From Clostridia bacterium (GTDB lineage: Bacteria > Bacillota > Clostridia > Oscillospirales > CAG-272), in contig JAGATD010000053.1 of assembly GCA_017621415.1 (NCBI GenBank), positions 96 through 64,095 on the forward strand: a DNA stretch of 64,000 bases, read 5' to 3'. The notes beneath the pieces are model-generated. The model had not been told where the DNA came from. It searched no databases and was given only the letters and a program-made list of their open reading frames with translations. The first letter of the stretch is position 1. Each line of letters starts with the position of its first letter. Below, piece after piece: positions 1 through 64,000 of the stretch. A program made the translations under genes and the position numbers.

Positions 1-20
1 AGCATAAAAAGGATATAATA

Positions 21-130
21 TAAGTGCGGGTGTATCTCAGCCCTAAATGAGAAACTTACTAAGCGAACTTCTCTTGGTTCTTTCAAGAAAGTTACAAGTG
101 AGTGTTTCGCTACTCAAAATGCGAAAGTTA
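21..130 (+). ncRNA. Candidate type III antitoxin RNA (ToxI/antiQ-like): three units in 36-nt register upstream of the ToxN/AbiQ gene
   Basis: GAAA(C/G)TTA occurs at 51, 87 and 123, an exact 36-nt spacing. Units 23-58 and 95-130 share 23/36 ungapped identities; the middle unit is degenerate. TATAAT lies at 14-19 upstream, and a terminator followed by the toxin gene lies downstream. Confidence 0.4.
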
Positions 131-138
131 TGTAATGG

Positions 139-170
139 GGGCAAGGCACACTTGCCCTCATTTGCTTTTT
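139..170 (+). terminator. Intrinsic terminator/attenuator between the repeat leader and the toxin gene
   Basis: GGGCAAG (139-145) pairs with CTTGCCC (151-157) around a 5-nt loop, followed by the T-rich TCATTTGCTTTTT. Confidence 0.6.
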
Positions 171-181
171 AGGAGAACTCA

Positions 182-670
182 ATGGACAACCTTAAGCTTT
201 ACGAAATTAACGGGGGCTACATTACATATCTCTCGGCATATGCTCCGCATCTGTTTCAGAATAAGAAATCCGGGCAGAAGAATGAGAGAAAATATATCGG
301 TATCGTTTTACAAATCAATGGCTTTGATTACTTCGCGCCGCTTTCCTCTTTTAAGGACAAGCACAGGCTGATGAAAGAAGGTCTTGATTTTATCAAGATC
401 AAGGACTATGCCGTTATCAATCTGAATAATATGTTCCCTGTGCCGCTGAGCGAAACCAAGTACGTTGATATCAGAAATGAGCGAGATCCGCACTATCGTT
501 CCTTGCTTTTATCTGAGTACCGTTATATCAAGTCTATTCAAGAGAAGATTTGGAAGAACGCGCAGAACGTCTATAAGATCAAAATTAAGGACGGAGATGC
601 TTCATCTCTTGCCAAGCGCTGCAACGATTTTCTTCTGCTTGAGAAGGCGTGTGCAGATTATATGAAGTAA
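182..670 (+). CDS. Type III toxin-antitoxin toxin, ToxN/AbiQ-family endoribonuclease
   Basis: 162 aa. The blocks KYIGIVLQINGFDYFAPLSSFKDKH and VINLNNMFPVP match my memory of AbiQ/ToxN. RBS AGGAGA sits 5 nt before the ATG. Confidence 0.85.
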   Translation: MDNLKLYEINGGYITYLSAYAPHLFQNKKSGQKNERKYIGIVLQINGFDYFAPLSSFKDKHRLMKEGLDFIKIKDYAVINLNNMFPVPLSETKYVDIRNERDPHYRSLLLSEYRYIKSIQEKIWKNAQNVYKIKIKDGDASSLAKRCNDFLLLEKACADYMK

Positions 671-696
671 TATTCCAACGCAGATCGTGAGGTGAA

Positions 697-1947
697 ATGA
701 ATAGTATGGGAAAATACAGCAATTTGATAAAATACTTAGATTTATTTCCCAACGATAACTTTGGAAAGTGGTTTGTCGATATCGAAGGTGATGGTACTTT
801 TGAACGCCCGTATCAATTTCCCCATGTTATGTACTCTGAGTTGGTAAACGAATTTATTCATGATGTACATAATTGTGCTGATCAAATAGGACTCAATGAT
901 TATGTAGAGATATTAAAGCGACATAGCATTGAATGGGGTAGCAAATCAATGAGCGGGGCTGATGTTACACAGCTTTCTGCAGATGTCATTTGCGCGTTAT
1001 TGCTTGGTGCTGTTCGGGCGGAAAAGTTTTGCGACGGAGCTTTGTTGGGCTTCTTCGAGGACGGAAGTATACAAAGATGGTTAAATGAGTTGAAAATCAA
1101 AGCGGAGGGTGAAAAAATGTCTTGCATAAGGATAGATGATTTGTTGAGAATTCCGGCTTCTGAAGCAACCAATGTGAAAGTTAAATTTAATCAAAATAAT
1201 GGCACTGAAGATCCGATGGATTTGTATTTAAAAAATCCCGAAATTGTGAACTGTCAGTGGCTATTTTGGCGTAACAAGCAAAGATATTTTAATGTTGGAC
1301 AGATAGCAATTTGCCTTTTAAAATTATCATATGACACATGGCTTTTAACTACCATCAAAAGAGTTACGGAAGAACTTGGAGTCGTTAACGGAATTAACTA
1401 CAAGGGTGAGGAGATTGCAGAGTATAGTCAGTATTTTGGCAGAGTGATTATTAAATATCACAAAACAGCTCAGACGCAAGGCATGTTTTATAATACAGTC
1501 TGTGATGAGTTGGAGGTGCTTGAAGTCCTTCCCAATGTGTTTGACGGCGACGAATTTCCCGGCTACGACAAGGTTCGCCTTTCGTATATGCAGTTGCAAT
1601 CAATCATTGAACGGCAGAAGAAAAGTTGGATAGCTGCTCTTGAAAATCAAAAGGCGGTATATCTTATTACAGACAAAAGTAACGGAAAGTTGTATGTTGG
1701 TTCTGCAACAAGCGATAATGGTATGTTGCTTACTCGTTGGTCAAATTACGCCGAAAACGGACACGGGGGCAATGTAGAGTTGAAAAAACTCGTTGCCGAA
1801 AAAGGATTCGATTACATAAAGCAGAATTTTCAATATTCGATATTAGAAAATTACAATGCAAGAGTTGATGATCACGTGATTTTAGATCGAGAGTCTTGGT
1901 GGAAGGAAACCCTACAAAGCAGAACTTTCGGTTATAACGATAATTAA
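697..1947 (+). CDS. GIY-YIG nuclease-domain protein with ~300-aa N-terminal region of unknown function
   Basis: The C-terminus reads AVYLITDKSNGKLYVGSA...RWSNY...GHGGN...ESWWKETL...GYNDN (GIY-YIG layout). RBS GAGGTGA. The gene starts 26 nt after the toxN stop. Confidence 0.75.
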   Translation: MNSMGKYSNLIKYLDLFPNDNFGKWFVDIEGDGTFERPYQFPHVMYSELVNEFIHDVHNCADQIGLNDYVEILKRHSIEWGSKSMSGADVTQLSADVICALLLGAVRAEKFCDGALLGFFEDGSIQRWLNELKIKAEGEKMSCIRIDDLLRIPASEATNVKVKFNQNNGTEDPMDLYLKNPEIVNCQWLFWRNKQRYFNVGQIAICLLKLSYDTWLLTTIKRVTEELGVVNGINYKGEEIAEYSQYFGRVIIKYHKTAQTQGMFYNTVCDELEVLEVLPNVFDGDEFPGYDKVRLSYMQLQSIIERQKKSWIAALENQKAVYLITDKSNGKLYVGSATSDNGMLLTRWSNYAENGHGGNVELKKLVAEKGFDYIKQNFQYSILENYNARVDDHVILDRESWWKETLQSRTFGYNDN

Positions 1948-1977
1948 ACAATTTGATATTAGCAAAGGAAGATTAAG

Positions 1978-2744
1978 ATGATTGGTGAAAAAGTTCGTCA
2001 TTCCATATTTGGAGAAGGTACAATAAAAGAGATCAAAGACGGCTCAAAAAGCTATCAGAAATATATTACCGTAGAATTTAAAGTATGCGACAAAAAGTTC
2101 ATATTCCCTGACATTTTTGAAAAATACTAAAAACAGATAGTGAAGTTCTCAACAGAGAAATCCAAACAGCATTTGAGAACATCAAGGCAGAACAAGAGAA
2201 GGAACGCATCGAGAAGGAAAAAGAAAAGGCGAGAATTGAGTTTGAAAAAGCCGAAGCTGAAAGAATCCTTCTTGAGAAAAAACAAGCTAAGAGAACACAT
2301 ATAAATACAACTGTTATCAGTGGAAATCTTATTAAGGGGCAGGTTTATGGAACTGCCGCCAAAGATATTTTTGAGGCTGGTTGTGACGCTTTTGCTTGGA
2401 ATCAATATGAATCAAAATGCTTTGGATGGCAAACGCCAAACTATAGCGAAATTGCAACCAAGGAAGGTTATAGCGTTTGGTTTTTAGCACACAGTAATTG
2501 GACAAATACCGATACCGCCGGAGTTAAGAACAAAATTTCCGAAACATATATGGAACAATGGTGGATGGAGTCAGATCACCCCGTTGCTACAACTCGCAAA
2601 CGATTGATATTCGCAAAAAAAGATAATCATTACATATTCTTGGGATTGTTCAAGTACATTGGTAAAGAGTGCACGGAAATACAAGATGGGAAAATCTATT
2701 ATATTGAGAGATTCGACCGTGTTTCAGAAGAATATCCAGAATAA
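1978..2744 (+). pseudogene. Gene split by a frameshift: Tudor-like N-terminus (GEKVRHSIFGEGTI) + coiled coil + unknown C-terminal domain
   Basis: The frame from ATG 1978 stops at 2128-2130. A second frame is open from 2121 to 2744 with no start codon before 2550. The two frames overlap at an A5 run (2120-2124). Adding one A gives a single ~256-aa ORF. Confidence 0.5.
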
Positions 2745-2796
2745 TATTGTACCACATCGGTGCTATAAAAAAGTGGAATCTTTCTCCGCAAACCTC

Positions 2797-2825
2797 TTGT
2801 AATTATTCCGTTTTTATGGTATAAT
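2797..2825 (+). promoter_or_regulatory. Sigma-70-like promoter with no ORF downstream
   Basis: TTGTAA (2797-2802), 17-nt spacer, TATAAT (2820-2825). Downstream, GGTATC (2857-2862) can pair with GATACC at 2866-2871 or at 2877-2882; the latter is followed by T6. Confidence 0.35.
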
Positions 2826-3047
2826 AAATCAAACAGAGATAGTGTGTTTTTCGGGTGGTATCGGTGATACCAATTTGATACCGTTTTTTCGTATACCCCA
2901 TAGATTATGGGGGGAAAGATAGGCGGATTACCCGAAAAAAGCACGTTAAAATACCTAATTTCACTCTGAATATTGCTAATTTAAGCGAGTGGGAATAAGG
3001 TTTGCTTAGCGAAACCCAATTATGATCGTTTCGAAGAAACGGTTGTA

Positions 3048-3170
3048 TCATAACATTTGGCGAAGCCAAATTCATAACTCCAAACTCATAACCCATACTT
3101 TTTCAATCAGCGAAACGAGTTATCGGTTATGATTGCTTTAGGCAAGTTATGATTGGCTTCGCCATTTTTT
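3048..3170 (+). other. Long imperfect hairpin built from TCATAAC/GTTATGA repeats, followed by T6
   Basis: GGCGAAGCCAA (3059-3069) pairs with TTGGCTTCGCC (3153-3163). Inner stems are 3072-3078/3146-3152 and 3086-3093/3125-3132. TCATAAC occurs at 3048, 3072 and 3086; GTTAT(C/G) occurs at 3119, 3126 and 3146. T6 lies at 3165-3170. Confidence 0.5.
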
Positions 3171-3176
3171 AGGACT

Positions 3177-3205
3177 CTTGAAATAGCGGCTTCAAGTTGT
3201 TTTTT
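3177..3205 (+). terminator. Second terminator-like hairpin
   Basis: CTTGAA (3177-3182) pairs with TTCAAG (3191-3196), followed by TTGTTTTTT. Confidence 0.5.
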
Positions 3206-3244
3206 GCTGTTGTTTGTTATTGTTTGTTATTTTATAGTTTGCTA

Positions 3245-3273
3245 TTGCATTTATTGCCAAAATTTGTTATAAT
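3245..3273 (+). promoter_or_regulatory. Sigma-70-like promoter for the psiE-like gene
   Basis: TTGCAT, 17-nt spacer, TATAAT. Confidence 0.5.
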
Positions 3274-3377
3274 GTAGGGAAGAAAGAATAATCCGAACTC
3301 GCTCTAAAACCTGAATTTTCAGCGCTTTCGGCACTTATCACTCTTGCCTATTCATCAATATTTTACGGGAGATTTGC

Positions 3378-3776
3378 ATGAACAAGAAAATCGGTAAGGC
3401 TTTTTATTTTGTAGTTCATATTCTTGAATATCTGATAGCCCTTATAACCCTTGCGGTGCTTGTGTTTATGCTGGGTTACGAGATTTATAAAATGTTTGTA
3501 ACCGAGGGCTACTTTAACCAGGTTGACACCTATTTACATAACATACTGACAATAGTTGTCGGTCTCGAGTTCGTCAGAATGCTTATAAACCTTACTCCGG
3601 CCAACACGCTTGAGGTGCTTATTGTGGCTATTGCCCGCCAGGTTATTGTTGACCACTCGGGATTGCTTGAAAACATTGTTTGCGTGCTCTGTATTGGCGG
3701 ACTTTTCTCAATTCGTAAGTTCCTTATTTCAAAGCATGATTTAAGCCGAGAGCTTTCTGAGGGAGATGAAGAGTAA
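3378..3776 (+). CDS. Small integral membrane protein, PsiE-like
   Basis: 132 aa with about 4 TM segments. The VGLEFVRMLI...IARQVI pattern recalls the PsiE family. RBS GGGAGA. Confidence 0.55.
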   Translation: MNKKIGKAFYFVVHILEYLIALITLAVLVFMLGYEIYKMFVTEGYFNQVDTYLHNILTIVVGLEFVRMLINLTPANTLEVLIVAIARQVIVDHSGLLENIVCVLCIGGLFSIRKFLISKHDLSRELSEGDEE

Positions 3777-3873
3777 TTTGTGTTTTTCGGCTTCGATATT
3801 TTTGCTTAAAGCATTTTGTTTTTTAGCGTTGTAATTAGCATATTGTCACTAAATTAGCAAAGAAGAGGTTGTT

Positions 3874-5952
3874 ATGAAAATAAAGACAAACATTTTCTCT
3901 CTGATTTTGACTGTATTAACCTTAATTTTGGTTATGTCGTCATGCGACTCCGTTATAGCAGAGGCTCCTTGCGATCATTTATGGATAGATGCCGATTGCA
4001 AAACAGAAAAGCACTGCGAGAAGTGCGGTGAAACCGATGGCGAAGCACTGGGTCACACTCCGGGTGCAGAAGCAACCTGTACTGCCGACCAGACCTGCAC
4101 CGCGTGCGGCGAAACTCTTGTAGCAAAGCACCATACCCCCGAAGCGGTTAAGGGCTATGCCGCCACCTGTACCGAAGACGGCATGACCGATGGAGTAAAG
4201 TGCGGAAAATGCAGCGAGGTTATTACTCCCTCGGAGGTTATAGACGCAAAGGGACACACCCCCGGCGACGAAGAAACCTGCACCACCGACCAGACCTGCA
4301 CCGTGTGCGGTGATACTCTTGTAGCAAAGCACCATACCCCCGAAGTGGTTAAGGGCTATGCCGCAACCTGTACCGAAGACGGCATGACCGACGGAGTAAA
4401 GTGCGGAAAATGCGGTGAGGCAATTACCCCGTGTGAGGTTATAGATGCAAAGGGACACACCCCCGGCGCAGAAGCAACCTGCACCACCGACCAAACCTGC
4501 ACCGTGTGCGGTGATACTCTTGTAGCAAAGCATCACATACCAGTAGTGGTTAAGGGTTATGCTGCCACTTGTACTTCAACGGGGCTTAGCGACGGTGAAA
4601 AGTGCGGCTCCTGCGGGGAAATACTTACCGCGCAAAAGACTATAGGGCTTAGGCCCCACACCGAGGTAGAAATTTCTGCTGTAGCTCCTACCTGTTATGA
4701 TAGCGGGCTTACCGCGGGTATCAAGTGCGACGTGTGCCAGCAGGTCATCAAGGCGCAAACCGCGGTTTCTGCCGCAGGACACAGCTTTGAAGACGGCGTA
4801 TGTACAGTGTGCGGACAGGGTTATTATAACGAGGGTATGGTCTTTGAGCTTGATAATACAGAATCATACTATATAGTCGTAAGAATAGGTTCCACCTCCG
4901 ACAAAAACATAGTAATTCCCGCAACATACAAGGGGCTTCCCGTAAAGACGATAGGTCGCGACTTTACAAGATACAATAGCAATAAGGCAAGCTTTGAAAC
5001 TATCACAATTCCCTCCGGCATAAACTGTATTGAGGCGGACATCAGCTACTCAGGCAAGTATAGTCCTTTTGCCGGTTGTGAGAACCTTAAAAAGGTTTAT
5101 ATCGAGAGCCTTGACTCTTGGTTCGATATGCAGATTGGCACTTGGGGAGTATGCAATCCTTTGCATTATGGCGCTGAGCTTTACTGTAACGGAGAGCTTG
5201 TAACGGAGGTTACGGTGCCCGAGCGTATAACCGAGCTTTATAATGATTTGTTTGACGGTTGTTCATCAATTACAAAGATCAACTTCCACAATTCTATGTA
5301 TGTAATAGGCGGCTTCTACAATCTGCCTAATCTTACCGAGGTTAAAATTCCTTCATGTACTAAGGTAATTGTTTCGGCATTTTCGGGCTGCTCATCACTT
5401 AGCGTAATTGATATTCCCGATACAGTTTATCATATTTTTGCAACCTTTGAGGGCACTGCTTATTACAACAATCCAGACAATTGGGATGAGGGCAATGTGC
5501 TTTATGTAGGTAAGCATTTGATCAAAGCAAAAAATACAATAACAGGCGAGTATACTGTAAGAGACGACACTAAGAGTATTTCTGCATTTGCATTTAATGG
5601 CTGCCGTGGTCTTACTAAGCTTACTCTTAACGACGGGCTTGTGACCATCGGCAACGGAGCCTTCGCCAGCACTGCAAATCTTCAGAGTATAACCATTCCC
5701 GCAACCGTACGATACATTGGTTATAATGTCTTCGATTATATGTATAACAACAGGTACGGATTGGAAATCATCTTCAACTACACAGGCCCTTGGTATCAGC
5801 ACGGCGACTTGTACAAAAACCTTGCAAATTCGTCTTATATATACGGTACGAGATACAACACCGTAGTTGTATACTATGTTAACAATCAAAAGGTTACCGG
5901 CGGCACTCCGGGCATGAAAGATACCACCTATTCCGAAGCGATTTGCCATTAG
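3874..5952 (+). CDS. Surface lipoprotein: Cys-rich 67-aa repeats plus BspA-type leucine-rich repeats
   Basis: Lipobox LVMSSC. Three GHTPG...ATCT.DG.TDG.KCGKCGE modules. The C-terminal half carries LRR-like ITIP..V..IG..AF motifs. Confidence 0.75.
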   Translation: MKIKTNIFSLILTVLTLILVMSSCDSVIAEAPCDHLWIDADCKTEKHCEKCGETDGEALGHTPGAEATCTADQTCTACGETLVAKHHTPEAVKGYAATCTEDGMTDGVKCGKCSEVITPSEVIDAKGHTPGDEETCTTDQTCTVCGDTLVAKHHTPEVVKGYAATCTEDGMTDGVKCGKCGEAITPCEVIDAKGHTPGAEATCTTDQTCTVCGDTLVAKHHIPVVVKGYAATCTSTGLSDGEKCGSCGEILTAQKTIGLRPHTEVEISAVAPTCYDSGLTAGIKCDVCQQVIKAQTAVSAAGHSFEDGVCTVCGQGYYNEGMVFELDNTESYYIVVRIGSTSDKNIVIPATYKGLPVKTIGRDFTRYNSNKASFETITIPSGINCIEADISYSGKYSPFAGCENLKKVYIESLDSWFDMQIGTWGVCNPLHYGAELYCNGELVTEVTVPERITELYNDLFDGCSSITKINFHNSMYVIGGFYNLPNLTEVKIPSCTKVIVSAFSGCSSLSVIDIPDTVYHIFATFEGTAYYNNPDNWDEGNVLYVGKHLIKAKNTITGEYTVRDDTKSISAFAFNGCRGLTKLTLNDGLVTIGNGAFASTANLQSITIPATVRYIGYNVFDYMYNNRYGLEIIFNYTGPWYQHGDLYKNLANSSYIYGTRYNTVVVYYVNNQKVTGGTPGMKDTTYSEAICH
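4051..4653 (+). repeat. In-frame 201-bp tandem repeat (about 3 copies) inside the lipoprotein gene
   Basis: Units start at 4051, 4252 and 4453. Units 1 and 2 are close to 90% identical at the DNA level by eye; unit 3 diverges after about 110 nt. Confidence 0.8.
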
Positions 5953-5973
5953 GAATGTACGAAATCTCGAAAA

Positions 5974-6001
5974 AAGGTGATGCGAGAAATCGCATCACCT
6001 T
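5974..6001 (+). terminator. Intrinsic terminator
   Basis: AAGGTGATGCG pairs with CGCATCACCTT (11 bp), followed by a T-rich tail. Confidence 0.7.
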
Positions 6002-6078
6002 TCATATATGTTCAAATAGATACAAAAACCACCTAAAATGCAAACATAAAGTTGCAAAACAGGCGGTTTTTGTTTTGG

Positions 6079-7143
6079 TTAGATGTTTATTTTGTTTTCA
6101 ACGGTGTAAAGCTGCATAAGATTATGAATTCTGTCATCTATACGAGCCTTCATAGCCGCAATCTCTTCTTCGTTGAACTTATCAAGCTGACCGGGCTTTA
6201 ATGTATTTTTATACATATTATCCATAGTGAGAGCAAAGTTGATATCAAGGGTAACAAGCTCACCTGCGCGTTCGCATACAACAACATTTGATTCACCGCG
6301 AAGAAGCGCCTCTGCGGCAAACACGCCGAGTCTTGATGCGAATACACGGTCAACAAGTGTAGGATTTCCTCCTCTTACAATATGAGCAAGGCGGGCAAAT
6401 TTTGTTTCAACACCGCTCTCAGCCTCAATCTTTTTAGCAAGCGCAGGACCGTACTCGCTGCCAACACCCTCGGAAACAATAACGATAAAGTTACGCTTAC
6501 CCATTTCGCGCCCCTTTTTAATTCTTTTGCATATGGAATTGTCGTCGTAGGGGAACTCGGGGACAACAACTGCGGTAGCGCCCGATGCTATAGCGGTGTT
6601 AAGCGCAATGTCACCGGCACCGCGGCCCATAACCTCAACAACATTGCATCTTGCGTGAGATTCGCAGGTGTCTCTCAGCTTGTCTACAAGCTCAATAACT
6701 GTGTTCATAGCTGTGTCAAAGCCTATTGTGTTATCGGTGGAGGTTATATCATTGTCAATTGTAGCGGGAATACCGATGCAGGGAATACCGTGGTTGGTAA
6801 GGTCGGTAGCGCCTCGGAATGTTCCGTCGCCGCCTATCGCTACAATACCGTCAATACCAAGCCTCTTGCAGGTCGCAACAGCCTTAGCCATGCCCTCGGG
6901 GGTCTTAAACTCGAGGCAACGGTCCGAATAGAGGAATGTTCCTCCTTTGTTAACTATATTAGAGACGTCTCTGGGTCCCAATTTACGGATATCACCGTCA
7001 ATAAGTCCTGAGTATCCGCGGTAGATGCCGTAGACCTCAACTCCTCTGGCAAGGGCTGTACGCACAACTGCTCTTGCAGCCGCATTCATACCGGGCGCGT
7101 CGCCGCCGGAGGTAAGTACGCCGATTGTTCTGAATTCTTTCAT
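6079..7143 (-). CDS. pfkA: ATP-dependent 6-phosphofructokinase
   Basis: IGVLTSGGDAPGMNAA, GGDGT, and MGR motifs. Start set at MKEFRT (RBS AGGAAGG) rather than the upstream ORF start. Confidence 0.9.
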   Translation of the reverse strand: MKEFRTIGVLTSGGDAPGMNAAARAVVRTALARGVEVYGIYRGYSGLIDGDIRKLGPRDVSNIVNKGGTFLYSDRCLEFKTPEGMAKAVATCKRLGIDGIVAIGGDGTFRGATDLTNHGIPCIGIPATIDNDITSTDNTIGFDTAMNTVIELVDKLRDTCESHARCNVVEVMGRGAGDIALNTAIASGATAVVVPEFPYDDNSICKRIKKGREMGKRNFIVIVSEGVGSEYGPALAKKIEAESGVETKFARLAHIVRGGNPTLVDRVFASRLGVFAAEALLRGESNVVVCERAGELVTLDINFALTMDNMYKNTLKPGQLDKFNEEEIAAMKARIDDRIHNLMQLYTVENKINI

Positions 7144-7327
7144 TTCACTGTTCCTTCCTAATGGCAGGGCAGCAAACCTGTACAAAATTTATGTTCGCTT
7201 TTTGCCCTCGAAAAATATCGCAAGCATAATTATACAATAACTTTTCTTTTTTTACAATACTATTTACAGAATTTTTTTTATTTTTTTGGAGAAAATGCTT
7301 AAATTTTGTAAATAAATTATTTTGTGA

Positions 7328-7356
7328 TTGACAAAATACCCATGTAGTGATATAAT
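7328..7356 (+). promoter_or_regulatory. Sigma-70-like promoter
   Basis: TTGACA, 17-nt spacer, TATAAT. Confidence 0.5.
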
Positions 7357-7399
7357 AAAATAAAATTTATGTCCTAAAAGGAGGATGTTCAGTTAGCCT

Positions 7400-7831
7400 A
7401 TGTATATTGCCCTTATAGCCGATGACCACAAGAAAGAATTGATGGCGCAGTTTTGTATTGCTTACTGTAATATACTCTCAAAGCACCACCTTTGTGCAAC
7501 AAACACTACCGGCCAGTACATTTCAGATGCCACAGGCCTTGAGATAGAAACCTTTCTTCCGGGAAGCACCGGCGGTATGGATCAGATAACATCGAGAGTT
7601 TCTTACAATGAGATTGACCTTGTTTTCTGTTTCAGAAGCACCGACCCAACAGTGCCTCCTTACGAGTCAGAGCTTAATCTTCTTCGTCAATGCGATGTTT
7701 ATAATATCCCAATGGCGACAAATATTGCTACCGCTGAGGTTCTCGTTACCGCCCTGGAGGCAGGCAGCTTTGATTGGCGCAAATACGTTAATCCTATCAG
7801 CGACTACTCTGTGGGTAAGAGAAAAAAGTAA
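7400..7831 (+). CDS. Methylglyoxal-synthase-like (MGS-fold) protein with altered active-site motifs
   Basis: It can be aligned by eye to MgsA along its whole length (IALIA.D.KK, ATNTTG, NIPMATN), but the AHD, GGDQQ and PHEPD motifs are changed. Confidence 0.7.
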   Translation: MYIALIADDHKKELMAQFCIAYCNILSKHHLCATNTTGQYISDATGLEIETFLPGSTGGMDQITSRVSYNEIDLVFCFRSTDPTVPPYESELNLLRQCDVYNIPMATNIATAEVLVTALEAGSFDWRKYVNPISDYSVGKRKK

Positions 7832-7911
7832 TTAAATGACAAAAACGGAAGTTTTGGCTGCCGTTTTTGTCTTTTTTGCAAGAAATACTGATAAAGGAAA
7901 GGTGTCCTGCC

Positions 7912-8355
7912 GTGAAGCTTTCAGAAGTGACTGTCAGAGTCAGCTCTGTAATAGAGGATAACGAAAAAATGCCTTCAGCAGAAGCAGAAAAAAACGAAAC
8001 AACATCTGTCGGATATCTTCATATATATGATGACGGCAAAGCTCTTGTTACCTATGCCGAGAGCGGCGAGGGGGGGCAGATTACTACCGAAATACTCGTT
8101 TCGGGAAAGGTGGTAACCGTCAGCCGCCGCGGAGCGATAGAAAGCTCTATGCGATTTGAAGAGGGGGTAACACATAAATCTCTCTATTCCATTCCCCCGT
8201 ATCGCTTTGATGCCGAGGTCAGGGCGAGCCTTGTAAGGAGTGAAATCTATCCCGAAAAGGGAAGAATAGAATTAAAGTATACTATGAAAGTAGGCGGCAG
8301 CGAGCGCTCCGCGACAATGAAAATATGGATATTGCCGAATTCAAGTCTCGCTTAA
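7912..8355 (+). CDS. DUF1934 (YwiB-like) beta-barrel protein
   Basis: The pattern Y.E....TT.I.V......V.R.G...S.M.F..G......Y..PYG matches my memory of the family. GTG start at 7912 follows RBS AGGAAAGG. Confidence 0.6.
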   Translation: MKLSEVTVRVSSVIEDNEKMPSAEAEKNETTSVGYLHIYDDGKALVTYAESGEGGQITTEILVSGKVVTVSRRGAIESSMRFEEGVTHKSLYSIPPYRFDAEVRASLVRSEIYPEKGRIELKYTMKVGGSERSATMKIWILPNSSLA

Positions 8356-9353
8356 AGGATAAAAGAACAGAGGGAATTTACATTTTTGCGGGAGAGGAAG
8401 AGTATCTTGTAAGATATTATCTCGGCTCACTTCGCACTTCGCTTGAAATTGACCCGACCTTTGCGGTTTTCAACAATCCCGTATTTGAGGGCGGGGAGGT
8501 CGATTTTGCGGAGCTTTACGAGGCGGTAAAGTCGCCGCCTATGATGAGCGACTACAAGTTTATTGAGTGGAGACACGCTGATTTTTCCGCTATGAAAGAA
8601 AAGGATCTTGATGCTCTCTCGGAGCTTGTTTCGCTGGTAGAGGAGCATCCTTACAGTGTTGTAGCCTTTACCGCAGAGGGGGAGAGGCTTGACTTCGGAA
8701 TGCCAAAAAGACCCTCTAAATTCATAACCGCGTTTGATAAGAAAATAAACATTTTAAGGTTTGACCGTTCTACCGAAAATCAGCTGTATTCCTGGCTTAA
8801 GCGGCATTTTGACGCTATGGGTGTGGGAGTAAGCATGGATGTGCTGAAAGCGCTTGTTTTCAGAGTTGGTCGCTCTATGGATGTTCTGCTCTCCGAGGCG
8901 GAAAAGCTTGCATATCTTGCTTTGTCAAGAGGAAAGGGAGAGATAACAGCAGAGGATATTTCTGAGGTCTCGGTCTCCTCACCTGAGTCGGACACCTTTG
9001 CTCTCTCAAATGCAATAACCGACAGGAACAAGCAGGCGGCATTTTTAGTCCTTGACGACTTAAAGAGCCGCAGAGTTGACCCGACGGTGGTGTTAGGTAT
9101 GATTGCCCGCACCTTTGACGATATACTTTCGGTGTCAATGATGCTCTCTGACGGAGAGGGGCTTCCCGCTATTGAGGCGGCTCTTAAAATGAATCCATAT
9201 AAGCTGAAAATTTATGCCTCTGCGGCAAAAAAATATACTTCCCGCGCTCTTAAAGAGACCGCTGCGGCTCTTGCTAAAGCCGATGCCGATTCAAAGTACG
9301 GCGGAGTAACGGGATATACCGCAGTAGAGCTGTTTTTAGCAAGAAATTTATAA
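8325..9353 (+). CDS. holA: DNA polymerase III delta subunit
   Basis: 342 aa with N-terminal IYIFAGEEEYL and a holA-like helical C-terminus. Confidence 0.8.
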   Translation: MDIAEFKSRLKDKRTEGIYIFAGEEEYLVRYYLGSLRTSLEIDPTFAVFNNPVFEGGEVDFAELYEAVKSPPMMSDYKFIEWRHADFSAMKEKDLDALSELVSLVEEHPYSVVAFTAEGERLDFGMPKRPSKFITAFDKKINILRFDRSTENQLYSWLKRHFDAMGVGVSMDVLKALVFRVGRSMDVLLSEAEKLAYLALSRGKGEITAEDISEVSVSSPESDTFALSNAITDRNKQAAFLVLDDLKSRRVDPTVVLGMIARTFDDILSVSMMLSDGEGLPAIEAALKMNPYKLKIYASAAKKYTSRALKETAAALAKADADSKYGGVTGYTAVELFLARNL

Positions 9354-9365
9354 GGAAAAGGCGAT

Positions 9366-10136
9366 ATGTCAAACAAAAAAAGACGAAATTTAAAGCCCGA
9401 TAACATGAAGTCTCAGGGGGCTGAGACCGAGGCGGCAAAAAAAGCAAAAACAAAAAAGATTGTAATTCTGACAGCCTGCGCCCTGGCAGTTTTGATTGCG
9501 GTTTTGGGCATAGCTTTTGCCTGCATTTATAATTCGGGCGAGGAAATGGGCACAGGAGCTTGTGAATATCTTGAAACAAGAGATATCTCAGGAAGAGATA
9601 TAAAATATGTTGAAATGTGCGTTGAGGATTACGGAAAGATCGTTATTCTTCTTGATGCTACAAATACACCCAAAACGGTAGAAAACTTCTTGAATCTTGT
9701 TAATCAGAAATTTTATGACGGACTTACATTCCACAATGTAATTAAGGATACCTTGATTCAGGGCGGCGATCCCCTTGGCACAGGATACGGAGAGTCTACC
9801 CACCCGGTAAAGGGCGAGTTCGCCATAAACGGCTGGAACAATGAAATACTCCATAAGCGCGGTGTTATTTCTATGGCTAGAGATATAAATGCAGACTGCG
9901 ATAGCGCTACCTGTCAGTTCTTTATATGCACTGAAGATCTTACAGGCATTATGGATAAATATGAAACACCTTTTTATGACGGCAATTTTGCCGCATTTGG
10001 CTATGTTGTTGAGGGAATGAGTGTTATTGACCGGATAGCAGAGGATTACGAGCAGTATAACGGTGTTATTGAGGACAAGACAAAGCAACCTGTCATAAAG
10101 TACATCAGACAGCTTAGCTCCTGGAGCAAGCCATAA
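9366..10136 (+). CDS. Membrane-anchored cyclophilin-type peptidyl-prolyl isomerase
   Basis: N-terminal TM segment. Motifs TVENF..LV....YDG..FH, GVISMAR, and SATCQFFI. Confidence 0.85.
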   Translation: MSNKKRRNLKPDNMKSQGAETEAAKKAKTKKIVILTACALAVLIAVLGIAFACIYNSGEEMGTGACEYLETRDISGRDIKYVEMCVEDYGKIVILLDATNTPKTVENFLNLVNQKFYDGLTFHNVIKDTLIQGGDPLGTGYGESTHPVKGEFAINGWNNEILHKRGVISMARDINADCDSATCQFFICTEDLTGIMDKYETPFYDGNFAAFGYVVEGMSVIDRIAEDYEQYNGVIEDKTKQPVIKYIRQLSSWSKP

Positions 10137-10160
10137 TAAATATAAGGAAAGATTAAGATT

Positions 10161-10883
10161 ATGGGAAACAAGAAAAAAGGAAAAAATTCAAATTACAAAA
10201 TAAGCTTTGACAAGCAGGAGGCTGCCGATAAGCGCAAGAATAGAATCATACTGATTGTTGGAATCTTAATTTCCGCGCTTGTTTTGGGCGGTATTATTGC
10301 AGCGATAGTCATATCATCAAATGATCCCGATGTCGGAGGCGATGGCGGTCCCCAAGCTCCCGATGTTACTCCTTACGGCATCCACTATGTTGAAATGGAC
10401 TTCGGAGATTTTGGCAAGGTGGTTATCAAGGTAGACGGTGATGCAGCTCCTATAACAGCAAGAAACTTTATGGAGCTGGTTGAGGACGGCTTCTATGACG
10501 GACTTACAATCTTCCGCGCTCAGGAGGGCTTCGTTATTCAGGGAGGCAAGGATGATGAGGCAGATCTTACACCTATTGTGGGCGAATTTTCCTCTAACGG
10601 TTACACCAACAACATCTCTCATCTGCGCGGTGTGATCTCTATGGCCAGAACGGACGATCCTGATTCTGCGACGAGCCAATTCTTTATTACCCTTCATGAC
10701 CAGGCTAAATATTCCCTTGACGGAAAGTACGCAGCATTTGGTTATGTTGTTGAGGGAATGGACGTGGTTGATGACGTTGCCGAGGCTCTTATGGAATCTC
10801 CTAGCTCGGGATATATGGGCTTTGTTGACGATTCGGATGCCATAACTATAATTTCTGTAAAGAAAATCGACTACCAAAAGTAA
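10161..10883 (+). CDS. Membrane-anchored cyclophilin-type peptidyl-prolyl isomerase (paralogue)
   Basis: N-terminal TM segment. Motifs ARNFMELVEDGFYDG, GVISMAR, and SATSQFFI. Confidence 0.85.
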   Translation: MGNKKKGKNSNYKISFDKQEAADKRKNRIILIVGILISALVLGGIIAAIVISSNDPDVGGDGGPQAPDVTPYGIHYVEMDFGDFGKVVIKVDGDAAPITARNFMELVEDGFYDGLTIFRAQEGFVIQGGKDDEADLTPIVGEFSSNGYTNNISHLRGVISMARTDDPDSATSQFFITLHDQAKYSLDGKYAAFGYVVEGMDVVDDVAEALMESPSSGYMGFVDDSDAITIISVKKIDYQK

Positions 10884-10910
10884 AATACAAAAAATTCTGT
10901 CGATAAAACA

Positions 10911-10939
10911 TTGACAACTACAAATAGTTGTGTTAAAAT
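10911..10939 (+). promoter_or_regulatory. Sigma-70-like promoter of guaB with an embedded palindrome
   Basis: TTGACA, 17-nt spacer, TAAAAT. The spacer contains CAACTA-n4-TAGTTG. Confidence 0.5.
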
Positions 10940-11001
10940 ATATCCTAATAATTAAGTTATAAAAATTTTTGTTTATATATAGGAAGTGAGGAAGTACAAA
11001 A

Positions 11002-12492
11002 ATGGCTACTTATATTAACGAACCTTCGCATACCTTTAGCGAATATCTGCTTATCCCCGGTTATACCGACGAGAGATGCATTCCTTCAAATGTTTCTCTT
11101 AAGACCCCCCTTGTTAAGTACAGAAAGGGCGAGGAGGAATGTCCTCTCAGCCTTAATATTCCTATGGTGTCTGCGATAATGCAGTCGGTTTCTAATGACA
11201 CTATGGCAATAGCTCTTGCGAGAGAGGGCGGCGTATCCTTTATTTACGGCAACCAGTCTATCGAGGACGAGGCTGCAATGGTAGCAAGGGTTAAGAACTA
11301 CAAGGCAGGCTTTGTTGTAAGCGATTCCAACCTCACACCCGATAATACTCTCTCAGATGTTCTTGAGCTTGTTGAAAAGAACGGTCACAACACTATGGCG
11401 GTTACCGACGACGGCACAGCAACAGGTAAGCTTCTCGGAATTGTTACCGGCAGAGATTACAGAGTATCCCGTATGTCTACCGACGAAAAGGTTTCAACCT
11501 TTATGACTCCTCTTTCAAAGCTTGTAACAGCTCCCGAGGGTACTACCCTCAAGGAAGCTAACGACATTATATGGGACAACAAGCTTAATTCTCTTCCCAT
11601 AGTTGATAAGAACGGCAATCTTAAGTATTTTGTATTCCGCAAGGACTACTCCCAGCATAAGGAAAATCCTCAGGAGCTTCTTGACGCAAATAAGAGATAT
11701 GTTGTTGGAGCAGGTATAAACTCCCGCGACTATGAGCAGCGTATTCCCGCGCTTATTGATGCAGGCGCTGATGTTCTCTGCATTGACTCCTCCGAGGGCT
11801 TTACAATCTGGCAGAAGAAGACCATTGACTTTGTTCGTGAGAGATACGGCGATTCTGTAAAGATTGGCGCAGGTAACGTAGTTGACCGTGACGGATTCCG
11901 TTTCCTTGCCGAGGCAGGCGCTGACTTTATTAAAATCGGTATCGGCGGCGGCTCTATCTGTATTACCCGTGAGACAAAGGGCATCGGACGTGGACAGGCA
12001 AGCGCTGTTATTGAGGTTGCTGCGGCTCGTGACGAGTATTACAAGGAGACAGGTGTTTATATTCCTATCTGCTCTGACGGCGGTATAGTTCACGATTATC
12101 ATATGACTCTCGCTCTTGCTATGGGCGCAGACTTTATGATGCTCGGCAGATATTTTGCAAGATTTGACGAGTCCCCCACACCTAAGACTATGGTCAACGG
12201 TCAGTATGTTAAGGAGTACTGGGGCGAGGGCTCAAACAGAGCGCGCAACTGGCAGCGTTATGACCTTGGCGGTAAGGCTAAGCTCTCCTTTGAGGAGGGT
12301 GTTGACTCCTATGTAACCTATGCAGGACCTCTTCACGATAATGTAGAGAAGTCTCTCTATAAGGTTAAGTCCACCATGTGCAACTGCGGCGCAATCACCA
12401 TCCCTGAGCTTCAGGAAAAGGCTAAAATTACCCTTGTATCCGCGACAAGTATTGTCGAGGGCGGATACCATGACGTCACTTTGAGAAAATAA
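11002..12492 (+). CDS. guaB: IMP dehydrogenase
   Basis: 496 aa with a CBS pair and the catalytic loop [12 protein letters not shown]. Confidence 0.9.
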
Positions 12493-12539
12493 TTTCCGCG
12501 ATTGCGGCAGAGTTTTTAGGCTCGACGTAGGTTTCTACG

Positions 12540-12852
12540 CCTATCGCCTAAAAATCTTTGCACTAGCGAAAATTCTAATTCTCAAAGCTGTGCAGAGTTA
12601 AGCGACACAAAAATCTTTGCGCTTATCGAAAAAATTTCATCCTTATCGCAAAGTCGTTTAAGCCTGTCGCCTAAAAATCTTTGCACTGGCGAAAATTCTA
12701 ATTCTCAAAGCTGTATAGCTTTAGGCGAGACAAAAATCTTTGCGCTTATCGAAAAATTTCGTCCTTATTGCAAAGTCGTTGTGCCTATCGCCTAAAAATC
12801 TTTGCACTGGCGAAAATTCTAGTTCTTAAAGCTGTATATATTTAAGCGACAG
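12540..12852. repeat. Higher-order tandem repeat: 2.5 copies of a ~122-nt unit, each made of two related ~61-nt half-units
   Basis: Units start at 12540, 12663 and 12784. AAAAATCTTTGC occurs five times. Confidence 0.85.
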
Positions 12853-12888
12853 TTATCTGATTTTTAGCAAATAATATCAATCATTAAA

Positions 12889-12918
12889 GAATTTCGTGTC
12901 TTACGGGACACGAAATTC
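12889..12918. other. Perfect 12-bp hairpin upstream of asnA
   Basis: GAATTTCGTGTC (12889-12900) pairs with GACACGAAATTC (12907-12918) around a 6-nt loop. Confidence 0.6.
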
Positions 12919-12944
12919 CAATTTAATTCAAAGGAAACAAAAAA

Positions 12945-13952
12945 ATGAGCAAGCTTTTTATCCCCAAGGATTATGCTCCTGCCCTTGACGTATACGATAC
13001 GCAAAAGGCGATATCGTTTATAAAGCAGACCTTCCAGGAAAGACTGGCTAAGGCATTAAATCTTAAGCGCGTTTCGGCACCCCTCTTTGTAACAGAGGCA
13101 TCCGGCCTTAACGATAACCTTAACGGCACCGAGCGTCCTGTAAGCTTTGATATTCCCGACGCAGGTGAGGTAGGGCAGGTTGTTCACTCTCTTGCAAAGT
13201 GGAAAAGACAGGCTCTTAAGGACTATCGCTTCTACGTTGGTAACGGTCTTTATACCGATATGAACGCAATAAGACGCGACGAGGAGCTTGATAACATTCA
13301 TTCTATATACGTTGACCAGTGGGACTGGGAAAAAATAATTACCCGTGAGGAGCGCACTCTTGATTATCTTATCAAGGTAGCAACCGATATCGTAAATGTT
13401 ATATGTGATACCAGTGAGCTTTTGCGCATTGATTTTCCTCAGCTTAAGATAAAGCTTAAGAGAGAGCTGTTCGCGGTTACAACCGCAGAGCTTGAGGAAA
13501 TGTATCCCGACTTAACGCCCAAGCAGCGCGAGGATGCCGTTGCTAAGAAGTACGGCACAGTTCTTCTTATGCAGATTGGCGGCAAGCTGAAATCAGGCAA
13601 GCCTCATGACGGCAGAGCTCCCGACTATGACGACTGGGCGCTTAACGGAGATATTCTCTTCTACAACGAGGTGCTTGAGAGGTCCTTTGAGATTTCCTCT
13701 ATGGGTATCCGAGTTGACGAGGAGTCGCTCGACCGCCAGCTTAATGAGCGCGGATGCAATGACCGCCGTGAGCTTCCATTCCACAAGGCGCTCCTGAACG
13801 GTGAGCTTCCCCTTACCGTCGGCGGCGGTATAGGTCAGTCAAGACTCTGTATGCTTATGATGGGCTCAGCTCATATTGGCGAGGTCCAGTCCAGTATATG
13901 GGACAAGGCAACAATCGACGGCTGCAAGGCCGCGGGCATAAGACTGCTTTAA
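12945..13952 (+). CDS. asnA: Aspartate--ammonia ligase
   Basis: 335 aa with an AsnA-like N-terminus (TQKAISFIK..F...L...LNL.RVSAPLFV) and class II aaRS-like core motifs. Confidence 0.9.
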   Translation: MSKLFIPKDYAPALDVYDTQKAISFIKQTFQERLAKALNLKRVSAPLFVTEASGLNDNLNGTERPVSFDIPDAGEVGQVVHSLAKWKRQALKDYRFYVGNGLYTDMNAIRRDEELDNIHSIYVDQWDWEKIITREERTLDYLIKVATDIVNVICDTSELLRIDFPQLKIKLKRELFAVTTAELEEMYPDLTPKQREDAVAKKYGTVLLMQIGGKLKSGKPHDGRAPDYDDWALNGDILFYNEVLERSFEISSMGIRVDEESLDRQLNERGCNDRRELPFHKALLNGELPLTVGGGIGQSRLCMLMMGSAHIGEVQSSIWDKATIDGCKAAGIRLL

Positions 13953-13962
13953 TGAAAGCAAA

Positions 13963-13984
13963 CCCCTGACTTTTCGGTCAGGGG
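13963..13984. terminator. Bidirectional terminator
   Basis: CCCCTGAC pairs with GTCAGGGG around a 6-nt loop; the site lies between convergent genes. Confidence 0.7.
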
Positions 13985-13990
13985 TCTTTG

Positions 13991-14635
13991 TTAATCATAA
14001 TATTTAGAATTAAATTCTTTTTTGCCATTCTCGAGTAGATAGTGGTTCAATTCCTCTTCCGTAAATTGCACGCTTTTCTCTTCATCTTGCTCGTTTTTTC
14101 CTATTATGATTATAGTGTCGTTATTGATAATTGTTTTATCGCTACTTTCAAGGTCGGTTTTTTCCAAAAGATCTGCAAAAAGCCCATTTTTGTAATCGTA
14201 GGCAAAGGTGGTATACGGTGCCGCCCAATAACATCCATCGAAAATGATCAGACTTCCAAAAGAGCAAGCAGAAGTTACGATAAAGGATTCGCCGCCGCTC
14301 AAAACTTTATCGGGAAAATAGCTATATACCTCACATAGAGTTTCCGCATTGATAAAAGTAAAGCCATAAAGAGATTTTGATAGGCAGATGCACCTTTCAC
14401 CGCAATAGTTAACGTATGAGAAGCATTTTCCCATAGATATTTGGTCAACGGCATCATATTCATAAGAATATTTACCTTTTGTCAATACAAAATGTGCTTT
14501 TGTCCTAAAATTAAATCTATCGTTGTGTTCAAAAACGTCAGCCTCTATATTTATGCCATCTATTATGCTTGATATATGTTCTTTAAAAACGAAATCAAAT
14601 CCGTTGCAATAGTCGGAAATATATTTGTTTATCAT
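13991..14635 (-). CDS. Hypothetical protein (no recognisable family)
   Basis: 214-aa ORF. It is AT-rich relative to its neighbours. Its start overlaps the birA stop (ATGA). Confidence 0.6.
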   Translation of the reverse strand: MINKYISDYCNGFDFVFKEHISSIIDGINIEADVFEHNDRFNFRTKAHFVLTKGKYSYEYDAVDQISMGKCFSYVNYCGERCICLSKSLYGFTFINAETLCEVYSYFPDKVLSGGESFIVTSACSFGSLIIFDGCYWAAPYTTFAYDYKNGLFADLLEKTDLESSDKTIINNDTIIIIGKNEQDEEKSVQFTEEELNHYLLENGKKEFNSKYYD

Positions 14636-15414
14636 TGGAGTTTTCTCCTAACACTTACCTCGCCTGTAAAGAGAATTTCTTCGTTGCCGTCGGGCAGGGT
14701 AAGGGTGAGGGAATAGTCGGGATTAAGGGCTTTTACTGTGGCTGGGTAGCTTGTGCCGGGCTTTATGACATTTACCTCCTTGCCGAGTGTATTAAGCCTT
14801 TTTTTGTAGCCTGAGAACACACCGTCTGAGTCGAAATCCTCAAACGAAGATAAAATTTTATTTATCAAAAGAGCTGCAAGCTCCTCTCTTGAAATTCTTT
14901 CTCCCGATGCTTCTTCAAGCGAGATTGCAATGCCCGAAATTTCGTCAGGAAGTGATGTTTTGTAAACATTTATTCCCAAACCACATACCAAATAGGCGAT
15001 TTTGCCCTCGGAATTCATCTCGCCCTCAACCAAAATTCCCGCAAGCTTTTTGCCGCTTGCATACAGGTCGTTTACCCATTTTATCTGTGGTTCAATGTTT
15101 GCCACTTCTTCTACACATTCTGCGAGCTTTACTGCCGCAAAGGGGGTAAATTTTGTAATAAGAGCGCCAACACACTTCGGGTAGAGAAGAAATGAAATAT
15201 AAATTCCAGCCTCCGCCTTGGAGCAAAAGCTTCTGCCAAGTCTGCCTCTGCCTGCCGTTTGTGAGTCAGCAATAAATATTACAGGTTCTCTTGACGCGGT
15301 GTATTCCTTTGCATAAAGCTTAGCTCTTGTGTTTGTTGAGTCTGTTTCGGGGTAATAAATTATTTTTGGCGCCTCTTTTCCAAGTACTGTCTTGATTTTA
15401 TTTATATCCAGCAT
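14632..15414 (-). CDS. birA: Biotin--[acetyl-CoA-carboxylase] ligase
   Basis: Motifs GRGRLGRSF and KWVNDLY..GKKLAGILVE. Start set at MLDINK (RBS GGAGA). Confidence 0.85.
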   Translation of the reverse strand: MLDINKIKTVLGKEAPKIIYYPETDSTNTRAKLYAKEYTASREPVIFIADSQTAGRGRLGRSFCSKAEAGIYISFLLYPKCVGALITKFTPFAAVKLAECVEEVANIEPQIKWVNDLYASGKKLAGILVEGEMNSEGKIAYLVCGLGINVYKTSLPDEISGIAISLEEASGERISREELAALLINKILSSFEDFDSDGVFSGYKKRLNTLGKEVNVIKPGTSYPATVKALNPDYSLTLTLPDGNEEILFTGEVSVRRKLQ

Positions 15415-15492
15415 TGTTGTCTCCGTAGCAAAACTATATTTAAAGTATAACAAAAACCAAAAAGCTTGTCAATATATTTTTAATATTGGGTA

Positions 15493-15521
15493 TTGACAAA
15501 AGTGTTTAATTTAGTTATAAT
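15493..15521 (+). promoter_or_regulatory. Sigma-70-like promoter of the ileS leader
   Basis: TTGACA, 17-nt spacer, TATAAT. Confidence 0.6.
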
Positions 15522-15529
15522 ATTGGTTG

Positions 15530-15750
15530 ATGTTAAAAGCTATGATGAAGACAGTAGCGTTTGGGGTGTCTTAAGAGAGGCGGCGGTTGGTGTGAGCCGT
15601 TGACAAGCTTTACGTGAATATCACTTCGGAGCTGCGCAGGTGAATTTTTTTTAGTAATCTGTGCCGCAGGCTCAGCGTAAAAGGGGCGCGTATTGATTGA
15701 TGCGTGAAATAGGTGGTTTATTCCGTTTCCGTTTTGGGGACGGATTTTTT
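15530..15750 (+). promoter_or_regulatory. T-box leader, isoleucine specifier
   Basis: AGAGA and GGTGTGA stem-I motifs. ATC-A at 15620-15623. T-box-like AATAGGTGGTTTATTCCG. Terminator TCCGT/ACGGA followed by T6. Confidence 0.8.
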
Positions 15751-15784
15751 GTTAAATCGAGAAACTAATTTAGGAGATATAAAG

Positions 15785-18700
15785 ATGGAAATTTATGAAA
15801 AGGTCTCAACAAATCTAAATTTTGTTGAGCGCGAAAAGGCTACCAGAAAGTTCTGGGAAGCAAACAAAATTTTCGAAAAGAGCATTGATATCCGTGAGGG
15901 AGGCGAAAACTACACATTCTATGACGGCCCCCCCACAGCAAACGGTAAGCCTCACATAGGCCACGTTCTTACCCGTGTTATCAAGGATATGGTTCCGAGA
16001 TACCACACAATGAAAGGCAGACGCGTGCTTCGTAAGGCAGGCTGGGACACCCACGGTCTTCCTGTTGAGCTTGAGGTTGAGAAGAAGCTTGGCATTGACG
16101 GCAAGGACCAGATTGAGGCATACGGACTTGAGCCCTTTATCGCTCACTGCAAGGAATCCGTATGGAACTACAAGGAAATGTGGGAGGACTTCTCGGGCAC
16201 TGTCGGCTTCTGGGCTGATATGAACGACCCCTATGTAACCTATACAAACGACTTTATCGAGTCCGAGTGGTGGGCTCTTAAGAAGATTTGGGACAAGGGA
16301 CTCCTTTATAAGGGCTTTAAGATTGTTCCTTACTGCCCCCGTTGCGGTACTCCTCTTTCCTCTCACGAGGTTGCTCAGGGATATAAGACCGTAAAGGAGC
16401 GCTCGGCTGTAGTTCGCTTTAAGTGCGTAGGTGAGGATGCATATTTCCTGGCTTGGACAACCACACCTTGGACTCTTCCCTCAAACGTGGCTCTTTGTGT
16501 TAACCCTTCCGACACCTACTGTAAGGTAAAGGCTGCCGACGGCTACACGTACTATATGGCAAAGGCGCTTCTTGACTCGGTGCTGGGCTCGCTTGAGAGA
16601 GAAGAGGGCGCACCTGCGTACGAGATACTTGAGGAGATGAAGGGTATTGACCTTGAGGGCAGAGAGTACGAGGCTCTCTGGGCTTGCACTGCCGAGGCTG
16701 CAGCGAAGCAAAACAAAAAAGCGCACTACGTTACCGCTGACAACTATGTAACCATGTCCGACGGTACAGGTATCGTTCACATAGCTCCCGCATTCGGTGA
16801 GGACGACAATAAGGTGGGCAGAAGATACGGTCTTCCTTTTGTTCAGTTTGTTGACGGCAAGGGCGAGATGACTAAGGAAACTCCTTATGCGGGTCTCTTT
16901 GTTAAAAAGGCTGATGCGCCTATACTTGTTGACCTTGACAAGGAGGGCAAGCTCTTCTCCGCGCCTAAGTTCGAGCACGATTATCCTCACTGCTGGAGAT
17001 GTAACACACCTCTTATCTACTATGCTAGAGATACCTGGTTTATCGAGATGACAAAGGTACGCGACAGACTTATTGCCAACAACAACACTGTAAACTGGAT
17101 TCCCGAAAATATCGGAAAAGGCAGATTCGGCGACTGGCTTGAGAATGTTCAGGACTGGGGTCTTTCACGTAACAGATACTGGGGAACTCCTCTTAACATC
17201 TGGGAGTGCGAGTGCGGCCACAAGCATGCTATTGGCTCTATCGAGGAGCTTAAGTCTATGAGCGACAATTGCCCTGAGAATATTGAGCTGCACAGACCCT
17301 TTATTGATAACGTAACTCTTAAATGCCCCAAGTGCGGCGGCACAATGAAGAGAGTGCCCGAGGTTATTGACTGCTGGTTTGACTCCGGCTCAATGCCATT
17401 TGCCCAGTGGCACTATCCCTTTGAGAACAAGGAGCTCTTTGACTCCCAGTTCCCCGCAAACTTTATTTCCGAGGGTGTTGACCAGACAAGAGGTTGGTTC
17501 TACTCTCTTATGGCTATATCCACTCTTATCTTTGACTGTGCGCCCTATAAGAACGTTCTCGTTCTCGGCCACGTGCTTGATAAAGAGGGACAGAAGATGT
17601 CTAAGTCTAAGGGCAACGCGGTTGACCCCTTTGAGGCTCTTGAGCAGTATGGCGCAGATGCTATTCGTTGGTACTTCTACTCCAACTCCGCGCCCTGGCT
17701 TCCCAACCGCTTCTTCGGCGAGGCAGTTGTTGAGGGACATAGAAAGTTTATGGGTACTCTCTGGAATACCTATGCGTTCTATGTTCTCTATGCGAATATA
17801 GACGGCTTTGACCCAACAAAGTATCAGCTTGATAAATCCACCCTCTCCGTAATGGATAAGTGGGTGCTCTCAAAGCTTAATACCGCGGTTAAAAAGGTAG
17901 ATAACTATCTCGAAAACTACAAGATTACCGAGGCAACAAGAGTTCTTGAGGAATTTGTTGACGGTCTTTCCAACTGGTATGTAAGACGCTCAAGAGAGAG
18001 ATTCTGGGTAAAGGATATGCCTACCGATAAGGTAAATGCTTATCTTACACTTTACACCGCTCTTGTTACTATCGCCAAGGCGGCAGCTCCTATGATTCCG
18101 TTTATGGCAGAGGACATTTACCGTAACCTTGTTTGCTCGGTTGATAAGAATGCTCCCGAGTCGGTGCACCTTTGCGATTACCCTGTGGCAGATGATATGC
18201 TTATTGACGCAGCCCTTGAAGAGAATATGGACGAGGTTATCGACATTGTTGTCCTGGGACGTGCCTGCCGTAATGCTGCGGCTATCAAGAACCGCCAGCC
18301 TGTTGCCAAGATGTACGTAAGCGCGGAAAAGACTCCCGATGACAGCTTTATCTCTGTTATTGCCGAGGAGCTTAATGTTAAGAATGTTGAATTCACCGAT
18401 GATGTTTCTGATTTCACAACCTATACATTCAAGCCTCAGCTTCGCACGGTAGGACCTAAGTACGGAAAGTACCTTGGCGGAATTAAGAATACTCTTGCCG
18501 AGCTTGACGGTAATAAGGCTTATGCTGAGCTTAAGGCTAACGGCTCTATCAAGTTTACCGTAAACGGTGACGAGATCATTCTTGAGGAAGCGGACCTGCT
18601 TATCGATATGACAAAGAAAGAGGGCTTTGAGTCGCTTTCTGACAGAGGAGTAACCGTTGTTATCGACAAGAATCTTACTCCCGAGCTTATCGAGGAGGGT

Positions 18701-18943
18701 AATGTCCGTGAGATAATCTCAAAGATTCAGACTATGCGTAAGGATTCCGGCTTTGAGGTTATGGATAACATCAGAATTGCATTCTCCGGCAACGATACAA
18801 TTGCCGCTATCGCAGAGCGCAATGCTGATGAAATAAAGGATGAAACTCTTGGTGTTGAGCTTTCTGTAAATTCTACTCTTGCGAATGCTAAGGAGTGGAA
18901 CATTAACGGAGAAAAGGTTACAATTTCTGTGGAAAAAGCTTGA
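15785..18943 (+). CDS. ileS: Isoleucine--tRNA ligase
   Basis: PHIGH and KMSKS motifs. Start at MEIYEK after RBS AGGAGA. The ORF-track start at 15713 lies inside the T-box leader. Confidence 0.95.
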   Translation: MEIYEKVSTNLNFVEREKATRKFWEANKIFEKSIDIREGGENYTFYDGPPTANGKPHIGHVLTRVIKDMVPRYHTMKGRRVLRKAGWDTHGLPVELEVEKKLGIDGKDQIEAYGLEPFIAHCKESVWNYKEMWEDFSGTVGFWADMNDPYVTYTNDFIESEWWALKKIWDKGLLYKGFKIVPYCPRCGTPLSSHEVAQGYKTVKERSAVVRFKCVGEDAYFLAWTTTPWTLPSNVALCVNPSDTYCKVKAADGYTYYMAKALLDSVLGSLEREEGAPAYEILEEMKGIDLEGREYEALWACTAEAAAKQNKKAHYVTADNYVTMSDGTGIVHIAPAFGEDDNKVGRRYGLPFVQFVDGKGEMTKETPYAGLFVKKADAPILVDLDKEGKLFSAPKFEHDYPHCWRCNTPLIYYARDTWFIEMTKVRDRLIANNNTVNWIPENIGKGRFGDWLENVQDWGLSRNRYWGTPLNIWECECGHKHAIGSIEELKSMSDNCPENIELHRPFIDNVTLKCPKCGGTMKRVPEVIDCWFDSGSMPFAQWHYPFENKELFDSQFPANFISEGVDQTRGWFYSLMAISTLIFDCAPYKNVLVLGHVLDKEGQKMSKSKGNAVDPFEALEQYGADAIRWYFYSNSAPWLPNRFFGEAVVEGHRKFMGTLWNTYAFYVLYANIDGFDPTKYQLDKSTLSVMDKWVLSKLNTAVKKVDNYLENYKITEATRVLEEFVDGLSNWYVRRSRERFWVKDMPTDKVNAYLTLYTALVTIAKAAAPMIPFMAEDIYRNLVCSVDKNAPESVHLCDYPVADDMLIDAALEENMDEVIDIVVLGRACRNAAAIKNRQPVAKMYVSAEKTPDDSFISVIAEELNVKNVEFTDDVSDFTTYTFKPQLRTVGPKYGKYLGGIKNTLAELDGNKAYAELKANGSIKFTVNGDEIILEEADLLIDMTKKEGFESLSDRGVTVVIDKNLTPELIEEGNVREIISKIQTMRKDSGFEVMDNIRIAFSGNDTIAAIAERNADEIKDETLGVELSVNSTLANAKEWNINGEKVTISVEKA

Positions 18944-19113
18944 AATCGGTGAATTTTGGTGTCTTTTCCCGTTTTCGCCCTGACTCGACGTATGTGAATA
19001 CGCCTTCGGGTCGAAAAACAGAAAAATACGCTCAAAATTCCCTCGATTTCACAATCGACCATCGCAAATCGGTATAATTTCTCGAAATTGTAAAAAAAAA
19101 TATACAAAAACAG

Positions 19114-19137
19114 CCCCTGACCGTAAAAAGTCAGGGG
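19114..19137. terminator. Bidirectional terminator
   Basis: CCCCTGAC pairs with GTCAGGGG around an 8-nt loop; the site lies between convergent ileS and pflA. Confidence 0.7.
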
Positions 19138-19175
19138 TTTACTATGTCAAATCAAATAAAAAATTTGTTTCAAAA

Positions 19176-19934
19176 CTATTTTCTGCGCACTTCGCTTACA
19201 CCCTCAAGAATTTTCGCCCTGGCTGCATCCGCCTCGGCTTTTGTAGTGGGTGCAAGACCTTTCAGAGGGTAGGGGATTCCCAGCTCACGGTACTTTACCT
19301 CACCAAGGTTATGGTAGGGCAAAACATCAAGGGCTTTAAGATTTTTTAGCCCGCCGATAAATCTGCCAAGGGCTTTGAGCTGCTCGCTGTTATTTGTGTA
19401 GCCATTAACAACAACGTGGCGCACCCAGAGGGGAATTTCCTTTTTCTCCAGGTATTTAGCAAAGGCAAGAATCTTTTCGTTACCGTGACCTGTAAGAGTC
19501 TTGTGCTCTTCGGAATTAATATGCTTGATATCAAGCATTACAAGGTCGGTATATTTCATCATCTCATCTAACTTTTCAAGATAATTCTTGTTAGTCTCGG
19601 AGTATGTGATACCCGAGGTGTCAATACAGGTGTGAATACCTTTTTGCTTGCAAAGCTTGAAAAGCTCTGTGACAAACTCTATTTGTAAAAGAGGCTCGCC
19701 GCCTGTCACTGTTATACCGCCCTTTTTATAAAAGGCGCGGTTTTTGTTATATTCTGCGATAACCTCCTCGGGGGTTATCTCCTCTCCGCCGCGAGTTGCC
19801 CAGGTGTCGGGGTTGTGGCAGTAAAGACAGCGCATAGGACAGCCCTGTAAAAAAAGCACGTATCTTATTCCCGGTCCGTCAACTGTGCCGAATGATTCTT
19901 TTGAATGAATGTAGCCTCTGATTTTTTCGTTCAT
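19176..19934 (-). CDS. pflA: Pyruvate formate-lyase activating enzyme (radical SAM)
   Basis: GPGIRYVLFLQGCPMRCLYCHNPDTW. Confidence 0.9.
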   Translation of the reverse strand: MNEKIRGYIHSKESFGTVDGPGIRYVLFLQGCPMRCLYCHNPDTWATRGGEEITPEEVIAEYNKNRAFYKKGGITVTGGEPLLQIEFVTELFKLCKQKGIHTCIDTSGITYSETNKNYLEKLDEMMKYTDLVMLDIKHINSEEHKTLTGHGNEKILAFAKYLEKKEIPLWVRHVVVNGYTNNSEQLKALGRFIGGLKNLKALDVLPYHNLGEVKYRELGIPYPLKGLAPTTKAEADAARAKILEGVSEVRRK

Positions 19935-20015
19935 TTCGGTTCCTCAAGTGTTCTTTGTCTTTATTATAACACCGAGGGAAATAATAATCAAGAAGTTTTG
20001 TGCAAGAGGCAAAAA

Positions 20016-20189
20016 TTATTTTTCTTCTATTTCGGTCAATTTGTATTTTGGGTTTCTTACCAGTATACCCTCATCCTTTAAAACCAGCTCCACTTGGCTT
20101 TCCATCTTAAAAAGATTTCGCATTTCTTTTGGAATGACCAGCCGCCCCAAAGAATCAATTTCCTTGTTTATTCCTATTTCCTTATCCAT
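20016..20189 (-). CDS. AbrB/MazE/SpoVT-type DNA-binding protein
   Basis: 57 aa with the swapped-hairpin motif LGRLVIPKEMR. Start at MDKEIG after RBS AGGAGGA. Confidence 0.75.
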   Translation of the reverse strand: MDKEIGINKEIDSLGRLVIPKEMRNLFKMESQVELVLKDEGILVRNPKYKLTEIEEK

Positions 20190-20293
20190 GTCATCCTCCT
20201 GTGTAATATGTAGCACAAGATTTCTTATATCTTACATTTCTATTATAACTTGTTTATAATATATTTGTCAATACTTTGGTATGAGGTTTTTTT

Positions 20294-20521
20294 ATGAATG
20301 AGTATGGAACAATAAAAATTAAGCTTGATGAGCTGATAAAGAAAAAGGGAATAAGCAAAAACAAATTGAGCCACAAGGCAGAAATGCAAAGAACACAAAT
20401 TAATAATTATTGCAAAAACGAGATTACAAGGCTCGACACAGATGTTCTTGCGAGAATATGTACTGTCTTAGAATGCAGAATAGAAGATTTGATTGAATTC
20501 ATACCGCCAAAAAGCGAATAA
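20294..20521 (+). CDS. XRE-family helix-turn-helix regulator
   Basis: 75 aa with an HTH (ISKNKLSHKAEMQRTQINNY). It is divergent from the AbrB-like gene. Confidence 0.8.
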   Translation: MNEYGTIKIKLDELIKKKGISKNKLSHKAEMQRTQINNYCKNEITRLDTDVLARICTVLECRIEDLIEFIPPKSE

Positions 20522-20525
20522 AAAG

Positions 20526-20551
20526 CTCGGAGCATCAAGAAATGCTCCGAG
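20526..20551. terminator. Bidirectional terminator
   Basis: CTCGGAGCAT pairs with ATGCTCCGAG (10 bp), flanked by A and T runs. Confidence 0.75.
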
Positions 20552-20558
20552 TTCTTTT

Positions 20559-20801
20559 TTATATCTGATTGTGGAATGTTCTCGAGATAACCTCGTCCTG
20601 CTGTTCCTTTGTCAGCTTAATAAAGTTAACAGCATATCCGCTTACTCTTACGGTAAGCTGAGGATACTTTTCGGGATGTGCCTGAGCATCAAGCAGGGTT
20701 TCTCTTGTAAAAACATTAACATTCAGGTGGTGGCCGCCCTTTTCAACATAGCCGTCAAGAAGCGACACAAGGTTATCTATCTGATTTTCTGTTGCTGCCA
20801 T
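20559..20801 (-). CDS. Stand-alone glycyl-radical domain (C-terminal piece of PFL; GrcA-like)
   Basis: 80 aa. GGHHLNVNV...[16 protein letters not shown] carries the glycyl-radical signature RVSGYAV. Confidence 0.85.
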
Positions 20802-20843
20802 AATGTGTTCCTTTCTGTTGGATGAAATATTTTCAGGTGAAAA

Positions 20844-22943
20844 TTATTCTCTGTCAAGTCCCTCGAAGAGGGTGGGTGAAGAGCAGGCTCCGCTGCCGCA
20901 GTCAATGTCGACCTCAATGTCTCCTACAAAAATTCGGTCATCCTTGCCGAGAGCACCGGGAATGATAGAGAATGTGTTTGAAATACCGTCTTGCGCATCA
21001 CGGAAGGGAAGCTTTGCCACAGAGGCAAGAGATGCCACAGCACCGTGTGTATCACGTCTGTGCATAGGGTTAGCTCCGGGAGCAAATGCCTCACCGCGCT
21101 TACGTCCGTCGGGTGTTGCGCCTGTGTTCTTACCGTAAACTACGTTTGAGGTAATTGTAAGAACAGAGGTTGTGGGAATACTGTCTCTGTACGTCTGCTT
21201 CTTTCTTATATGGTTCATAAACATCTGGATAACATCGTAGGCGAGAGAGTCAACTCTGTCATCATCGTTTCCGTACTTGGGGAAATCGCCCTCAATTTCA
21301 AAGTCAACGGCAATTCCGCGCTCGTCTCTTATAGGCTTTACTTTAGCGTATTTGATAGCCGAGAGGGAGTCTGCAACAACAGAGAGTCCCGCAATACCGG
21401 TAGCAAACCAGCGGGTAACGTGCTTGTCATGAAGCGCCATTTGTATCTTCTCGTAGCAGTACTTGTCGTGCATATAGTGAATAATGTTAAGTGTGTTAAC
21501 ATAAACCTCTGAGAGCCACTTGAGCATTGCGTTATACTTGTTCATAACATCGTCAAAGTCGAGATATTCACCCTCAACCTTGCGGTACTCGGGGCCAATC
21601 TGCTTTCCCGAAATTTCGTCAACACCGCCGTTGATAGCATAAAGCAGGCACTTTGCAAGGTTGGCTCTTGCGCCGAAGAACTGCATCTCTTTACCTATCT
21701 TCATAGAAGAAACGCAGCAGGCAATAGCATAGTCGTCACCGTGGGTAAAGCGCATAAGGTCGTCGTTCTCGTACTGAACCGACGAGGTCTCGATAGAAAT
21801 GCGCGCGCAGAAGCGCTTGAAGTTCTCGGGAAGTCTTGTAGACCAGAGAACGGTAAGGTTGGGCTCGGGTGCGGCGCCAAGATTCTCTAAGGTGTGAAGA
21901 TATCTGTATGACATCTTTGTAACCATGTGGCGGCCGTCAACAGACATACCGCCGATAGACTCGGTAACCCACTGAGGGTCGCCTGAGAAGAGCGAGTTGT
22001 ATTCGGGAGTTCTTGCAAATTTCACAAGACGCAGCTTCATTATAAAGTGGTCAACAAGCTCCTGAATTTCACTCTCGGTGTAGGTGCCTCTGGCCAGGTC
22101 GCGCTCTGCGTAAATGTCAAGGAATGTTGAGGTTCTTCCAAGAGACATTGCCGCGCCGTTTTGCTCCTTAACCGCTGCGAGATAGCCAAAGTAGAGCCAC
22201 TGAATAGCCTCCTTTGTGTCCTTTGCGGGCTCGGAGATGTCAAAGCCGTAGGAGGCTGCCATTTTCTTCAGGTCCTCAAGGGCGCGTATCTGCTCTGAGA
22301 GCTCTTCTCTGTCACGGATGTTGTCGGCAAGCATGGTTGTACGCGATGTGTCCTTTTGCAGCTGCTTGTCCTCAATAAGTCTGTCAACACCGTAAAGAGC
22401 AACACGGCGGTAGTCACCGATAATTCTGCCTCTGCCGTACGCATCGGGCAGACCTGTTATAATATGGCTCGAGCGGCAGGCACGCATCTCGGGAGTGTAT
22501 GCGTCAAAAACACCCGCATTATGAGTCTTTCTGTGAATTGTAAAGAATTCCTTAACCTCAGGGTCTATCTCATAGCCGTTGTCCTTACAAGCCTTTTCCG
22601 CCATTCTTATACCGCCGTAAGGCATAAGCGCGCGCTTAAAGGGCTTGTCGGTCTGGAATCCGACAATTTTCTCCTTGTCTTTGTTGAGATATCCCGGACC
22701 GTGAGAGGTTATGGTAGAGATGATTTTGGTGTCCATATCAAGAACACCGCCTGCCTCTCTCTCTGCCTTTGAAAGCTCAAGAACCTGAGCCCAAAGCTCG
22801 TTTGTGCTTTCGGTAGGTCCCTCAAGGAAGCTCTCATCTCCGTCATAGGGCTTATAGTTATGGGTTATAAAGCTTCGAACGTGTACTTCTTTTTTCCACT
22901 TACCCTCTTCAAAGCCTTCCCAGCCAATGTAATCGGTTTTCAT
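20844..22943 (-). CDS. pflB: Formate C-acetyltransferase (pyruvate formate-lyase) core lacking the glycyl-radical domain
   Basis: 699 aa. It can be aligned to PflB from the N-terminus through the catalytic IACCVS to ...ALGKDD, then has 30 unrelated residues and a stop. Confidence 0.9.
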
Positions 22944-23116
22944 TTTTTTGCTTTTCGCCTTTCTTTTATGATGTGCGGCTAGTATTCCCCAAAAAAAGGG
23001 TAAATATGATTAAGCCGTCGAAATGTCTGTCATTATATTATACAATATCAAGCTAATAAAGTCAATGAAAAAAGAAAGAAGTTTTTGATAAAAAGCGCAT
23101 TTTTACGGCCTTAAAT

Positions 23117-25984
23117 TTATGGGATAACCACGTCAGCATCACCGAAGCCGCTAAGGGCATCTTTGCCGCACACAACACAGAAGTCTGCACCGTCATTAAG
23201 CCCATCAAGAACATCAGCCACTCTGAACAAATCCTCGTAAGTGCAGCAGAGCATATTCGATATAAGCTTATTTTCTTTTTCCGCGCTCCAGCCTGTAATA
23301 AAGTCGGCAGCGGCCTGAGCGGCAGCGGTGCGCGGTGTTTTGATAATATCGTAATCTCCTACAGCTCCGATGATATATTTGGTTAAATCCGGGCTTGATG
23401 AGAGGAAATCTCTCAGGAACTTTGCGGCGCCCTTAAATATTCCAAGAGTTCTTTTGGGGTTTGGGTCTCTGTATGAGGATAGAATTATTCCGCCGTATCT
23501 GCGCGCCGTCATTGACGCACCGTATGCTCCGCCTATAACTCTTACCGCTCCCCAAAGATACTCATAGGAGAGAATGTTGGCTGCAACCTTAAATGCGCCG
23601 AGCATTTCCTTTGCCCTCTCAGAGCATATGCCCATAGCCGTGTGAGCAACTCTGATAGGCAAAACAATACATTCGCAGCGCGCCTGAGCCTTTGGTTGTT
23701 CTGCCCTTTCGCGTTTTTTGCCATCTGGGAACAGGGATATAATATCCTCGCAAAAGTCGGAGGGTGTATCTGCCGCAACAGAGAGCAACATATTGCTTTT
23801 TGTAAACAATCTTTTTGCAATAGACTCAAGCCTGTCAATAATTTTTTTGCTTTCCACATCAAAGTTGTTTTCAAGCTCCTTAAGACGCCTGTAAGCGGAA
23901 ATACCCATTATTTCCTCGTTTGATGCACCCGCATCCGAAAGGGCGCCCTCGATACGTTCGGTGACAATTCCGTCACCGCTTGCCAGCACAACATCCTCTG
24001 TTGCTGAGCGAATTTGGGTTAGAATCTCTTTGATTTTATCCGGATTATCGTAATGTGTTTTGAGGAGAACCTCCGAAACAAGTCTCTTTACAATATCCGC
24101 ATTCTCGCTTAGGGCGCTGACCTTGAGAAGCAAAAGCGGAATAGCTCCGCCACTTGTTACATCAGTATAGGATATTGACAGCGGGCTAAAGCTTCCAAGA
24201 TGGGTTTTGATTTCGTTTTTCAGCTCTCTTGCCGACATACTATCGGTGTCAAGATTTGTGAAAAGAGAGGTTAATAGCGACAGGTCTGTAAGCTCTTCTT
24301 TTTTTAGATTTTCTGCGAAAAAGTAAAGTTCTGTGTACAAAATTCCTTGTATATCCGCTTTGTGACGCAGAATTTTAACGCCATCAACCTCGGAAACAAC
24401 AGGACTTGTATCGCTGTTGTTCACTTTAATATCATCAAGTGTCAGAGCCGGTATTTTCGCAAGAGTCTCTTCTGTATCGGGTGTCGATTGCCATTCCTTA
24501 AGGTCGTTAGCCGCTGATATTACTGCTTTAATATCCCGCTCTGACATTCTTTCCCTTAGGGATTTTTGCCTTTCCAAAAGGCTTTTTGTCATTTCTGAGG
24601 GGGTATTGGTCGGAAGCAAAAGAAGAGACGCTCTGTGACGGGACTCCAAGGTGATTTCTAAAAGTAAGCTTTCATAGAAATCAGTCTTAATATACTCGTC
24701 AAGCCTCTCAAGAGTTTCCTCTGATGTAAGCAACTCGACAGGAGAAATGCCGTATTGCCAGCCCTCAAGAACAGACAGAGCATAGGCAACACCTCTGGGA
24801 AATGCGCCAAAATCTCTCTCTCTTTGTCTGAATTTCATTCTGCCTATGGTTGCTCTGAGAAGCTCCTTGTCTATACCGTCGGCCAAAATTTTTCTGATGC
24901 TCTCTTTAAGAAGCGCTGACAGGGTGTCTAAGTTATTTTCTTCTATTCCGTGAAGCTCAAGAGTAAGTGTGTTTAAAAGAGATTTGTTTGTGTAAACACC
25001 GACATCCTCGCAAAGTCCCGAATCAAGCAGTATTCGCTTTAATGGCGCTTCGTTTGAGCCAAGGAGCGCGTCAGAGAGCACAGCCGAGCCGAGAATCTTT
25101 TCTTTGTCAAAGGCGGTGGAAGCAACCGATGATATCATAAGCCGTGCCTTGCCGTCACCCTGCGCAGCCTCGTAATATATGCGCTCTGTAGGTAAAATTT
25201 TAGCTTTCGGTATATCGAAGCTGACTCTGTCGATAGTTTTGGTATACTCCGAAAGATAGGAGTCAATAAGACTTAGGGTTTTATCAAGATTTACCGAGCC
25301 GTCAATAATTATAAGAGCATTTTCGGGGCGGTAATATTTTTGGTGAGCCGCGCAAAAATCTTCATAGGTCAGGTCGGGTATACTGTCGGGTGAGCCGCCC
25401 GAGTCATATCCGTAAACAGAGCCGTCGAAAAGAAGCTTAGAAAGCTTTGCTCCGCCAAGCTCATCGGGAGAGGAGTAGGCGCCCTGCATCTCGTTAAATA
25501 CAACACCGCTGATGTTTAAGCTGTCGGTTTCTTCATCATATTCAAGATGGTGCCCCTCTTGCTCAAATATGCGCTTGTCCGAGAGCATAATGGGGTGAAA
25601 AACCGCATCAAGATACACATCTACCAGATTATAAAAGTCAGCTTCGCACCTAGAGGATACGGGATATACGGTTTTGTCCTCGTAGGTCATAGCGTTAAGA
25701 AATGTATTAAGCGACCCCTTGAGGAGCTCAACAAAGGGCTCCTTTACAGGGAATTTTTTCGAGCCGCAAAGCACCGAATGCTCTATAATGTGAAAGACTC
25801 CGGTGTTGTCGCTCGGAGGTGTTGCGAAGCTAATAGCAAAGGAGAGGTTGTTGTCCTCTCTTTCAATAAAGCAGAGCTTAGCTCCGCTCCTTTCGTGATT
25901 GAATATATTTATTTTCGCCGATATCTCGGGAGCGTCTTCTACCGAGACCGACACAAAGCCTGATATTTTTTTATTTGTTTTCAT
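23117..25984 (-). CDS. M16-family (insulinase/PreP-like) zinc metallopeptidase
   Basis: 955 aa with the inverted zinc motif HIIEH near the N-terminus. Confidence 0.85.
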   Translation of the reverse strand: MKTNKKISGFVSVSVEDAPEISAKINIFNHERSGAKLCFIEREDNNLSFAISFATPPSDNTGVFHIIEHSVLCGSKKFPVKEPFVELLKGSLNTFLNAMTYEDKTVYPVSSRCEADFYNLVDVYLDAVFHPIMLSDKRIFEQEGHHLEYDEETDSLNISGVVFNEMQGAYSSPDELGGAKLSKLLFDGSVYGYDSGGSPDSIPDLTYEDFCAAHQKYYRPENALIIIDGSVNLDKTLSLIDSYLSEYTKTIDRVSFDIPKAKILPTERIYYEAAQGDGKARLMISSVASTAFDKEKILGSAVLSDALLGSNEAPLKRILLDSGLCEDVGVYTNKSLLNTLTLELHGIEENNLDTLSALLKESIRKILADGIDKELLRATIGRMKFRQRERDFGAFPRGVAYALSVLEGWQYGISPVELLTSEETLERLDEYIKTDFYESLLLEITLESRHRASLLLLPTNTPSEMTKSLLERQKSLRERMSERDIKAVISAANDLKEWQSTPDTEETLAKIPALTLDDIKVNNSDTSPVVSEVDGVKILRHKADIQGILYTELYFFAENLKKEELTDLSLLTSLFTNLDTDSMSARELKNEIKTHLGSFSPLSISYTDVTSGGAIPLLLLKVSALSENADIVKRLVSEVLLKTHYDNPDKIKEILTQIRSATEDVVLASGDGIVTERIEGALSDAGASNEEIMGISAYRRLKELENNFDVESKKIIDRLESIAKRLFTKSNMLLSVAADTPSDFCEDIISLFPDGKKRERAEQPKAQARCECIVLPIRVAHTAMGICSERAKEMLGAFKVAANILSYEYLWGAVRVIGGAYGASMTARRYGGIILSSYRDPNPKRTLGIFKGAAKFLRDFLSSSPDLTKYIIGAVGDYDIIKTPRTAAAQAAADFITGWSAEKENKLISNMLCCTYEDLFRVADVLDGLNDGADFCVVCGKDALSGFGDADVVIP

Positions 25985-26176
25985 TTTTAGTCCTGCCTCT
26001 CTTATTCCATTTTATCATAACCTGTGGTTAAAGTCAATACGGAGCAAGGCGAATAAAACAATCACTCATTTATGATTGTTTCTCTTTTTTAGCGCCGCAT
26101 ATTGAAAAGTAACACAGTGTGTGTTAAAATTATAAATGTATGGCAAAATAATATCAAAATATTTTTGGGAGTTTTT

Positions 26177-27610
26177 ATGGTAGATGTACTTGTTATAGGC
26201 GCGGGCGTTGTTGGCGGAATGATAGCCAGAGAGCTTATCGGATACACCTCATCGGTTGTTATTGCCGAGGCGAGAGAGGATGTTGCCCTTGGCGCAACAA
26301 GAGCAAACAGCGCTATAGTTCACGCAGGCTTTGATGCCAAGGAGGGAAGCCTTAAGGCGCTCCTTAATGTTCGCGGTTCAAAGATGATGAAAAAAACCGC
26401 CGAGGAGCTCGGAGTCAAATATAAAAACAACGGCTCTTTGGTTGTTGGCTTTAGCGACGAGGACAGAAGCACTCTTGAAGAGCTTAAAATAAGAGGCGAA
26501 AGAAACGGTGTTCCGGGGCTTAAGCTTCTTACAAGAGATGAGCTTGTTAAAATTGAGCCTAACATCGGTGAAACTGTTAGCTGCGCTCTTCATGCTCCTA
26601 CAGGCGCAATAATCTGCCCCTATGAGCTTTGCATGGCGGCAGTTGGCTGTGCTATGGATAACGGAGCCGAGCTTAGGCTGAATTTCAAGGTTGCAAAGAT
26701 AGAAAAGAGCGAAAAAGGATATATCGTAACTGCAGAGAACGGTGAAACAGTAGAAGCAAAGTACGTAATAAATGCGGCGGGCGCTTACTCTGATGAGATA
26801 GCAAGGCTTGCGGGAGACGAGAGCTTCTCTGTTCATCCAAGACGCGGACAGTATATGCTTCTTGACAGGGACTCGGGCGATCTTGTAAGCCATACTGTAT
26901 TCCGCTGTCCCTCTAAAATGGGAAAGGGAATACTTGTTTCTCCAACTGTTGACGGCAACCTGCTTCTCGGTCCTACCGCAGAGGATATAGATGATAAAAC
27001 AGATACAAAAACCACTGCCGATTCGCTTGCAAAGATTAAAGCGAGCGCCCTTGAGCAGGTTAAGGGAATTAATTTCGGAAAGGTTATAACCTCATTCTCC
27101 GGACTTCGTTCGGTTGGCTCAACAGGAGACTTTATTATAAATTCTCCATTCGAGGGATTTATAAATGTTGCGGGAATTGAGAGTCCCGGTCTTTCTGCAG
27201 CTCCTGCCATTGCCGAGTATGTAAGAGATATGCTTATCTCTATGGGTGCGCCTCTTGCCAAGAGAGATGACTATAATCCTACACGAAGACCGGCTCATTG
27301 GTTCTCCGAGCTTTCTGTGGAAGAAAAGAACAACTTAATTGCCGAAAAGCCCGAGTATGCTAAAATTGTTTGCCGCTGCGAGCTGGTCACCGAGGGTGAG
27401 ATAAGAGATGCCATACGTACAAATCCTCCAGCGCGTGATATTGACGGAGTAAAGCGCAGGACAAGGGCAACAATGGGCAGATGCCAAGGCGGCTTCTGCA
27501 CACCGTATATTGTAGAAATTCTTGCCGAGGAGCTTGGTATAGACTATACCCGGGTTACAAAGTTTGGCGGCGAGTCTTATATTAATATTTCCAGAACTAA
27601 GGAGGTGTAA
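26177..27610 (+). CDS. FAD-dependent oxidoreductase, GlpA-like, with a BFD-like [2Fe-2S] domain
   Basis: VLVIGAGVVGG dinucleotide fold. C-terminal CRCE...GRCQGGFC. Confidence 0.8.
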   Translation: MVDVLVIGAGVVGGMIARELIGYTSSVVIAEAREDVALGATRANSAIVHAGFDAKEGSLKALLNVRGSKMMKKTAEELGVKYKNNGSLVVGFSDEDRSTLEELKIRGERNGVPGLKLLTRDELVKIEPNIGETVSCALHAPTGAIICPYELCMAAVGCAMDNGAELRLNFKVAKIEKSEKGYIVTAENGETVEAKYVINAAGAYSDEIARLAGDESFSVHPRRGQYMLLDRDSGDLVSHTVFRCPSKMGKGILVSPTVDGNLLLGPTAEDIDDKTDTKTTADSLAKIKASALEQVKGINFGKVITSFSGLRSVGSTGDFIINSPFEGFINVAGIESPGLSAAPAIAEYVRDMLISMGAPLAKRDDYNPTRRPAHWFSELSVEEKNNLIAEKPEYAKIVCRCELVTEGEIRDAIRTNPPARDIDGVKRRTRATMGRCQGGFCTPYIVEILAEELGIDYTRVTKFGGESYINISRTKEV

Positions 27611-27614
27611 TCAG

Positions 27615-28853
27615 ATGAAAGCTGACTTGGTTATAATTGGCGGCGGCCCCGCAGGCATGGCGGCAGCTGTTTCTGCCCGTGAGGCAGGTGTTAAGGATAT
27701 TCTTATTCTTGAGCGTGATGAGGCTCTTGGCGGAATTCTCAGGCAGTGTATTCACAACGGATTTGGTCTTCACCGCTTTGGAGAGGAGCTCACAGGTCCC
27801 GAATATGCCGCAAGATATGAGGAGATGGTGAAAAATATGGGTATCCCCTATATGACAGGCACCATCGTAATAGAGATAAATGATAAAAAGCAGGTAACTG
27901 CCATGAGTCCCGAAAAGGGAATTTTCACAATAGATGCAGGTGCGGTAATTCTGGCTATGGGCTGTCGTGAAAGACCTAAGGGCGCGCTTAACATAGCGGG
28001 TACAAGACCTGCGGGAATTTACACCGCGGGAACTGCGCAGAAGTTCGTTAATATGAAAGGCTATATGCCGGGCAAAAAGGTTGTAATTCTCGGCTCGGGT
28101 GATATCGGTCTTATCATGGCGAGAAGAATGACCCTTGAGGGGGCTGAGGTAAAGGCTGTTTGCGAGCTTATGCCTTATTCGGGCGGTCTTGCAAGAAATA
28201 TTGAACAGTGCTTGAATGATTTTAACATTCCTCTTCTTCTTTCCCATACCGTTGTTGACATTAAGGGCAAGGAGCGTCTCGAGGGTGTAACCATTGCCAA
28301 GGTTGATGAAAACAGAGCGCCCATTCCCGGCTCTGAGCAGTATATTGAGTGCGATACGCTTCTTTTATCCTGCGGTCTCATCCCGGAAAACGAGCTTACC
28401 CGTTCGGCAGGTATTGAGCTTGACAGAGTTACGGGCGGAGCTGTTGTAAACGGCAACAGAGAAACAGAAATCCCCGGAATATTTGCTTGCGGAAACGTGC
28501 TTCACGTTCATGACCTTGTCGACTATGTTTCGGAGGAGGCTGCGATTGCGGGACAGGCTGCTGCCGAATATCTTGGGGGCAACAGTGCGGCGGCTCTTTC
28601 CATAAAGGTAAAGGGTGTATCAGGTGTGCGCTACACCGTGCCTCAGATAATAAGCGCTGCCGTGGAGACAAAGATATACTTCCGTGTGGGAAATGTTATG
28701 CGTGACAAGCACCTTGTAGTACGTGACGGCGAGAGGGAAATTGTTAAAAAGAAAAAGTTAAAGCTTGCTCCTGCCGAAATGGAGACCGTTACTCTAACGA
28801 AAGAGATGATAGAGGCGCTTGAGCATAATGAAATTACTGTGGGTATAGAATAA
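27615..28853 (+). CDS. FAD/NAD(P)-binding pyridine-nucleotide-disulfide-type oxidoreductase
   Basis: Two Rossmann motifs: VIIGGGPAGMAAA and VVILGSGDIG. Confidence 0.75.
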   Translation: MKADLVIIGGGPAGMAAAVSAREAGVKDILILERDEALGGILRQCIHNGFGLHRFGEELTGPEYAARYEEMVKNMGIPYMTGTIVIEINDKKQVTAMSPEKGIFTIDAGAVILAMGCRERPKGALNIAGTRPAGIYTAGTAQKFVNMKGYMPGKKVVILGSGDIGLIMARRMTLEGAEVKAVCELMPYSGGLARNIEQCLNDFNIPLLLSHTVVDIKGKERLEGVTIAKVDENRAPIPGSEQYIECDTLLLSCGLIPENELTRSAGIELDRVTGGAVVNGNRETEIPGIFACGNVLHVHDLVDYVSEEAAIAGQAAAEYLGGNSAAALSIKVKGVSGVRYTVPQIISAAVETKIYFRVGNVMRDKHLVVRDGEREIVKKKKLKLAPAEMETVTLTKEMIEALEHNEITVGIE

Positions 28854-28866
28854 GGAGGTAAAAATT

Positions 28867-29223
28867 ATGTCTAAAATAAGAAAGCTTACCTGTATTGTGT
28901 GCCCCAGAGGCTGTGAAATGGAGGTTACCCTTGGCGGCGGCGGAGAGGTTATCTCTGTTTCGGGTAATGCCTGCAAGAGAGGCGCAGTTTATTCAAATGA
29001 TGAGTGTACACACCCCCGCCGTACAGTTACCTCAACAGTAAGGCTTGAAGACGGAAGCCCTTTGGCGGTAAAAACCTCCTCTACTGTTCCTAAGGAAAAA
29101 ATATTTGAGGTTATGGCAGAAATAAACCGCGCTGTAGCAAAGCGCGGCACTAAAATAGGTGATGTTATAATTGAAGATGTTGCAGGTACGGGTGTTTCGG
29201 TGGTTGCAACCGCTAATTCTTGA
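28867..29223 (+). CDS. DUF1667 protein
   Basis: 118 aa with LTCIVCPRGCEM...GNACKRG. It is the usual third gene of this trio. Confidence 0.75.
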   Translation: MSKIRKLTCIVCPRGCEMEVTLGGGGEVISVSGNACKRGAVYSNDECTHPRRTVTSTVRLEDGSPLAVKTSSTVPKEKIFEVMAEINRAVAKRGTKIGDVIIEDVAGTGVSVVATANS

Positions 29224-29279
29224 TTAGGAGTTAGGAGATAGGGGATAGGAGTTAGGAGCTAGGAGATAGGGAATAGCGA
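29224..29279 (+). repeat. Heptamer microsatellite (WTAGGAG) x8
   Basis: TTAGGAG TTAGGAG ATAGGGG ATAGGAG TTAGGAG CTAGGAG ATAGGGA ATAGCGA. The array starts directly after the stop codon. Confidence 0.9.
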
Positions 29280-29291
29280 GAGAATAAAGAA

Positions 29292-29316
29292 AAGACCGTT
29301 CAAGCCGAACGGTCTT
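29292..29316. terminator. Bidirectional terminator
   Basis: AAGACCGTT pairs with AACGGTCTT, flanked by A and T runs. Confidence 0.7.
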
Positions 29317-29331
29317 TTCGAATAATGTATA

Positions 29332-30072
29332 TTATTGGTTGGTTCCCTCTTCGGGAGTTGTGGTCTCAGCGGGTCTTGTTGTAGTAGCACCGCAAGGACA
29401 AGTACCATTCTCTATAGTGTTATCGTTTTCGTCAACTTTCCACTCATAAACGTGAACATCGGGATCTTTTTGTGTTTCAATCTGCTTTTCGATAACATTA
29501 CCGCAAACTTTGCAGCTCTGTTCAGCAGTGAGGCCGGTTTCCTGGCAGGTAGCAGCCTTTGCTTCCTTGGTTACCTCAAGGGTGTGTTCGCCTGTAGGAG
29601 GAACTATTGTGGGCTCTTTGATGGTGTTGTAGCAAACTGAGCAGTGAGTACCGCCGGTAGAGCCTGCTTTGGTACAGGTTGCGGGAACCTCAGCGTTAGC
29701 AACCTCTGTGTGCGCAAGCTTAGGAATAATGGTGGATTCCTTTACGAAAGTAAGACAAGCATTACATCTTGCACCCTCGGTCTGTCCTGCGCTCTCGCAT
29801 GTAGCTGCTATAGCGGGAATTTTAACGGTTGTACCAACGTGGTTATATGCTGCGATAGGAGTCATACCCTCAACAGCCTTACCGCACTTAGTGCACATCT
29901 TACCCGCGGTGTAGCCGGCTTCAAAGCAGTCAGCCTTTTTAGCCTCTACCTCAACAATCTTATCTTCGGGGTGATCACACTTTTTCTTATCATCGTCGTT
30001 ATCGCTGCACGAAGCCATGGTAAATATAGTAAGTGCAAGAACTAACATTGCCAAAAATAACTTTTTCATCAA
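29332..30072 (-). CDS. Lipoprotein with Cys-rich repeat modules related to those at 3874-5952
   Basis: Lipobox TMASC. Repeated ATC..(A/T)G.T.G..C..C modules. Thr/Pro-rich tail. Confidence 0.7.
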   Translation of the reverse strand: MMKKLFLAMLVLALTIFTMASCSDNDDDKKKCDHPEDKIVEVEAKKADCFEAGYTAGKMCTKCGKAVEGMTPIAAYNHVGTTVKIPAIAATCESAGQTEGARCNACLTFVKESTIIPKLAHTEVANAEVPATCTKAGSTGGTHCSVCYNTIKEPTIVPPTGEHTLEVTKEAKAATCQETGLTAEQSCKVCGNVIEKQIETQKDPDVHVYEWKVDENDNTIENGTCPCGATTTRPAETTTPEEGTNQ

Positions 30073-30242
30073 TCAATCTACCTTTCAAGGATATTTTTGT
30101 ACATCTATTTTATAACATATGATTCTTAAAGTCAAGGGATGAAGTCAAGGAAAAATAAATAAAATCAAAAAAAATCGGTTCGTTGCTAAATTTTTTTCCT
30201 GAGTTTTGTGCAATTTACCCAACAGGACAGAAAAATGCGCTT

Positions 30243-31190
30243 CTATACAAGCCTTCTGTCGGGTCCGACAAAGCAGAGAACACGGTAGTCGGAGCCAATA
30301 AGCCTGGAATAAATTCTATCCTCGTATCTTGACAAAAGCTCTTGCTGGTCAAGATTCGTTGAAATTATTGTGGACAGTCCGCGGTTTTGCCTTGTGTTTA
30401 TCAGGTTGTATATGCAGGAAACGGTAAAGGGAGTTGCAAACTCTGTGCCCAGGTCATCCATAATGAGCAGATCGCATTTCAGATACTTTTCCGCAAGCGG
30501 CTCAGCCTGAGAGTATGCGTTTTTAAATCTGTCGGTTTCAAAATCCGACATTATGTTTTGGGTGGTGTCATAAATAACATCAAAGCCGGACTTGATAATC
30601 TCTCTTGCGATTGCGGTTGAAAGATGTGTCTTTCCTGTTCCTGTTTTTCCCACAAACAATAAATTTCCAGGCTCGGTTCTGAAATTCTCGACAAAGCGCT
30701 TTGCTACCTCAAGGTTGTTCTTCATACGCTTGTATATACGTTCGTCTTTTTCGTATATACCCAGCTCGAAATTATCAAATGACTGCTTCTCAATGAGATT
30801 GCCTATTCCTGAGGAGGCAATAGTAGCCTTTATCAGCTCTTCCTTTAAGCATGAGCAGACCTTGCTGCCGCCAACATATCCTGTATCACGGCAAAGGGGG
30901 CAGGTGTAGTGAACATCGGTGTAGTCCTCAGGATATCCAAGAGAAACAATTATCTCACGTCTTTTTTTGTTAAGCTCTTGGTTTCTTTCTTTAAGAGGGA
31001 TAAGGTCCTCGCCCGCAAGAGCCGCTTTAAAAAGCTTCATACCCGTGCCCGAAAGTTCTCTATCTATTTCGGCAATTTCTGCAGATTTTGCTCTCAGATC
31101 GGCAGATCTTGAATCTGCCTCTGCCTCTGCGGCAAGACGGCGGCGCTCTATCTCTGCTTTTACCGCTGTATATTTCTCATAATTGTACAT
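30243..31190 (-). CDS. DnaC/DnaI-family helicase-loader ATPase
   Basis: Walker A GKTGTGKTHL, Walker B LLIMDDLG, and Zn-ribbon-like CPLCRDTGY. Confidence 0.75.
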   Translation of the reverse strand: MYNYEKYTAVKAEIERRRLAAEAEADSRSADLRAKSAEIAEIDRELSGTGMKLFKAALAGEDLIPLKERNQELNKKRREIIVSLGYPEDYTDVHYTCPLCRDTGYVGGSKVCSCLKEELIKATIASSGIGNLIEKQSFDNFELGIYEKDERIYKRMKNNLEVAKRFVENFRTEPGNLLFVGKTGTGKTHLSTAIAREIIKSGFDVIYDTTQNIMSDFETDRFKNAYSQAEPLAEKYLKCDLLIMDDLGTEFATPFTVSCIYNLINTRQNRGLSTIISTNLDQQELLSRYEDRIYSRLIGSDYRVLCFVGPDRRLV

Positions 31191-31249
31191 ATCAGATTTC
31201 CTCTATGTGTTTTATTGTAACTATAGTTCCTCGGTTCCTTAATTGATCG

Positions 31250-32200
31250 TTAATCCTCATAGCTTCTTGCAAGGGCCTTTGCAAATGCGTCATCAACATC
31301 AAAATCACCGTACCTCGGTTTTGGCGGCTCGGATTTTGAGCGTCCTCTTTTAGCAGTATCTGAGGATTTAGTCTCCGACTTTGATATAGAGCGCAAAGCC
31401 TTGCATTCCTCCAGTGTCTTGCAGCCTGCCTCGTGCCATGAGGACAGTATTTTATCCATGTAGGCAAATGAGAGGTCGCCGGTATTCATAACACAAATGT
31501 CATAAGCCTCGCTTATAATAACAGGGGAGTAGGCGAATGTATCAAACCACTTTCTTATCATAGCCTGCTCGCCTGCGGAAAATGTTCTTTTCCATACACC
31601 GATAATTCTTCGCATTTCATACTCGTTTGAGCTTTCCTGCTCCTTGTCCTTAAGGTAAATTTCCAAATCCTCGGTGGTGGATATTCCCTTAGAGGAGAGA
31701 GCAATCGCTCTGTCCCGGAGAGTCGGTGCTGTCAAATGGTTTTTTGCGGCAAGGTGAGCCGCCAAGGTCAGAATATAGTCCGGAGTCAGCGAATACTGGT
31801 CTGCAAGACCTACAATACACTTTACCTCCTCGGTTGTAAGAGCAGGTTTTTTTAACAAGACCGCGCACTCTTCAATAAGCTCGGAGAGTCCCTCGTCGCG
31901 AATAGACTCGGCAACCTCCTTGGCGGGGGTCTCCATCAGCTCGCACGGACGCAGTCTGTCGGCAAATTCTTCTTTCACGGTGGCTTCCGCACACTCTTCG
32001 ATAACCCCCTCTGCAAGCCAAAGAGCTATTGCGCTTTTTGCTCTTGCCTGAGAAACGCCTGCCGCGGCAGCAATGTCCGAGTCGGATATTCCCTTGGCAA
32101 AGCTTACCGCAACAAGAACCCTTAGCTCCTCCTTTGAGGCCTCGGAAAAGCAGGAGGCGGTAGCGGGGTTTTTACCCTCTTTGATTTTGTAATTACTCAT
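31250..32200 (-). CDS. DnaD-domain replication initiation protein
   Basis: C-terminal DnaD/DnaB_2-like block (IRKWFDTFAYSPVIISEAYDICV...YMDKILSSW). It lies directly upstream of the loader ATPase gene. Confidence 0.7.
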   Translation of the reverse strand: MSNYKIKEGKNPATASCFSEASKEELRVLVAVSFAKGISDSDIAAAAGVSQARAKSAIALWLAEGVIEECAEATVKEEFADRLRPCELMETPAKEVAESIRDEGLSELIEECAVLLKKPALTTEEVKCIVGLADQYSLTPDYILTLAAHLAAKNHLTAPTLRDRAIALSSKGISTTEDLEIYLKDKEQESSNEYEMRRIIGVWKRTFSAGEQAMIRKWFDTFAYSPVIISEAYDICVMNTGDLSFAYMDKILSSWHEAGCKTLEECKALRSISKSETKSSDTAKRGRSKSEPPKPRYGDFDVDDAFAKALARSYED

Positions 32201-32912
32201 TTTCGGGAGCCTCGTTTGTCCCCGGAGTGCGGAAATTTTCTTTAATTTCGTAGCAGAGAGTCATAAGCGAGTCGCCAAGATGTATGTTTTCAACTATTAC
32301 TTTTTCGTTATCAAGCTTTAACTCCATATTAGCAAAGTTCCAAAGCCCCTTTACACCTGCATCCGCCATAGTTTTAGCAACCTCATAAGCTGCCTCTTTA
32401 GGAACTGTAAGAACTCCTATGTCAACCGAGTTTTCGGTACAGAAATTATATAGCTCGGATACATGATAAACAGGGATTCCATGTATTTCGGTTCCCACGA
32501 TGCCTTCATTAGAGTCAAAGAGGGCAAGTCTTGTAACTCCTCTGCGACGGAACATATTTGTGGAAGCCAGCGCTCTTCCCAGATTGCCCGCACCGACAAT
32601 TACGGCACTGAATCCCTCGGTAACGCCGAGAAGCTCGCTTATCTTGCCGTGAAGATATTTAATGTTGTAGCCGTACCCTTGCTGACCAAATCCGCCAAAG
32701 CAGTTTAAATCCTGGCGAATCTGTGAAGCGGTAACATTCATAAGCTTTGAAAGCTCGGCGGATGAAATTCTCAGCTGTCCCTCCGCAAGAAGATCGCCAA
32801 GATAGCGGTGGTAGCGGGGAAGCCTTTTGATTACCGCTGAGGGGACCTCGCCCTTTGTCTCTTGGGCAACACGCCTGTCAAATGTGCCGTTTATTTTGTC
32901 AATACTTTCCAT
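32193..32912 (-). CDS. rex: Redox-sensing transcriptional repressor Rex
   Basis: IKRLPRYHRYL...ISS.ELS...ASQIRQDLNCFGGFGQQGYGYN followed by the Rossmann motif VGAGNLG. Confidence 0.9.
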   Translation of the reverse strand: MESIDKINGTFDRRVAQETKGEVPSAVIKRLPRYHRYLGDLLAEGQLRISSAELSKLMNVTASQIRQDLNCFGGFGQQGYGYNIKYLHGKISELLGVTEGFSAVIVGAGNLGRALASTNMFRRRGVTRLALFDSNEGIVGTEIHGIPVYHVSELYNFCTENSVDIGVLTVPKEAAYEVAKTMADAGVKGLWNFANMELKLDNEKVIVENIHLGDSLMTLCYEIKENFRTPGTNEAPENE

Positions 32913-32960
32913 TTATGTAAAGCCTTTCTGCTTAGTTTATTAAATTGTGAGGAATAAATT

Positions 32961-34037
32961 TTAGGTAATTGAATCAAGAGCCGATGCGTTAAGAGAGGAG
33001 TCTGAGACGTTTCCTGCCTTATATTCATAGTAGCCCTGCGCAGCAATCATTGCTCCGTTGTCTCCGCAAAGGGAAATGGGAGGAATAAACAAATTTCTGT
33101 TCATTCTCCGGCAAAGGTCGGTAAGTCTTGCTCTTAAGTGTGAGTTTGCCGCAACACCGCCCGCCATAACAAGGTCGAGCTCAGGGTACTTGGTAAGCGC
33201 CTCGCCTATTTTTTTCGCAACCGCTTCAACCGCCTCAAAGGTGTATCTTGCGGCAAAAAGCTCGGTATCGAGAGCTATACCCGATTGCTCATGGCGGTGA
33301 AGCAGATTTATTGCCGCCGTCTTAAGCCCCGAGAACGAAAAATCAAGGCTGTCGCCCGCAAGTGCGGGGCTTGGCAGAGTCATAGACTTGTCCTTGTAGG
33401 CGGCAGATTTTTTGTACTTCGAATAAAAATCCGTTTTTTCGCCTGTTGCTTTGATAAATCCGCGGGTAGAAAGCTCGTCAAAGCCGCGGCCGGCAGGGTA
33501 GGGGATACCTATAATTCTTCCTATCTTGTCAAAGGACTCGCCAATAGCATCATCTCTTGTTGTACCGATGATTTTGTAGTCGGTGTGGCTTTCAGCAAGA
33601 TAGATTGCCGTATGCCCGCCTGAAACCGCCAGAGCAAGAAATGGAGGCTTCGGAGCCTTGTCCAAAAGGTATGCCGCTGCGATGTGCCCTTTAATATGGT
33701 CAACCGCAACAAGCGGAATACCGTTTGCTGCCGCCAGAGCCTTTGCAAAATTGACTCCCACAAGCAAAGCGCCTATAAGCCCGGGATTCGCGGTAACCGC
33801 AACAAGGCTTATGTCCGCAAGGGTCACACCGGCACTGTCAAGTGCCTCATAGGTTATGCGTGAGATAGCCTCGGTGTGGGCTCGGCTTGCAATTTCCGGT
33901 ACAACGCCTCCGAAAACCCTGTGTGTTTCTATCTGAGAGGCTATAATATTCGATTTTACCGAGAAGCGCTCTCCGTCATAAAAAACAACAGATGCGCTGG
34001 TCTCATCACAGGAGCTTTCAAAAGCTAGAATGTTCAT
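32961..34037 (-). CDS. tsaD: tRNA N6-adenosine threonylcarbamoyltransferase
   Basis: ILAFESSCDETSASVV, HIKGHI, and GGVAAN motifs. Confidence 0.9.
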   Translation of the reverse strand: MNILAFESSCDETSASVVFYDGERFSVKSNIIASQIETHRVFGGVVPEIASRAHTEAISRITYEALDSAGVTLADISLVAVTANPGLIGALLVGVNFAKALAAANGIPLVAVDHIKGHIAAAYLLDKAPKPPFLALAVSGGHTAIYLAESHTDYKIIGTTRDDAIGESFDKIGRIIGIPYPAGRGFDELSTRGFIKATGEKTDFYSKYKKSAAYKDKSMTLPSPALAGDSLDFSFSGLKTAAINLLHRHEQSGIALDTELFAARYTFEAVEAVAKKIGEALTKYPELDLVMAGGVAANSHLRARLTDLCRRMNRNLFIPPISLCGDNGAMIAAQGYYEYKAGNVSDSSLNASALDSIT

Positions 34038-34073
34038 TGTTTTCTCCGAATATGTAAATAATAATTGTCAAAT

Positions 34074-34517
34074 TTAATATTTTTTCTCGCCATAAAGCAT
34101 AATTACAGCATTTTCAATAGGGTTTTGATAATAATTTTTTCTGATGCCTATTTCCTGAAATCCGAAAGCGGAATAAAGGCTTATGGCAGCCTTGTTGCTC
34201 TCCCTGACCTCAAGAAATGCGGTTTCAAGACCGTGACCTCTTTCGGTTTTCATCATGTATGAAAGAAGCCTGTATCCGACACCTCGCTTGCGCTTGTCCT
34301 CTCTTACGGCAATTCTGTATATTTCAGCCTCGGGGGCAATAAGTCTGCCGAAAACATAGCCTATTACCTCCTCTTCCTCCGCGGCTACAAAGCATATTCC
34401 GCCCTCGGAGCAAACGGTAGCGAATATATCCCGCTCACTCCATGGGTCGGCAAATGAAGAAGCCTCAAGAGTGAAAATTTTCGGCACGTCGTCGGGCATA
34501 GCGCGTCTTAAGTCCAT
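34074..34517 (-). CDS. rimI: GNAT acetyltransferase, RimI-like
   Basis: 147 aa with the GNAT core VREDKRKRGVG. It sits next to tsaD. Confidence 0.8.
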   Translation of the reverse strand: MDLRRAMPDDVPKIFTLEASSFADPWSERDIFATVCSEGGICFVAAEEEEVIGYVFGRLIAPEAEIYRIAVREDKRKRGVGYRLLSYMMKTERGHGLETAFLEVRESNKAAISLYSAFGFQEIGIRKNYYQNPIENAVIMLYGEKKY

Positions 34518-34536
34518 AGCTGTTCCTTTCTGGGGG

Positions 34537-34570
34537 TTAGGAGTTAGGGGTTAGGGGTTGGTGTTAGGGC
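34537..34570 (+). repeat. Heptamer microsatellite (TTAGGRG) x5
   Basis: TTAGGAG TTAGGGG TTAGGGG TTGGTG TTAGGGC. It overlaps the last codons and the stop of nrnA on the opposite strand. Confidence 0.85.
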
Positions 34571-35512
34571 GGAGAGAAGAATTTTCGCCGCTTCTTCGGC
34601 GCTCTTCGCCTCAACTGTGCAGCCTGCGGCTCTTATGTGACCGCCTCCGCCGTGAGTTGCGGCAATTTCGGCAACATTTTTACCCGTTGAACGTAATGAT
34701 GCCTTAAACTTTCCGTCATCGGTTTCCTTGACCACAAACGAGCAGATAGCGCCCATAAGGGTACGCACAACGTCAATAGCACATTCAAAAGAGGTAAACG
34801 GCAATCCCATCTTATCTCTCTCGGCTTTTGTTATCACCGCATAGGCAATTTTACCGGCGTCAGCAGTTTTTATTTTTGTTGCAACATAGCCCTCTGCTCT
34901 TAGCTGAAGCTCGGGCTTTGAGTGAAACAGGAGTCTGTTTATTTCGGCATGGTTAATGTCAAATGAAATAAGCCTTGCAGCAGCAAGATAGGTATCTTTT
35001 TTGGCGGAAGAGAAGATAAATCCGCCTGTATCAGAGCTTATAGCCGCATAGAGCAGTGCGGCAATTTGTTTATCAATAGTGATTAACCCTCTTTCCTCAA
35101 GACGGCATGCAATGTTATAAAGCACCTCACCCGCGCTTGATGCAGACGCATCTGTATAATGGGGAGCAAAGGGAGTGCCTACTGCATGGTGGTCTATCAT
35201 AAGCTTAATGTTAAGCCTTTTTATGATATCACCAAGCTGAGCAGGCGAGGCAACGTCAATAGAGACCGCCTCAAGACCCTCATATTCATCAAGACGTGTA
35301 AGACCTTTTGTAAGGAATGAAAGGCGCTCGGGTATTATATCCTGAGAGGTGTAGTATACCTTTTTGTTAAGTCTTTCAAAAATCCTGCAAAGAGCAGCGC
35401 CCGAGCCAACAGTATCACCGTCGGGGCGCACGTGCATAACGACTATCGGTTTTTCAATTTTTAAAAGCTCGTCGACGCATTCATCAAGAGTCAAAGCTTT
35501 AAAATCGGCCAT
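34544..35512 (-). CDS. nrnA: DHH/DHHA1 phosphoesterase (NrnA-like)
   Basis: Motifs HVRPDGDTVGS, DHH and GGGH. Start set at MADFK. Confidence 0.8.
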   Translation of the reverse strand: MADFKALTLDECVDELLKIEKPIVVMHVRPDGDTVGSGAALCRIFERLNKKVYYTSQDIIPERLSFLTKGLTRLDEYEGLEAVSIDVASPAQLGDIIKRLNIKLMIDHHAVGTPFAPHYTDASASSAGEVLYNIACRLEERGLITIDKQIAALLYAAISSDTGGFIFSSAKKDTYLAAARLISFDINHAEINRLLFHSKPELQLRAEGYVATKIKTADAGKIAYAVITKAERDKMGLPFTSFECAIDVVRTLMGAICSFVVKETDDGKFKASLRSTGKNVAEIAATHGGGGHIRAAGCTVEAKSAEEAAKILLSALTPTPNP

Positions 35513-35888
35513 TTTCCTTGTCCTTTGCCTCACTGTTTTTCAGTTTTTCATCGTTTATCCTTATTTCCTCCAGCGCCTTTGCTATTCTTGCGCCATGCTC
35601 GATAGAGCCGTCTTTTACGAATCTAAGCTCGGGAGTTATACGGAGATTTAATGTTACCGCCAGGTGATGTCTTAACATTCCCGTGCACTTCTTGAGTCCC
35701 TCGGCTGCCTCGTCAGAGTCGCCTATGCAGGAGAAGTAAACGCTGGCAAATTTGAGGTCTGGAGCAACATCGGCTCTAGTAATGCTGACAAAGTTGTTCT
35801 GCACCTTGGGCTCTCTTACCTCGCGCAGAGCAACTGCCAGCTCCTCGGCAACTGCATCGTTTATTCTTCCTCTTCTGTATTTTGCCAT
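35499..35888 (-). CDS. rbfA: Ribosome-binding factor A
   Basis: RINDAVAEELA......V.....VSITRADVAPDLKFASVYF. Confidence 0.85.
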   Translation of the reverse strand: MAKYRRGRINDAVAEELAVALREVREPKVQNNFVSITRADVAPDLKFASVYFSCIGDSDEAAEGLKKCTGMLRHHLAVTLNLRITPELRFVKDGSIEHGARIAKALEEIRINDEKLKNSEAKDKENGRF

Positions 35889-35906
35889 TTTTATATATCC
35901 TTTCTT

Positions 35907-36587
35907 TTATTCGGTATAAAGGCAAACGCCCCTCTCCATTTTTTCGGCTTGGATTTCCGAAAGCAGGGCAATCGCCCCCTCTTTTGCGGAATTTACTATT
36001 TTCACCCTCGGCAAAAGAGCCGAAAGAGTTTTTTCCAAATGAGAAAAATGAGTGCAGCCAAGCACCAATGTGTCGGGGTTTGCGGATTTGATTTTTTGAC
36101 TTACATTAAAAACAGTTTTATATCCCTTTTCGGTCAGGTTTCCGTCGTGCTCGCCCGATTCAACAAGAGAAACAAGCTCCTGGGCGCAGATTTGCGCAAC
36201 CTCCGCTTTTGAAAAGTAAGCGATTTTTTGCTTAAAGATCGATGATTCCACGGTATGCTCGGTTGCGATAACTGCAATTTTTCGCCCCCTTGACGCAAGG
36301 AGCGCCGCAGGCTCGATTATGGGCAGGGATATTTTTTTCAGCTCATTGTCTAAATGCTCATAAACCGAGGATGCCGTGCAACAGGCAATAAGACAAATCC
36401 TGCATCCGTAATTCTTAAGGCGCAAGATATCATTTGATACAAGCGAGATTAGCTCTTCTTTGCTTTTTGTGCCGTAGGGGGCATTCTTTCGGTCTGCAAG
36501 ATAAATTATATTTTCTGCTTTCAGCCGGCTTCGCAGCACTCTCGCTGAAGCAAGCCCCCCGACACCGCTGTCAAACACACCAATCAC
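35907..36587 (-). CDS. murI: Glutamate racemase
   Basis: IGVFDSGVGGL and two Cys-containing motifs (ACCTAS, LGCTHF). The GTG start overlaps the ddl stop (GTGA). Confidence 0.85.
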   Translation of the reverse strand: MIGVFDSGVGGLASARVLRSRLKAENIIYLADRKNAPYGTKSKEELISLVSNDILRLKNYGCRICLIACCTASSVYEHLDNELKKISLPIIEPAALLASRGRKIAVIATEHTVESSIFKQKIAYFSKAEVAQICAQELVSLVESGEHDGNLTEKGYKTVFNVSQKIKSANPDTLVLGCTHFSHLEKTLSALLPRVKIVNSAKEGAIALLSEIQAEKMERGVCLYTE

Positions 36588-37597
36588 AGCGAAGCACCCT
36601 TTATAAGGCGTGTAATAAGCTCTCGCGGAGCAATTCCGCATCTCTCTATGAGCCTTGGATAAAGGCTGGCAGCTGTAAAGCCCGGCATGGTATTTATCTC
36701 GTTAAAAACAATACCGCCGTCATCTGTTAAAAAGAAATCTATTCTTGACAGCTGTTTTATATCAAGGCAGGAGCAAAGGCTTTCCGCATAGCTCGTTACA
36801 GCACTGTAAACTCCTTGAGTTATGGGAGCAAAGGGGGTGGCAGATGCTCCGCCAAAGTATTTTTTGTCAAAATCATAGAAGCCGCCGCCCGTGCTTACAG
36901 CTCCGATTTTTGTAAATATTTGTTTACCGTCAATAAGCACGGCACATTCTAATTCAAGTCTTACAGATATCGCCTCTTCAGCGATAACTCTGTTACCGTA
37001 TTTTGCCGCTTTAAGATAAGCCTCTGAGAAATCCTCGCTCCTCTCTATTCGGGAAATGCCTATCGAGCTTCCGCCGACCGAGGGCTTGATAAACATAGGG
37101 TATCCAAATGCAAGCTCTGCTTTTAGCTTGATTTTTTCAATATAGCCGTCTGTGGGCTCTTCGTTTCCGAGAACCCAAGGGGCGGTAGGTACAGATGCCG
37201 CCTCGGCAATTTGCTTTGTGAGAGCCTTGTCGGCAGACAGCGCGCCTGAGCAGGTCTTGCAGCCTACAAAGGGAATCCCCGCACAGGTAAGTGCGCCTTG
37301 GATTATTCCGTCCTCGCCAAAGTCACCGTGCAGCACGGGAAATGCGGCAAAAAGAGGAATAAATCCCTCCGCCGTCATAAGTCCGCAACCGCATTTGGTT
37401 CTAGCAGGATAGCAGGCAAGTCCCTCTGTCTTTTCATCGGGCGCTTTGATAAACCACAGTCCGTTTTTAGCAATAAAAACAGGCAATGGAGAAAAAAGCT
37501 CCCTGTCAATTTCAGATAAAACAAATTTTGCCGAAAGGGCAGAAATTTCACTTTCGGTACCCATACCGCCATAAATAACAGCAACACGATTTTCCAT
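36584..37597 (-). CDS. ddl: D-alanine--D-alanine ligase
   Basis: ATP-grasp layout: VLHGDFGEDG, GYPMFIKP..GGSSIG, and NEINTMPG. Confidence 0.9.
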   Translation of the reverse strand: MENRVAVIYGGMGTESEISALSAKFVLSEIDRELFSPLPVFIAKNGLWFIKAPDEKTEGLACYPARTKCGCGLMTAEGFIPLFAAFPVLHGDFGEDGIIQGALTCAGIPFVGCKTCSGALSADKALTKQIAEAASVPTAPWVLGNEEPTDGYIEKIKLKAELAFGYPMFIKPSVGGSSIGISRIERSEDFSEAYLKAAKYGNRVIAEEAISVRLELECAVLIDGKQIFTKIGAVSTGGGFYDFDKKYFGGASATPFAPITQGVYSAVTSYAESLCSCLDIKQLSRIDFFLTDDGGIVFNEINTMPGFTAASLYPRLIERCGIAPRELITRLIKGASL

Positions 37598-37657
37598 ATT
37601 TTCACCTCGCTTTAGAGTATGAAAAGATGAAAAAACCGTTCCTGCTATGGCTTTTGT

Positions 37658-38470
37658 TTAAATAAGCGGTCTGAGAAGAGCAACTCTGTCTCTTGCGCCC
37701 ATGTCCTTGTAAATACGGCAGGACATTTTGTTTTCCTCTGCGATAGAACGCAGCATATCGGCTTGGTCAAATCCTATTTCGTATGCAATAAAGCCTTTTG
37801 GGTCGATGATGTCTCTGTACAAGGGGGTAAGGACTCTGTAAAAATCTCCTCCGTCATTTCCGCCTACAAAGGCGGATTTCGGCTCCTTGAAAATCTCCGG
37901 CTCGAGAGTCTTGTAACACTCGTCAGCCACATAAGGGGGATTGGACAAAACCGCAAACACCCTGTCGCACACAGGCGCTAAGGTGGCATCTGCAAGCAGG
38001 AATTTTACCCTGTCCGAAACTCCGAGAAGCTCGGCGTTTTTCTTGGCAACCGAGAGTGCGCCCTCGGATATATCAACCGCCAACGCAGTAGTGTTTTTTG
38101 TATTTCTCAGAGTAGAGAGGGCAACGCAGCCTGAGCCTGTGCCAATGTCAATAAAGCTCTCGCCATCGGGTATCATGGATACCGCTATATCAACCAGAAG
38201 CTCTGTGTCAGAGCGGGGAATAAGACAGTCGGGAGTGACAATGTAGCTTTCGTTATAAAAATCGATACTGCCTATGATATAAGCCAATGGCTCTCTGTCG
38301 GCTCTTCTGTAAACGGCCTTTATTGCCTCCTCGCTCTCTGTTTTGTAAGATGGGGTAAGCAGCTTGTAAAGAGGCTCGCCTCCAACTGTTGCGAAAATTA
38401 TTCTCGCCTCGTGTCTTGCGTCATCAATGCCTGCTGCTTCAAGTATTTTTTCAGCCTCGTTTAGTGTCAC
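37658..38470 (-). CDS. prmC: Release-factor glutamine N5-methyltransferase
   Basis: SAM motif DIGTGSG and the NPPY motif. Confidence 0.85.
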   Translation of the reverse strand: MTLNEAEKILEAAGIDDARHEARIIFATVGGEPLYKLLTPSYKTESEEAIKAVYRRADREPLAYIIGSIDFYNESYIVTPDCLIPRSDTELLVDIAVSMIPDGESFIDIGTGSGCVALSTLRNTKNTTALAVDISEGALSVAKKNAELLGVSDRVKFLLADATLAPVCDRVFAVLSNPPYVADECYKTLEPEIFKEPKSAFVGGNDGGDFYRVLTPLYRDIIDPKGFIAYEIGFDQADMLRSIAEENKMSCRIYKDMGARDRVALLRPLI

Positions 38471-39837
38471 AGATAATTACCTCTCCTGCTGATATCAACG
38501 CTTCCGTCTGAAAGATTGATGCGCATGCAGGTGTCCTTGCGGAGCTTTGCCGAACCAAATCTTATTTTGCGTTTGCTCTTTACGGTCGCAACACCGGGCG
38601 CAGGCTTCTTTTTGCGAGGAGCCTTTCCCTTTTTCTCTCTTGGCTTTTTCTCTTTGCGGGGCTTTTCCTTAGGCGCCTCGTCTTCTGATACTATAGGCGC
38701 AGCAGGGGAGTCAGCCGCTTCTGCCTTGCTTGTATTTTCTTCGGGCTCTTCGGTCTGCTCCTCATAAGCCTCGATATTACTGTCTTCGGTTTCTTCAAGA
38801 AGGGTGTCAGCCTCCTCGCCCTCGGGCTTCTCCGGCTCCCATGCTCTGTCCTCATAGAACTTAAGGAACTCGGGGAACTCGTCTCTGAGAGCGCATTTAA
38901 TCGAGGTTATGGCAACCTCAAGCATATCGGGAGTAGGCTCCTTTGTGGTAATTCTCTGCACCCAAAGACCGGGGGTGGATATAACTCTTGTTACAATGTT
39001 GTCATGCTTACCCGCAAGCATTATAACCTCGTATCCTATACCCATAAGCAAGGGAAGAATAAGTATGCGTATTCCCGAGTATGCCCACACGCTGAGTCCG
39101 GGGATAAGCTGCTTAATGATAAGTCCCGCAAAGATTCCTAGAAGAATCATAAAGAACATAAAGCTTGTTCCGCAACGGGGGTGGAAGCGCTTGTGCTTTG
39201 CTGCGTTCTCGGGTGTAAGCTCGTCGCCCGCCTCAAAGCAGGCAATAGACTTGTGCTCGGCTCCGTGGTACATAAAGGTGCGCTTTATGTCGGGCATGAG
39301 AGAAACAAGAGAAAGATAAGCAATAAAAATTCCAACCTTAACAACACCCTCAACCACTGCCGACAGGACTCCTAAAGAAAGTCCGAATAGCGACAGAACC
39401 CAGTCAATAGCATAGGAAATCCAGCCAGGCAGCAGTACAAAAAGCAATACCGAAAGGCCAAGACCAAGTATAAGCGAAACAACCATAATAAAATCGGTAA
39501 TTCCAACACCCAGTCTTTTAGCCAGCCACTTTTCAAACTTTGACGGCTCCTCCTCTTCAAGTCCAAGAGCATCGGCAGATGCGCCTAAGGTTTTAAACGA
39601 GAGAATCATCATCTCTATAAAGTTTACAACTCCGCGAATAACGGGAATGTTAAGAATTTTGTATTTTTTTCTGATAGATTTAAAGCTGTCGTCGGTAACA
39701 ACAAGCGAGCCGTCAGCCTTTCTGCAGGTGGTAACAGTGCGCTCACCCGCCTTCATCATAACACCTTCAAGCACTGCCTGTCCGCCAACCTTGTTAAGAC
39801 GGCAGGAGAGCTCGTTACTTAATCTCTTTTTTGCCAT
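38467..39837 (-). CDS. DUF1385 membrane protein with a ~130-aa acidic-then-basic C-terminal extension
   Basis: GGQAVLEGVMM, HGAEHK, and HPRCGTSF motifs. The tail is EEPEE... followed by KEKPRKEKKPREKKGKAPRKKK. Confidence 0.75.
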   Translation of the reverse strand: MAKKRLSNELSCRLNKVGGQAVLEGVMMKAGERTVTTCRKADGSLVVTDDSFKSIRKKYKILNIPVIRGVVNFIEMMILSFKTLGASADALGLEEEEPSKFEKWLAKRLGVGITDFIMVVSLILGLGLSVLLFVLLPGWISYAIDWVLSLFGLSLGVLSAVVEGVVKVGIFIAYLSLVSLMPDIKRTFMYHGAEHKSIACFEAGDELTPENAAKHKRFHPRCGTSFMFFMILLGIFAGLIIKQLIPGLSVWAYSGIRILILPLLMGIGYEVIMLAGKHDNIVTRVISTPGLWVQRITTKEPTPDMLEVAITSIKCALRDEFPEFLKFYEDRAWEPEKPEGEEADTLLEETEDSNIEAYEEQTEEPEENTSKAEAADSPAAPIVSEDEAPKEKPRKEKKPREKKGKAPRKKKPAPGVATVKSKRKIRFGSAKLRKDTCMRINLSDGSVDISRRGNYL

Positions 39838-40006
39838 TTTTATTATCCTTTTTGTTTGTTTTGAAAATCGGCGATACCTCGCTGATTATATCATTATAGC
39901 ATATATAGAGAAAAAAATAAATAGAAAATAAAAAATTTACATTTATTTTTTAGCACCATAGACACAAAAAGAAAAGACCCAAAGCTTGTCCTTGGGCCTG
40001 TTATGC

Positions 40007-40462
40007 TTATAATGCTATTATTTCTGTCTTCTGATTGAACGAATGCCGTTTAATAAAGCTTGTGGCGTCGAAACGTGAGTCCTGCGGGTATATAACGGTA
40101 TCAGCTCGGTTGATTACATTAATATCACGAAGTTTTTCAGCTTCTTTCGGTGTGTGTGCTGTAAGAGCAACGTCAAAGGATATAAGCCCCTTTTCTATCA
40201 AGTCGCCTTTGCCCGACCGCATCAGCTCATTAAGAAAGATGTCGTTTGATAAAACCGCAAAAAAGCTGACGGATGGGTAATGCTTGCTAAGATTACATAA
40301 AAGCTTAAAAACCTCGTTATCTCCGTCTATCCCCGCACTGACAAAAAGAACCTCGCCTCGGTCTAACCTTGTCACTAATATTTCCTCAAGCTCGGGAATT
40401 TTTTCCTCACTGAAATCCTCAGCGCCTAAAATCGCTATTATCTTGCGGTTTTGTAAATTCAA
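40007..40462 (-). CDS. Hypothetical protein (weak resemblance to SLOG/DUF1273 Rossmannoid proteins)
   Basis: 151-aa ORF. KIIAILGAEDF...VSAGIDGDNEVFKLL...YPSVSFFAVL resembles the YpsA layout, but the Gly motif is degenerate. Confidence 0.5.
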   Translation of the reverse strand: MNLQNRKIIAILGAEDFSEEKIPELEEILVTRLDRGEVLFVSAGIDGDNEVFKLLCNLSKHYPSVSFFAVLSNDIFLNELMRSGKGDLIEKGLISFDVALTAHTPKEAEKLRDINVINRADTVIYPQDSRFDATSFIKRHSFNQKTEIIAL

Positions 40463-40601
40463 TGTTTTGTACCTCTTTTTATTAATTTATTCGGTCATTT
40501 GGTGAATTTATTATAGCATAATTAAAGTAAAACTGTCAATATGTGAAATTAATTAATAGTGTAGGAAAAGAAAAGAGGATATACTAGCTCTATAAAGCAG
40601 A

Positions 40602-40868
40602 ATGGAGTTGGGCAGAATGACAAACACATATGACGAGAGAGCTAAAAAGGACTTAGTGCAAATAGGCATAAATATTGCGGCGTTGAGAAAAGCAAAACAA
40701 TATTCACAAGAGGTACTTGCGGAAAAGGTTGGATTATCAACGGTAGATATTAGCCTAATAGAGTCTGTGAATGTTGATAATAACTGTTCGATGGAAGTTA
40801 TTTATAGCATAGCGTCTGCTCTTGATGTAGCTCCGGAAGAACTCTTTAAAGGTACAAGCGCATTTTAG
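40602..40868 (+). CDS. XRE-family HTH regulator
   Basis: HTH YSQEVLAEKVGLSTVDISLIE. An alternative start at 40617 has a better RBS spacing. Confidence 0.75.
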   Translation: MELGRMTNTYDERAKKDLVQIGINIAALRKAKQYSQEVLAEKVGLSTVDISLIESVNVDNNCSMEVIYSIASALDVAPEELFKGTSAF

Positions 40869-40885
40869 AGTAAGGAGAATTTAAA

Positions 40886-41161
40886 ATGGCAAAAACTGTT
40901 AGCTTTGAAAACAGAGATAAATTTGTTCAACTGGGAATTGCAATATCTGCTCTTCGCCGTTTTCGCGGTATGACACAACAGGATTTAGCTGAAAGGATTG
41001 GTGTTTCTCGAGACACCATTCGTAATATAGAAAATCCTAATGTAATTCGGTCATTTTCTGCCGATACTTTTTTAAAGATTACCTATGCTCTTGATGTAAA
41101 GGCGGATGTTTTGCTGAATGCTTCTGTTTTTCCCGATAAGATATTGAGCAACAAAAAATAA
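40886..41161 (+). CDS. XRE-family HTH regulator (paralogue of the preceding gene)
   Basis: HTH MTQQDLAERIGVSRDTIRNIE. RBS AAGGAGA. Confidence 0.8.
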   Translation: MAKTVSFENRDKFVQLGIAISALRRFRGMTQQDLAERIGVSRDTIRNIENPNVIRSFSADTFLKITYALDVKADVLLNASVFPDKILSNKK

Positions 41162-41204
41162 GAATAGCGAACGAATAAAAATTACGAAAATAAGAATAAC
41201 TAAC

Positions 41205-41329
41205 GGGCCGCCTGTGACGCCGGTCCCTACGGTTGTACATTCAAATTGCGATAAGAGTTTGTATTTGCTAACAAAGCAATTTCGCAAAATGTGCACTCTG
41301 ATTGTAGGGACCGGCGTTACAGGCGGTCC
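41205..41329 (+). ncRNA. Candidate structured RNA: 26-bp GC-rich stem enclosing further helices
   Basis: 41205-41230 pairs with 41304-41329 (24 Watson-Crick pairs plus 2 G-U). Inner helices are 41234-41241/41288-41295, 41246-41250/41283-41287 and 41265-41269/41275-41279. Confidence 0.5.
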
Positions 41330-41397
41330 TAACAAAAACTCAAGAGCCTTTGAATGCAGAATTGTTTGAAATCTTCAGATTGTTCAAATATTTTTAG

Positions 41398-41426
41398 TTG
41401 ACAACCGCTATTATATATGTTAAAAT
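41398..41426 (+). promoter_or_regulatory. Sigma-70-like promoter of the thyX-like/nadE unit
   Basis: TTGACA, 17-nt spacer, TAAAAT. Confidence 0.55.
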
Positions 41427-41465
41427 AAAAGTTAGAAAATTTTAAGACAAAAAAGGAGAAGAGCC

Positions 41466-42095
41466 ATGTTAAAGGTTGAGCAAATTTCTGTTATGAATTT
41501 TGAAAATGCTATAAGAGGAGCCAGAAACCCTATGAACAGCTGGGCAAAAATGGACTCTTATTACGACGAGGACGGCAATTATGTTCTCGGCGAAAACGAT
41601 ATATCGCTGGCAACAAGGCTTGCAAAGGCCGGCTCGGACCACAGAAAATTTTTGCGCCAGGTTATGGTGTCTATGGATATTACCGCACCCCTTTACTGGT
41701 GGAAGGAATTTGATACATACAAGGTGGGCACGGTTGCTAACTCCACATCAACAATGCATAAAATTCAGGCTAAGGAGTTTTCCCGCGAGGACTTCTCCTG
41801 TGACAGAATGAGTGAGGATTGCCTTAATGTTCTTGATTCTGTTATAGCCTATCTCGAGGGTGAGAGAATTAAGTTTATTGAGACTAAAGAAAAGCAGTAT
41901 TGGCATAATATGATTCAGCTTCTCCCCTCGTCATATAACCAAATGCGTACTGTTACCATGAATTACGAGGTGTTGATAAACATCTATTACGCGAGACGTC
42001 ACCACAAGCTTGCCGAGTGGCACGTGCTTTGCGACGCTATTGAGAATTTGCCTTACGCAAAGGAGCTTATCCTTGTTAAAAAAGAGGAAGAATAA
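41466..42095 (+). CDS. ThyX-fold (Thy1-like) protein lacking the RHR signature
   Basis: It can be aligned by eye to ThyX (DHRKFLRQVMVSMDITAPLYWW..F). DTY(X)7S replaces RHR(X)7S. Confidence 0.65.
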   Translation: MLKVEQISVMNFENAIRGARNPMNSWAKMDSYYDEDGNYVLGENDISLATRLAKAGSDHRKFLRQVMVSMDITAPLYWWKEFDTYKVGTVANSTSTMHKIQAKEFSREDFSCDRMSEDCLNVLDSVIAYLEGERIKFIETKEKQYWHNMIQLLPSSYNQMRTVTMNYEVLINIYYARRHHKLAEWHVLCDAIENLPYAKELILVKKEEE

Positions 42096-43979
42096 ATGAA
42101 ACACGGAATAATTAAGGTTGCGGCAGCAACACCCGCTATAAGAGTTGCGGATATAAAAAATAATCTTACCGAGTGTATAAGACTTGCAGGCGAGGCAGCA
42201 GAGAGGGGAGCGAAAATTCTTGTTTTTCCCGAGCTTACGCTTACCGGTGCGACTGCCGGCGACCTCTTCTTTACCAAAACACTTCTTTCATCGGCTGAGG
42301 ATGCGCTTTCGGAATTTGCAGATGCTACGGCAGATATGGACATACTTGCCTTTATCGGTCTGCCTGTGTCGTTTGGCGGCAGGGTATATAACGCAGTTTG
42401 CGCAACAAACAAGGGCGATATACTTGCTGTGATTCCAAAGCAGCAGCTCTCCTCTGCGCAAGCAAGATGTTTCGGCACAAGCGATGAGAGCTTTGAGGTG
42501 GTTTTCGCAGGGCAGGAGACATTCTTCGGCAGCGATTTGCTTCTCTCGTGCGACTCTGTTGACGATTTGACGGTTGCTGTATCGGTGGGCTCGGAGATAG
42601 AATCCCCATTAAGCACCACCCGCCTTGCGGCTCTTTCGGGCGCTTCTGTAATAGTTAATCCTTATGCCGCTCCCGAGCTTGTCTGCCGCGGTGAAAAGGA
42701 TATTGCGTTCCTCAAATCAGAGAGCCGGGTAAGCTTGTCCTGCATAATAAGAGCAGAGGCCGGCTTTGGCGAAAGCGGAACAGACGGTGTATATTCGGGC
42801 AGGTCGGTAATTGCCGAAAGAGGTAATATTCTCTCGGTTGCCGAACCTTATACCGACGGACTTATATATGCGGATATTGATACCGAGTTTATTAACAAGG
42901 ACCGTCTCGTATCGGGCGAATTCGGCGGTGAGTCGGGAGATTATACTCTCGTTGATTTCAGTCTTGATGTGACAGAAACCAGGCTTGAAAATGCTCCCGC
43001 AAGGCTTCCCTTTGTTCCTGAGGGCGAGGAGCTGAAAAAGAGATGCTCAGACATAATCAAAATACAGTCTTATGCGCTTGCGGGCAGAATAAAGCGCTCT
43101 TACTCCAAGGGAGCTGTTGTCGGTGTTTCTGGCGGACTCGACTCAACACTTGCGCTTCTTGTGGCAGCTGAGGCTATGGATATTCTCGGTGAGAGCCGTG
43201 AAAAAATTCTTGCTGTTACCATGCCCTGCTTCGGAACAACAAAGAGAACTAAAGGAAATGCCGAGCGCCTTGCCGAAAGCCTCGGAGCAACGCTTAAATG
43301 TATAGATATAAAGGCATCTGTAAGTCAGCATTTTGCCGATATAGGTCATAATCCCGATGATTTCAGTGTGGTTTATGAAAATGCTCAGGCAAGAGAGCGC
43401 ACTCAGGTGCTTATGGATATAGCAAATGCCGAGGGAGCTTTAGTCGTCGGTACAGGCGACCTTTCAGAGCTTGCCCTTGGCTGGGCGACCTACAACGGAG
43501 ACCATATGTCCATGTACGGAGTAAATGCGGGCATACCTAAAACCCTTATGAGATATATAGTTTCGTACTTTGCGGATAAGGCAGAGGGCGAGGGAAAAAT
43601 TAAGGTTGCGGATGTGCTCCGCGATGTGCTTAACACTCCTGTCAGCCCTGAGCTTTTGCCGCCTAAAGACGGTGAGATAGCCCAGTGTACGGAGGGGATA
43701 GTAGGACCCTATGAGCTGCATGACTTCTTCCTCTGGTACCACGTGCGCTATGGTGCATCCCCCGACAAAATTCTCCGTCTTGCATCTGCCGCCTTTGACG
43801 GTGAATATGACGAAGAAACGGTAAAGGGCTGGCTTAAGGTATTTCTCCGCCGCTTCTTCTCTCAGCAGTTTAAGCGCTCCTGTCTGCCCGACGGACCTAA
43901 GGTTGGCTCTGTTGGATTCTCCCCCAGAGGCGATTTTAATATGCCATCTGATGCGGTTAGTGCGCTTTGGAATATATAA
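42096..43979 (+). CDS. nadE: Glutamine-dependent NAD+ synthetase
   Basis: N-terminal CN-hydrolase domain (VFPELTLTG) plus a synthetase domain (GVSGGLDST). Confidence 0.9.
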   Translation: MKHGIIKVAAATPAIRVADIKNNLTECIRLAGEAAERGAKILVFPELTLTGATAGDLFFTKTLLSSAEDALSEFADATADMDILAFIGLPVSFGGRVYNAVCATNKGDILAVIPKQQLSSAQARCFGTSDESFEVVFAGQETFFGSDLLLSCDSVDDLTVAVSVGSEIESPLSTTRLAALSGASVIVNPYAAPELVCRGEKDIAFLKSESRVSLSCIIRAEAGFGESGTDGVYSGRSVIAERGNILSVAEPYTDGLIYADIDTEFINKDRLVSGEFGGESGDYTLVDFSLDVTETRLENAPARLPFVPEGEELKKRCSDIIKIQSYALAGRIKRSYSKGAVVGVSGGLDSTLALLVAAEAMDILGESREKILAVTMPCFGTTKRTKGNAERLAESLGATLKCIDIKASVSQHFADIGHNPDDFSVVYENAQARERTQVLMDIANAEGALVVGTGDLSELALGWATYNGDHMSMYGVNAGIPKTLMRYIVSYFADKAEGEGKIKVADVLRDVLNTPVSPELLPPKDGEIAQCTEGIVGPYELHDFFLWYHVRYGASPDKILRLASAAFDGEYDEETVKGWLKVFLRRFFSQQFKRSCLPDGPKVGSVGFSPRGDFNMPSDAVSALWNI

Positions 43980-43998
43980 AAGCGAGTTTTTGTAAACA

Positions 43999-44625
43999 AT
44001 GGCTAACATATTTGACCTTTTTAAGAAAATTGAGAGCACTTCCGCTTCTGCCGCTCCCGTAACTCATATAGTTGTAGGGCTTGGAAACATCGGTAAGCAG
44101 TATGAAAAAACCAGACACAATGCGGGATTTATTGCAATAGACCGTATTGCCGAGGTCTGGGGGTGCAAAATTGACAGGGTGAAGTTTCACTCCACTGTCG
44201 GTGAGGCAACTTTCAAGGATAAAAGAATACTCCTTATGAAGCCCTCGACTCTTATGAATAATTCGGGTGTTGCTATCGGTGAGGCTGCCGCCTTTTATAA
44301 GATACCGCCCGAAAATGTTATAGTTCTTCACGACGAAATAAGCTTTGACCCCGGAGTAATACGAATAAGACGCAAGGGCTCGGCAGGCGGTCACAACGGA
44401 TTAAAGAGCGTTATTGCCCACCTTTCATCTGAGGATTTTCCGAGAATTAAGATAGGTGTCGGAAAAAAGCCTACCCCTGACTACGACCTTGTTGACTGGG
44501 TGCTTGGTAAATTTCCCGATGCCGACATTAAGGCTATTTCCGACAGGCTTGATGATATAAGGCTTGCCTGCGAGGATATTATCTGCGGAAATATTGATTC
44601 CGCAATGAACAAGTATTCAAAATAA
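43999..44625 (+). CDS. pth: Peptidyl-tRNA hydrolase
   Basis: VGLGNIGKQYEKTRHNAGF and GSAGGHNGLKS motifs. Confidence 0.9.
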   Translation: MANIFDLFKKIESTSASAAPVTHIVVGLGNIGKQYEKTRHNAGFIAIDRIAEVWGCKIDRVKFHSTVGEATFKDKRILLMKPSTLMNNSGVAIGEAAAFYKIPPENVIVLHDEISFDPGVIRIRRKGSAGGHNGLKSVIAHLSSEDFPRIKIGVGKKPTPDYDLVDWVLGKFPDADIKAISDRLDDIRLACEDIICGNIDSAMNKYSK

Positions 44626-44643
44626 ATTATAAAGAGAAAAAGA

Positions 44644-47600
44644 ATGCAAGGTATAACAGCTCTTATCAGAGCAGACAAGGAGTATCGCGCCTTTCTCGAC
44701 ACCCTGAAAGAAGCCTTTTACAAAAAGGAAGAGCTTTTACCCATTGCGGTAAACGGTCTTTCGGGCGGTGCCGAGGCGGCATTTATTGCCGAGACCGTAA
44801 AGGAAGCCGTAAGGCTTTCGGGTGAGCCCGTTTTAATCTTTGTTTCGGGCGACACAGAGCGAGAAAAGCTTGTCAGCGCACTCTCTGCCCAAGGCGTCAG
44901 AGTCCGAGGGTATAAGAAGAGGGAAAGAGTATTTCATAATATCAGAGCCTCCCACGACATAGAGCGTGAGAGGCTATCGGTGCTTTCGGAGATAATATCC
45001 GGTGGGTGCGATGCGGTAGTTACTACGCCCTCGGCAGCCCTTTCATACACAGTTCCCGAAAAAACACTTATGGACCTTACTCTGTCGCTTAAGGTAGGAC
45101 ACATCATCTCTCCGGAGGAGCTATCCGAGAGGCTTGTAACATTGGGCTTTGTCAGGGTTGATACCGTTGACGGCAGAGGACAGTTTTCAAAGAGGGGCGG
45201 TATTATAGACTTTTTTGGCGGTGAGGAGGAGTCCCCCGTAAGAATTGAATTTTTCGGCGACGAGATAGACCGCCTTGTTTACTTTGACCCTCTGACACAG
45301 CGCACTCTTGGAGAATGTGATGAGGCAAGGCTTCTGCCCGCCTGCGAAGTGCTTTTATCAACCAAGGCAAGAGAGCGGATCTTGGCTTGTGCCGAAGATC
45401 TTAAGAAAAAAGCCAAGGACAGCATTACCGCCGAAAAGCTGTCCCGCGAATGCGCAGTGCTTGAGAGCGGACTGGGAGTTGATTTTAGAGACAGATATTT
45501 CGGCTTGGTTTATGATAGTCTTGAAAATCTTCTTTCTTACTTTAAGGATTTTCCGAGGACTGTTACTCTTTCGGTAGGCAGTACAGAGTGCCTTGATGAG
45601 CTTAACAATTATCTGAAGTCTCAAAACGAAGAAAGACAGGGCTTTATCGATGCGGGACTTATAACCGAAGAGGTCGCAAGATATACAGGCAGCGAGGCGG
45701 ATTACAAAAAATTCCTTGACGATAGCCTGACAGTGTATGAAAATCCATTTGCGGGAGGTCTTGGAGGAAAACGTCTCGCAGGGCTTTTTGGCTTCAGATG
45801 CCGAAAAACCGTTTCGTACGGCGGAAATTCCTCAATGCTGAAAGAGGACCTTGTCTCCTTCAGAAAGGGCGGATACAGAGTGCTTATTCTGTGTGAAAAC
45901 CGACAGGGAGCAGACTCTCTTGCTGAGGCTCTTGCAGCTGAGGACATAGCTATAGCCCGTGTGTACGATAGTCCTGATTTTGACCTTTCTTCAGCAGAGG
46001 GGGGCAGAATATTTGTAACCGTCGGAGACCTTCAGGGCTTTGATCTTATAACGCCTAAAATTGCCGTTATATCAATGGCAAAGGACGAGGGACGGGCGGT
46101 AATGAGCCACCGTAAGCGCCAGCGCATACTTCGCGAGGCGGGAGCGCCGAAGCGTCTTATGAGCTATGCCGAGCTTACTCCCGGTGACTATGTTGTGCAC
46201 GCAAACTACGGTATAGGCCTATTTGAGGGTATTGAGACCGTAACTGCCGCAGGCGTTACAAAGGATTATATAACTATAAAATATGCGGGAACAGATAAGC
46301 TCTTTGTTCCCTGCGACCGCCTTGAAATGATAGGTAAATATATCGGAGCCAGAGATAAAGACGGAACTGTAAAGCTTTCTAAAATGGGCGGTTCGGATTG
46401 GTCAAGAGCCAAGTCTAAGGCAAAAAGAGCAGCAAAGGACATAGCCGACAGTCTTATAAAGCTTTATGCCGAGAGACAAAGGCTGCCGGGCTTTGCTTTC
46501 CCCGAGGACTCTGATTTCGAGAACTCATTCGCTGCTGCATTTGACTATGAGGAAACCGAGTCGCAAGCGGTTGCAATTAAGGAGATAATGGCGGATATGA
46601 CCCGCCCTGTGCCGATGAACCGCCTGCTTTGCGGTGATGTTGGATTTGGTAAAACCGAGGTAGCCCTAAGAGCCGCCTTTAAGGCCATAATGGGAGGAAA
46701 GCAGGTAGCATTTCTTGTTCCCACGACAATTCTTGCTCTTCAGCATTATCAGACAACCATCTCAAGAATGCGAGGCTTCCCGGTAACGGTAGAAATGCTT
46801 ACAAGGTTTAAGAAGCCGAAGGAGCAGGAGGAAATTTTACGTAAGGTAAAGAGGGGCGAGTGCGATATTCTGATAGGAACGCACAAGCTTCTTTCAAAAA
46901 AGCTTGAATTTCGTGATTTAGGTCTGCTTATCATAGATGAGGAGCAGCGCTTTGGCGTTTCACAAAAAGAAAAGCTTAAGGAAATGGCGAAAAATGTAGA
47001 CACCTTAACCCTTACCGCGACACCTATTCCGAGAACACTTAATATGGCGATAAACGGTATAAGCGATATTTCTATCCTTGACGAAGCACCGGGAGATCGC
47101 CGCCCTGTTCAGACATATGTTCTTGAGCATGACGAGACCTTGATACACGAGGCTATTCGCCGTGAAATGGCGAGAGGCGGACAAACACTTTATTTATATA
47201 ATAAGGTAGAGGACATAGACCTTGTCGCCTCCTCGATTTTGCGCGCCATTCCCGAGGCTCGAATTGCCTATGCTCACGGCAAAATGGAAAAAGAGGAAAT
47301 AGAGGACATCTGGCAAATGCTGGTAAAATCAGAGCTTGATGTTCTTGTTTGTACCACAATAATAGAAACCGGGGTAGACCTGCCTATGGCAAACACTCTG
47401 GTTATAGAAAATGCTGACAGATTTGGTCTTTCTCAGCTGCATCAGATAAGAGGAAGAGTAGGAAGAAGCAGCCGTCAGGCATATGCTTACTTCACTTATC
47501 GCCCGGGAAAGGCTCTTACAGAGGTTGCCGAGAAGAGGCTCAAGGCAATAAGGGAATATGCCGAGTTTGGCGCAGGATTTAAGATTGCTCTTTGCGACCT

Positions 47601-48186
47601 TGAAATAAGAGGCGCGGGAAATCTATTGGGTGCTGAGCAACACGGGTATATCGACTCGGTAGGCTATGACTTGTATGTAAAGCTGCTTAACGAGGCGGTT
47701 CTTGAAGCCAAGGGCGAGGCAAAGCCCGACGAAAAGAAGACAGAAACACTTATAGACATTAAAACAAGCGCCCACATCCCCGAGCACTATGTACCTGTCG
47801 GTGCGCAGAGAATGGAAATGTATAAAAAGATTTCGCTTATTCTCACCCCCGAGGATGAGAGGGATATTATCGACGAGTTTATAGATCGCTTTGGCGACCC
47901 GCCAAGAGCTGTTTTGCGCCTTACAGGCGTGGCTCTGACAAAGGCTCTTTGCGAGAGAGCAGGGATAGAAAAGGTTGTGGCCGATGATGTAACGCTTAGC
48001 TTTATTATGCCAAAAACCGACCTTGCTCTGTGGTCAGAGGTGTTTATAAAATATCCGGGAATGCGTATTTCTCCATCCGGTGACAGAGTGATATACAGAT
48101 TTTCCGATCCTAAACATACAGACGCGGCTATCCTCGCAGCCGAGATAATGCGAGAATACTACAAAGCAGAAAAGGAGGATGAATAA
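44644..48186 (+). CDS. mfd: Transcription-repair coupling factor
   Basis: 1180 aa with CarD-like, SF2 helicase (GDVGFGKTEV, DEEQRFG) and TRG motifs. Confidence 0.95.
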   Translation: MQGITALIRADKEYRAFLDTLKEAFYKKEELLPIAVNGLSGGAEAAFIAETVKEAVRLSGEPVLIFVSGDTEREKLVSALSAQGVRVRGYKKRERVFHNIRASHDIERERLSVLSEIISGGCDAVVTTPSAALSYTVPEKTLMDLTLSLKVGHIISPEELSERLVTLGFVRVDTVDGRGQFSKRGGIIDFFGGEEESPVRIEFFGDEIDRLVYFDPLTQRTLGECDEARLLPACEVLLSTKARERILACAEDLKKKAKDSITAEKLSRECAVLESGLGVDFRDRYFGLVYDSLENLLSYFKDFPRTVTLSVGSTECLDELNNYLKSQNEERQGFIDAGLITEEVARYTGSEADYKKFLDDSLTVYENPFAGGLGGKRLAGLFGFRCRKTVSYGGNSSMLKEDLVSFRKGGYRVLILCENRQGADSLAEALAAEDIAIARVYDSPDFDLSSAEGGRIFVTVGDLQGFDLITPKIAVISMAKDEGRAVMSHRKRQRILREAGAPKRLMSYAELTPGDYVVHANYGIGLFEGIETVTAAGVTKDYITIKYAGTDKLFVPCDRLEMIGKYIGARDKDGTVKLSKMGGSDWSRAKSKAKRAAKDIADSLIKLYAERQRLPGFAFPEDSDFENSFAAAFDYEETESQAVAIKEIMADMTRPVPMNRLLCGDVGFGKTEVALRAAFKAIMGGKQVAFLVPTTILALQHYQTTISRMRGFPVTVEMLTRFKKPKEQEEILRKVKRGECDILIGTHKLLSKKLEFRDLGLLIIDEEQRFGVSQKEKLKEMAKNVDTLTLTATPIPRTLNMAINGISDISILDEAPGDRRPVQTYVLEHDETLIHEAIRREMARGGQTLYLYNKVEDIDLVASSILRAIPEARIAYAHGKMEKEEIEDIWQMLVKSELDVLVCTTIIETGVDLPMANTLVIENADRFGLSQLHQIRGRVGRSSRQAYAYFTYRPGKALTEVAEKRLKAIREYAEFGAGFKIALCDLEIRGAGNLLGAEQHGYIDSVGYDLYVKLLNEAVLEAKGEAKPDEKKTETLIDIKTSAHIPEHYVPVGAQRMEMYKKISLILTPEDERDIIDEFIDRFGDPPRAVLRLTGVALTKALCERAGIEKVVADDVTLSFIMPKTDLALWSEVFIKYPGMRISPSGDRVIYRFSDPKHTDAAILAAEIMREYYKAEKEDE

Positions 48187-49362
48187 ATGCAAAATAAAAA
48201 TGTAAAAAAGCCTAAAATGAGCAAAAACAACCGCATTCTGACAACAACTATTTGCATTTTCTTGTCTGTTCTGTTGCTTGCAGGCATTGGTTTTGGAATA
48301 TACTTTGCCGTTGAAGAGGCTAACACACTTGTTCGCCTTGAAAATGTGAGAATGGACGAGGGGGTTGTAAGAGTACTTGCTTCCTATCACAAGGACCGTT
48401 ATATGACTGTTCTTAACGGCCTTGGGTACAGTAATGTAAGAGATACCGATACATTCTGGAACAGTCTGCACGCAAACGGAAAGACTCACGGTGAACTTTA
48501 TCTATCCTCGCTTAAGAGCTATATCGCAGGTGTTGCGGCAGGCGCAAACCTTTATCTATCTTCATTCAAGCTCACAGACGATGATAAAGCATATATAAGG
48601 AGCAAGACCGAAGCGTTTATATCTGTCTACGGCTCGGAAGAAAGCTTTAACGAGAAGGCGGATAAGTTTGGATTTGACTATAATGATTTTTGCCGCGCAA
48701 TGGAGCTTACGTATATTGCCGATATTGCGTTTAGCAGTGTGTACGGCAGTAATGGCGAATCGCTTAAGGCAGCCGTTTTTTCAGACAGATGTGACGAATA
48801 TCTTGAGAGCTATTCAAGGGTAAAAGTTATATATATAGCCCAGGACAAAATATATGATGAAGAGATAAAAGATTTGCGTGACCTTACCGAGTCGGAGAAG
48901 CTCGCCAGAAATAAACAAATTGATATATTCAAATCGGCCATTACCGAGGGCCAAATGATTGAAGAGACATTTGACGCGTATCTCCTTGACGAAAGCAAGA
49001 TAAACGACGGTGATATCGCAAACGGTGTTAACGGCTATTATATAGCAGACGGCGCAGGACAGAACGAAAGCGAGTATCCCGAGATAATAGAAGCGGCTCT
49101 AGACATGGAGATTGGCGAGGTCAGAGCGGTTGACTGTAAATACGGTATTGCCTTTCTCTGCAGATGCGAGGTTGTTTCGGGCGCATATGCCGACGATGAT
49201 GCTGAGTTCTTCCCCGATTTTTATAAGAATGCTGCTCTTGAGTTTTATACCGAGGATATAGAGCTTCTTTCCACCGAGGTTGATTTTAAAGACGGATATT
49301 ATAGTATAGACAGCCTGGCAATTCCCGCTAACAGAGACATTTTTGTTACCGTTTGGAAATAA
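48187..49362 (+). CDS. Membrane-anchored protein, possibly SurA-N/PpiC-like chaperone
   Basis: N-terminal TM segment. Position after mfd. The C-terminal ...GEVRAVDCKYGIAFLCR is only loosely parvulin-like. Confidence 0.45.
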   Translation: MQNKNVKKPKMSKNNRILTTTICIFLSVLLLAGIGFGIYFAVEEANTLVRLENVRMDEGVVRVLASYHKDRYMTVLNGLGYSNVRDTDTFWNSLHANGKTHGELYLSSLKSYIAGVAAGANLYLSSFKLTDDDKAYIRSKTEAFISVYGSEESFNEKADKFGFDYNDFCRAMELTYIADIAFSSVYGSNGESLKAAVFSDRCDEYLESYSRVKVIYIAQDKIYDEEIKDLRDLTESEKLARNKQIDIFKSAITEGQMIEETFDAYLLDESKINDGDIANGVNGYYIADGAGQNESEYPEIIEAALDMEIGEVRAVDCKYGIAFLCRCEVVSGAYADDDAEFFPDFYKNAALEFYTEDIELLSTEVDFKDGYYSIDSLAIPANRDIFVTVWK

Positions 49363-49396
49363 AACAAATAAAACTAAGTTCTTTTTTGTTTTCCTA

Positions 49397-49425
49397 TTGA
49401 CAAAAGGCTCTGTTTGGTATATAAT
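49397..49425 (+). promoter_or_regulatory. Sigma-70-like promoter of the ABC transporter operon
   Basis: TTGACA, 17-nt spacer, TATAAT. Confidence 0.6.
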
Positions 49426-49478
49426 ATAGGTACTTCACCAAACTAAAGTGAAAAAAGATAACTAAAGGAGAAATAAAA

Positions 49479-50276
49479 ATGAAAAAAATCATTGCGCTTA
49501 CACTTGCGCTGGTTACACTGGCATGCTGCGGACTTGCGTTGTCCTCCTGCCAGCCCGAAGAAGAGGAGCTTATCATCGGTATTACCTACTTTGCTCCTAT
49601 GAATTACAAGGATGATAGCGGCAACCTTATCGGCTTTGAGACCGAGTTTGCAAAGGCTGTTTGCAAAGAGCTTGGTATGAAGCCCAAGTTCCAGGAGATT
49701 GACTGGGAGGCTAAGGAAAACGAGCTTAACGGTAAAACCATTGACTGCATCTGGAACGGTATGACCATTACCTCCGAGAGAGCAGAGAATATGGCTATCT
49801 CTACTCCTTATATGAAGAACAAGCAGGTTCTTGTTGTTAAAGAAGAAAATCTTGCGCAGTATACTGCTAACGCAGACCTTACAGGCAAGGCTCTTGTTGC
49901 AGAGAAGAAGTCTGCGGGCGAAACAGCCGCTCAGACCGACGAGTATCTTAAGAAGGCAACCTACACCGGTGTTGACAAGATGGCAACCGCTCTTATGGAG
50001 GTTAAGGCCGGAACAGCTGATGCTTGTGTTATTGACTATGTAACCGCACTCGGCTCTATCGGTGAGGGTACCGACTTTGCGAACCTTGTTGTTGTAGAGG
50101 CTCTTACTTTTGGCGCTGAGGAGCAGTACGGCATTGCTTTCAGAAAGGGTGAGGACGACGCTCAGCTTGTCAAGGATGTTAATGCCGCTATTCAGACGCT
50201 TGCTGAAAACGGTGAGCTTAAGAGAATTGCAGAAAAGTACAATCTCGAGGACTACCTCCTTGTGGGTAACAACTGA
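49479..50276 (+). CDS. Amino-acid ABC transporter substrate-binding lipoprotein
   Basis: Lipobox LSSC and family-3 SBP motifs (IDCIWNGMTIT.ER). Confidence 0.85.
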   Translation: MKKIIALTLALVTLACCGLALSSCQPEEEELIIGITYFAPMNYKDDSGNLIGFETEFAKAVCKELGMKPKFQEIDWEAKENELNGKTIDCIWNGMTITSERAENMAISTPYMKNKQVLVVKEENLAQYTANADLTGKALVAEKKSAGETAAQTDEYLKKATYTGVDKMATALMEVKAGTADACVIDYVTALGSIGEGTDFANLVVVEALTFGAEEQYGIAFRKGEDDAQLVKDVNAAIQTLAENGELKRIAEKYNLEDYLLVGNN

Positions 50277-50288
50277 TTGGAGTAAATA

Positions 50289-50936
50289 ATGGATCAGTTC
50301 CTTGGTGTAACAGGGAATTTGCTGCTTGGGTTTGCGGAGAACATGAAATTGTTCTTCGCAACTCTGCTTTTTGCAATTCCCCTAGGGCTTATAATAGCTA
50401 TTTTCCTGCTTTCAAAGTTCAAGCCTCTTAAGGCGCTTTTTGAAATTATTGTCTGGATAGTCAGAGGCTCGCCTCTTATGCTCCAGCTTTTTGTGGTGTT
50501 TTATGTTCCCGGTATACTGTTTGATATGCCTATGCGTAACAGATTTCTTGCAGCACTTATAGCCTTTGTTATAAACTATGCCTGCTATTTTGCCGAGATA
50601 TTCAGAGGTGGAATAATAAGTATTCCCCAAGGACAAAGCGAGGCGGGCAAGGTTCTTGGTATGACAAAGTCCGAGATATTCTTCAAGGTCACTCTTATGC
50701 AGGTGGTAAAGCGCATTGTTCCGCCTATGGGCAACGAGGTAATAACCTTGGTAAAGGATACGTCTCTTGCCAGAGTTATCGCGGTTTCTGAGGTAATAAT
50801 GAGCGCTACCGAGTATTCTGCGGTAGGAATTATATGGCCCCTCTTCTACACGGGCGCATTCTTCCTTTTGTTTAACGGATTGCTTACCATTCTTCTCGGC
50901 AAGCTTGAGAATAAACTGGATTATTATAAGGGGTAA
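50289..50936 (+). CDS. Amino-acid ABC transporter permease
   Basis: EAA-like loop (GQSEAGKVLGMTK...F..V..MQ) and about 5 TM segments. Confidence 0.85.
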   Translation: MDQFLGVTGNLLLGFAENMKLFFATLLFAIPLGLIIAIFLLSKFKPLKALFEIIVWIVRGSPLMLQLFVVFYVPGILFDMPMRNRFLAALIAFVINYACYFAEIFRGGIISIPQGQSEAGKVLGMTKSEIFFKVTLMQVVKRIVPPMGNEVITLVKDTSLARVIAVSEVIMSATEYSAVGIIWPLFYTGAFFLLFNGLLTILLGKLENKLDYYKG

Positions 50937-50940
50937 AAAG

Positions 50941-51726
50941 ATGCCGGTACTCGAAGTTAAAAATTTAAAAAAGTCCTTTGGGCAAAACAAGGTTCTTAAG
51001 GGAGTAAATCTTACGCTTGAAAAAGGTGAGGTGCTGGCAGTTATAGGCTCCTCCGGCGGCGGAAAAACCACACTGTTAAGATGCCTTAACTTTCTTGAAA
51101 TAGCCGATGAGGGCGAAATTATTGTAGACGGTGAAAAGGTATTTTACATAGGAGATGACGGCAAGCCTCATGTTCCAAATAACGGCGGTGAGTATATGGG
51201 ACTTGTGTTTCAGCAGTTTAACCTCTTCCCGCAGTACAGTGTTATGGATAACCTTACCTTAGCGCCGCGACTTGCGGCAAAAAGGTGTCCCGATTACAAA
51301 GAGAATAAAAAAAGCATTATAGAGCAAATAGAGTCGCAGGCGAGGGAAATTCTCGCTGCCACAGGCCTTTCCGAAAAGCATAGCGCATACCCTTGCCAGC
51401 TTTCCGGCGGCCAGCAGCAGAGAGTAGCCATTGCAAGAGCCCTTATGATGTCACCTAAAATTCTCTGCTTTGACGAGCCTACATCGGCTCTTGACCCGGA
51501 GCTTACAGGCGAGGTGCTTAAGGTTATTCGCTCACTTAAGGATTCTAACAGGACTATGGTTATCGTAACTCACGAAATGGAGTTTGCAAGAAATGTTGCG
51601 GACAAGGTTATTTTTGTAGCTGACGGTATAATCGAGGAGGAGGGAACACCCGAAGAGGTGCTTTCAAACCCCAAGAGCGAAAAAATTAAACATTTCCTCT
51701 CTGTTTTGAAAAAAGACGAGATATAA
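50941..51726 (+). CDS. Amino-acid ABC transporter ATP-binding protein
   Basis: Walker A GSSGGGKTT, signature LSGGQQQRVAIARAL, and Walker B ILCFDEPTSALD. Confidence 0.9.
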   Translation: MPVLEVKNLKKSFGQNKVLKGVNLTLEKGEVLAVIGSSGGGKTTLLRCLNFLEIADEGEIIVDGEKVFYIGDDGKPHVPNNGGEYMGLVFQQFNLFPQYSVMDNLTLAPRLAAKRCPDYKENKKSIIEQIESQAREILAATGLSEKHSAYPCQLSGGQQQRVAIARALMMSPKILCFDEPTSALDPELTGEVLKVIRSLKDSNRTMVIVTHEMEFARNVADKVIFVADGIIEEEGTPEEVLSNPKSEKIKHFLSVLKKDEI

Positions 51727-51790
51727 TGCACAAGGGCGCTGTAAGCATTTATGCTGCGGCGCCTTTTAAAAATAAAAACAATTATAGCTC

Positions 51791-51819
51791 TTGACAAACC
51801 TCTTGTGTTGTGATACAAT
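51791..51819 (+). promoter_or_regulatory. Sigma-70-like promoter of the metY leader
   Basis: TTGACA, 17-nt spacer, TACAAT. Confidence 0.6.
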
Positions 51820-51829
51820 AACTACAATA

Positions 51830-52081
51830 AATAAAAAGGCGAGGACGGAGAGGGTCCTGCAGGAGTGTTTTCAGAGAGCCGCAGAGGGTGCGAGGCGGCA
51901 ACACAGGCGGCAGGCGCTTATGGCTCCCGAGTCGGCAGAGTGAGCTTTTTGTAAGCTCTGCACGCAGGCGCAGCGTTACAGGCGCAGGGCTTGTTTGAGC
52001 CTTATGAGTGGCGCTTTTTGCGCAATTTGAGTGGTACCGCGGACTGTCGTTCGTCTCAATTTTGAGACGGCGGCTTTTTTC
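51830..52081 (+). promoter_or_regulatory. T-box leader, probable methionine specifier
   Basis: AGAGAG and GGTGCGA stem-I motifs. ATG at 51920-51922 sits in the same context as the ileS specifier. T-box TGAGTGGTACCGCGG. Terminator CGTCTC/GAGACG followed by T6. Confidence 0.75.
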
Positions 52082-52146
52082 TTTTCTCTGTGAAAAGAAA
52101 ACGGGATGATAAAATGAAAAATTACCTTTAAGGAGGATTTTATAAA

Positions 52147-53427
52147 ATGAGCAAAACAAGAATTGAGACAAAGTGCGTTCAGGGCGGTTACAAGCCCGGT
52201 AACGGTGAACCGAGACAAATTCCGATAATTCAGAGCACAACCTTTAAGTATTCTACAAGTGAGGATATGGGTAAGCTTTTTGACCTTGAGGCATCAGGCT
52301 ATTTCTATTCCAGACTTCAAAACCCCACATGCGATACTGTTGCGGCCCGCATATGCGAGCTTGAGGGGGGTACTGCAGCAATGCTGACCTCTTCGGGGCA
52401 GGCGGCAAACTTCTTTGCGGTATTCAATATCGCATCTCAGGGAGACCATGTTGTTGCCTCCAGCGCGATTTACGGCGGAACCTTTAACCTCTTCTCTGTA
52501 ACTATGAGACGTATGGGAATTGAGTTTACCTTTGTTTCTCCCGATGCTACCGAGGATGAGCTGAGAGCCGCAATTAAGCCCAATACTAAGGCTGTTTTCG
52601 GAGAGACTATTGCCAACCCTGCGCTTACCGTTCTTGATATAGAGAGATTTGCCAAGGTTGCTCATGAGGCCAATGTTCCTCTTATCATAGACAATACCTT
52701 TGCAACTCCCATAAACTGCCGTCCTTTTGAGTGGGGAGCGGATATTGTTACTCACTCTACAACAAAGTATATGGACGGTCACGGCTCGGCTGTCGGTGGC
52801 TGTATTGTTGACTCTGGTAAGTTTGACTGGAAGGCGGCAGGAAAGTTTGACTGCCTCTGCACTCCCGACGAGAGCTACCACGGTGTAAATTATTATGAGA
52901 GATTCGGTATGGCAGGAGCTTACATAACCAAGGCGACCGCTCAGCTTATGCGTGACTTCGGCTGCACTCAGTCTCCCCAGTCCGCGTTTATTCTCGGCCT
53001 CGGTCTTGAAAGCCTTCATGTTCGTATGGAGCGCCATTGCCAGAATGGTCTTGCTGTTGCGAAATTCCTTTCAAATCACCCTAAGGTTACCTGGGTAAGA
53101 TATCCCGGACTTGAGGGAGATAAATATTACGATATTGCTAGGAAGTATATGCCAAAAGGCACCTGCGGTGTTGTAAGCTTTGGCGTTAAGGGCGGACGCG
53201 CCGCTGCCGAAAAGTTTATGAAAAATATGAAACTTGGCGCAATAGAGACCCACGTTGCCGATGCGCGCACCTGCTGTCTCCACCCTGCAAGCGCAACTCA
53301 CAGGCAGATGAACGACGAGGAGCTTGTTGCAGCAGGAGTTTCCCCCGACCTTATTCGTTACTCATGCGGAATAGAGAGCGCAGAGGACCTTATAGAGGAC
53401 CTTGCACAGGCGCTTGAAACCGTATAA
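52147..53427 (+). CDS. metY: O-acetylhomoserine sulfhydrylase (PLP-dependent)
   Basis: 426 aa with Cys/Met-metabolism PLP family motifs (HSTTKYMDGHG). Confidence 0.85.
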   Translation: MSKTRIETKCVQGGYKPGNGEPRQIPIIQSTTFKYSTSEDMGKLFDLEASGYFYSRLQNPTCDTVAARICELEGGTAAMLTSSGQAANFFAVFNIASQGDHVVASSAIYGGTFNLFSVTMRRMGIEFTFVSPDATEDELRAAIKPNTKAVFGETIANPALTVLDIERFAKVAHEANVPLIIDNTFATPINCRPFEWGADIVTHSTTKYMDGHGSAVGGCIVDSGKFDWKAAGKFDCLCTPDESYHGVNYYERFGMAGAYITKATAQLMRDFGCTQSPQSAFILGLGLESLHVRMERHCQNGLAVAKFLSNHPKVTWVRYPGLEGDKYYDIARKYMPKGTCGVVSFGVKGGRAAAEKFMKNMKLGAIETHVADARTCCLHPASATHRQMNDEELVAAGVSPDLIRYSCGIESAEDLIEDLAQALETV

Positions 53428-53503
53428 TCCTCATCAGTCAGGCTTTGCCTGCCACCCTCCCCGGCTTGGGGAAGGCTAAAATACACAGAAAGGGGCTTAC
53501 ACT

Positions 53504-54433
53504 ATGCCCATTAAGCTTCCAAACGAGCTTCCTGCCGTTAAAATCCTCGAGAACGAAAACATTTTCGTCATGACCGAGACTCGAGCAATAAAACAGGATA
53601 TAAGACCTTTAAAAATACTTATTCTTAATTTAATGCCAACAAAGGTTGACACCGAGACCCAGCTTTCACGTGTTCTCGGCAATACTCCCCTGCAGGTTGA
53701 GCTAGAGCTTATCCATACAGAAAGCCATAAATCAAAGAACACATCAGAGGAGCATCTCCTGGCATTCTATAAGCAGTTCTCCGACGTCAAGGATAACTAC
53801 TACGACGGAATGATAATTACAGGAGCTCCTGTTGAGAAAATGGAGTTTGAGGAGGTTGACTACTGGCAAGAGCTTTGCGAGATCATGGAATGGTCAAAGT
53901 CTCACGTGCAGTCAACACTTCACATATGCTGGGGTGCTCAGGCAGGCCTCTATTACCATTTTGGTGTTAAGAAATATCTTATGGAAGAAAAGCTCTCCGG
54001 TGTTTATGCGCACAAGGTAGATTATAAAAAATCTATTCTCTTCCGCGGCTTTGACGACATATTTTATGTTCCTCATTCAAGATACACCACCGTATCAAAA
54101 GAGGAAATACAGGCCGCAAAGGGACTGCGCATTCTTGCATCATCAGATAAGGCAGGAGTTTATGCCGTTTCGACAAAGGGCGGCAGACAGATATTCTTAA
54201 CAGGTCACTCGGAATATGACAGCGATACTCTTAACAAAGAGTACACAAGAGATAAAAATGCGGGCATCAACCCTAACATTCCCGAGAATTATTTCCCGAA
54301 CGACGATGATACAAAGCCCCCGCTTAATACCTGGAGGGCTCACGCAACTCTTCTCTTTACCAACTGGCTTAACTACTTCGTATATCAGTCAACTCCTTAT
54401 GACATCATGAAGATTAAGGAAATGAAGTTGTAA
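53504..54433 (+). CDS. metA: Homoserine O-acyltransferase MetA
   Basis: MPIKLP..LPA...L..ENIFVM....[16 protein letters not shown]. Confidence 0.9.
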
Positions 54434-54668
54434 TATAAAAAAACCGCCGAGGAATATGCCGAGGCGGTTATCTTTGTTTTGTCAAGTTGGACAAGATATA
54501 GAGCATGTGTGTCTGTATTAACAAAAAACATCTTGACAAAACCTTAAAAAAGTTATATCATATATGTTATAAAATAAATGTAATAAATCAAAGAAAAAGT
54601 TAGGATTTTTAAATTTAATGTGGCTTTTACACGTACATTCTGAGAGCGGCATCAGTCTTGCCTCGGTT

Positions 54669-55523
54669 ATGGAGGAGGTTTTTCTTCACGGACTTATTGA
54701 TACCCTGAAGCTTGTGCCTTTTCTGTTTTTAACCTATCTCCTAATGGAGTTTATAGAACATAAGGCATCTGACAGGGTAGAGCGGTTTATGCAGCGCGCG
54801 GGGAGACTTGGCCCTGCCGTCGGCGGTCTTGTGGGTGCTGTGCCTCAGTGCGGATTTTCTGCCGCTGCCTCAAACCTCTTCGCGGGCAGGGTTATAACCG
54901 TCGGCACGCTTATTGCCGTTTTTCTCTCTACATCTGACGAGATGCTTCCTATAATGATTTCGGGCGGAATTGCTCCGGGAAAGGTTGCTCTTATACTCGT
55001 ATACAAGATTGTTTGCGGTATTATAATAGGATTTGGCGTTGACCTTTTACATAAGCTTTTGCATCGCCCCGACGAGGAAATAAACATTGATGCCATATGT
55101 GACGAGGATAACTGTCACTGTGAGAGGGGAATTTTTTATTCCGCTCTGCATCATACCTTGACTATATCGGCATTTGTACTTATTATTACACTGGTTATCA
55201 ATGCTCTTGTGTACTTTATCGGCACAGAGTCTCTCGCAGCCTTTATGAACAGTCTGCCTGTCGTAGGCCATACAGTCTCGGCTCTTTTCGGGCTTGTACC
55301 CAACTGTGCCGTATCTGTCGCTCTGACAACCCTCTACACAGGCGGTGTTATAACCGCGGGTACGATGATGTCTGGTCTTTTCTCGGGCGCGGGAGTGGGT
55401 ATCCTTGTGCTCTTTAAGGTAAATAAGAACATCAGGCAGAATTTGTGGATAACCGCGGTGCTTGTTTTGTCCGGAATAGTGTTCGGTCTTATGTTTGATT
55501 TTGTTTTTTCGGCGATTGTATAA
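54669..55523 (+). CDS. Multi-pass membrane protein, possibly 10-TM heavy-metal exporter (ArsP_2-like)
   Basis: Repeated PQCGFSAAAS and PNCAVSVAL motifs in two halves. The start is uncertain (54618 or 54669). Confidence 0.5.
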   Translation: MEEVFLHGLIDTLKLVPFLFLTYLLMEFIEHKASDRVERFMQRAGRLGPAVGGLVGAVPQCGFSAAASNLFAGRVITVGTLIAVFLSTSDEMLPIMISGGIAPGKVALILVYKIVCGIIIGFGVDLLHKLLHRPDEEINIDAICDEDNCHCERGIFYSALHHTLTISAFVLIITLVINALVYFIGTESLAAFMNSLPVVGHTVSALFGLVPNCAVSVALTTLYTGGVITAGTMMSGLFSGAGVGILVLFKVNKNIRQNLWITAVLVLSGIVFGLMFDFVFSAIV

Positions 55524-55578
55524 AAATCACCGTTTTTGGTCTAAAATAATATAAGTATATAAAGGGAGGAGAGTGTTT

Positions 55579-57546
55579 ATGGAAAAGTGGAAAAAGCGTT
55601 CCGTAGATTTGCTTACCTCCCTTTATCTCGGCTCAAAGGAGGAGGGCTCTTCGGTTATACCCTATTATCCGCAAAAGGTTGCGGTAAGCGCGAGCGAGCG
55701 CCCATTTTTCAGGCGGACTACTCCCGAAAGACACGGCATTTCTTCAAAAAGAATATATAATATGCTCTCCGAGCTTGAAACCGAGCGTCGCGCCAACGTA
55801 CATAATCTTATGGTACTGAGCGGCGCTGAGGTAATTGCCGAATGCTCGAGAGAGGGGTATAATACGGGAGTTTGGCACCTGTCACATTCTATGTCAAAAA
55901 CTGTGACGGGCTTTGTTATAGGAACTCTTTTTGACGAGGGGCTTGTTGATGAAAATATGACTCTTGTCTCGATATTCCCCGAAATAAGCTACCGTGACAA
56001 ACGCTTTGCGGATATAACCATAGAGCATCTTTTGACTATGCGTTCGGGTGTCGATTTTTCTGAGGCGGGAGCAGTTACCGAGAGCCTTTGGACCGGGGCA
56101 TTTTTTGATTCAAATCTGAAATTTCAACCGGGCACAGCATTTAACTATAACAGTATGAATTCATATATTCTCGCTAGAGCCGCAGAACGCATTTCTGGCA
56201 GAAGCTTTGGTGAGCTTGTACGCGAGAGGCTCTTTGAACCTATGGGTATAGAGAACTACCTTTGGGAAATCGGCCCTGAGGGAACAGAAAAGGGCGGTTG
56301 GGGACTTTATCTTTCTTGCGAATCCTGGGCAAAGTTTGGATTTCTTGTTTTGTCCGGTGGTGTATTCTTTGGAAAAAGGATAATTTCCTCCGAGTGGATA
56401 AAGCGCTCCACAAGAGTTATTTCCACCTCGAATGAAACTAATTCTGAGTTTGGATACGGATATCAGATTTGGGTAACAGAAGAGGGGGAAATCCTCTTTA
56501 ACGGTATGCTTGGTCAAAATGTTTGGATTTGTCCGGAAAATGACCTGGTTGCTGTAATACAATCTGGCAATAATGAGCTTTTCCAGGATAGTCCTGCGCT
56601 TCTGATACTGAGAAAATATCTGAGGGGCAGTATTGAAGATAGTCTGCGCCGCCATGATATAAGGGCGCTGCACGATAAGGAGCGCAGGTTTTGTGACGCA
56701 AGAATGTGGGTAAAGCCGCTGAGGCGCGAGCGCGGATTTATGCGTTTTCTCGGTCTGAGGGATACAAAGAGCTTTGACAGTCGCTGGACAGATGTTCTCG
56801 GCACGTATGTTTTTGCAGGCAACAATTTGGGACTTTTGCCCCTCTTTGTCAGAGGCATGCAGAATAATCTTCATTCATCTATAGGACGTCTTGCCCTTGA
56901 GAAAATGGGTGAGGAGCTCTATCTCACAGTTACAGAAAGCGGGGCAGAGTATAAAATCCGCGTGGGACTTTACGGCTATGAGGAATGTGTGCTTGACTTC
57001 CGAGGAGAAAAATATATGGTTAAGTGTATGGGTGAAGCCTGTCATTCTCCGTTTGGAGAGAGGGAATTCAGAATAGAGCTTTTGTTCCCCGAGCTTCCCA
57101 ACACCAGAATGATGAAGATAACTATACCAAGAGAGGATAAAATCCGACTTGAAATGTCGGAGGTGCCCAACAACAGGGTAATAGATGAGCTTGTTAAGAG
57201 AATGCCTGATGAATCACCTCTTATCAGCTTTGCCTTTGGGCTGCTCTCCCGTGGATTTGGTGATGATTTTATTGCCAAGCGCACCGAGGAGGCCTTTTCT
57301 CCCGTTCTTATCGGAGCAGACGTTGATTTTGAGGGATACGAGTCTATTGTGGATGCCGAGAACATCGGAGTGCAGAAAAAAGCCAGAATAGGCAGACTTC
57401 TTCATCTTGTTGTTGACAGACTGTTTGGCGATGATGAGGTGGGAGAGAAAAAGCGCATATCAAACAAGGCATTTTTCTCGGAGCTTTTTTCCTTGATACG
57501 TGCATCTGATGAAAAAGAAAAACAAAATAAAAAAGAACAAAAATAG
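55579..57546 (+). CDS. Serine hydrolase (beta-lactamase/transpeptidase fold) with a long C-terminal domain
   Basis: S-x-x-K motif SMSK. RBS GGGAGGA before ATG 55579. Confidence 0.75.
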   Translation: MEKWKKRSVDLLTSLYLGSKEEGSSVIPYYPQKVAVSASERPFFRRTTPERHGISSKRIYNMLSELETERRANVHNLMVLSGAEVIAECSREGYNTGVWHLSHSMSKTVTGFVIGTLFDEGLVDENMTLVSIFPEISYRDKRFADITIEHLLTMRSGVDFSEAGAVTESLWTGAFFDSNLKFQPGTAFNYNSMNSYILARAAERISGRSFGELVRERLFEPMGIENYLWEIGPEGTEKGGWGLYLSCESWAKFGFLVLSGGVFFGKRIISSEWIKRSTRVISTSNETNSEFGYGYQIWVTEEGEILFNGMLGQNVWICPENDLVAVIQSGNNELFQDSPALLILRKYLRGSIEDSLRRHDIRALHDKERRFCDARMWVKPLRRERGFMRFLGLRDTKSFDSRWTDVLGTYVFAGNNLGLLPLFVRGMQNNLHSSIGRLALEKMGEELYLTVTESGAEYKIRVGLYGYEECVLDFRGEKYMVKCMGEACHSPFGEREFRIELLFPELPNTRMMKITIPREDKIRLEMSEVPNNRVIDELVKRMPDESPLISFAFGLLSRGFGDDFIAKRTEEAFSPVLIGADVDFEGYESIVDAENIGVQKKARIGRLLHLVVDRLFGDDEVGEKKRISNKAFFSELFSLIRASDEKEKQNKKEQK

Positions 57547-57579
57547 GCAATATTGCAAATAATTATTTGCAATATTGCC
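57546..57579. repeat. Perfect 34-bp palindrome
   Basis: GGCAATATTGCAAATAA|TTATTTGCAATATTGCC. It starts at the last base of the stop codon. Confidence 0.9.
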
Positions 57580-57637
57580 GCAAAAGAGCGAGGCTGACAT
57601 TTTTTATGAGGGCATCGCTCTTTTGTTATAAATGCAA

Positions 57638-58066
57638 TTACAGATAAGACCTTAATTCCTTAGAGAGATATTCCTCCGAGGCAATAAGCCTTTTTGCAAT
57701 ATCTCGTGACTCCTTGTCTGCCGCTTTATATTTGTTCAGATACTTTGACAGTGATTTAACTCCCATATCGCATCCGTCGGTAATAACATCAGCAACGGTT
57801 TCGTCTTTGGGGCTCATCATTTTAGCATATATCTTCATATCGCTCATTGCTCTGATTACAGGGTGAGGGTCCTTTGTCTCAGCTCCGAGAGAGAGCAGCT
57901 TTGCATGAGTTTCGTCGCCTAAAGATGCGTGTGTATTTTTGCACACCTCAAGTGTTTTTTTCATTTCTTCATTTTTTGCATGGGGGAGTACCTTTGAAAT
58001 GGCGCTTTCTCCCATTTTTATTCCTGCGTTACATTCACGCAGCAGCTTTACTGTATCGTTTTCCAT
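57638..58066 (-). CDS. Hypothetical helical protein (possibly a ferritin-like four-helix bundle)
   Basis: 142-aa ORF with a helix-rich composition. I cannot place it in a family confidently. Confidence 0.55.
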   Translation of the reverse strand: MENDTVKLLRECNAGIKMGESAISKVLPHAKNEEMKKTLEVCKNTHASLGDETHAKLLSLGAETKDPHPVIRAMSDMKIYAKMMSPKDETVADVITDGCDMGVKSLSKYLNKYKAADKESRDIAKRLIASEEYLSKELRSYL

Positions 58067-58146
58067 ATATATTTATTCCTTTTGTAATCGGTTTATGCTT
58101 ATTATGCTTAACAGGGACAAAAATATACGTAGACGCTTTTGTATTA

Positions 58147-58308
58147 TCAGGCTTCAGTAAATTCAAAATTCGAATATAAAAGTTTTGTGCCTATGTCAAC
58201 ACCGGGCGGAAGCAGAGCCATGGCGATAAAAAGCTCCTCGCCGTCAGACTCTCGGCTTAGATATGCGTAATCTCCCTCAATTCTTGTAATTCTGTAATGT
58301 TCTTCCAT
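58147..58308 (-). CDS. Small protein, DUF3006-like (not in the ORF track because it is under 60 aa)
   Basis: 53 aa: MEEHYRITRIEGDYAYLSRESDGEELFIAMALLPPGVDIGTKLLY.... This matches the (I)EGD(Y)A.L.......LP.G pattern I associate with DUF3006. Confidence 0.45.
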   Translation of the reverse strand: MEEHYRITRIEGDYAYLSRESDGEELFIAMALLPPGVDIGTKLLYSNFEFTEA

Positions 58309-58451
58309 TATTTTCCATTCCTTACATTATAATATATATGTTAATTTAAAAAATATTTAAATATTTAGAATTTCTGCTGCTCAGAAAAATTGACACAAAG
58401 AAACCCCGAATGCCCTTATCCATTTTGCATCCGAGGTTTCTCTGTTAAGTA

Positions 58452-58676
58452 TTAGTCAAGGTTAAGTGCGTTGAGCATATCGCGGAGAGTTTTAGCCTCA
58501 GCGACAGAAATGGTAACACCCTTGCCCATTTTCTCGTGGTCGGGAGACCAGGTGCGAATATCATAAACAGGCTCTCTCTCGTTCCAGCTGATAAGGTTAA
58601 GCTCCTTGTTCCAGCCGTTGTTGCCTTCGCTTACAATACCGATTTTGTCCACAACCTCATACTTGATTTCAGGCAT
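58452..58676 (-). CDS. PC4/YdbC-family ssDNA-binding-like protein
   Basis: 74 aa with GWNKELNLISWNEREPVYDIRTWSPDHEKMGKGVTI. Confidence 0.65.
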   Translation of the reverse strand: MPEIKYEVVDKIGIVSEGNNGWNKELNLISWNEREPVYDIRTWSPDHEKMGKGVTISVAEAKTLRDMLNALNLD

Positions 58677-58956
58677 TTTCTCTTCTCCTTAATAAAATAG
58701 TGGTATAAAATCTTTTAAAATAAATAAATTACTTATTTTGATATTATTTTAGCACACTATTTTGCACTTGTCAAGGAATATGTAAAAATATGACGAAAAA
58801 TTTTTAAAAAATTAGTTACTTTTCAGTCTTTTTATCAAATTTTGTTCATTTTTTTGCCAAAAACAACAAAAAAGCATAAAAAAGCTCCCCCCGAGTGGGG
58901 GAGCCGGACATTTTTAGTGTTTAATTATCAGCTGATAACGGTCTGCAATAATATGC

Positions 58957-60444
58957 TTATTTTGCGGTAGCCCACATATCTCCGTTATATTCTTGAAGGA
59001 AGTCCTCGCCAACCTTTCTGAACTGAGCAGCAGCGTAATTGTCTCTGAAGGCAAATACACCGCTCATGAGTCCGAAGTATCTGTCAATTATCTGAGCAAA
59101 GACAATAAGCTTTTTGTCCTCGAGCCATGCAAAGGATACGGCATCGTCATACATAAATCCGTCGGTAGTTCTGAGTCCGCCGTGGTCGTTTGAATAACCA
59201 AGCTGAGGGAATTTGCCAAAGACGTTGTGGTTAACACCGAATGGGAGAACCTTGTCGCCCTGAGCATTGGTGTAATGAAGCTCACCTGTTTTGCCGTCAT
59301 CGGAGAATGTAAAGTGGAACTTTGTAATACCCATGGGGTTCTCTTCGCACTCGTAAACTTTTCCGTTAAGCTCTTTTCTAAAGGAGGAGTCCTCCATACC
59401 CTGCATCGAGCGGAGCTTAAGGTCTGATGTGCGCTTTGTAAGTCTCTCAAGGGCATCCTTGTCCTCGGGTAGAGGCTCGTCGGAGAGGTTATCCACGATT
59501 ATATCAAAGAATGCGTTGACCATAATGTTTCTGATAAGGTTGTCTGTTCCCTGGTGGTCTGCGGTGCAAACAAATACAAGTCCTCTGTCGGGAAGAGCTA
59601 TTGTAATTTCGTCACCCATACCTACGAAGGCAAAGCCGTTCTGCTCGGTGCGCCAAATCTGATAGCCGTAGCCGTGGATAAAGCAGGCATTAAACCACTT
59701 TGAGGAGTTGTCAACCTGCTTTGAGGTTGCGTCTTTAACAAATTTCTCGTTTATAAGACGCTCACCCTCCCATACGCCGCCGTCCATAAGAAGCTGTGCG
59801 CATGATGCCATATCGCGGGTGGTGCAGAGCAGTGCCGAGTCGCCCCAGGAGTCATTATTTCTTGTTTTAAGAATATTTGCGGTCTTAAATGTGCCCATTT
59901 TGTTAAAGAGCTTCGATTTTAAGTAATCAAGCATCGGCATTCCCGAAAGTCTCTCTACTATGGCGCATAGAACCTGTGAGCCGGCGCTGTCATACTCCCA
60001 TATCGTTCCAGCAGGGTGAACCGATGTACGCTCATTAAAATAAATATGAGTTCTGTCCGGGTTCTTTGTGTCATAGAACCAGTTTACGGGATTGCCCACG
60101 GTTGTCATAGTGAGCATCTGGCGAACGGTTTGCTCCTTAAGGTGAATTGATATCTCACCGTCAATCTTATCAGGGAAGATGTCGCATACCTTATCATCAA
60201 GGGAGAGTTTTCCCTCCTCCTCAAGAAGTCCGATAGCGATAGCCGCATAGCTCTTTGTCTGAGAGTACATACGGTGGCAAAAATCCTTGTTAAAGGGCGC
60301 CCAGTAGTTCTCGTTGAATATTTTGCCGTGACGCATCATAAGAATACTGTGCATTATTGCGCCGCGCTTCTCTATTCTGTCAATAAATTTTACTATTTTG
60401 TCGGAGGATATGCCCGCCGCCTCGGGTGTAATTCTTTCAAACAT
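58957..60444 (-). CDS. Serine hydrolase (beta-lactamase fold)
   Basis: S-x-x-K motif SQTK. Paralogue of the next gene. Confidence 0.8.
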   Translation of the reverse strand: MFERITPEAAGISSDKIVKFIDRIEKRGAIMHSILMMRHGKIFNENYWAPFNKDFCHRMYSQTKSYAAIAIGLLEEEGKLSLDDKVCDIFPDKIDGEISIHLKEQTVRQMLTMTTVGNPVNWFYDTKNPDRTHIYFNERTSVHPAGTIWEYDSAGSQVLCAIVERLSGMPMLDYLKSKLFNKMGTFKTANILKTRNNDSWGDSALLCTTRDMASCAQLLMDGGVWEGERLINEKFVKDATSKQVDNSSKWFNACFIHGYGYQIWRTEQNGFAFVGMGDEITIALPDRGLVFVCTADHQGTDNLIRNIMVNAFFDIIVDNLSDEPLPEDKDALERLTKRTSDLKLRSMQGMEDSSFRKELNGKVYECEENPMGITKFHFTFSDDGKTGELHYTNAQGDKVLPFGVNHNVFGKFPQLGYSNDHGGLRTTDGFMYDDAVSFAWLEDKKLIVFAQIIDRYFGLMSGVFAFRDNYAAAQFRKVGEDFLQEYNGDMWATAK

Positions 60445-60456
60445 TTTATTTTCTCC

Positions 60457-61959
60457 TTAATTGTTTTTATAAATCTGTCTTTTAGCTGTCGCATAGCCGT
60501 CGTATTCGTTAAGGAAGTCCTCAGCGCACTTTGTCATTCTGACAGTAGCATCGTCGCCCTTGAACGCGAATATCCAGTCTGCGTTACCAAAATATCTGTC
60601 TATAATCTGTACCGAAAGGCGAATCTTGTTGTCCTGCAGCCAGGCAAAGGATACCGCATCGTCATACATAAAGCCGTCGGTGGTTCTGAGACCGCCAAAG
60701 TCGTTTGAATAGCCAAGCTGTGGGAACTTGCCAAATACGTTGTGGTTTATGCCAAATGGCAAAATCTTATCACCCTGCTCATTGGTATAGTGAAGCTCTC
60801 CTGCTTTTCCATCGGGAGAGAAATGGAACGAGAAGCGGGAAATTCCTATAGGGTTTTTGCTGCATCTGTATTCCGCTCCGTCAAGCTGCGCTCTGAACGG
60901 TGAATCCTCAGAGCCCTTGGCGGAAATCAGCTTAAGGTCTTTTGTAGCCTCTGTAAGAGCTTCTTTAGCTGCTATATCTTCGGCAAGAGGCTTTTCAGAG
61001 TAGGAGTCCATAACAATATCAAAGAAGCCACCCAGAATGCACTGTGCCGCAGAAGCGTTGCCTTGAGTGTCGGCGGTGCAGACAAAGATTATATCATGGT
61101 CGGGAAGGCAAATTGTGAACTGAGAGCCCATACCGTAAAAGGCAAAGCCGTTAAGGTCTGTGCGCCAAATCTGGTAGCCGTAGCCGTATCTCCATATGCT
61201 CTCGCTGTATTCGGTGTTATCTACCACCTTTGAGGTAGCAAGGCGAAGATACTTTTCGTTCATCAATCTTTTGCCGTTCCAGGTGCCGAAGTTCATTACA
61301 AACCGAGCAAAGGACATCATATCTCTTGGAGTACAAATAAGAGCTGAGTCGCCCCAGGAGTCGCCGTTTCTGGTTTTAAGCATTGTGGCGGTTTTAAAGG
61401 TACCAAGGTGCTTAAAAATCTTTTCGTTAAGGTAATCAAAGGTAGACATGCCCGAAAGCTTTTCTACAAGGCTTGACAAAACCTGCGAGCCCGCGCTGTC
61501 ATATTCCCAAATCGTACCTGCCGCACGGCAGCCCTCGTATCTGTTATGATTAAAATAGAATACTGTTCTGTCGGAGTAGGAAGTGTTTTCAAACCAGCTT
61601 CCGCACTCGCTGACGGTGGTCATGGTCAACATCTCACGAACGGTCTGCTTTTTTAGATTTTCGGGAATAATATTGTATATTTTCTCGGGGAAATATTTTA
61701 TTATAGGGTCGTCAAGGTGGAGCTTTCCTTCTTCCTCAAGAAGACCGATAGCTATAGAAGTATAACTCTTTGTCTGAGAATACATTCGGTGGCAGAAATC
61801 CTTGTTAAATGGCGCCCAATAGTATTCTGCGAATAGCTTGTCGCCTTTCATCATAAGCACAGAGTGCATCTGCATTCCGCGTTTATTCAAGACGTTTATG
61901 TACTTTGCCAAGGCCTTAGAGCTTATACCGGCAGCCTCGGGAGTGATTTTTTCAAACAT
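60457..61959 (-). CDS. Serine hydrolase (beta-lactamase fold), tandem paralogue
   Basis: The N-terminal ~75 aa are nearly identical to the downstream copy (YWAPFNKDFCHRMYSQTKSY). Confidence 0.8.
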   Translation of the reverse strand: MFEKITPEAAGISSKALAKYINVLNKRGMQMHSVLMMKGDKLFAEYYWAPFNKDFCHRMYSQTKSYTSIAIGLLEEEGKLHLDDPIIKYFPEKIYNIIPENLKKQTVREMLTMTTVSECGSWFENTSYSDRTVFYFNHNRYEGCRAAGTIWEYDSAGSQVLSSLVEKLSGMSTFDYLNEKIFKHLGTFKTATMLKTRNGDSWGDSALICTPRDMMSFARFVMNFGTWNGKRLMNEKYLRLATSKVVDNTEYSESIWRYGYGYQIWRTDLNGFAFYGMGSQFTICLPDHDIIFVCTADTQGNASAAQCILGGFFDIVMDSYSEKPLAEDIAAKEALTEATKDLKLISAKGSEDSPFRAQLDGAEYRCSKNPIGISRFSFHFSPDGKAGELHYTNEQGDKILPFGINHNVFGKFPQLGYSNDFGGLRTTDGFMYDDAVSFAWLQDNKIRLSVQIIDRYFGNADWIFAFKGDDATVRMTKCAEDFLNEYDGYATAKRQIYKNN

Positions 61960-62041
61960 CTGATTTACCTCTAAAATATTTTATTATTTTACAACAAATA
62001 CAGTATACTCTTTTGTACCCTAAAAGTCAAGCCCGAAAATC

Positions 62042-62962
62042 CTATTTTTTGTCCTTATTTTTTGTACTATTCTCCAAAAACGATGATATGGTCGCTGAAG
62101 CAAGAATAAGAAGAGCGCCTATGATAAATTTAAATGACAGGTGGTCTTTGCCCATAATGAGGGAAATAATCCCTGTTATGACAGCAGACACCGGACTTAC
62201 AACAGCGACGGTAACAGAACCAATGTGTTTTACCGCAGTAGTTCTTAAAAGCCAACATAGCCCGATTGAAGCAATTCCAAAAAGCAAAGCGGGTATAAGG
62301 TGAAAGGCAGATAGGCTAAAGCGTATATTTTCAAGAGGCTCACCGTTTATCTTTATGACATCTAGAAAGACAGCTGAAATAAGGCTTGTAAGAAAATATA
62401 CAAGAAGATAAACGTTGTTGAAAAGAGTTGTATCAAGCTTTTTGGCATAAATCCCAGTGGCGACTGTTGATACTCCGACAAGTATTCCAGACATGGCACA
62501 AAGCAATTCGCCTATACCCAAATTACCTCCAAATCCCCCGGCGAATATAAAGCAACCCGAAATGCATATGACTACAGCAAGAATTTGCTTAAACGATGGG
62601 CAGCGGCCTGTAAAAGCGAAAATGGCAAAAGGAACCGCTGCGCAGGAAAGATGCTCAAGAAAAGCATAATTTGACGGGGTTGTGTATTGAAGCCCTATTC
62701 TCTGCATCACCATAGCTACAGAATTGATGAGGCATATGGGCACAGAACGGATAATAAAGCTTCGGTCAAGCTGCTTCAGCTTTGTTCGCGATATCGTCAG
62801 AAAGAATATCAGAGACGAAAAAGTAAAAACAATGCTTAGAGCGGATGCAGAGTAATAATCAAAAAAGCCTTCTATTATAATGGGGTCAAATCCCCATATT
62901 ATAACAACAGCCAAAAGCGCAAAGTAGTACATTATTTTTGTTTTTCTCTTTTCCATCTTCAA
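62042..62962 (-). CDS. DMT-superfamily (EamA-like) transporter
   Basis: 10 predicted TM segments in a two-EamA-like-halves layout. Confidence 0.8.
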   Translation of the reverse strand: MKMEKRKTKIMYYFALLAVVIIWGFDPIIIEGFFDYYSASALSIVFTFSSLIFFLTISRTKLKQLDRSFIIRSVPICLINSVAMVMQRIGLQYTTPSNYAFLEHLSCAAVPFAIFAFTGRCPSFKQILAVVICISGCFIFAGGFGGNLGIGELLCAMSGILVGVSTVATGIYAKKLDTTLFNNVYLLVYFLTSLISAVFLDVIKINGEPLENIRFSLSAFHLIPALLFGIASIGLCWLLRTTAVKHIGSVTVAVVSPVSAVITGIISLIMGKDHLSFKFIIGALLILASATISSFLENSTKNKDKK

Positions 62963-63079
62963 TTTCTCCGTTGTGCCAAGATATGGTATTTACCGGATTA
63001 TTTTAGCACAGGACTTGACTTTTTGGAAGTGAAGCATTATAATGATGGGTGTGAAAAACTTTCATACCAGGGTGGAAAA

Positions 63080-63928
63080 ATGGACACATTTAAAATAAAA
63101 GCAATGCTTGCCGCAGTTCGTCTTGGCAGCTTATCCAAGGCGGCAGAGGAGTTTAATTATACGCCGTCGGCTTTTTCTCATATTCTTACGTCGCTTGAGT
63201 CAGAGCTTGGTGTTTCGCTCTTTGTCAGGAGTTCATCGGGTGTCAGACTTACCGAGGCGGGGGAAAGGCTTTTGCCGACTTTTTCTGCTATGGAGGAGTG
63301 TGAGGAGCAGCTTTTATCAATAGCAAATGAGCTTTCGGGACATGCATCTGGCAGACTTCGCATTGCTACATATTCAAGCATTTCGAGAAACCTGCTTTCT
63401 GATATAATAAAGGAGTTCAGAGAGCAAAATCCCGAAATAAGTCTGACTATAAGTGTTCTTGATGACCTTAGCGGCGTTCTGGAAAACGACCTTGCGGATA
63501 TTATTTTCTCTGACGATATAACATTGAAGAGCTTTGAGTGGACCCCTATTGCAGAAGATAGGTATTTTGCTGTAATGCCTCTCTGCGAGAATGTGAACGG
63601 CAAGGCTATGGCTCTTGATGAGCTATATCGAAAGCCGTTTATCTTTACTAACGACAAGAGTCTCGAGCCATACATAGATAAATCAAGATTTTCTGAAATA
63701 ATCAACCTAAAGTCAGAAGATGATTTGTCCGTTGTGAATATGATAAAGGTTGGAATGGGATCGGCTCTTTTGCCGGAGCTTGTAATAAAGGAAATATCAG
63801 GCGGGGTTAAGGTTTGCCCCGTAGAGCCGCCGATTGTCAGAACTCTTGGCTTTGCTTATAAAAAAGGACATCGAACGAGAGCGTTGACCAGGTTTATAAG
63901 ACTGGTAAAGACTGCAAGAGAAAAATAA
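63080..63928 (+). CDS. LysR-family transcriptional regulator
   Basis: N-terminal HTH (LGSLSKAAEEFNYTPSAFSHIL). It is divergent from the DMT gene. Confidence 0.85.
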   Translation: MDTFKIKAMLAAVRLGSLSKAAEEFNYTPSAFSHILTSLESELGVSLFVRSSSGVRLTEAGERLLPTFSAMEECEEQLLSIANELSGHASGRLRIATYSSISRNLLSDIIKEFREQNPEISLTISVLDDLSGVLENDLADIIFSDDITLKSFEWTPIAEDRYFAVMPLCENVNGKAMALDELYRKPFIFTNDKSLEPYIDKSRFSEIINLKSEDDLSVVNMIKVGMGSALLPELVIKEISGGVKVCPVEPPIVRTLGFAYKKGHRTRALTRFIRLVKTAREK

Positions 63929-63935
63929 AAAACAA

Positions 63936-63962
63936 AACGGTGAAGCTGTATGCTTCACCGTT
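63936..63962 (+). terminator. Intrinsic terminator
   Basis: AACGGTGAAGC pairs with GCTTCACCGTT (11 bp). Confidence 0.7.
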
Positions 63963-64000
63963 AAAGAATGCTTATTTCTCGATAATATGTAAAGTTGGGT

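Follow-up and report, generated by a model that had tools for sequence, protein, structure and literature searches.

ToxIN and AbiQ-antiQ are type III toxin-antitoxin systems of the abortive-infection kind, and their classification has been described (PMC3401426). Uzume (UzuA), from Millman et al. 2022, consists of one gene with homology to GIY-YIG proteins and counts among the validated defence systems, with no described mechanism (bioRxiv 10.1101/2024.10.26.620412; PMC12926258). The name Uzume is absent from the Millman preprint, and our literature search for UzuA returned no relevant paper and none assigning Uzume a mechanism. Among type IV restriction enzymes, PD-T4-3/CMoRE is a GIY-YIG enzyme specific for 5hmC (PMC12923530).

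The window analysed here, i.e. the whole 64,000-nt stretch taken from contig JAGATD010000053.1 of the Clostridia bacterium assembly GCA_017621415.1, begins with a block that the original prediction described as toxN heading a tight operon with a GIY-YIG fusion gene and an uncharacterised third gene (henceforth genes 2 and 3), a candidate composite defence module. The layout was recovered in the sequence: toxN (182-670), gene 2 (697-1947) and the next ATG (1978) follow each other on the plus strand with gaps of 26 and 30 nt, and separate ribosome-binding sites precede gene 2 (GAGGTGA at 686-692) and gene 3 (AAAGGAAG at 1964-1971). Homologues of gene 2 begin at its second ATG (706; 413 aa), so the gap from toxN to gene 2 may be 35 nt. 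As had been proposed, there is no terminator inside the block (consensus scan of the plus strand, none from 163 to 3500), and as no consensus match to a promoter or a terminator separates them from toxN, genes 2 and 3 are probably co-transcribed with it. The described AT-richness is real, with 38.2% GC in the block vs 44.8% in the rest of the window, and no equal-sized stretch elsewhere in the window is as low (minimum 38.5%). Gene 3 did not hold as a single open reading frame from 1978 to 2744: frame 1 meets a stop at 2128-2130 and the remainder lies in frame 3, a frameshift that the earlier reading had overlooked.

We consider it probable that a small variable island downstream of guaA has brought together, head to tail, two defence modules that can be separated, the second of them type IV-like. 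The first would be a type III toxin-antitoxin or abortive-infection unit in which a strong promoter and a toxI-like RNA are followed by an attenuating terminator and by toxN, with the following features:

1-27, plus strand: 3' part of the toxIN promoter, with the -10 box TATAAT at 14-19 and the -35 box just outside the window start
28-135, plus strand: putative toxI-like antitoxin RNA, three divergent 36-nt units (28-63, 64-99 and 100-135)
134-172, plus strand: intrinsic terminator between toxI and toxN, a 12-pair stem (134-162) followed by a T-run
182-670, plus strand: toxN, type III toxin of the ToxN/AbiQ endoribonuclease family, 162 aa, assigned by Pfam and PADLOC

At the equivalent place the sister locus L002 carries the full promoter (TTGACA-17 nt-TATAAT), with the guaA end and a terminator in front of it; the alignment of the window to this locus begins at base 6. 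Each toxI-like unit opens with a hairpin (4-bp stem, 8-nt loop) and contains the motif GAAANTTA at an equal offset (positions 51, 87 and 123). A comparison of 14 loci gave 99.4% pairing for the three hairpins, with compensatory changes in four pairs, vs 21-52% in a control in which the hairpin partners were slid. Unit 1 resembles the canonical near-identical repeats of ~37 nt found upstream of more distant toxN genes. The units are weakly alike and Tandem Repeats Finder did not detect the array, whose periodicity was recognised by reading the sequence and comparing loci. Rfam searches of the window at the gathering threshold and of positions 1-3400 at E<=10 gave only weak chance matches and no ToxI-like or credible RNA family in the block. 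The terminator that separates toxI from toxN is the sole terminator-like site on the plus strand in 1-3500. The identity of the toxin agrees with the original prediction: toxN matches the Pfam model ToxN_toxin (PF13958) over its full length (model 1-159 of 159, E=1.8e-46, 158.7 bits against a cutoff of 25), and the PADLOC search that had been suggested returned AbiQ for toxN (E=7.8e-38) and UzuA for gene 2.

The second module would combine an Uzume-like GIY-YIG nuclease (gene 2) with a Tudor-helix-SRA-like partner (gene 3). Gene 2 comprises:

697-1947, plus strand: gene 2, DUF6508 and Uzume-like GIY-YIG nuclease, 416 aa (413 aa from the ATG at 706)
about 718-1095, plus strand: DUF6508 domain (Pfam PF20118, E=1.8e-11)
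1117-1947, plus strand: conserved UzuA-like core, with an internal ribosome-binding site and an ATG at 1117; homologues of 276 aa start at M141
about 1651-1938, plus strand: GIY-YIG domain (residues 319-414; Pfam, E=7.6e-5)

Both of the UzuA models in PADLOC are matched by the C-terminal 185 aa (residues 231-416; E=7.6e-49 and 1.8e-47), which cover profile positions 98-278 of 278 (65%). The GIY-YIG domain that had been predicted is indeed present, at the C-terminus. Its catalytic residues are intact: Y322, Y333, R347, H356, E399 and N414 do not vary among 33 sequences and correspond in the alignment to the catalytic residues Y6, Y17, R27, H40, E75 and N90 of I-TevI, and Foldseek returned I-TevI (1mk0) with probability 1.0. 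A second SRA-like reader in the middle domain (residues 141-315) was considered and rejected, as profile-profile comparison showed no relationship to the gene 3 family (probability 0.3%) and Foldseek returned the GIY-YIG domain alone; the AF2 model is moderate in this region. Elsewhere the UzuA core is mostly solo (423 plasmid records, of which the two neighbourhoods inspected were both solo, and 19 IMG/VR loci); this, and the description of Uzume as a single-gene system, indicate that gene 3 is not required for it. Reader-HNH-like proteins and restriction-modification genes are among the neighbours of the core. Judged by these matches, gene 2 probably belongs to a known, Uzume-like type of defence nuclease, and phage protection is predicted. 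The earlier statement that no described system has such a composition therefore needs to be divided: gene 2 probably falls within the described Uzume family, but in the literature searched no description was found of a Tudor-SRA protein or DUF6508 being paired with it.

Gene 3 is split as follows:

1978-2130, plus strand: 5' fragment of gene 3, UvrD/PcrA-type Tudor domain, frame 1, 50 codons then TAA
2120-2124, plus strand: frameshift site, a run of A5 vs A6 in the homologue L001, i.e. a 1-nt deletion
2121-2744, plus strand: 3' part of gene 3, frame 3, a long helix and then the SRA-like domain (about 2319-2741)

All homologues are uninterrupted, at 255 aa, with ...FIFPDIFEK(I/L/M)L(K/R)T... 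spanning the junction, and the frame-3 part has no start codon before 2550. The comparison of GAAAAAATA in L001 with GAAAAATA in the window indicates that one A is missing from the run at 2120-2124. As sequenced, gene 3 is inactivated in this genome by a 1-nt deletion, unless the deletion stems from an error of assembly or the product is rescued when the ribosome occasionally slips by -1 on the A-run. We discarded a programmed frameshift as the main reading; if tRNA-Lys slipped by -1 on A-AAA, exactly the homologue sequence would result, but the shift is absent from all homologues. The active part of the pair in this genome would be at most the nuclease, which is often alone elsewhere.

The N-terminus of gene 3 matches Pfam PcrA_UvrD_tudor in the window itself (E=4.8e-4), as do 17 of the 29 family members, and the model of the homologue P0121 retrieved 5dma, 7egs and 9dqs in Foldseek (TM 0.69-0.76). 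For the C-terminal part, the Pfam SRA model PF18491 matches 67 of 147 representatives and is above its cutoff in the relatives P0149, P0150 and P0152 (30.3-36.3 bits vs 30.2). The window's own frameshifted gene reaches no Pfam SRA threshold, and its assignment is transitive, via relatives, which is why we call the domain SRA-like. Foldseek returned the SUVH5 SRA (3q0f, probability 1.0) and also SauUSI, with weak E-values (6e-3) despite high probabilities, and the AF2 model has a pLDDT of 87. Among relatives the SRA-like domain is fused in some cases to a Tudor domain and in 7 of 147 representatives to a GreA/GreB C-terminal domain. Searches of IMG/VR and of plasmid sequences with gene 3 gave no match. 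The product of gene 3 looks like a previously undescribed partner of Uzume that resembles a reader of chemically modified DNA.

Downstream of gene 3 the island ends in a conserved flank:

2790-2998, plus strand: conserved non-coding right flank of the island, present in seven loci with different cargo
2797-2825, plus strand: promoter-like TTGTAA-17-TATAAT within this flank
about 2857-2893, plus strand: GGTATC/GATACC hairpins and a T-run
2986-2998, plus strand: 13-nt repeat of the guaA stop region, CGAGTGGGAATAA, at the end of the flank

In L002 and L014 the same 13-mer is found twice, once where guaA stops and once where the right flank ends; the window itself starts within the toxI promoter and so does not include the left boundary. 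Other loci have toxN genes 93-97% identical to that of the window, but behind toxN there is a DUF2089 protein, an ECF-sigma fusion or a TPR protein, with the same right flank after it. The cargo of L014 is a candidate M20-type peptidase. The idea of a dedicated defence slot was dropped, given that the DUF2089 regulator, the ECF-sigma fusion, the TPR protein and the apparent peptidase are all without a defence signature.

How far the three genes belong together can be judged from their neighbourhoods. If they formed one integrated defence system, release of ToxN might trigger the nuclease, or the nuclease pair might sense infection on behalf of ToxIN; the tight gaps on one strand without an internal promoter or terminator match fit this, as does the conservation of order and spacing in L002 (three genes intact, gaps of 26 and 33 nt) and L003. 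However, the layout recurs in these two loci only, with about 82% DNA identity over the whole block, and neither gene 2 nor gene 3 was found nearby in any of 72 related metagenomic toxN loci. Genes 2 and 3, for their part, are adjacent in seven distinct contexts and in both orders, and are paired without toxN, behind an upstream region of their own, in at least four other contexts (L001, L015, L017-19 and L020-22, the last with the order reversed and the nuclease reduced to the 276-aa core). The pairing has its limits, since gene 3 is absent beside the fairly close gene 2 relatives of L004 and L005, and gene 3 homologues at <=49% identity have no UzuA neighbour. ToxIN and Uzume have each been reported to be self-sufficient, and we regard an integrated system as very unlikely. 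Because genes 2 and 3 travel without toxN, relatives of toxN occur without genes 2 and 3, and near-identical toxN genes carry unrelated cargo in the same slot, the link to toxN is, on this comparative evidence, a lineage-specific juxtaposition in a variable island adjacent to guaA. The original prediction had offered two readings, and the evidence favours its independent system landed on the toxIN transcript over its co-regulated partners of toxN; the neighbourhood search it called for upheld the link in L002 and L003 and went against it in the other toxN loci. A view that overlaps with the two-module reading is that the main role of toxIN is to stabilise the island, or to cause addiction to it, and to supply a promoter cassette to swappable cargo, keeping the island in place and setting cargo expression through the toxI terminator, so that its link to genes 2 and 3 would be regulatory or selective and not mechanistic. 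It would account for the arrangement [promoter-toxI-terminator-toxN]-[variable cargo]-[conserved 210-nt right flank] seen in seven loci, for the 13-nt direct repeats of the guaA stop region that bound the island and for cargo devoid of its own promoter in this lineage. We nevertheless hold it to be unlikely: some alternative cargo lies on the opposite strand (L048, L027) and so is not driven by the toxI promoter, toxN is decayed in L003 and L096 though the cargo persists, and neither a recombinase nor a recognisable recombination site was found.

Gene 2 could also be a selfish, free-standing GIY-YIG homing endonuclease with no part in defence, gene 3 being an unrelated neighbour. I-TevI and the intron or homing endonucleases of phages are the nearest relatives of its GIY-YIG domain, and it gives weak PADLOC homing-endonuclease matches. 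In several IMG/VR contigs, moreover, the 276-aa core is flanked by genes whose ORF size and order suggest a terminase and a portal-like protein, and a place between terminase and portal genes is typical of homing endonucleases. Yet the architecture is inverted with respect to the I-TevI type, with the catalytic domain at the C-terminus and no NUMOD or IENR DNA-binding modules detected; the group I intron endonuclease model TIGR01453 reaches 37.1 bits against a cutoff of 56.05, and the UzuA match is far stronger (E=8e-49 vs 4.5e-7). The family is abundant on plasmids and is found beside restriction-modification, Pycsar and Shedu genes, and the adjacency to gene 3 in both orders, as well as the DUF6508 fusions common to both genes, also speak against a homing role, which we judge distinctly unlikely.

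DUF6508 offers a further clue to the function of the pair. The domain is fused to gene 2 in the window and to gene 3 in P0130/L023, and L104 encodes the UzuA core, a DUF6508-like protein and a third protein that begins with a Tudor domain in separate genes next to one another. Stand-alone DUF6508 genes lie directly beside McrBC (L119-123), GmrSD (L118, L131 and L133) and a PD-(D/E)XK nuclease (L132). The domain is also fused to Macro and ADP-ribosylglycohydrolase domains, a hint of some chemistry that we could not assign and that counts against the reading preferred here. A search of plasmid sequences with DUF6508 gave no match, and a literature search found no paper that mentions it. Because it recurs beside GmrSD and McrBC, we infer that genes 2 and 3 form a modification-dependent, restriction-like module.

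No promoter of their own was detected for genes 2 and 3 in this lineage, and under the two-module reading they would presumably be transcribed by read-through from the toxI promoter, the two modules being co-expressed and not a functional unit. The SRA-like domain of gene 3 may recognise modified cytosine-type bases in invading DNA, the Tudor domain may tether the protein to RNA polymerase or to the nuclease, and the GIY-YIG domain of gene 2 would cut the DNA, with DUF6508 as a putative regulatory or sensor accessory common to other type IV nucleases. PD-T4-3/CMoRE offers a precedent for a GIY-YIG enzyme of type IV. A more specific and speculative version, to which we give only a small chance, is a transcription-coupled type IV restriction in which the Tudor-SRA protein travels with RNA polymerase, senses modified DNA and licenses an Uzume-type nuclease. 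The SRA-like domain would then check transcribed DNA for phage-type base modifications, the Tudor domain, replaced in relatives by the GreA/GreB C-terminal domain, would hold the sensor on the polymerase, and DUF6508 would be a regulatory accessory shared by the type IV nucleases GmrSD, McrBC and UzuA. Uzume thereby gains a testable hypothesis of modification-dependent restriction, built on an SRA-like partner conserved in one clade, the fusion of the reader family to two different domains of RNA-polymerase-binding type and the presence of DUF6508 beside GmrSD, McrBC and other nucleases; as no paper on DUF6508 was found, these associations would be a first functional context for it. The locus also suggests that the repeat units of a type III antitoxin, three in this case, may have diverged instead of being identical, and it illustrates that in an island next to guaA the toxIN cassette can stay constant in front while the cargo behind it varies.

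Compared with the described systems, the block shares with Pectobacterium ToxIN and Lactococcus AbiQ a ToxN toxin, a terminator before the toxin and a single promoter, together with a putative non-coding repeat region of 36-nt period upstream. Type III toxins cut the repeat RNA and are neutralised by it, which is the behaviour predicted here. Unlike their near-identical repeats, the three units here are strongly divergent and keep only the hairpin and a short motif, and in this lineage two more genes follow on the same presumed transcript. The N-terminus of gene 3 shares its fold (TM 0.69-0.76, rmsd 1.9-2.9) and the motif V-H-x-x-FGEG-x-I with the UvrD/PcrA Tudor and the CarD/Mfd RNA polymerase-interacting domains (PDB 7egs, 5dma, 6yi2 and 4kbm); in those proteins the domain is carried by a helicase or a transcription factor, whereas gene 3 joins it to an SRA-like domain. 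Like type IV modification-dependent restriction enzymes, the pair would unite a nuclease (GIY-YIG or other) with a modified-cytosine reader, a role that is putative here, without a cognate methyltransferase. CMoRE, PvuRts1I and the SRA-HNH enzymes have reader and nuclease in one polypeptide, whereas here they are separate genes 30 nt apart; the GIY-YIG domain, N-terminal in the type IV enzyme compared, is C-terminal in gene 2, which has no PADLOC PD-T4-3 match, and the gene 3 reader, unlike those of the type IV enzymes compared, also bears a Tudor domain of the RNA-polymerase-binding type. With Uzume the locus shares the 276-aa core form, likewise widespread, often solo and common on plasmids. 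Gene 2 differs in the region before profile position 98 and has an extra N-terminal DUF6508, and while Uzume is a single-gene system, the nucleases of this clade have a conserved Tudor-SRA partner, with DUF6508 fused or adjacent.

The block at the left end of the window largely has the layout of the original prediction, with toxN, gene 2 and the ATG of gene 3 all on the + strand and separated by gaps of 26 and 30 nt; gene 3, however, is not a single open reading frame. Both quoted ribosome-binding sites are present in the window sequence, and the block is indeed AT-rich (38.2% GC vs 44.8% for the remaining sequence; no other stretch of equal size in the window is as low). It also shows no internal terminator-like site, the sole one on the + strand in 1–3500 lying upstream of toxN. 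The features are as follows.

28–135, + strand: toxI-like antitoxin, three diverged 36-nt units with covarying hairpins
134–162, + strand: terminator-like site between the toxI leader and toxN
182–670, + strand: toxN
697–1947, + strand: gene 2, a 416-aa ORF
gene 2 residues 8–133, + strand: DUF6508 (Pfam, E=1.8e-11)
gene 2 residues 319–414, + strand: GIY-YIG domain (Pfam)
1978–2744, + strand: gene 3, ATG at 1978, frameshifted
2790–2998: conserved non-coding flank of ~210 nt, found downstream of seven different cargo sets
2797–2825: conserved promoter-like site in this flank (TTGTAA-17-TATAAT)

Toxin, toxI-like leader and terminator make up what looks like a complete type III toxin-antitoxin unit. 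ToxN (162 aa) is an end-to-end match to Pfam ToxN_toxin (E=1.8e-46), and the PADLOC search proposed for the block matched it to AbiQ (E=7.8e-38) and gene 2 to UzuA (E=7.6e-49). The window starts within the toxIN promoter; at the sister locus L002 the order is guaA end, terminator, TTGACA-17 nt-TATAAT, leader and toxN. Tandem Repeats Finder detected no toxI repeats in the leader, where GAAANTTA occurs at 51, 87 and 123, an exact 36-nt period. In more distant toxN loci (53–61% protein identity; L052–L078) this position holds near-identical repeats of ~37 nt, two or three per locus, to which unit 1 of the window is clearly related. Divergence of the three units is seen in the window's lineage and its ~70%-identity relatives (L029–L051, L097). 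Each diverged unit retains a hairpin (4-bp stem, 8-nt loop). Pairing in these hairpins reaches 99.4% over 14 loci, against 21–52% with slid partners, and four of the pairs show compensatory changes. If these units are the antitoxin, ToxN would be complexed with three RNA units that are not equivalent to one another.

Gene 2 is predicted from its sequence to encode a Uzume-like nuclease with intact catalytic residues. Both of the PADLOC models for UzuA (Uzume) hit residues 231–416 (E=7.6e-49 and 1.8e-47) over positions 98–278 of 278. The GIY-YIG domain can be aligned to the catalytic domain of I-TevI, and six residues (Y322, Y333, R347, H356, E399 and N414) are invariant across 33 relatives. 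The literature searched lists Uzume among single-gene systems, with homology to GIY-YIG and no known mechanism (bioRxiv 10.1101/2024.10.26.620412; PMC12926258). Two forms make up the gene 2 family (2857 clusters at E<=1e-3): a ~410-aa one with DUF6508 and a ~276-aa one, the UzuA core, beginning at the window's M141. Exactly at the start of the 276-aa homologues, the window has a strong internal ribosome-binding site, GGAGGGTGA, and an ATG at 1117 (1100–1120); the fused ORF could therefore also make a short, DUF6508-free nuclease. The 276-aa form is present in 423 plasmid records, standing solo in both plasmid neighbourhoods inspected (n=2) with ArdC-like, Y-family polymerase, Pycsar or Shedu genes near, and in 19 IMG/VR contigs. 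In phage-like contigs (L100–L103, L111–L113) the core is flanked by apparent terminase/portal-like genes, judged by ORF size and order, and there it resembles a free-standing homing endonuclease or moron.

DUF6508 also occurs as stand-alone genes, which in the cases examined code for 136–148 aa, in the following contexts.

L119–L123: directly upstream of McrB-McrC
L118, L131, L133: directly adjoining GmrSD
L125: in the same island as GmrSD and HsdR
L132/L136: upstream of a PD-(D/E)XK nuclease
L147: near a type I methylase

Its recurrence beside McrBC, GmrSD and other nucleases makes DUF6508 look like a recurring accessory of nucleases of the restriction type, above all modification-dependent ones. 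Its fusion partners in IMG/VR (L139/L140, L143/L146) are a Macro domain and an ADP-ribosylglycohydrolase, which suggests a link to ADP-ribose chemistry that a restriction accessory does not account for.

The domains of gene 3 were read from an AlphaFold model (pLDDT 87) of the intact homologue P0121, 91% identical, in which a helix of 50 residues lies between a small beta domain (residues 1–49) and an alpha/beta domain at the C-terminus. By Foldseek, the N-terminal domain resembles the C-terminal Tudor domain of UvrD/PcrA as well as the RNA-polymerase-interacting domains of CarD and Mfd (TM 0.69–0.76, probability 1.0), and 17 of 29 family members match the Pfam model PcrA_UvrD_tudor. The C-terminal domain resembles the SUVH5 SRA bound to methylated DNA, and SauUSI (Foldseek). 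Pfam SRA (PF18491) scores above cutoff in more distant relatives and matches 67 of the 147 best representatives (of 1687) from a sensitive profile search; for the window's own gene 3, SRA identity is a transitive prediction via relatives. Among these best 147, the SRA-like domain is fused in seven (including P0408 and P0414) to the GreA/GreB C-terminal domain, another RNA-polymerase-binding module, and in four to DUF4268, which is nuclease-like.

In the window, frame 1 of gene 3 ends after 50 codons at a TAA (2128–2130); the other 207 codons lie in frame 3, where no start codon precedes 2550. All 33 homologues found are uninterrupted, mostly ~255 aa, reading FIFPDIFEK-(I/L/M)L(K/R)T across the junction, and none shares the shift. 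The DNA there is GAAAAAATA in L001 vs GAAAAATA in the window, which is therefore one A short in the run 2120–2124. The shift may reflect a genuine inactivating mutation or an assembly error; a -1 slippage site is the least likely option.

The original prediction offered two readings, co-regulated partners of toxN or an independent system that had landed on the toxIN transcript. We read neighbourhoods from three sides: gene 2 (GTDB genomes), gene 3, and toxN (72 metagenomic loci). The three-gene layout is repeated in L002 and L003, but genes 2 and 3 also travel without toxN: with their own promoter and another upstream gene in L001, behind a small Tudor-like ORF in L015, after a 23S-rRNA-IVP gene and likewise downstream of guaA in L017–19, and in reversed order, gene 3 then the 276-aa core, in L020–22, toxN being absent at L015, L017–19 and L020–22. 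Conversely, none of the 72 toxN loci (52–97% identity) carries gene 2 or gene 3. One integrated three-gene system is not supported; an independent system on the toxIN transcript is. The Tudor-SRA partner of the nuclease is itself conserved, yet non-obligatory. Gene 2 is alone at eight more distant loci (L004–L006, L008–L012; L007, L013 and L014 are merely partial copies), the UzuA core is usually solo, and UzuA does not adjoin gene 3 relatives of <=49% identity. At L023 (P0130) DUF6508 is fused to gene 3 in place of gene 2, and at L104 three adjacent genes encode the core, a DUF6508-like protein of 102 aa and a protein of 345 aa that shares the Tudor N-terminus.

The closest toxN copies (L027, L028, L047/48 and a remnant in L096) are each followed by other cargo, such as a DUF2089 protein, an opposite-strand ECF-sigma fusion or a TPR protein, and then by the same ~210-nt flank as that 3' of the window's gene 3. 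This flank contains alternative GGTATC/GATACC hairpins with a T-run. Its last 13 nt, CGAGTGGGAATAA, duplicate the guaA stop region and are also found at the left edge of the island in L002 and L014. The flank may be a small RNA gene or an island recombination end. We picture a small island next to guaA in which toxIN forms the head, the middle is swappable and the tail is conserved, genes 2 and 3 being one of several inserts. Sister copies of the island (L003 302–786, L096 250–432, L014 4070–4276) differ in their lesions: toxN is frameshifted by a 1-nt deletion in an A-run in L003 and has an internal deletion in L096, only the final 65 codons of gene 2 are left in L014, where gene 3 has been lost, and gene 3 is frameshifted in the window; L002 alone is intact.

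Beyond the flank, a long imperfect palindrome of ~120 nt (3050–3170) is REP- or MITE-like and gives a weak chance match to a miRNA model from plants; 45 nt of it are copied next to guaA in L017 and L018. A 692-aa protein (3874–5952) has a signal-like N-terminus and at least four Cys-rich repeats of ~65 aa, visible in the DNA as ~200-nt repeats, and then a C-terminal part rich in repeats. This is probably a surface protein, with no relation to toxIN or genes 2 and 3. The only Rfam match in the window is a T-box leader at 15533–15735 (95 bits vs a gathering score of 93).

As far as we searched the literature, the Tudor-SRA partner, the DUF6508 associations and a toxI of divergent units are undescribed; toxIN and Uzume are already known kinds of system. 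We infer that genes 2 and 3 may form a type IV-like restriction module, in which the SRA-like domain of gene 3 would read modified bases in incoming DNA, the GIY-YIG domain of gene 2 would cut, DUF6508 would modulate the nuclease and the Tudor domain might hold the reader on RNA polymerase; in the window's lineage the pair would be expressed by read-through from the toxI promoter. This type IV reading is weakened by the usually solo UzuA core and by the transitive SRA assignment. A GIY-YIG enzyme can be of type IV and specific for 5hmC, since PD-T4-3/CMoRE is one (PMC12923530). PADLOC gave no homology of gene 2 to PD-T4-3/CMoRE, which is a single protein with a domain order opposite to that found here.
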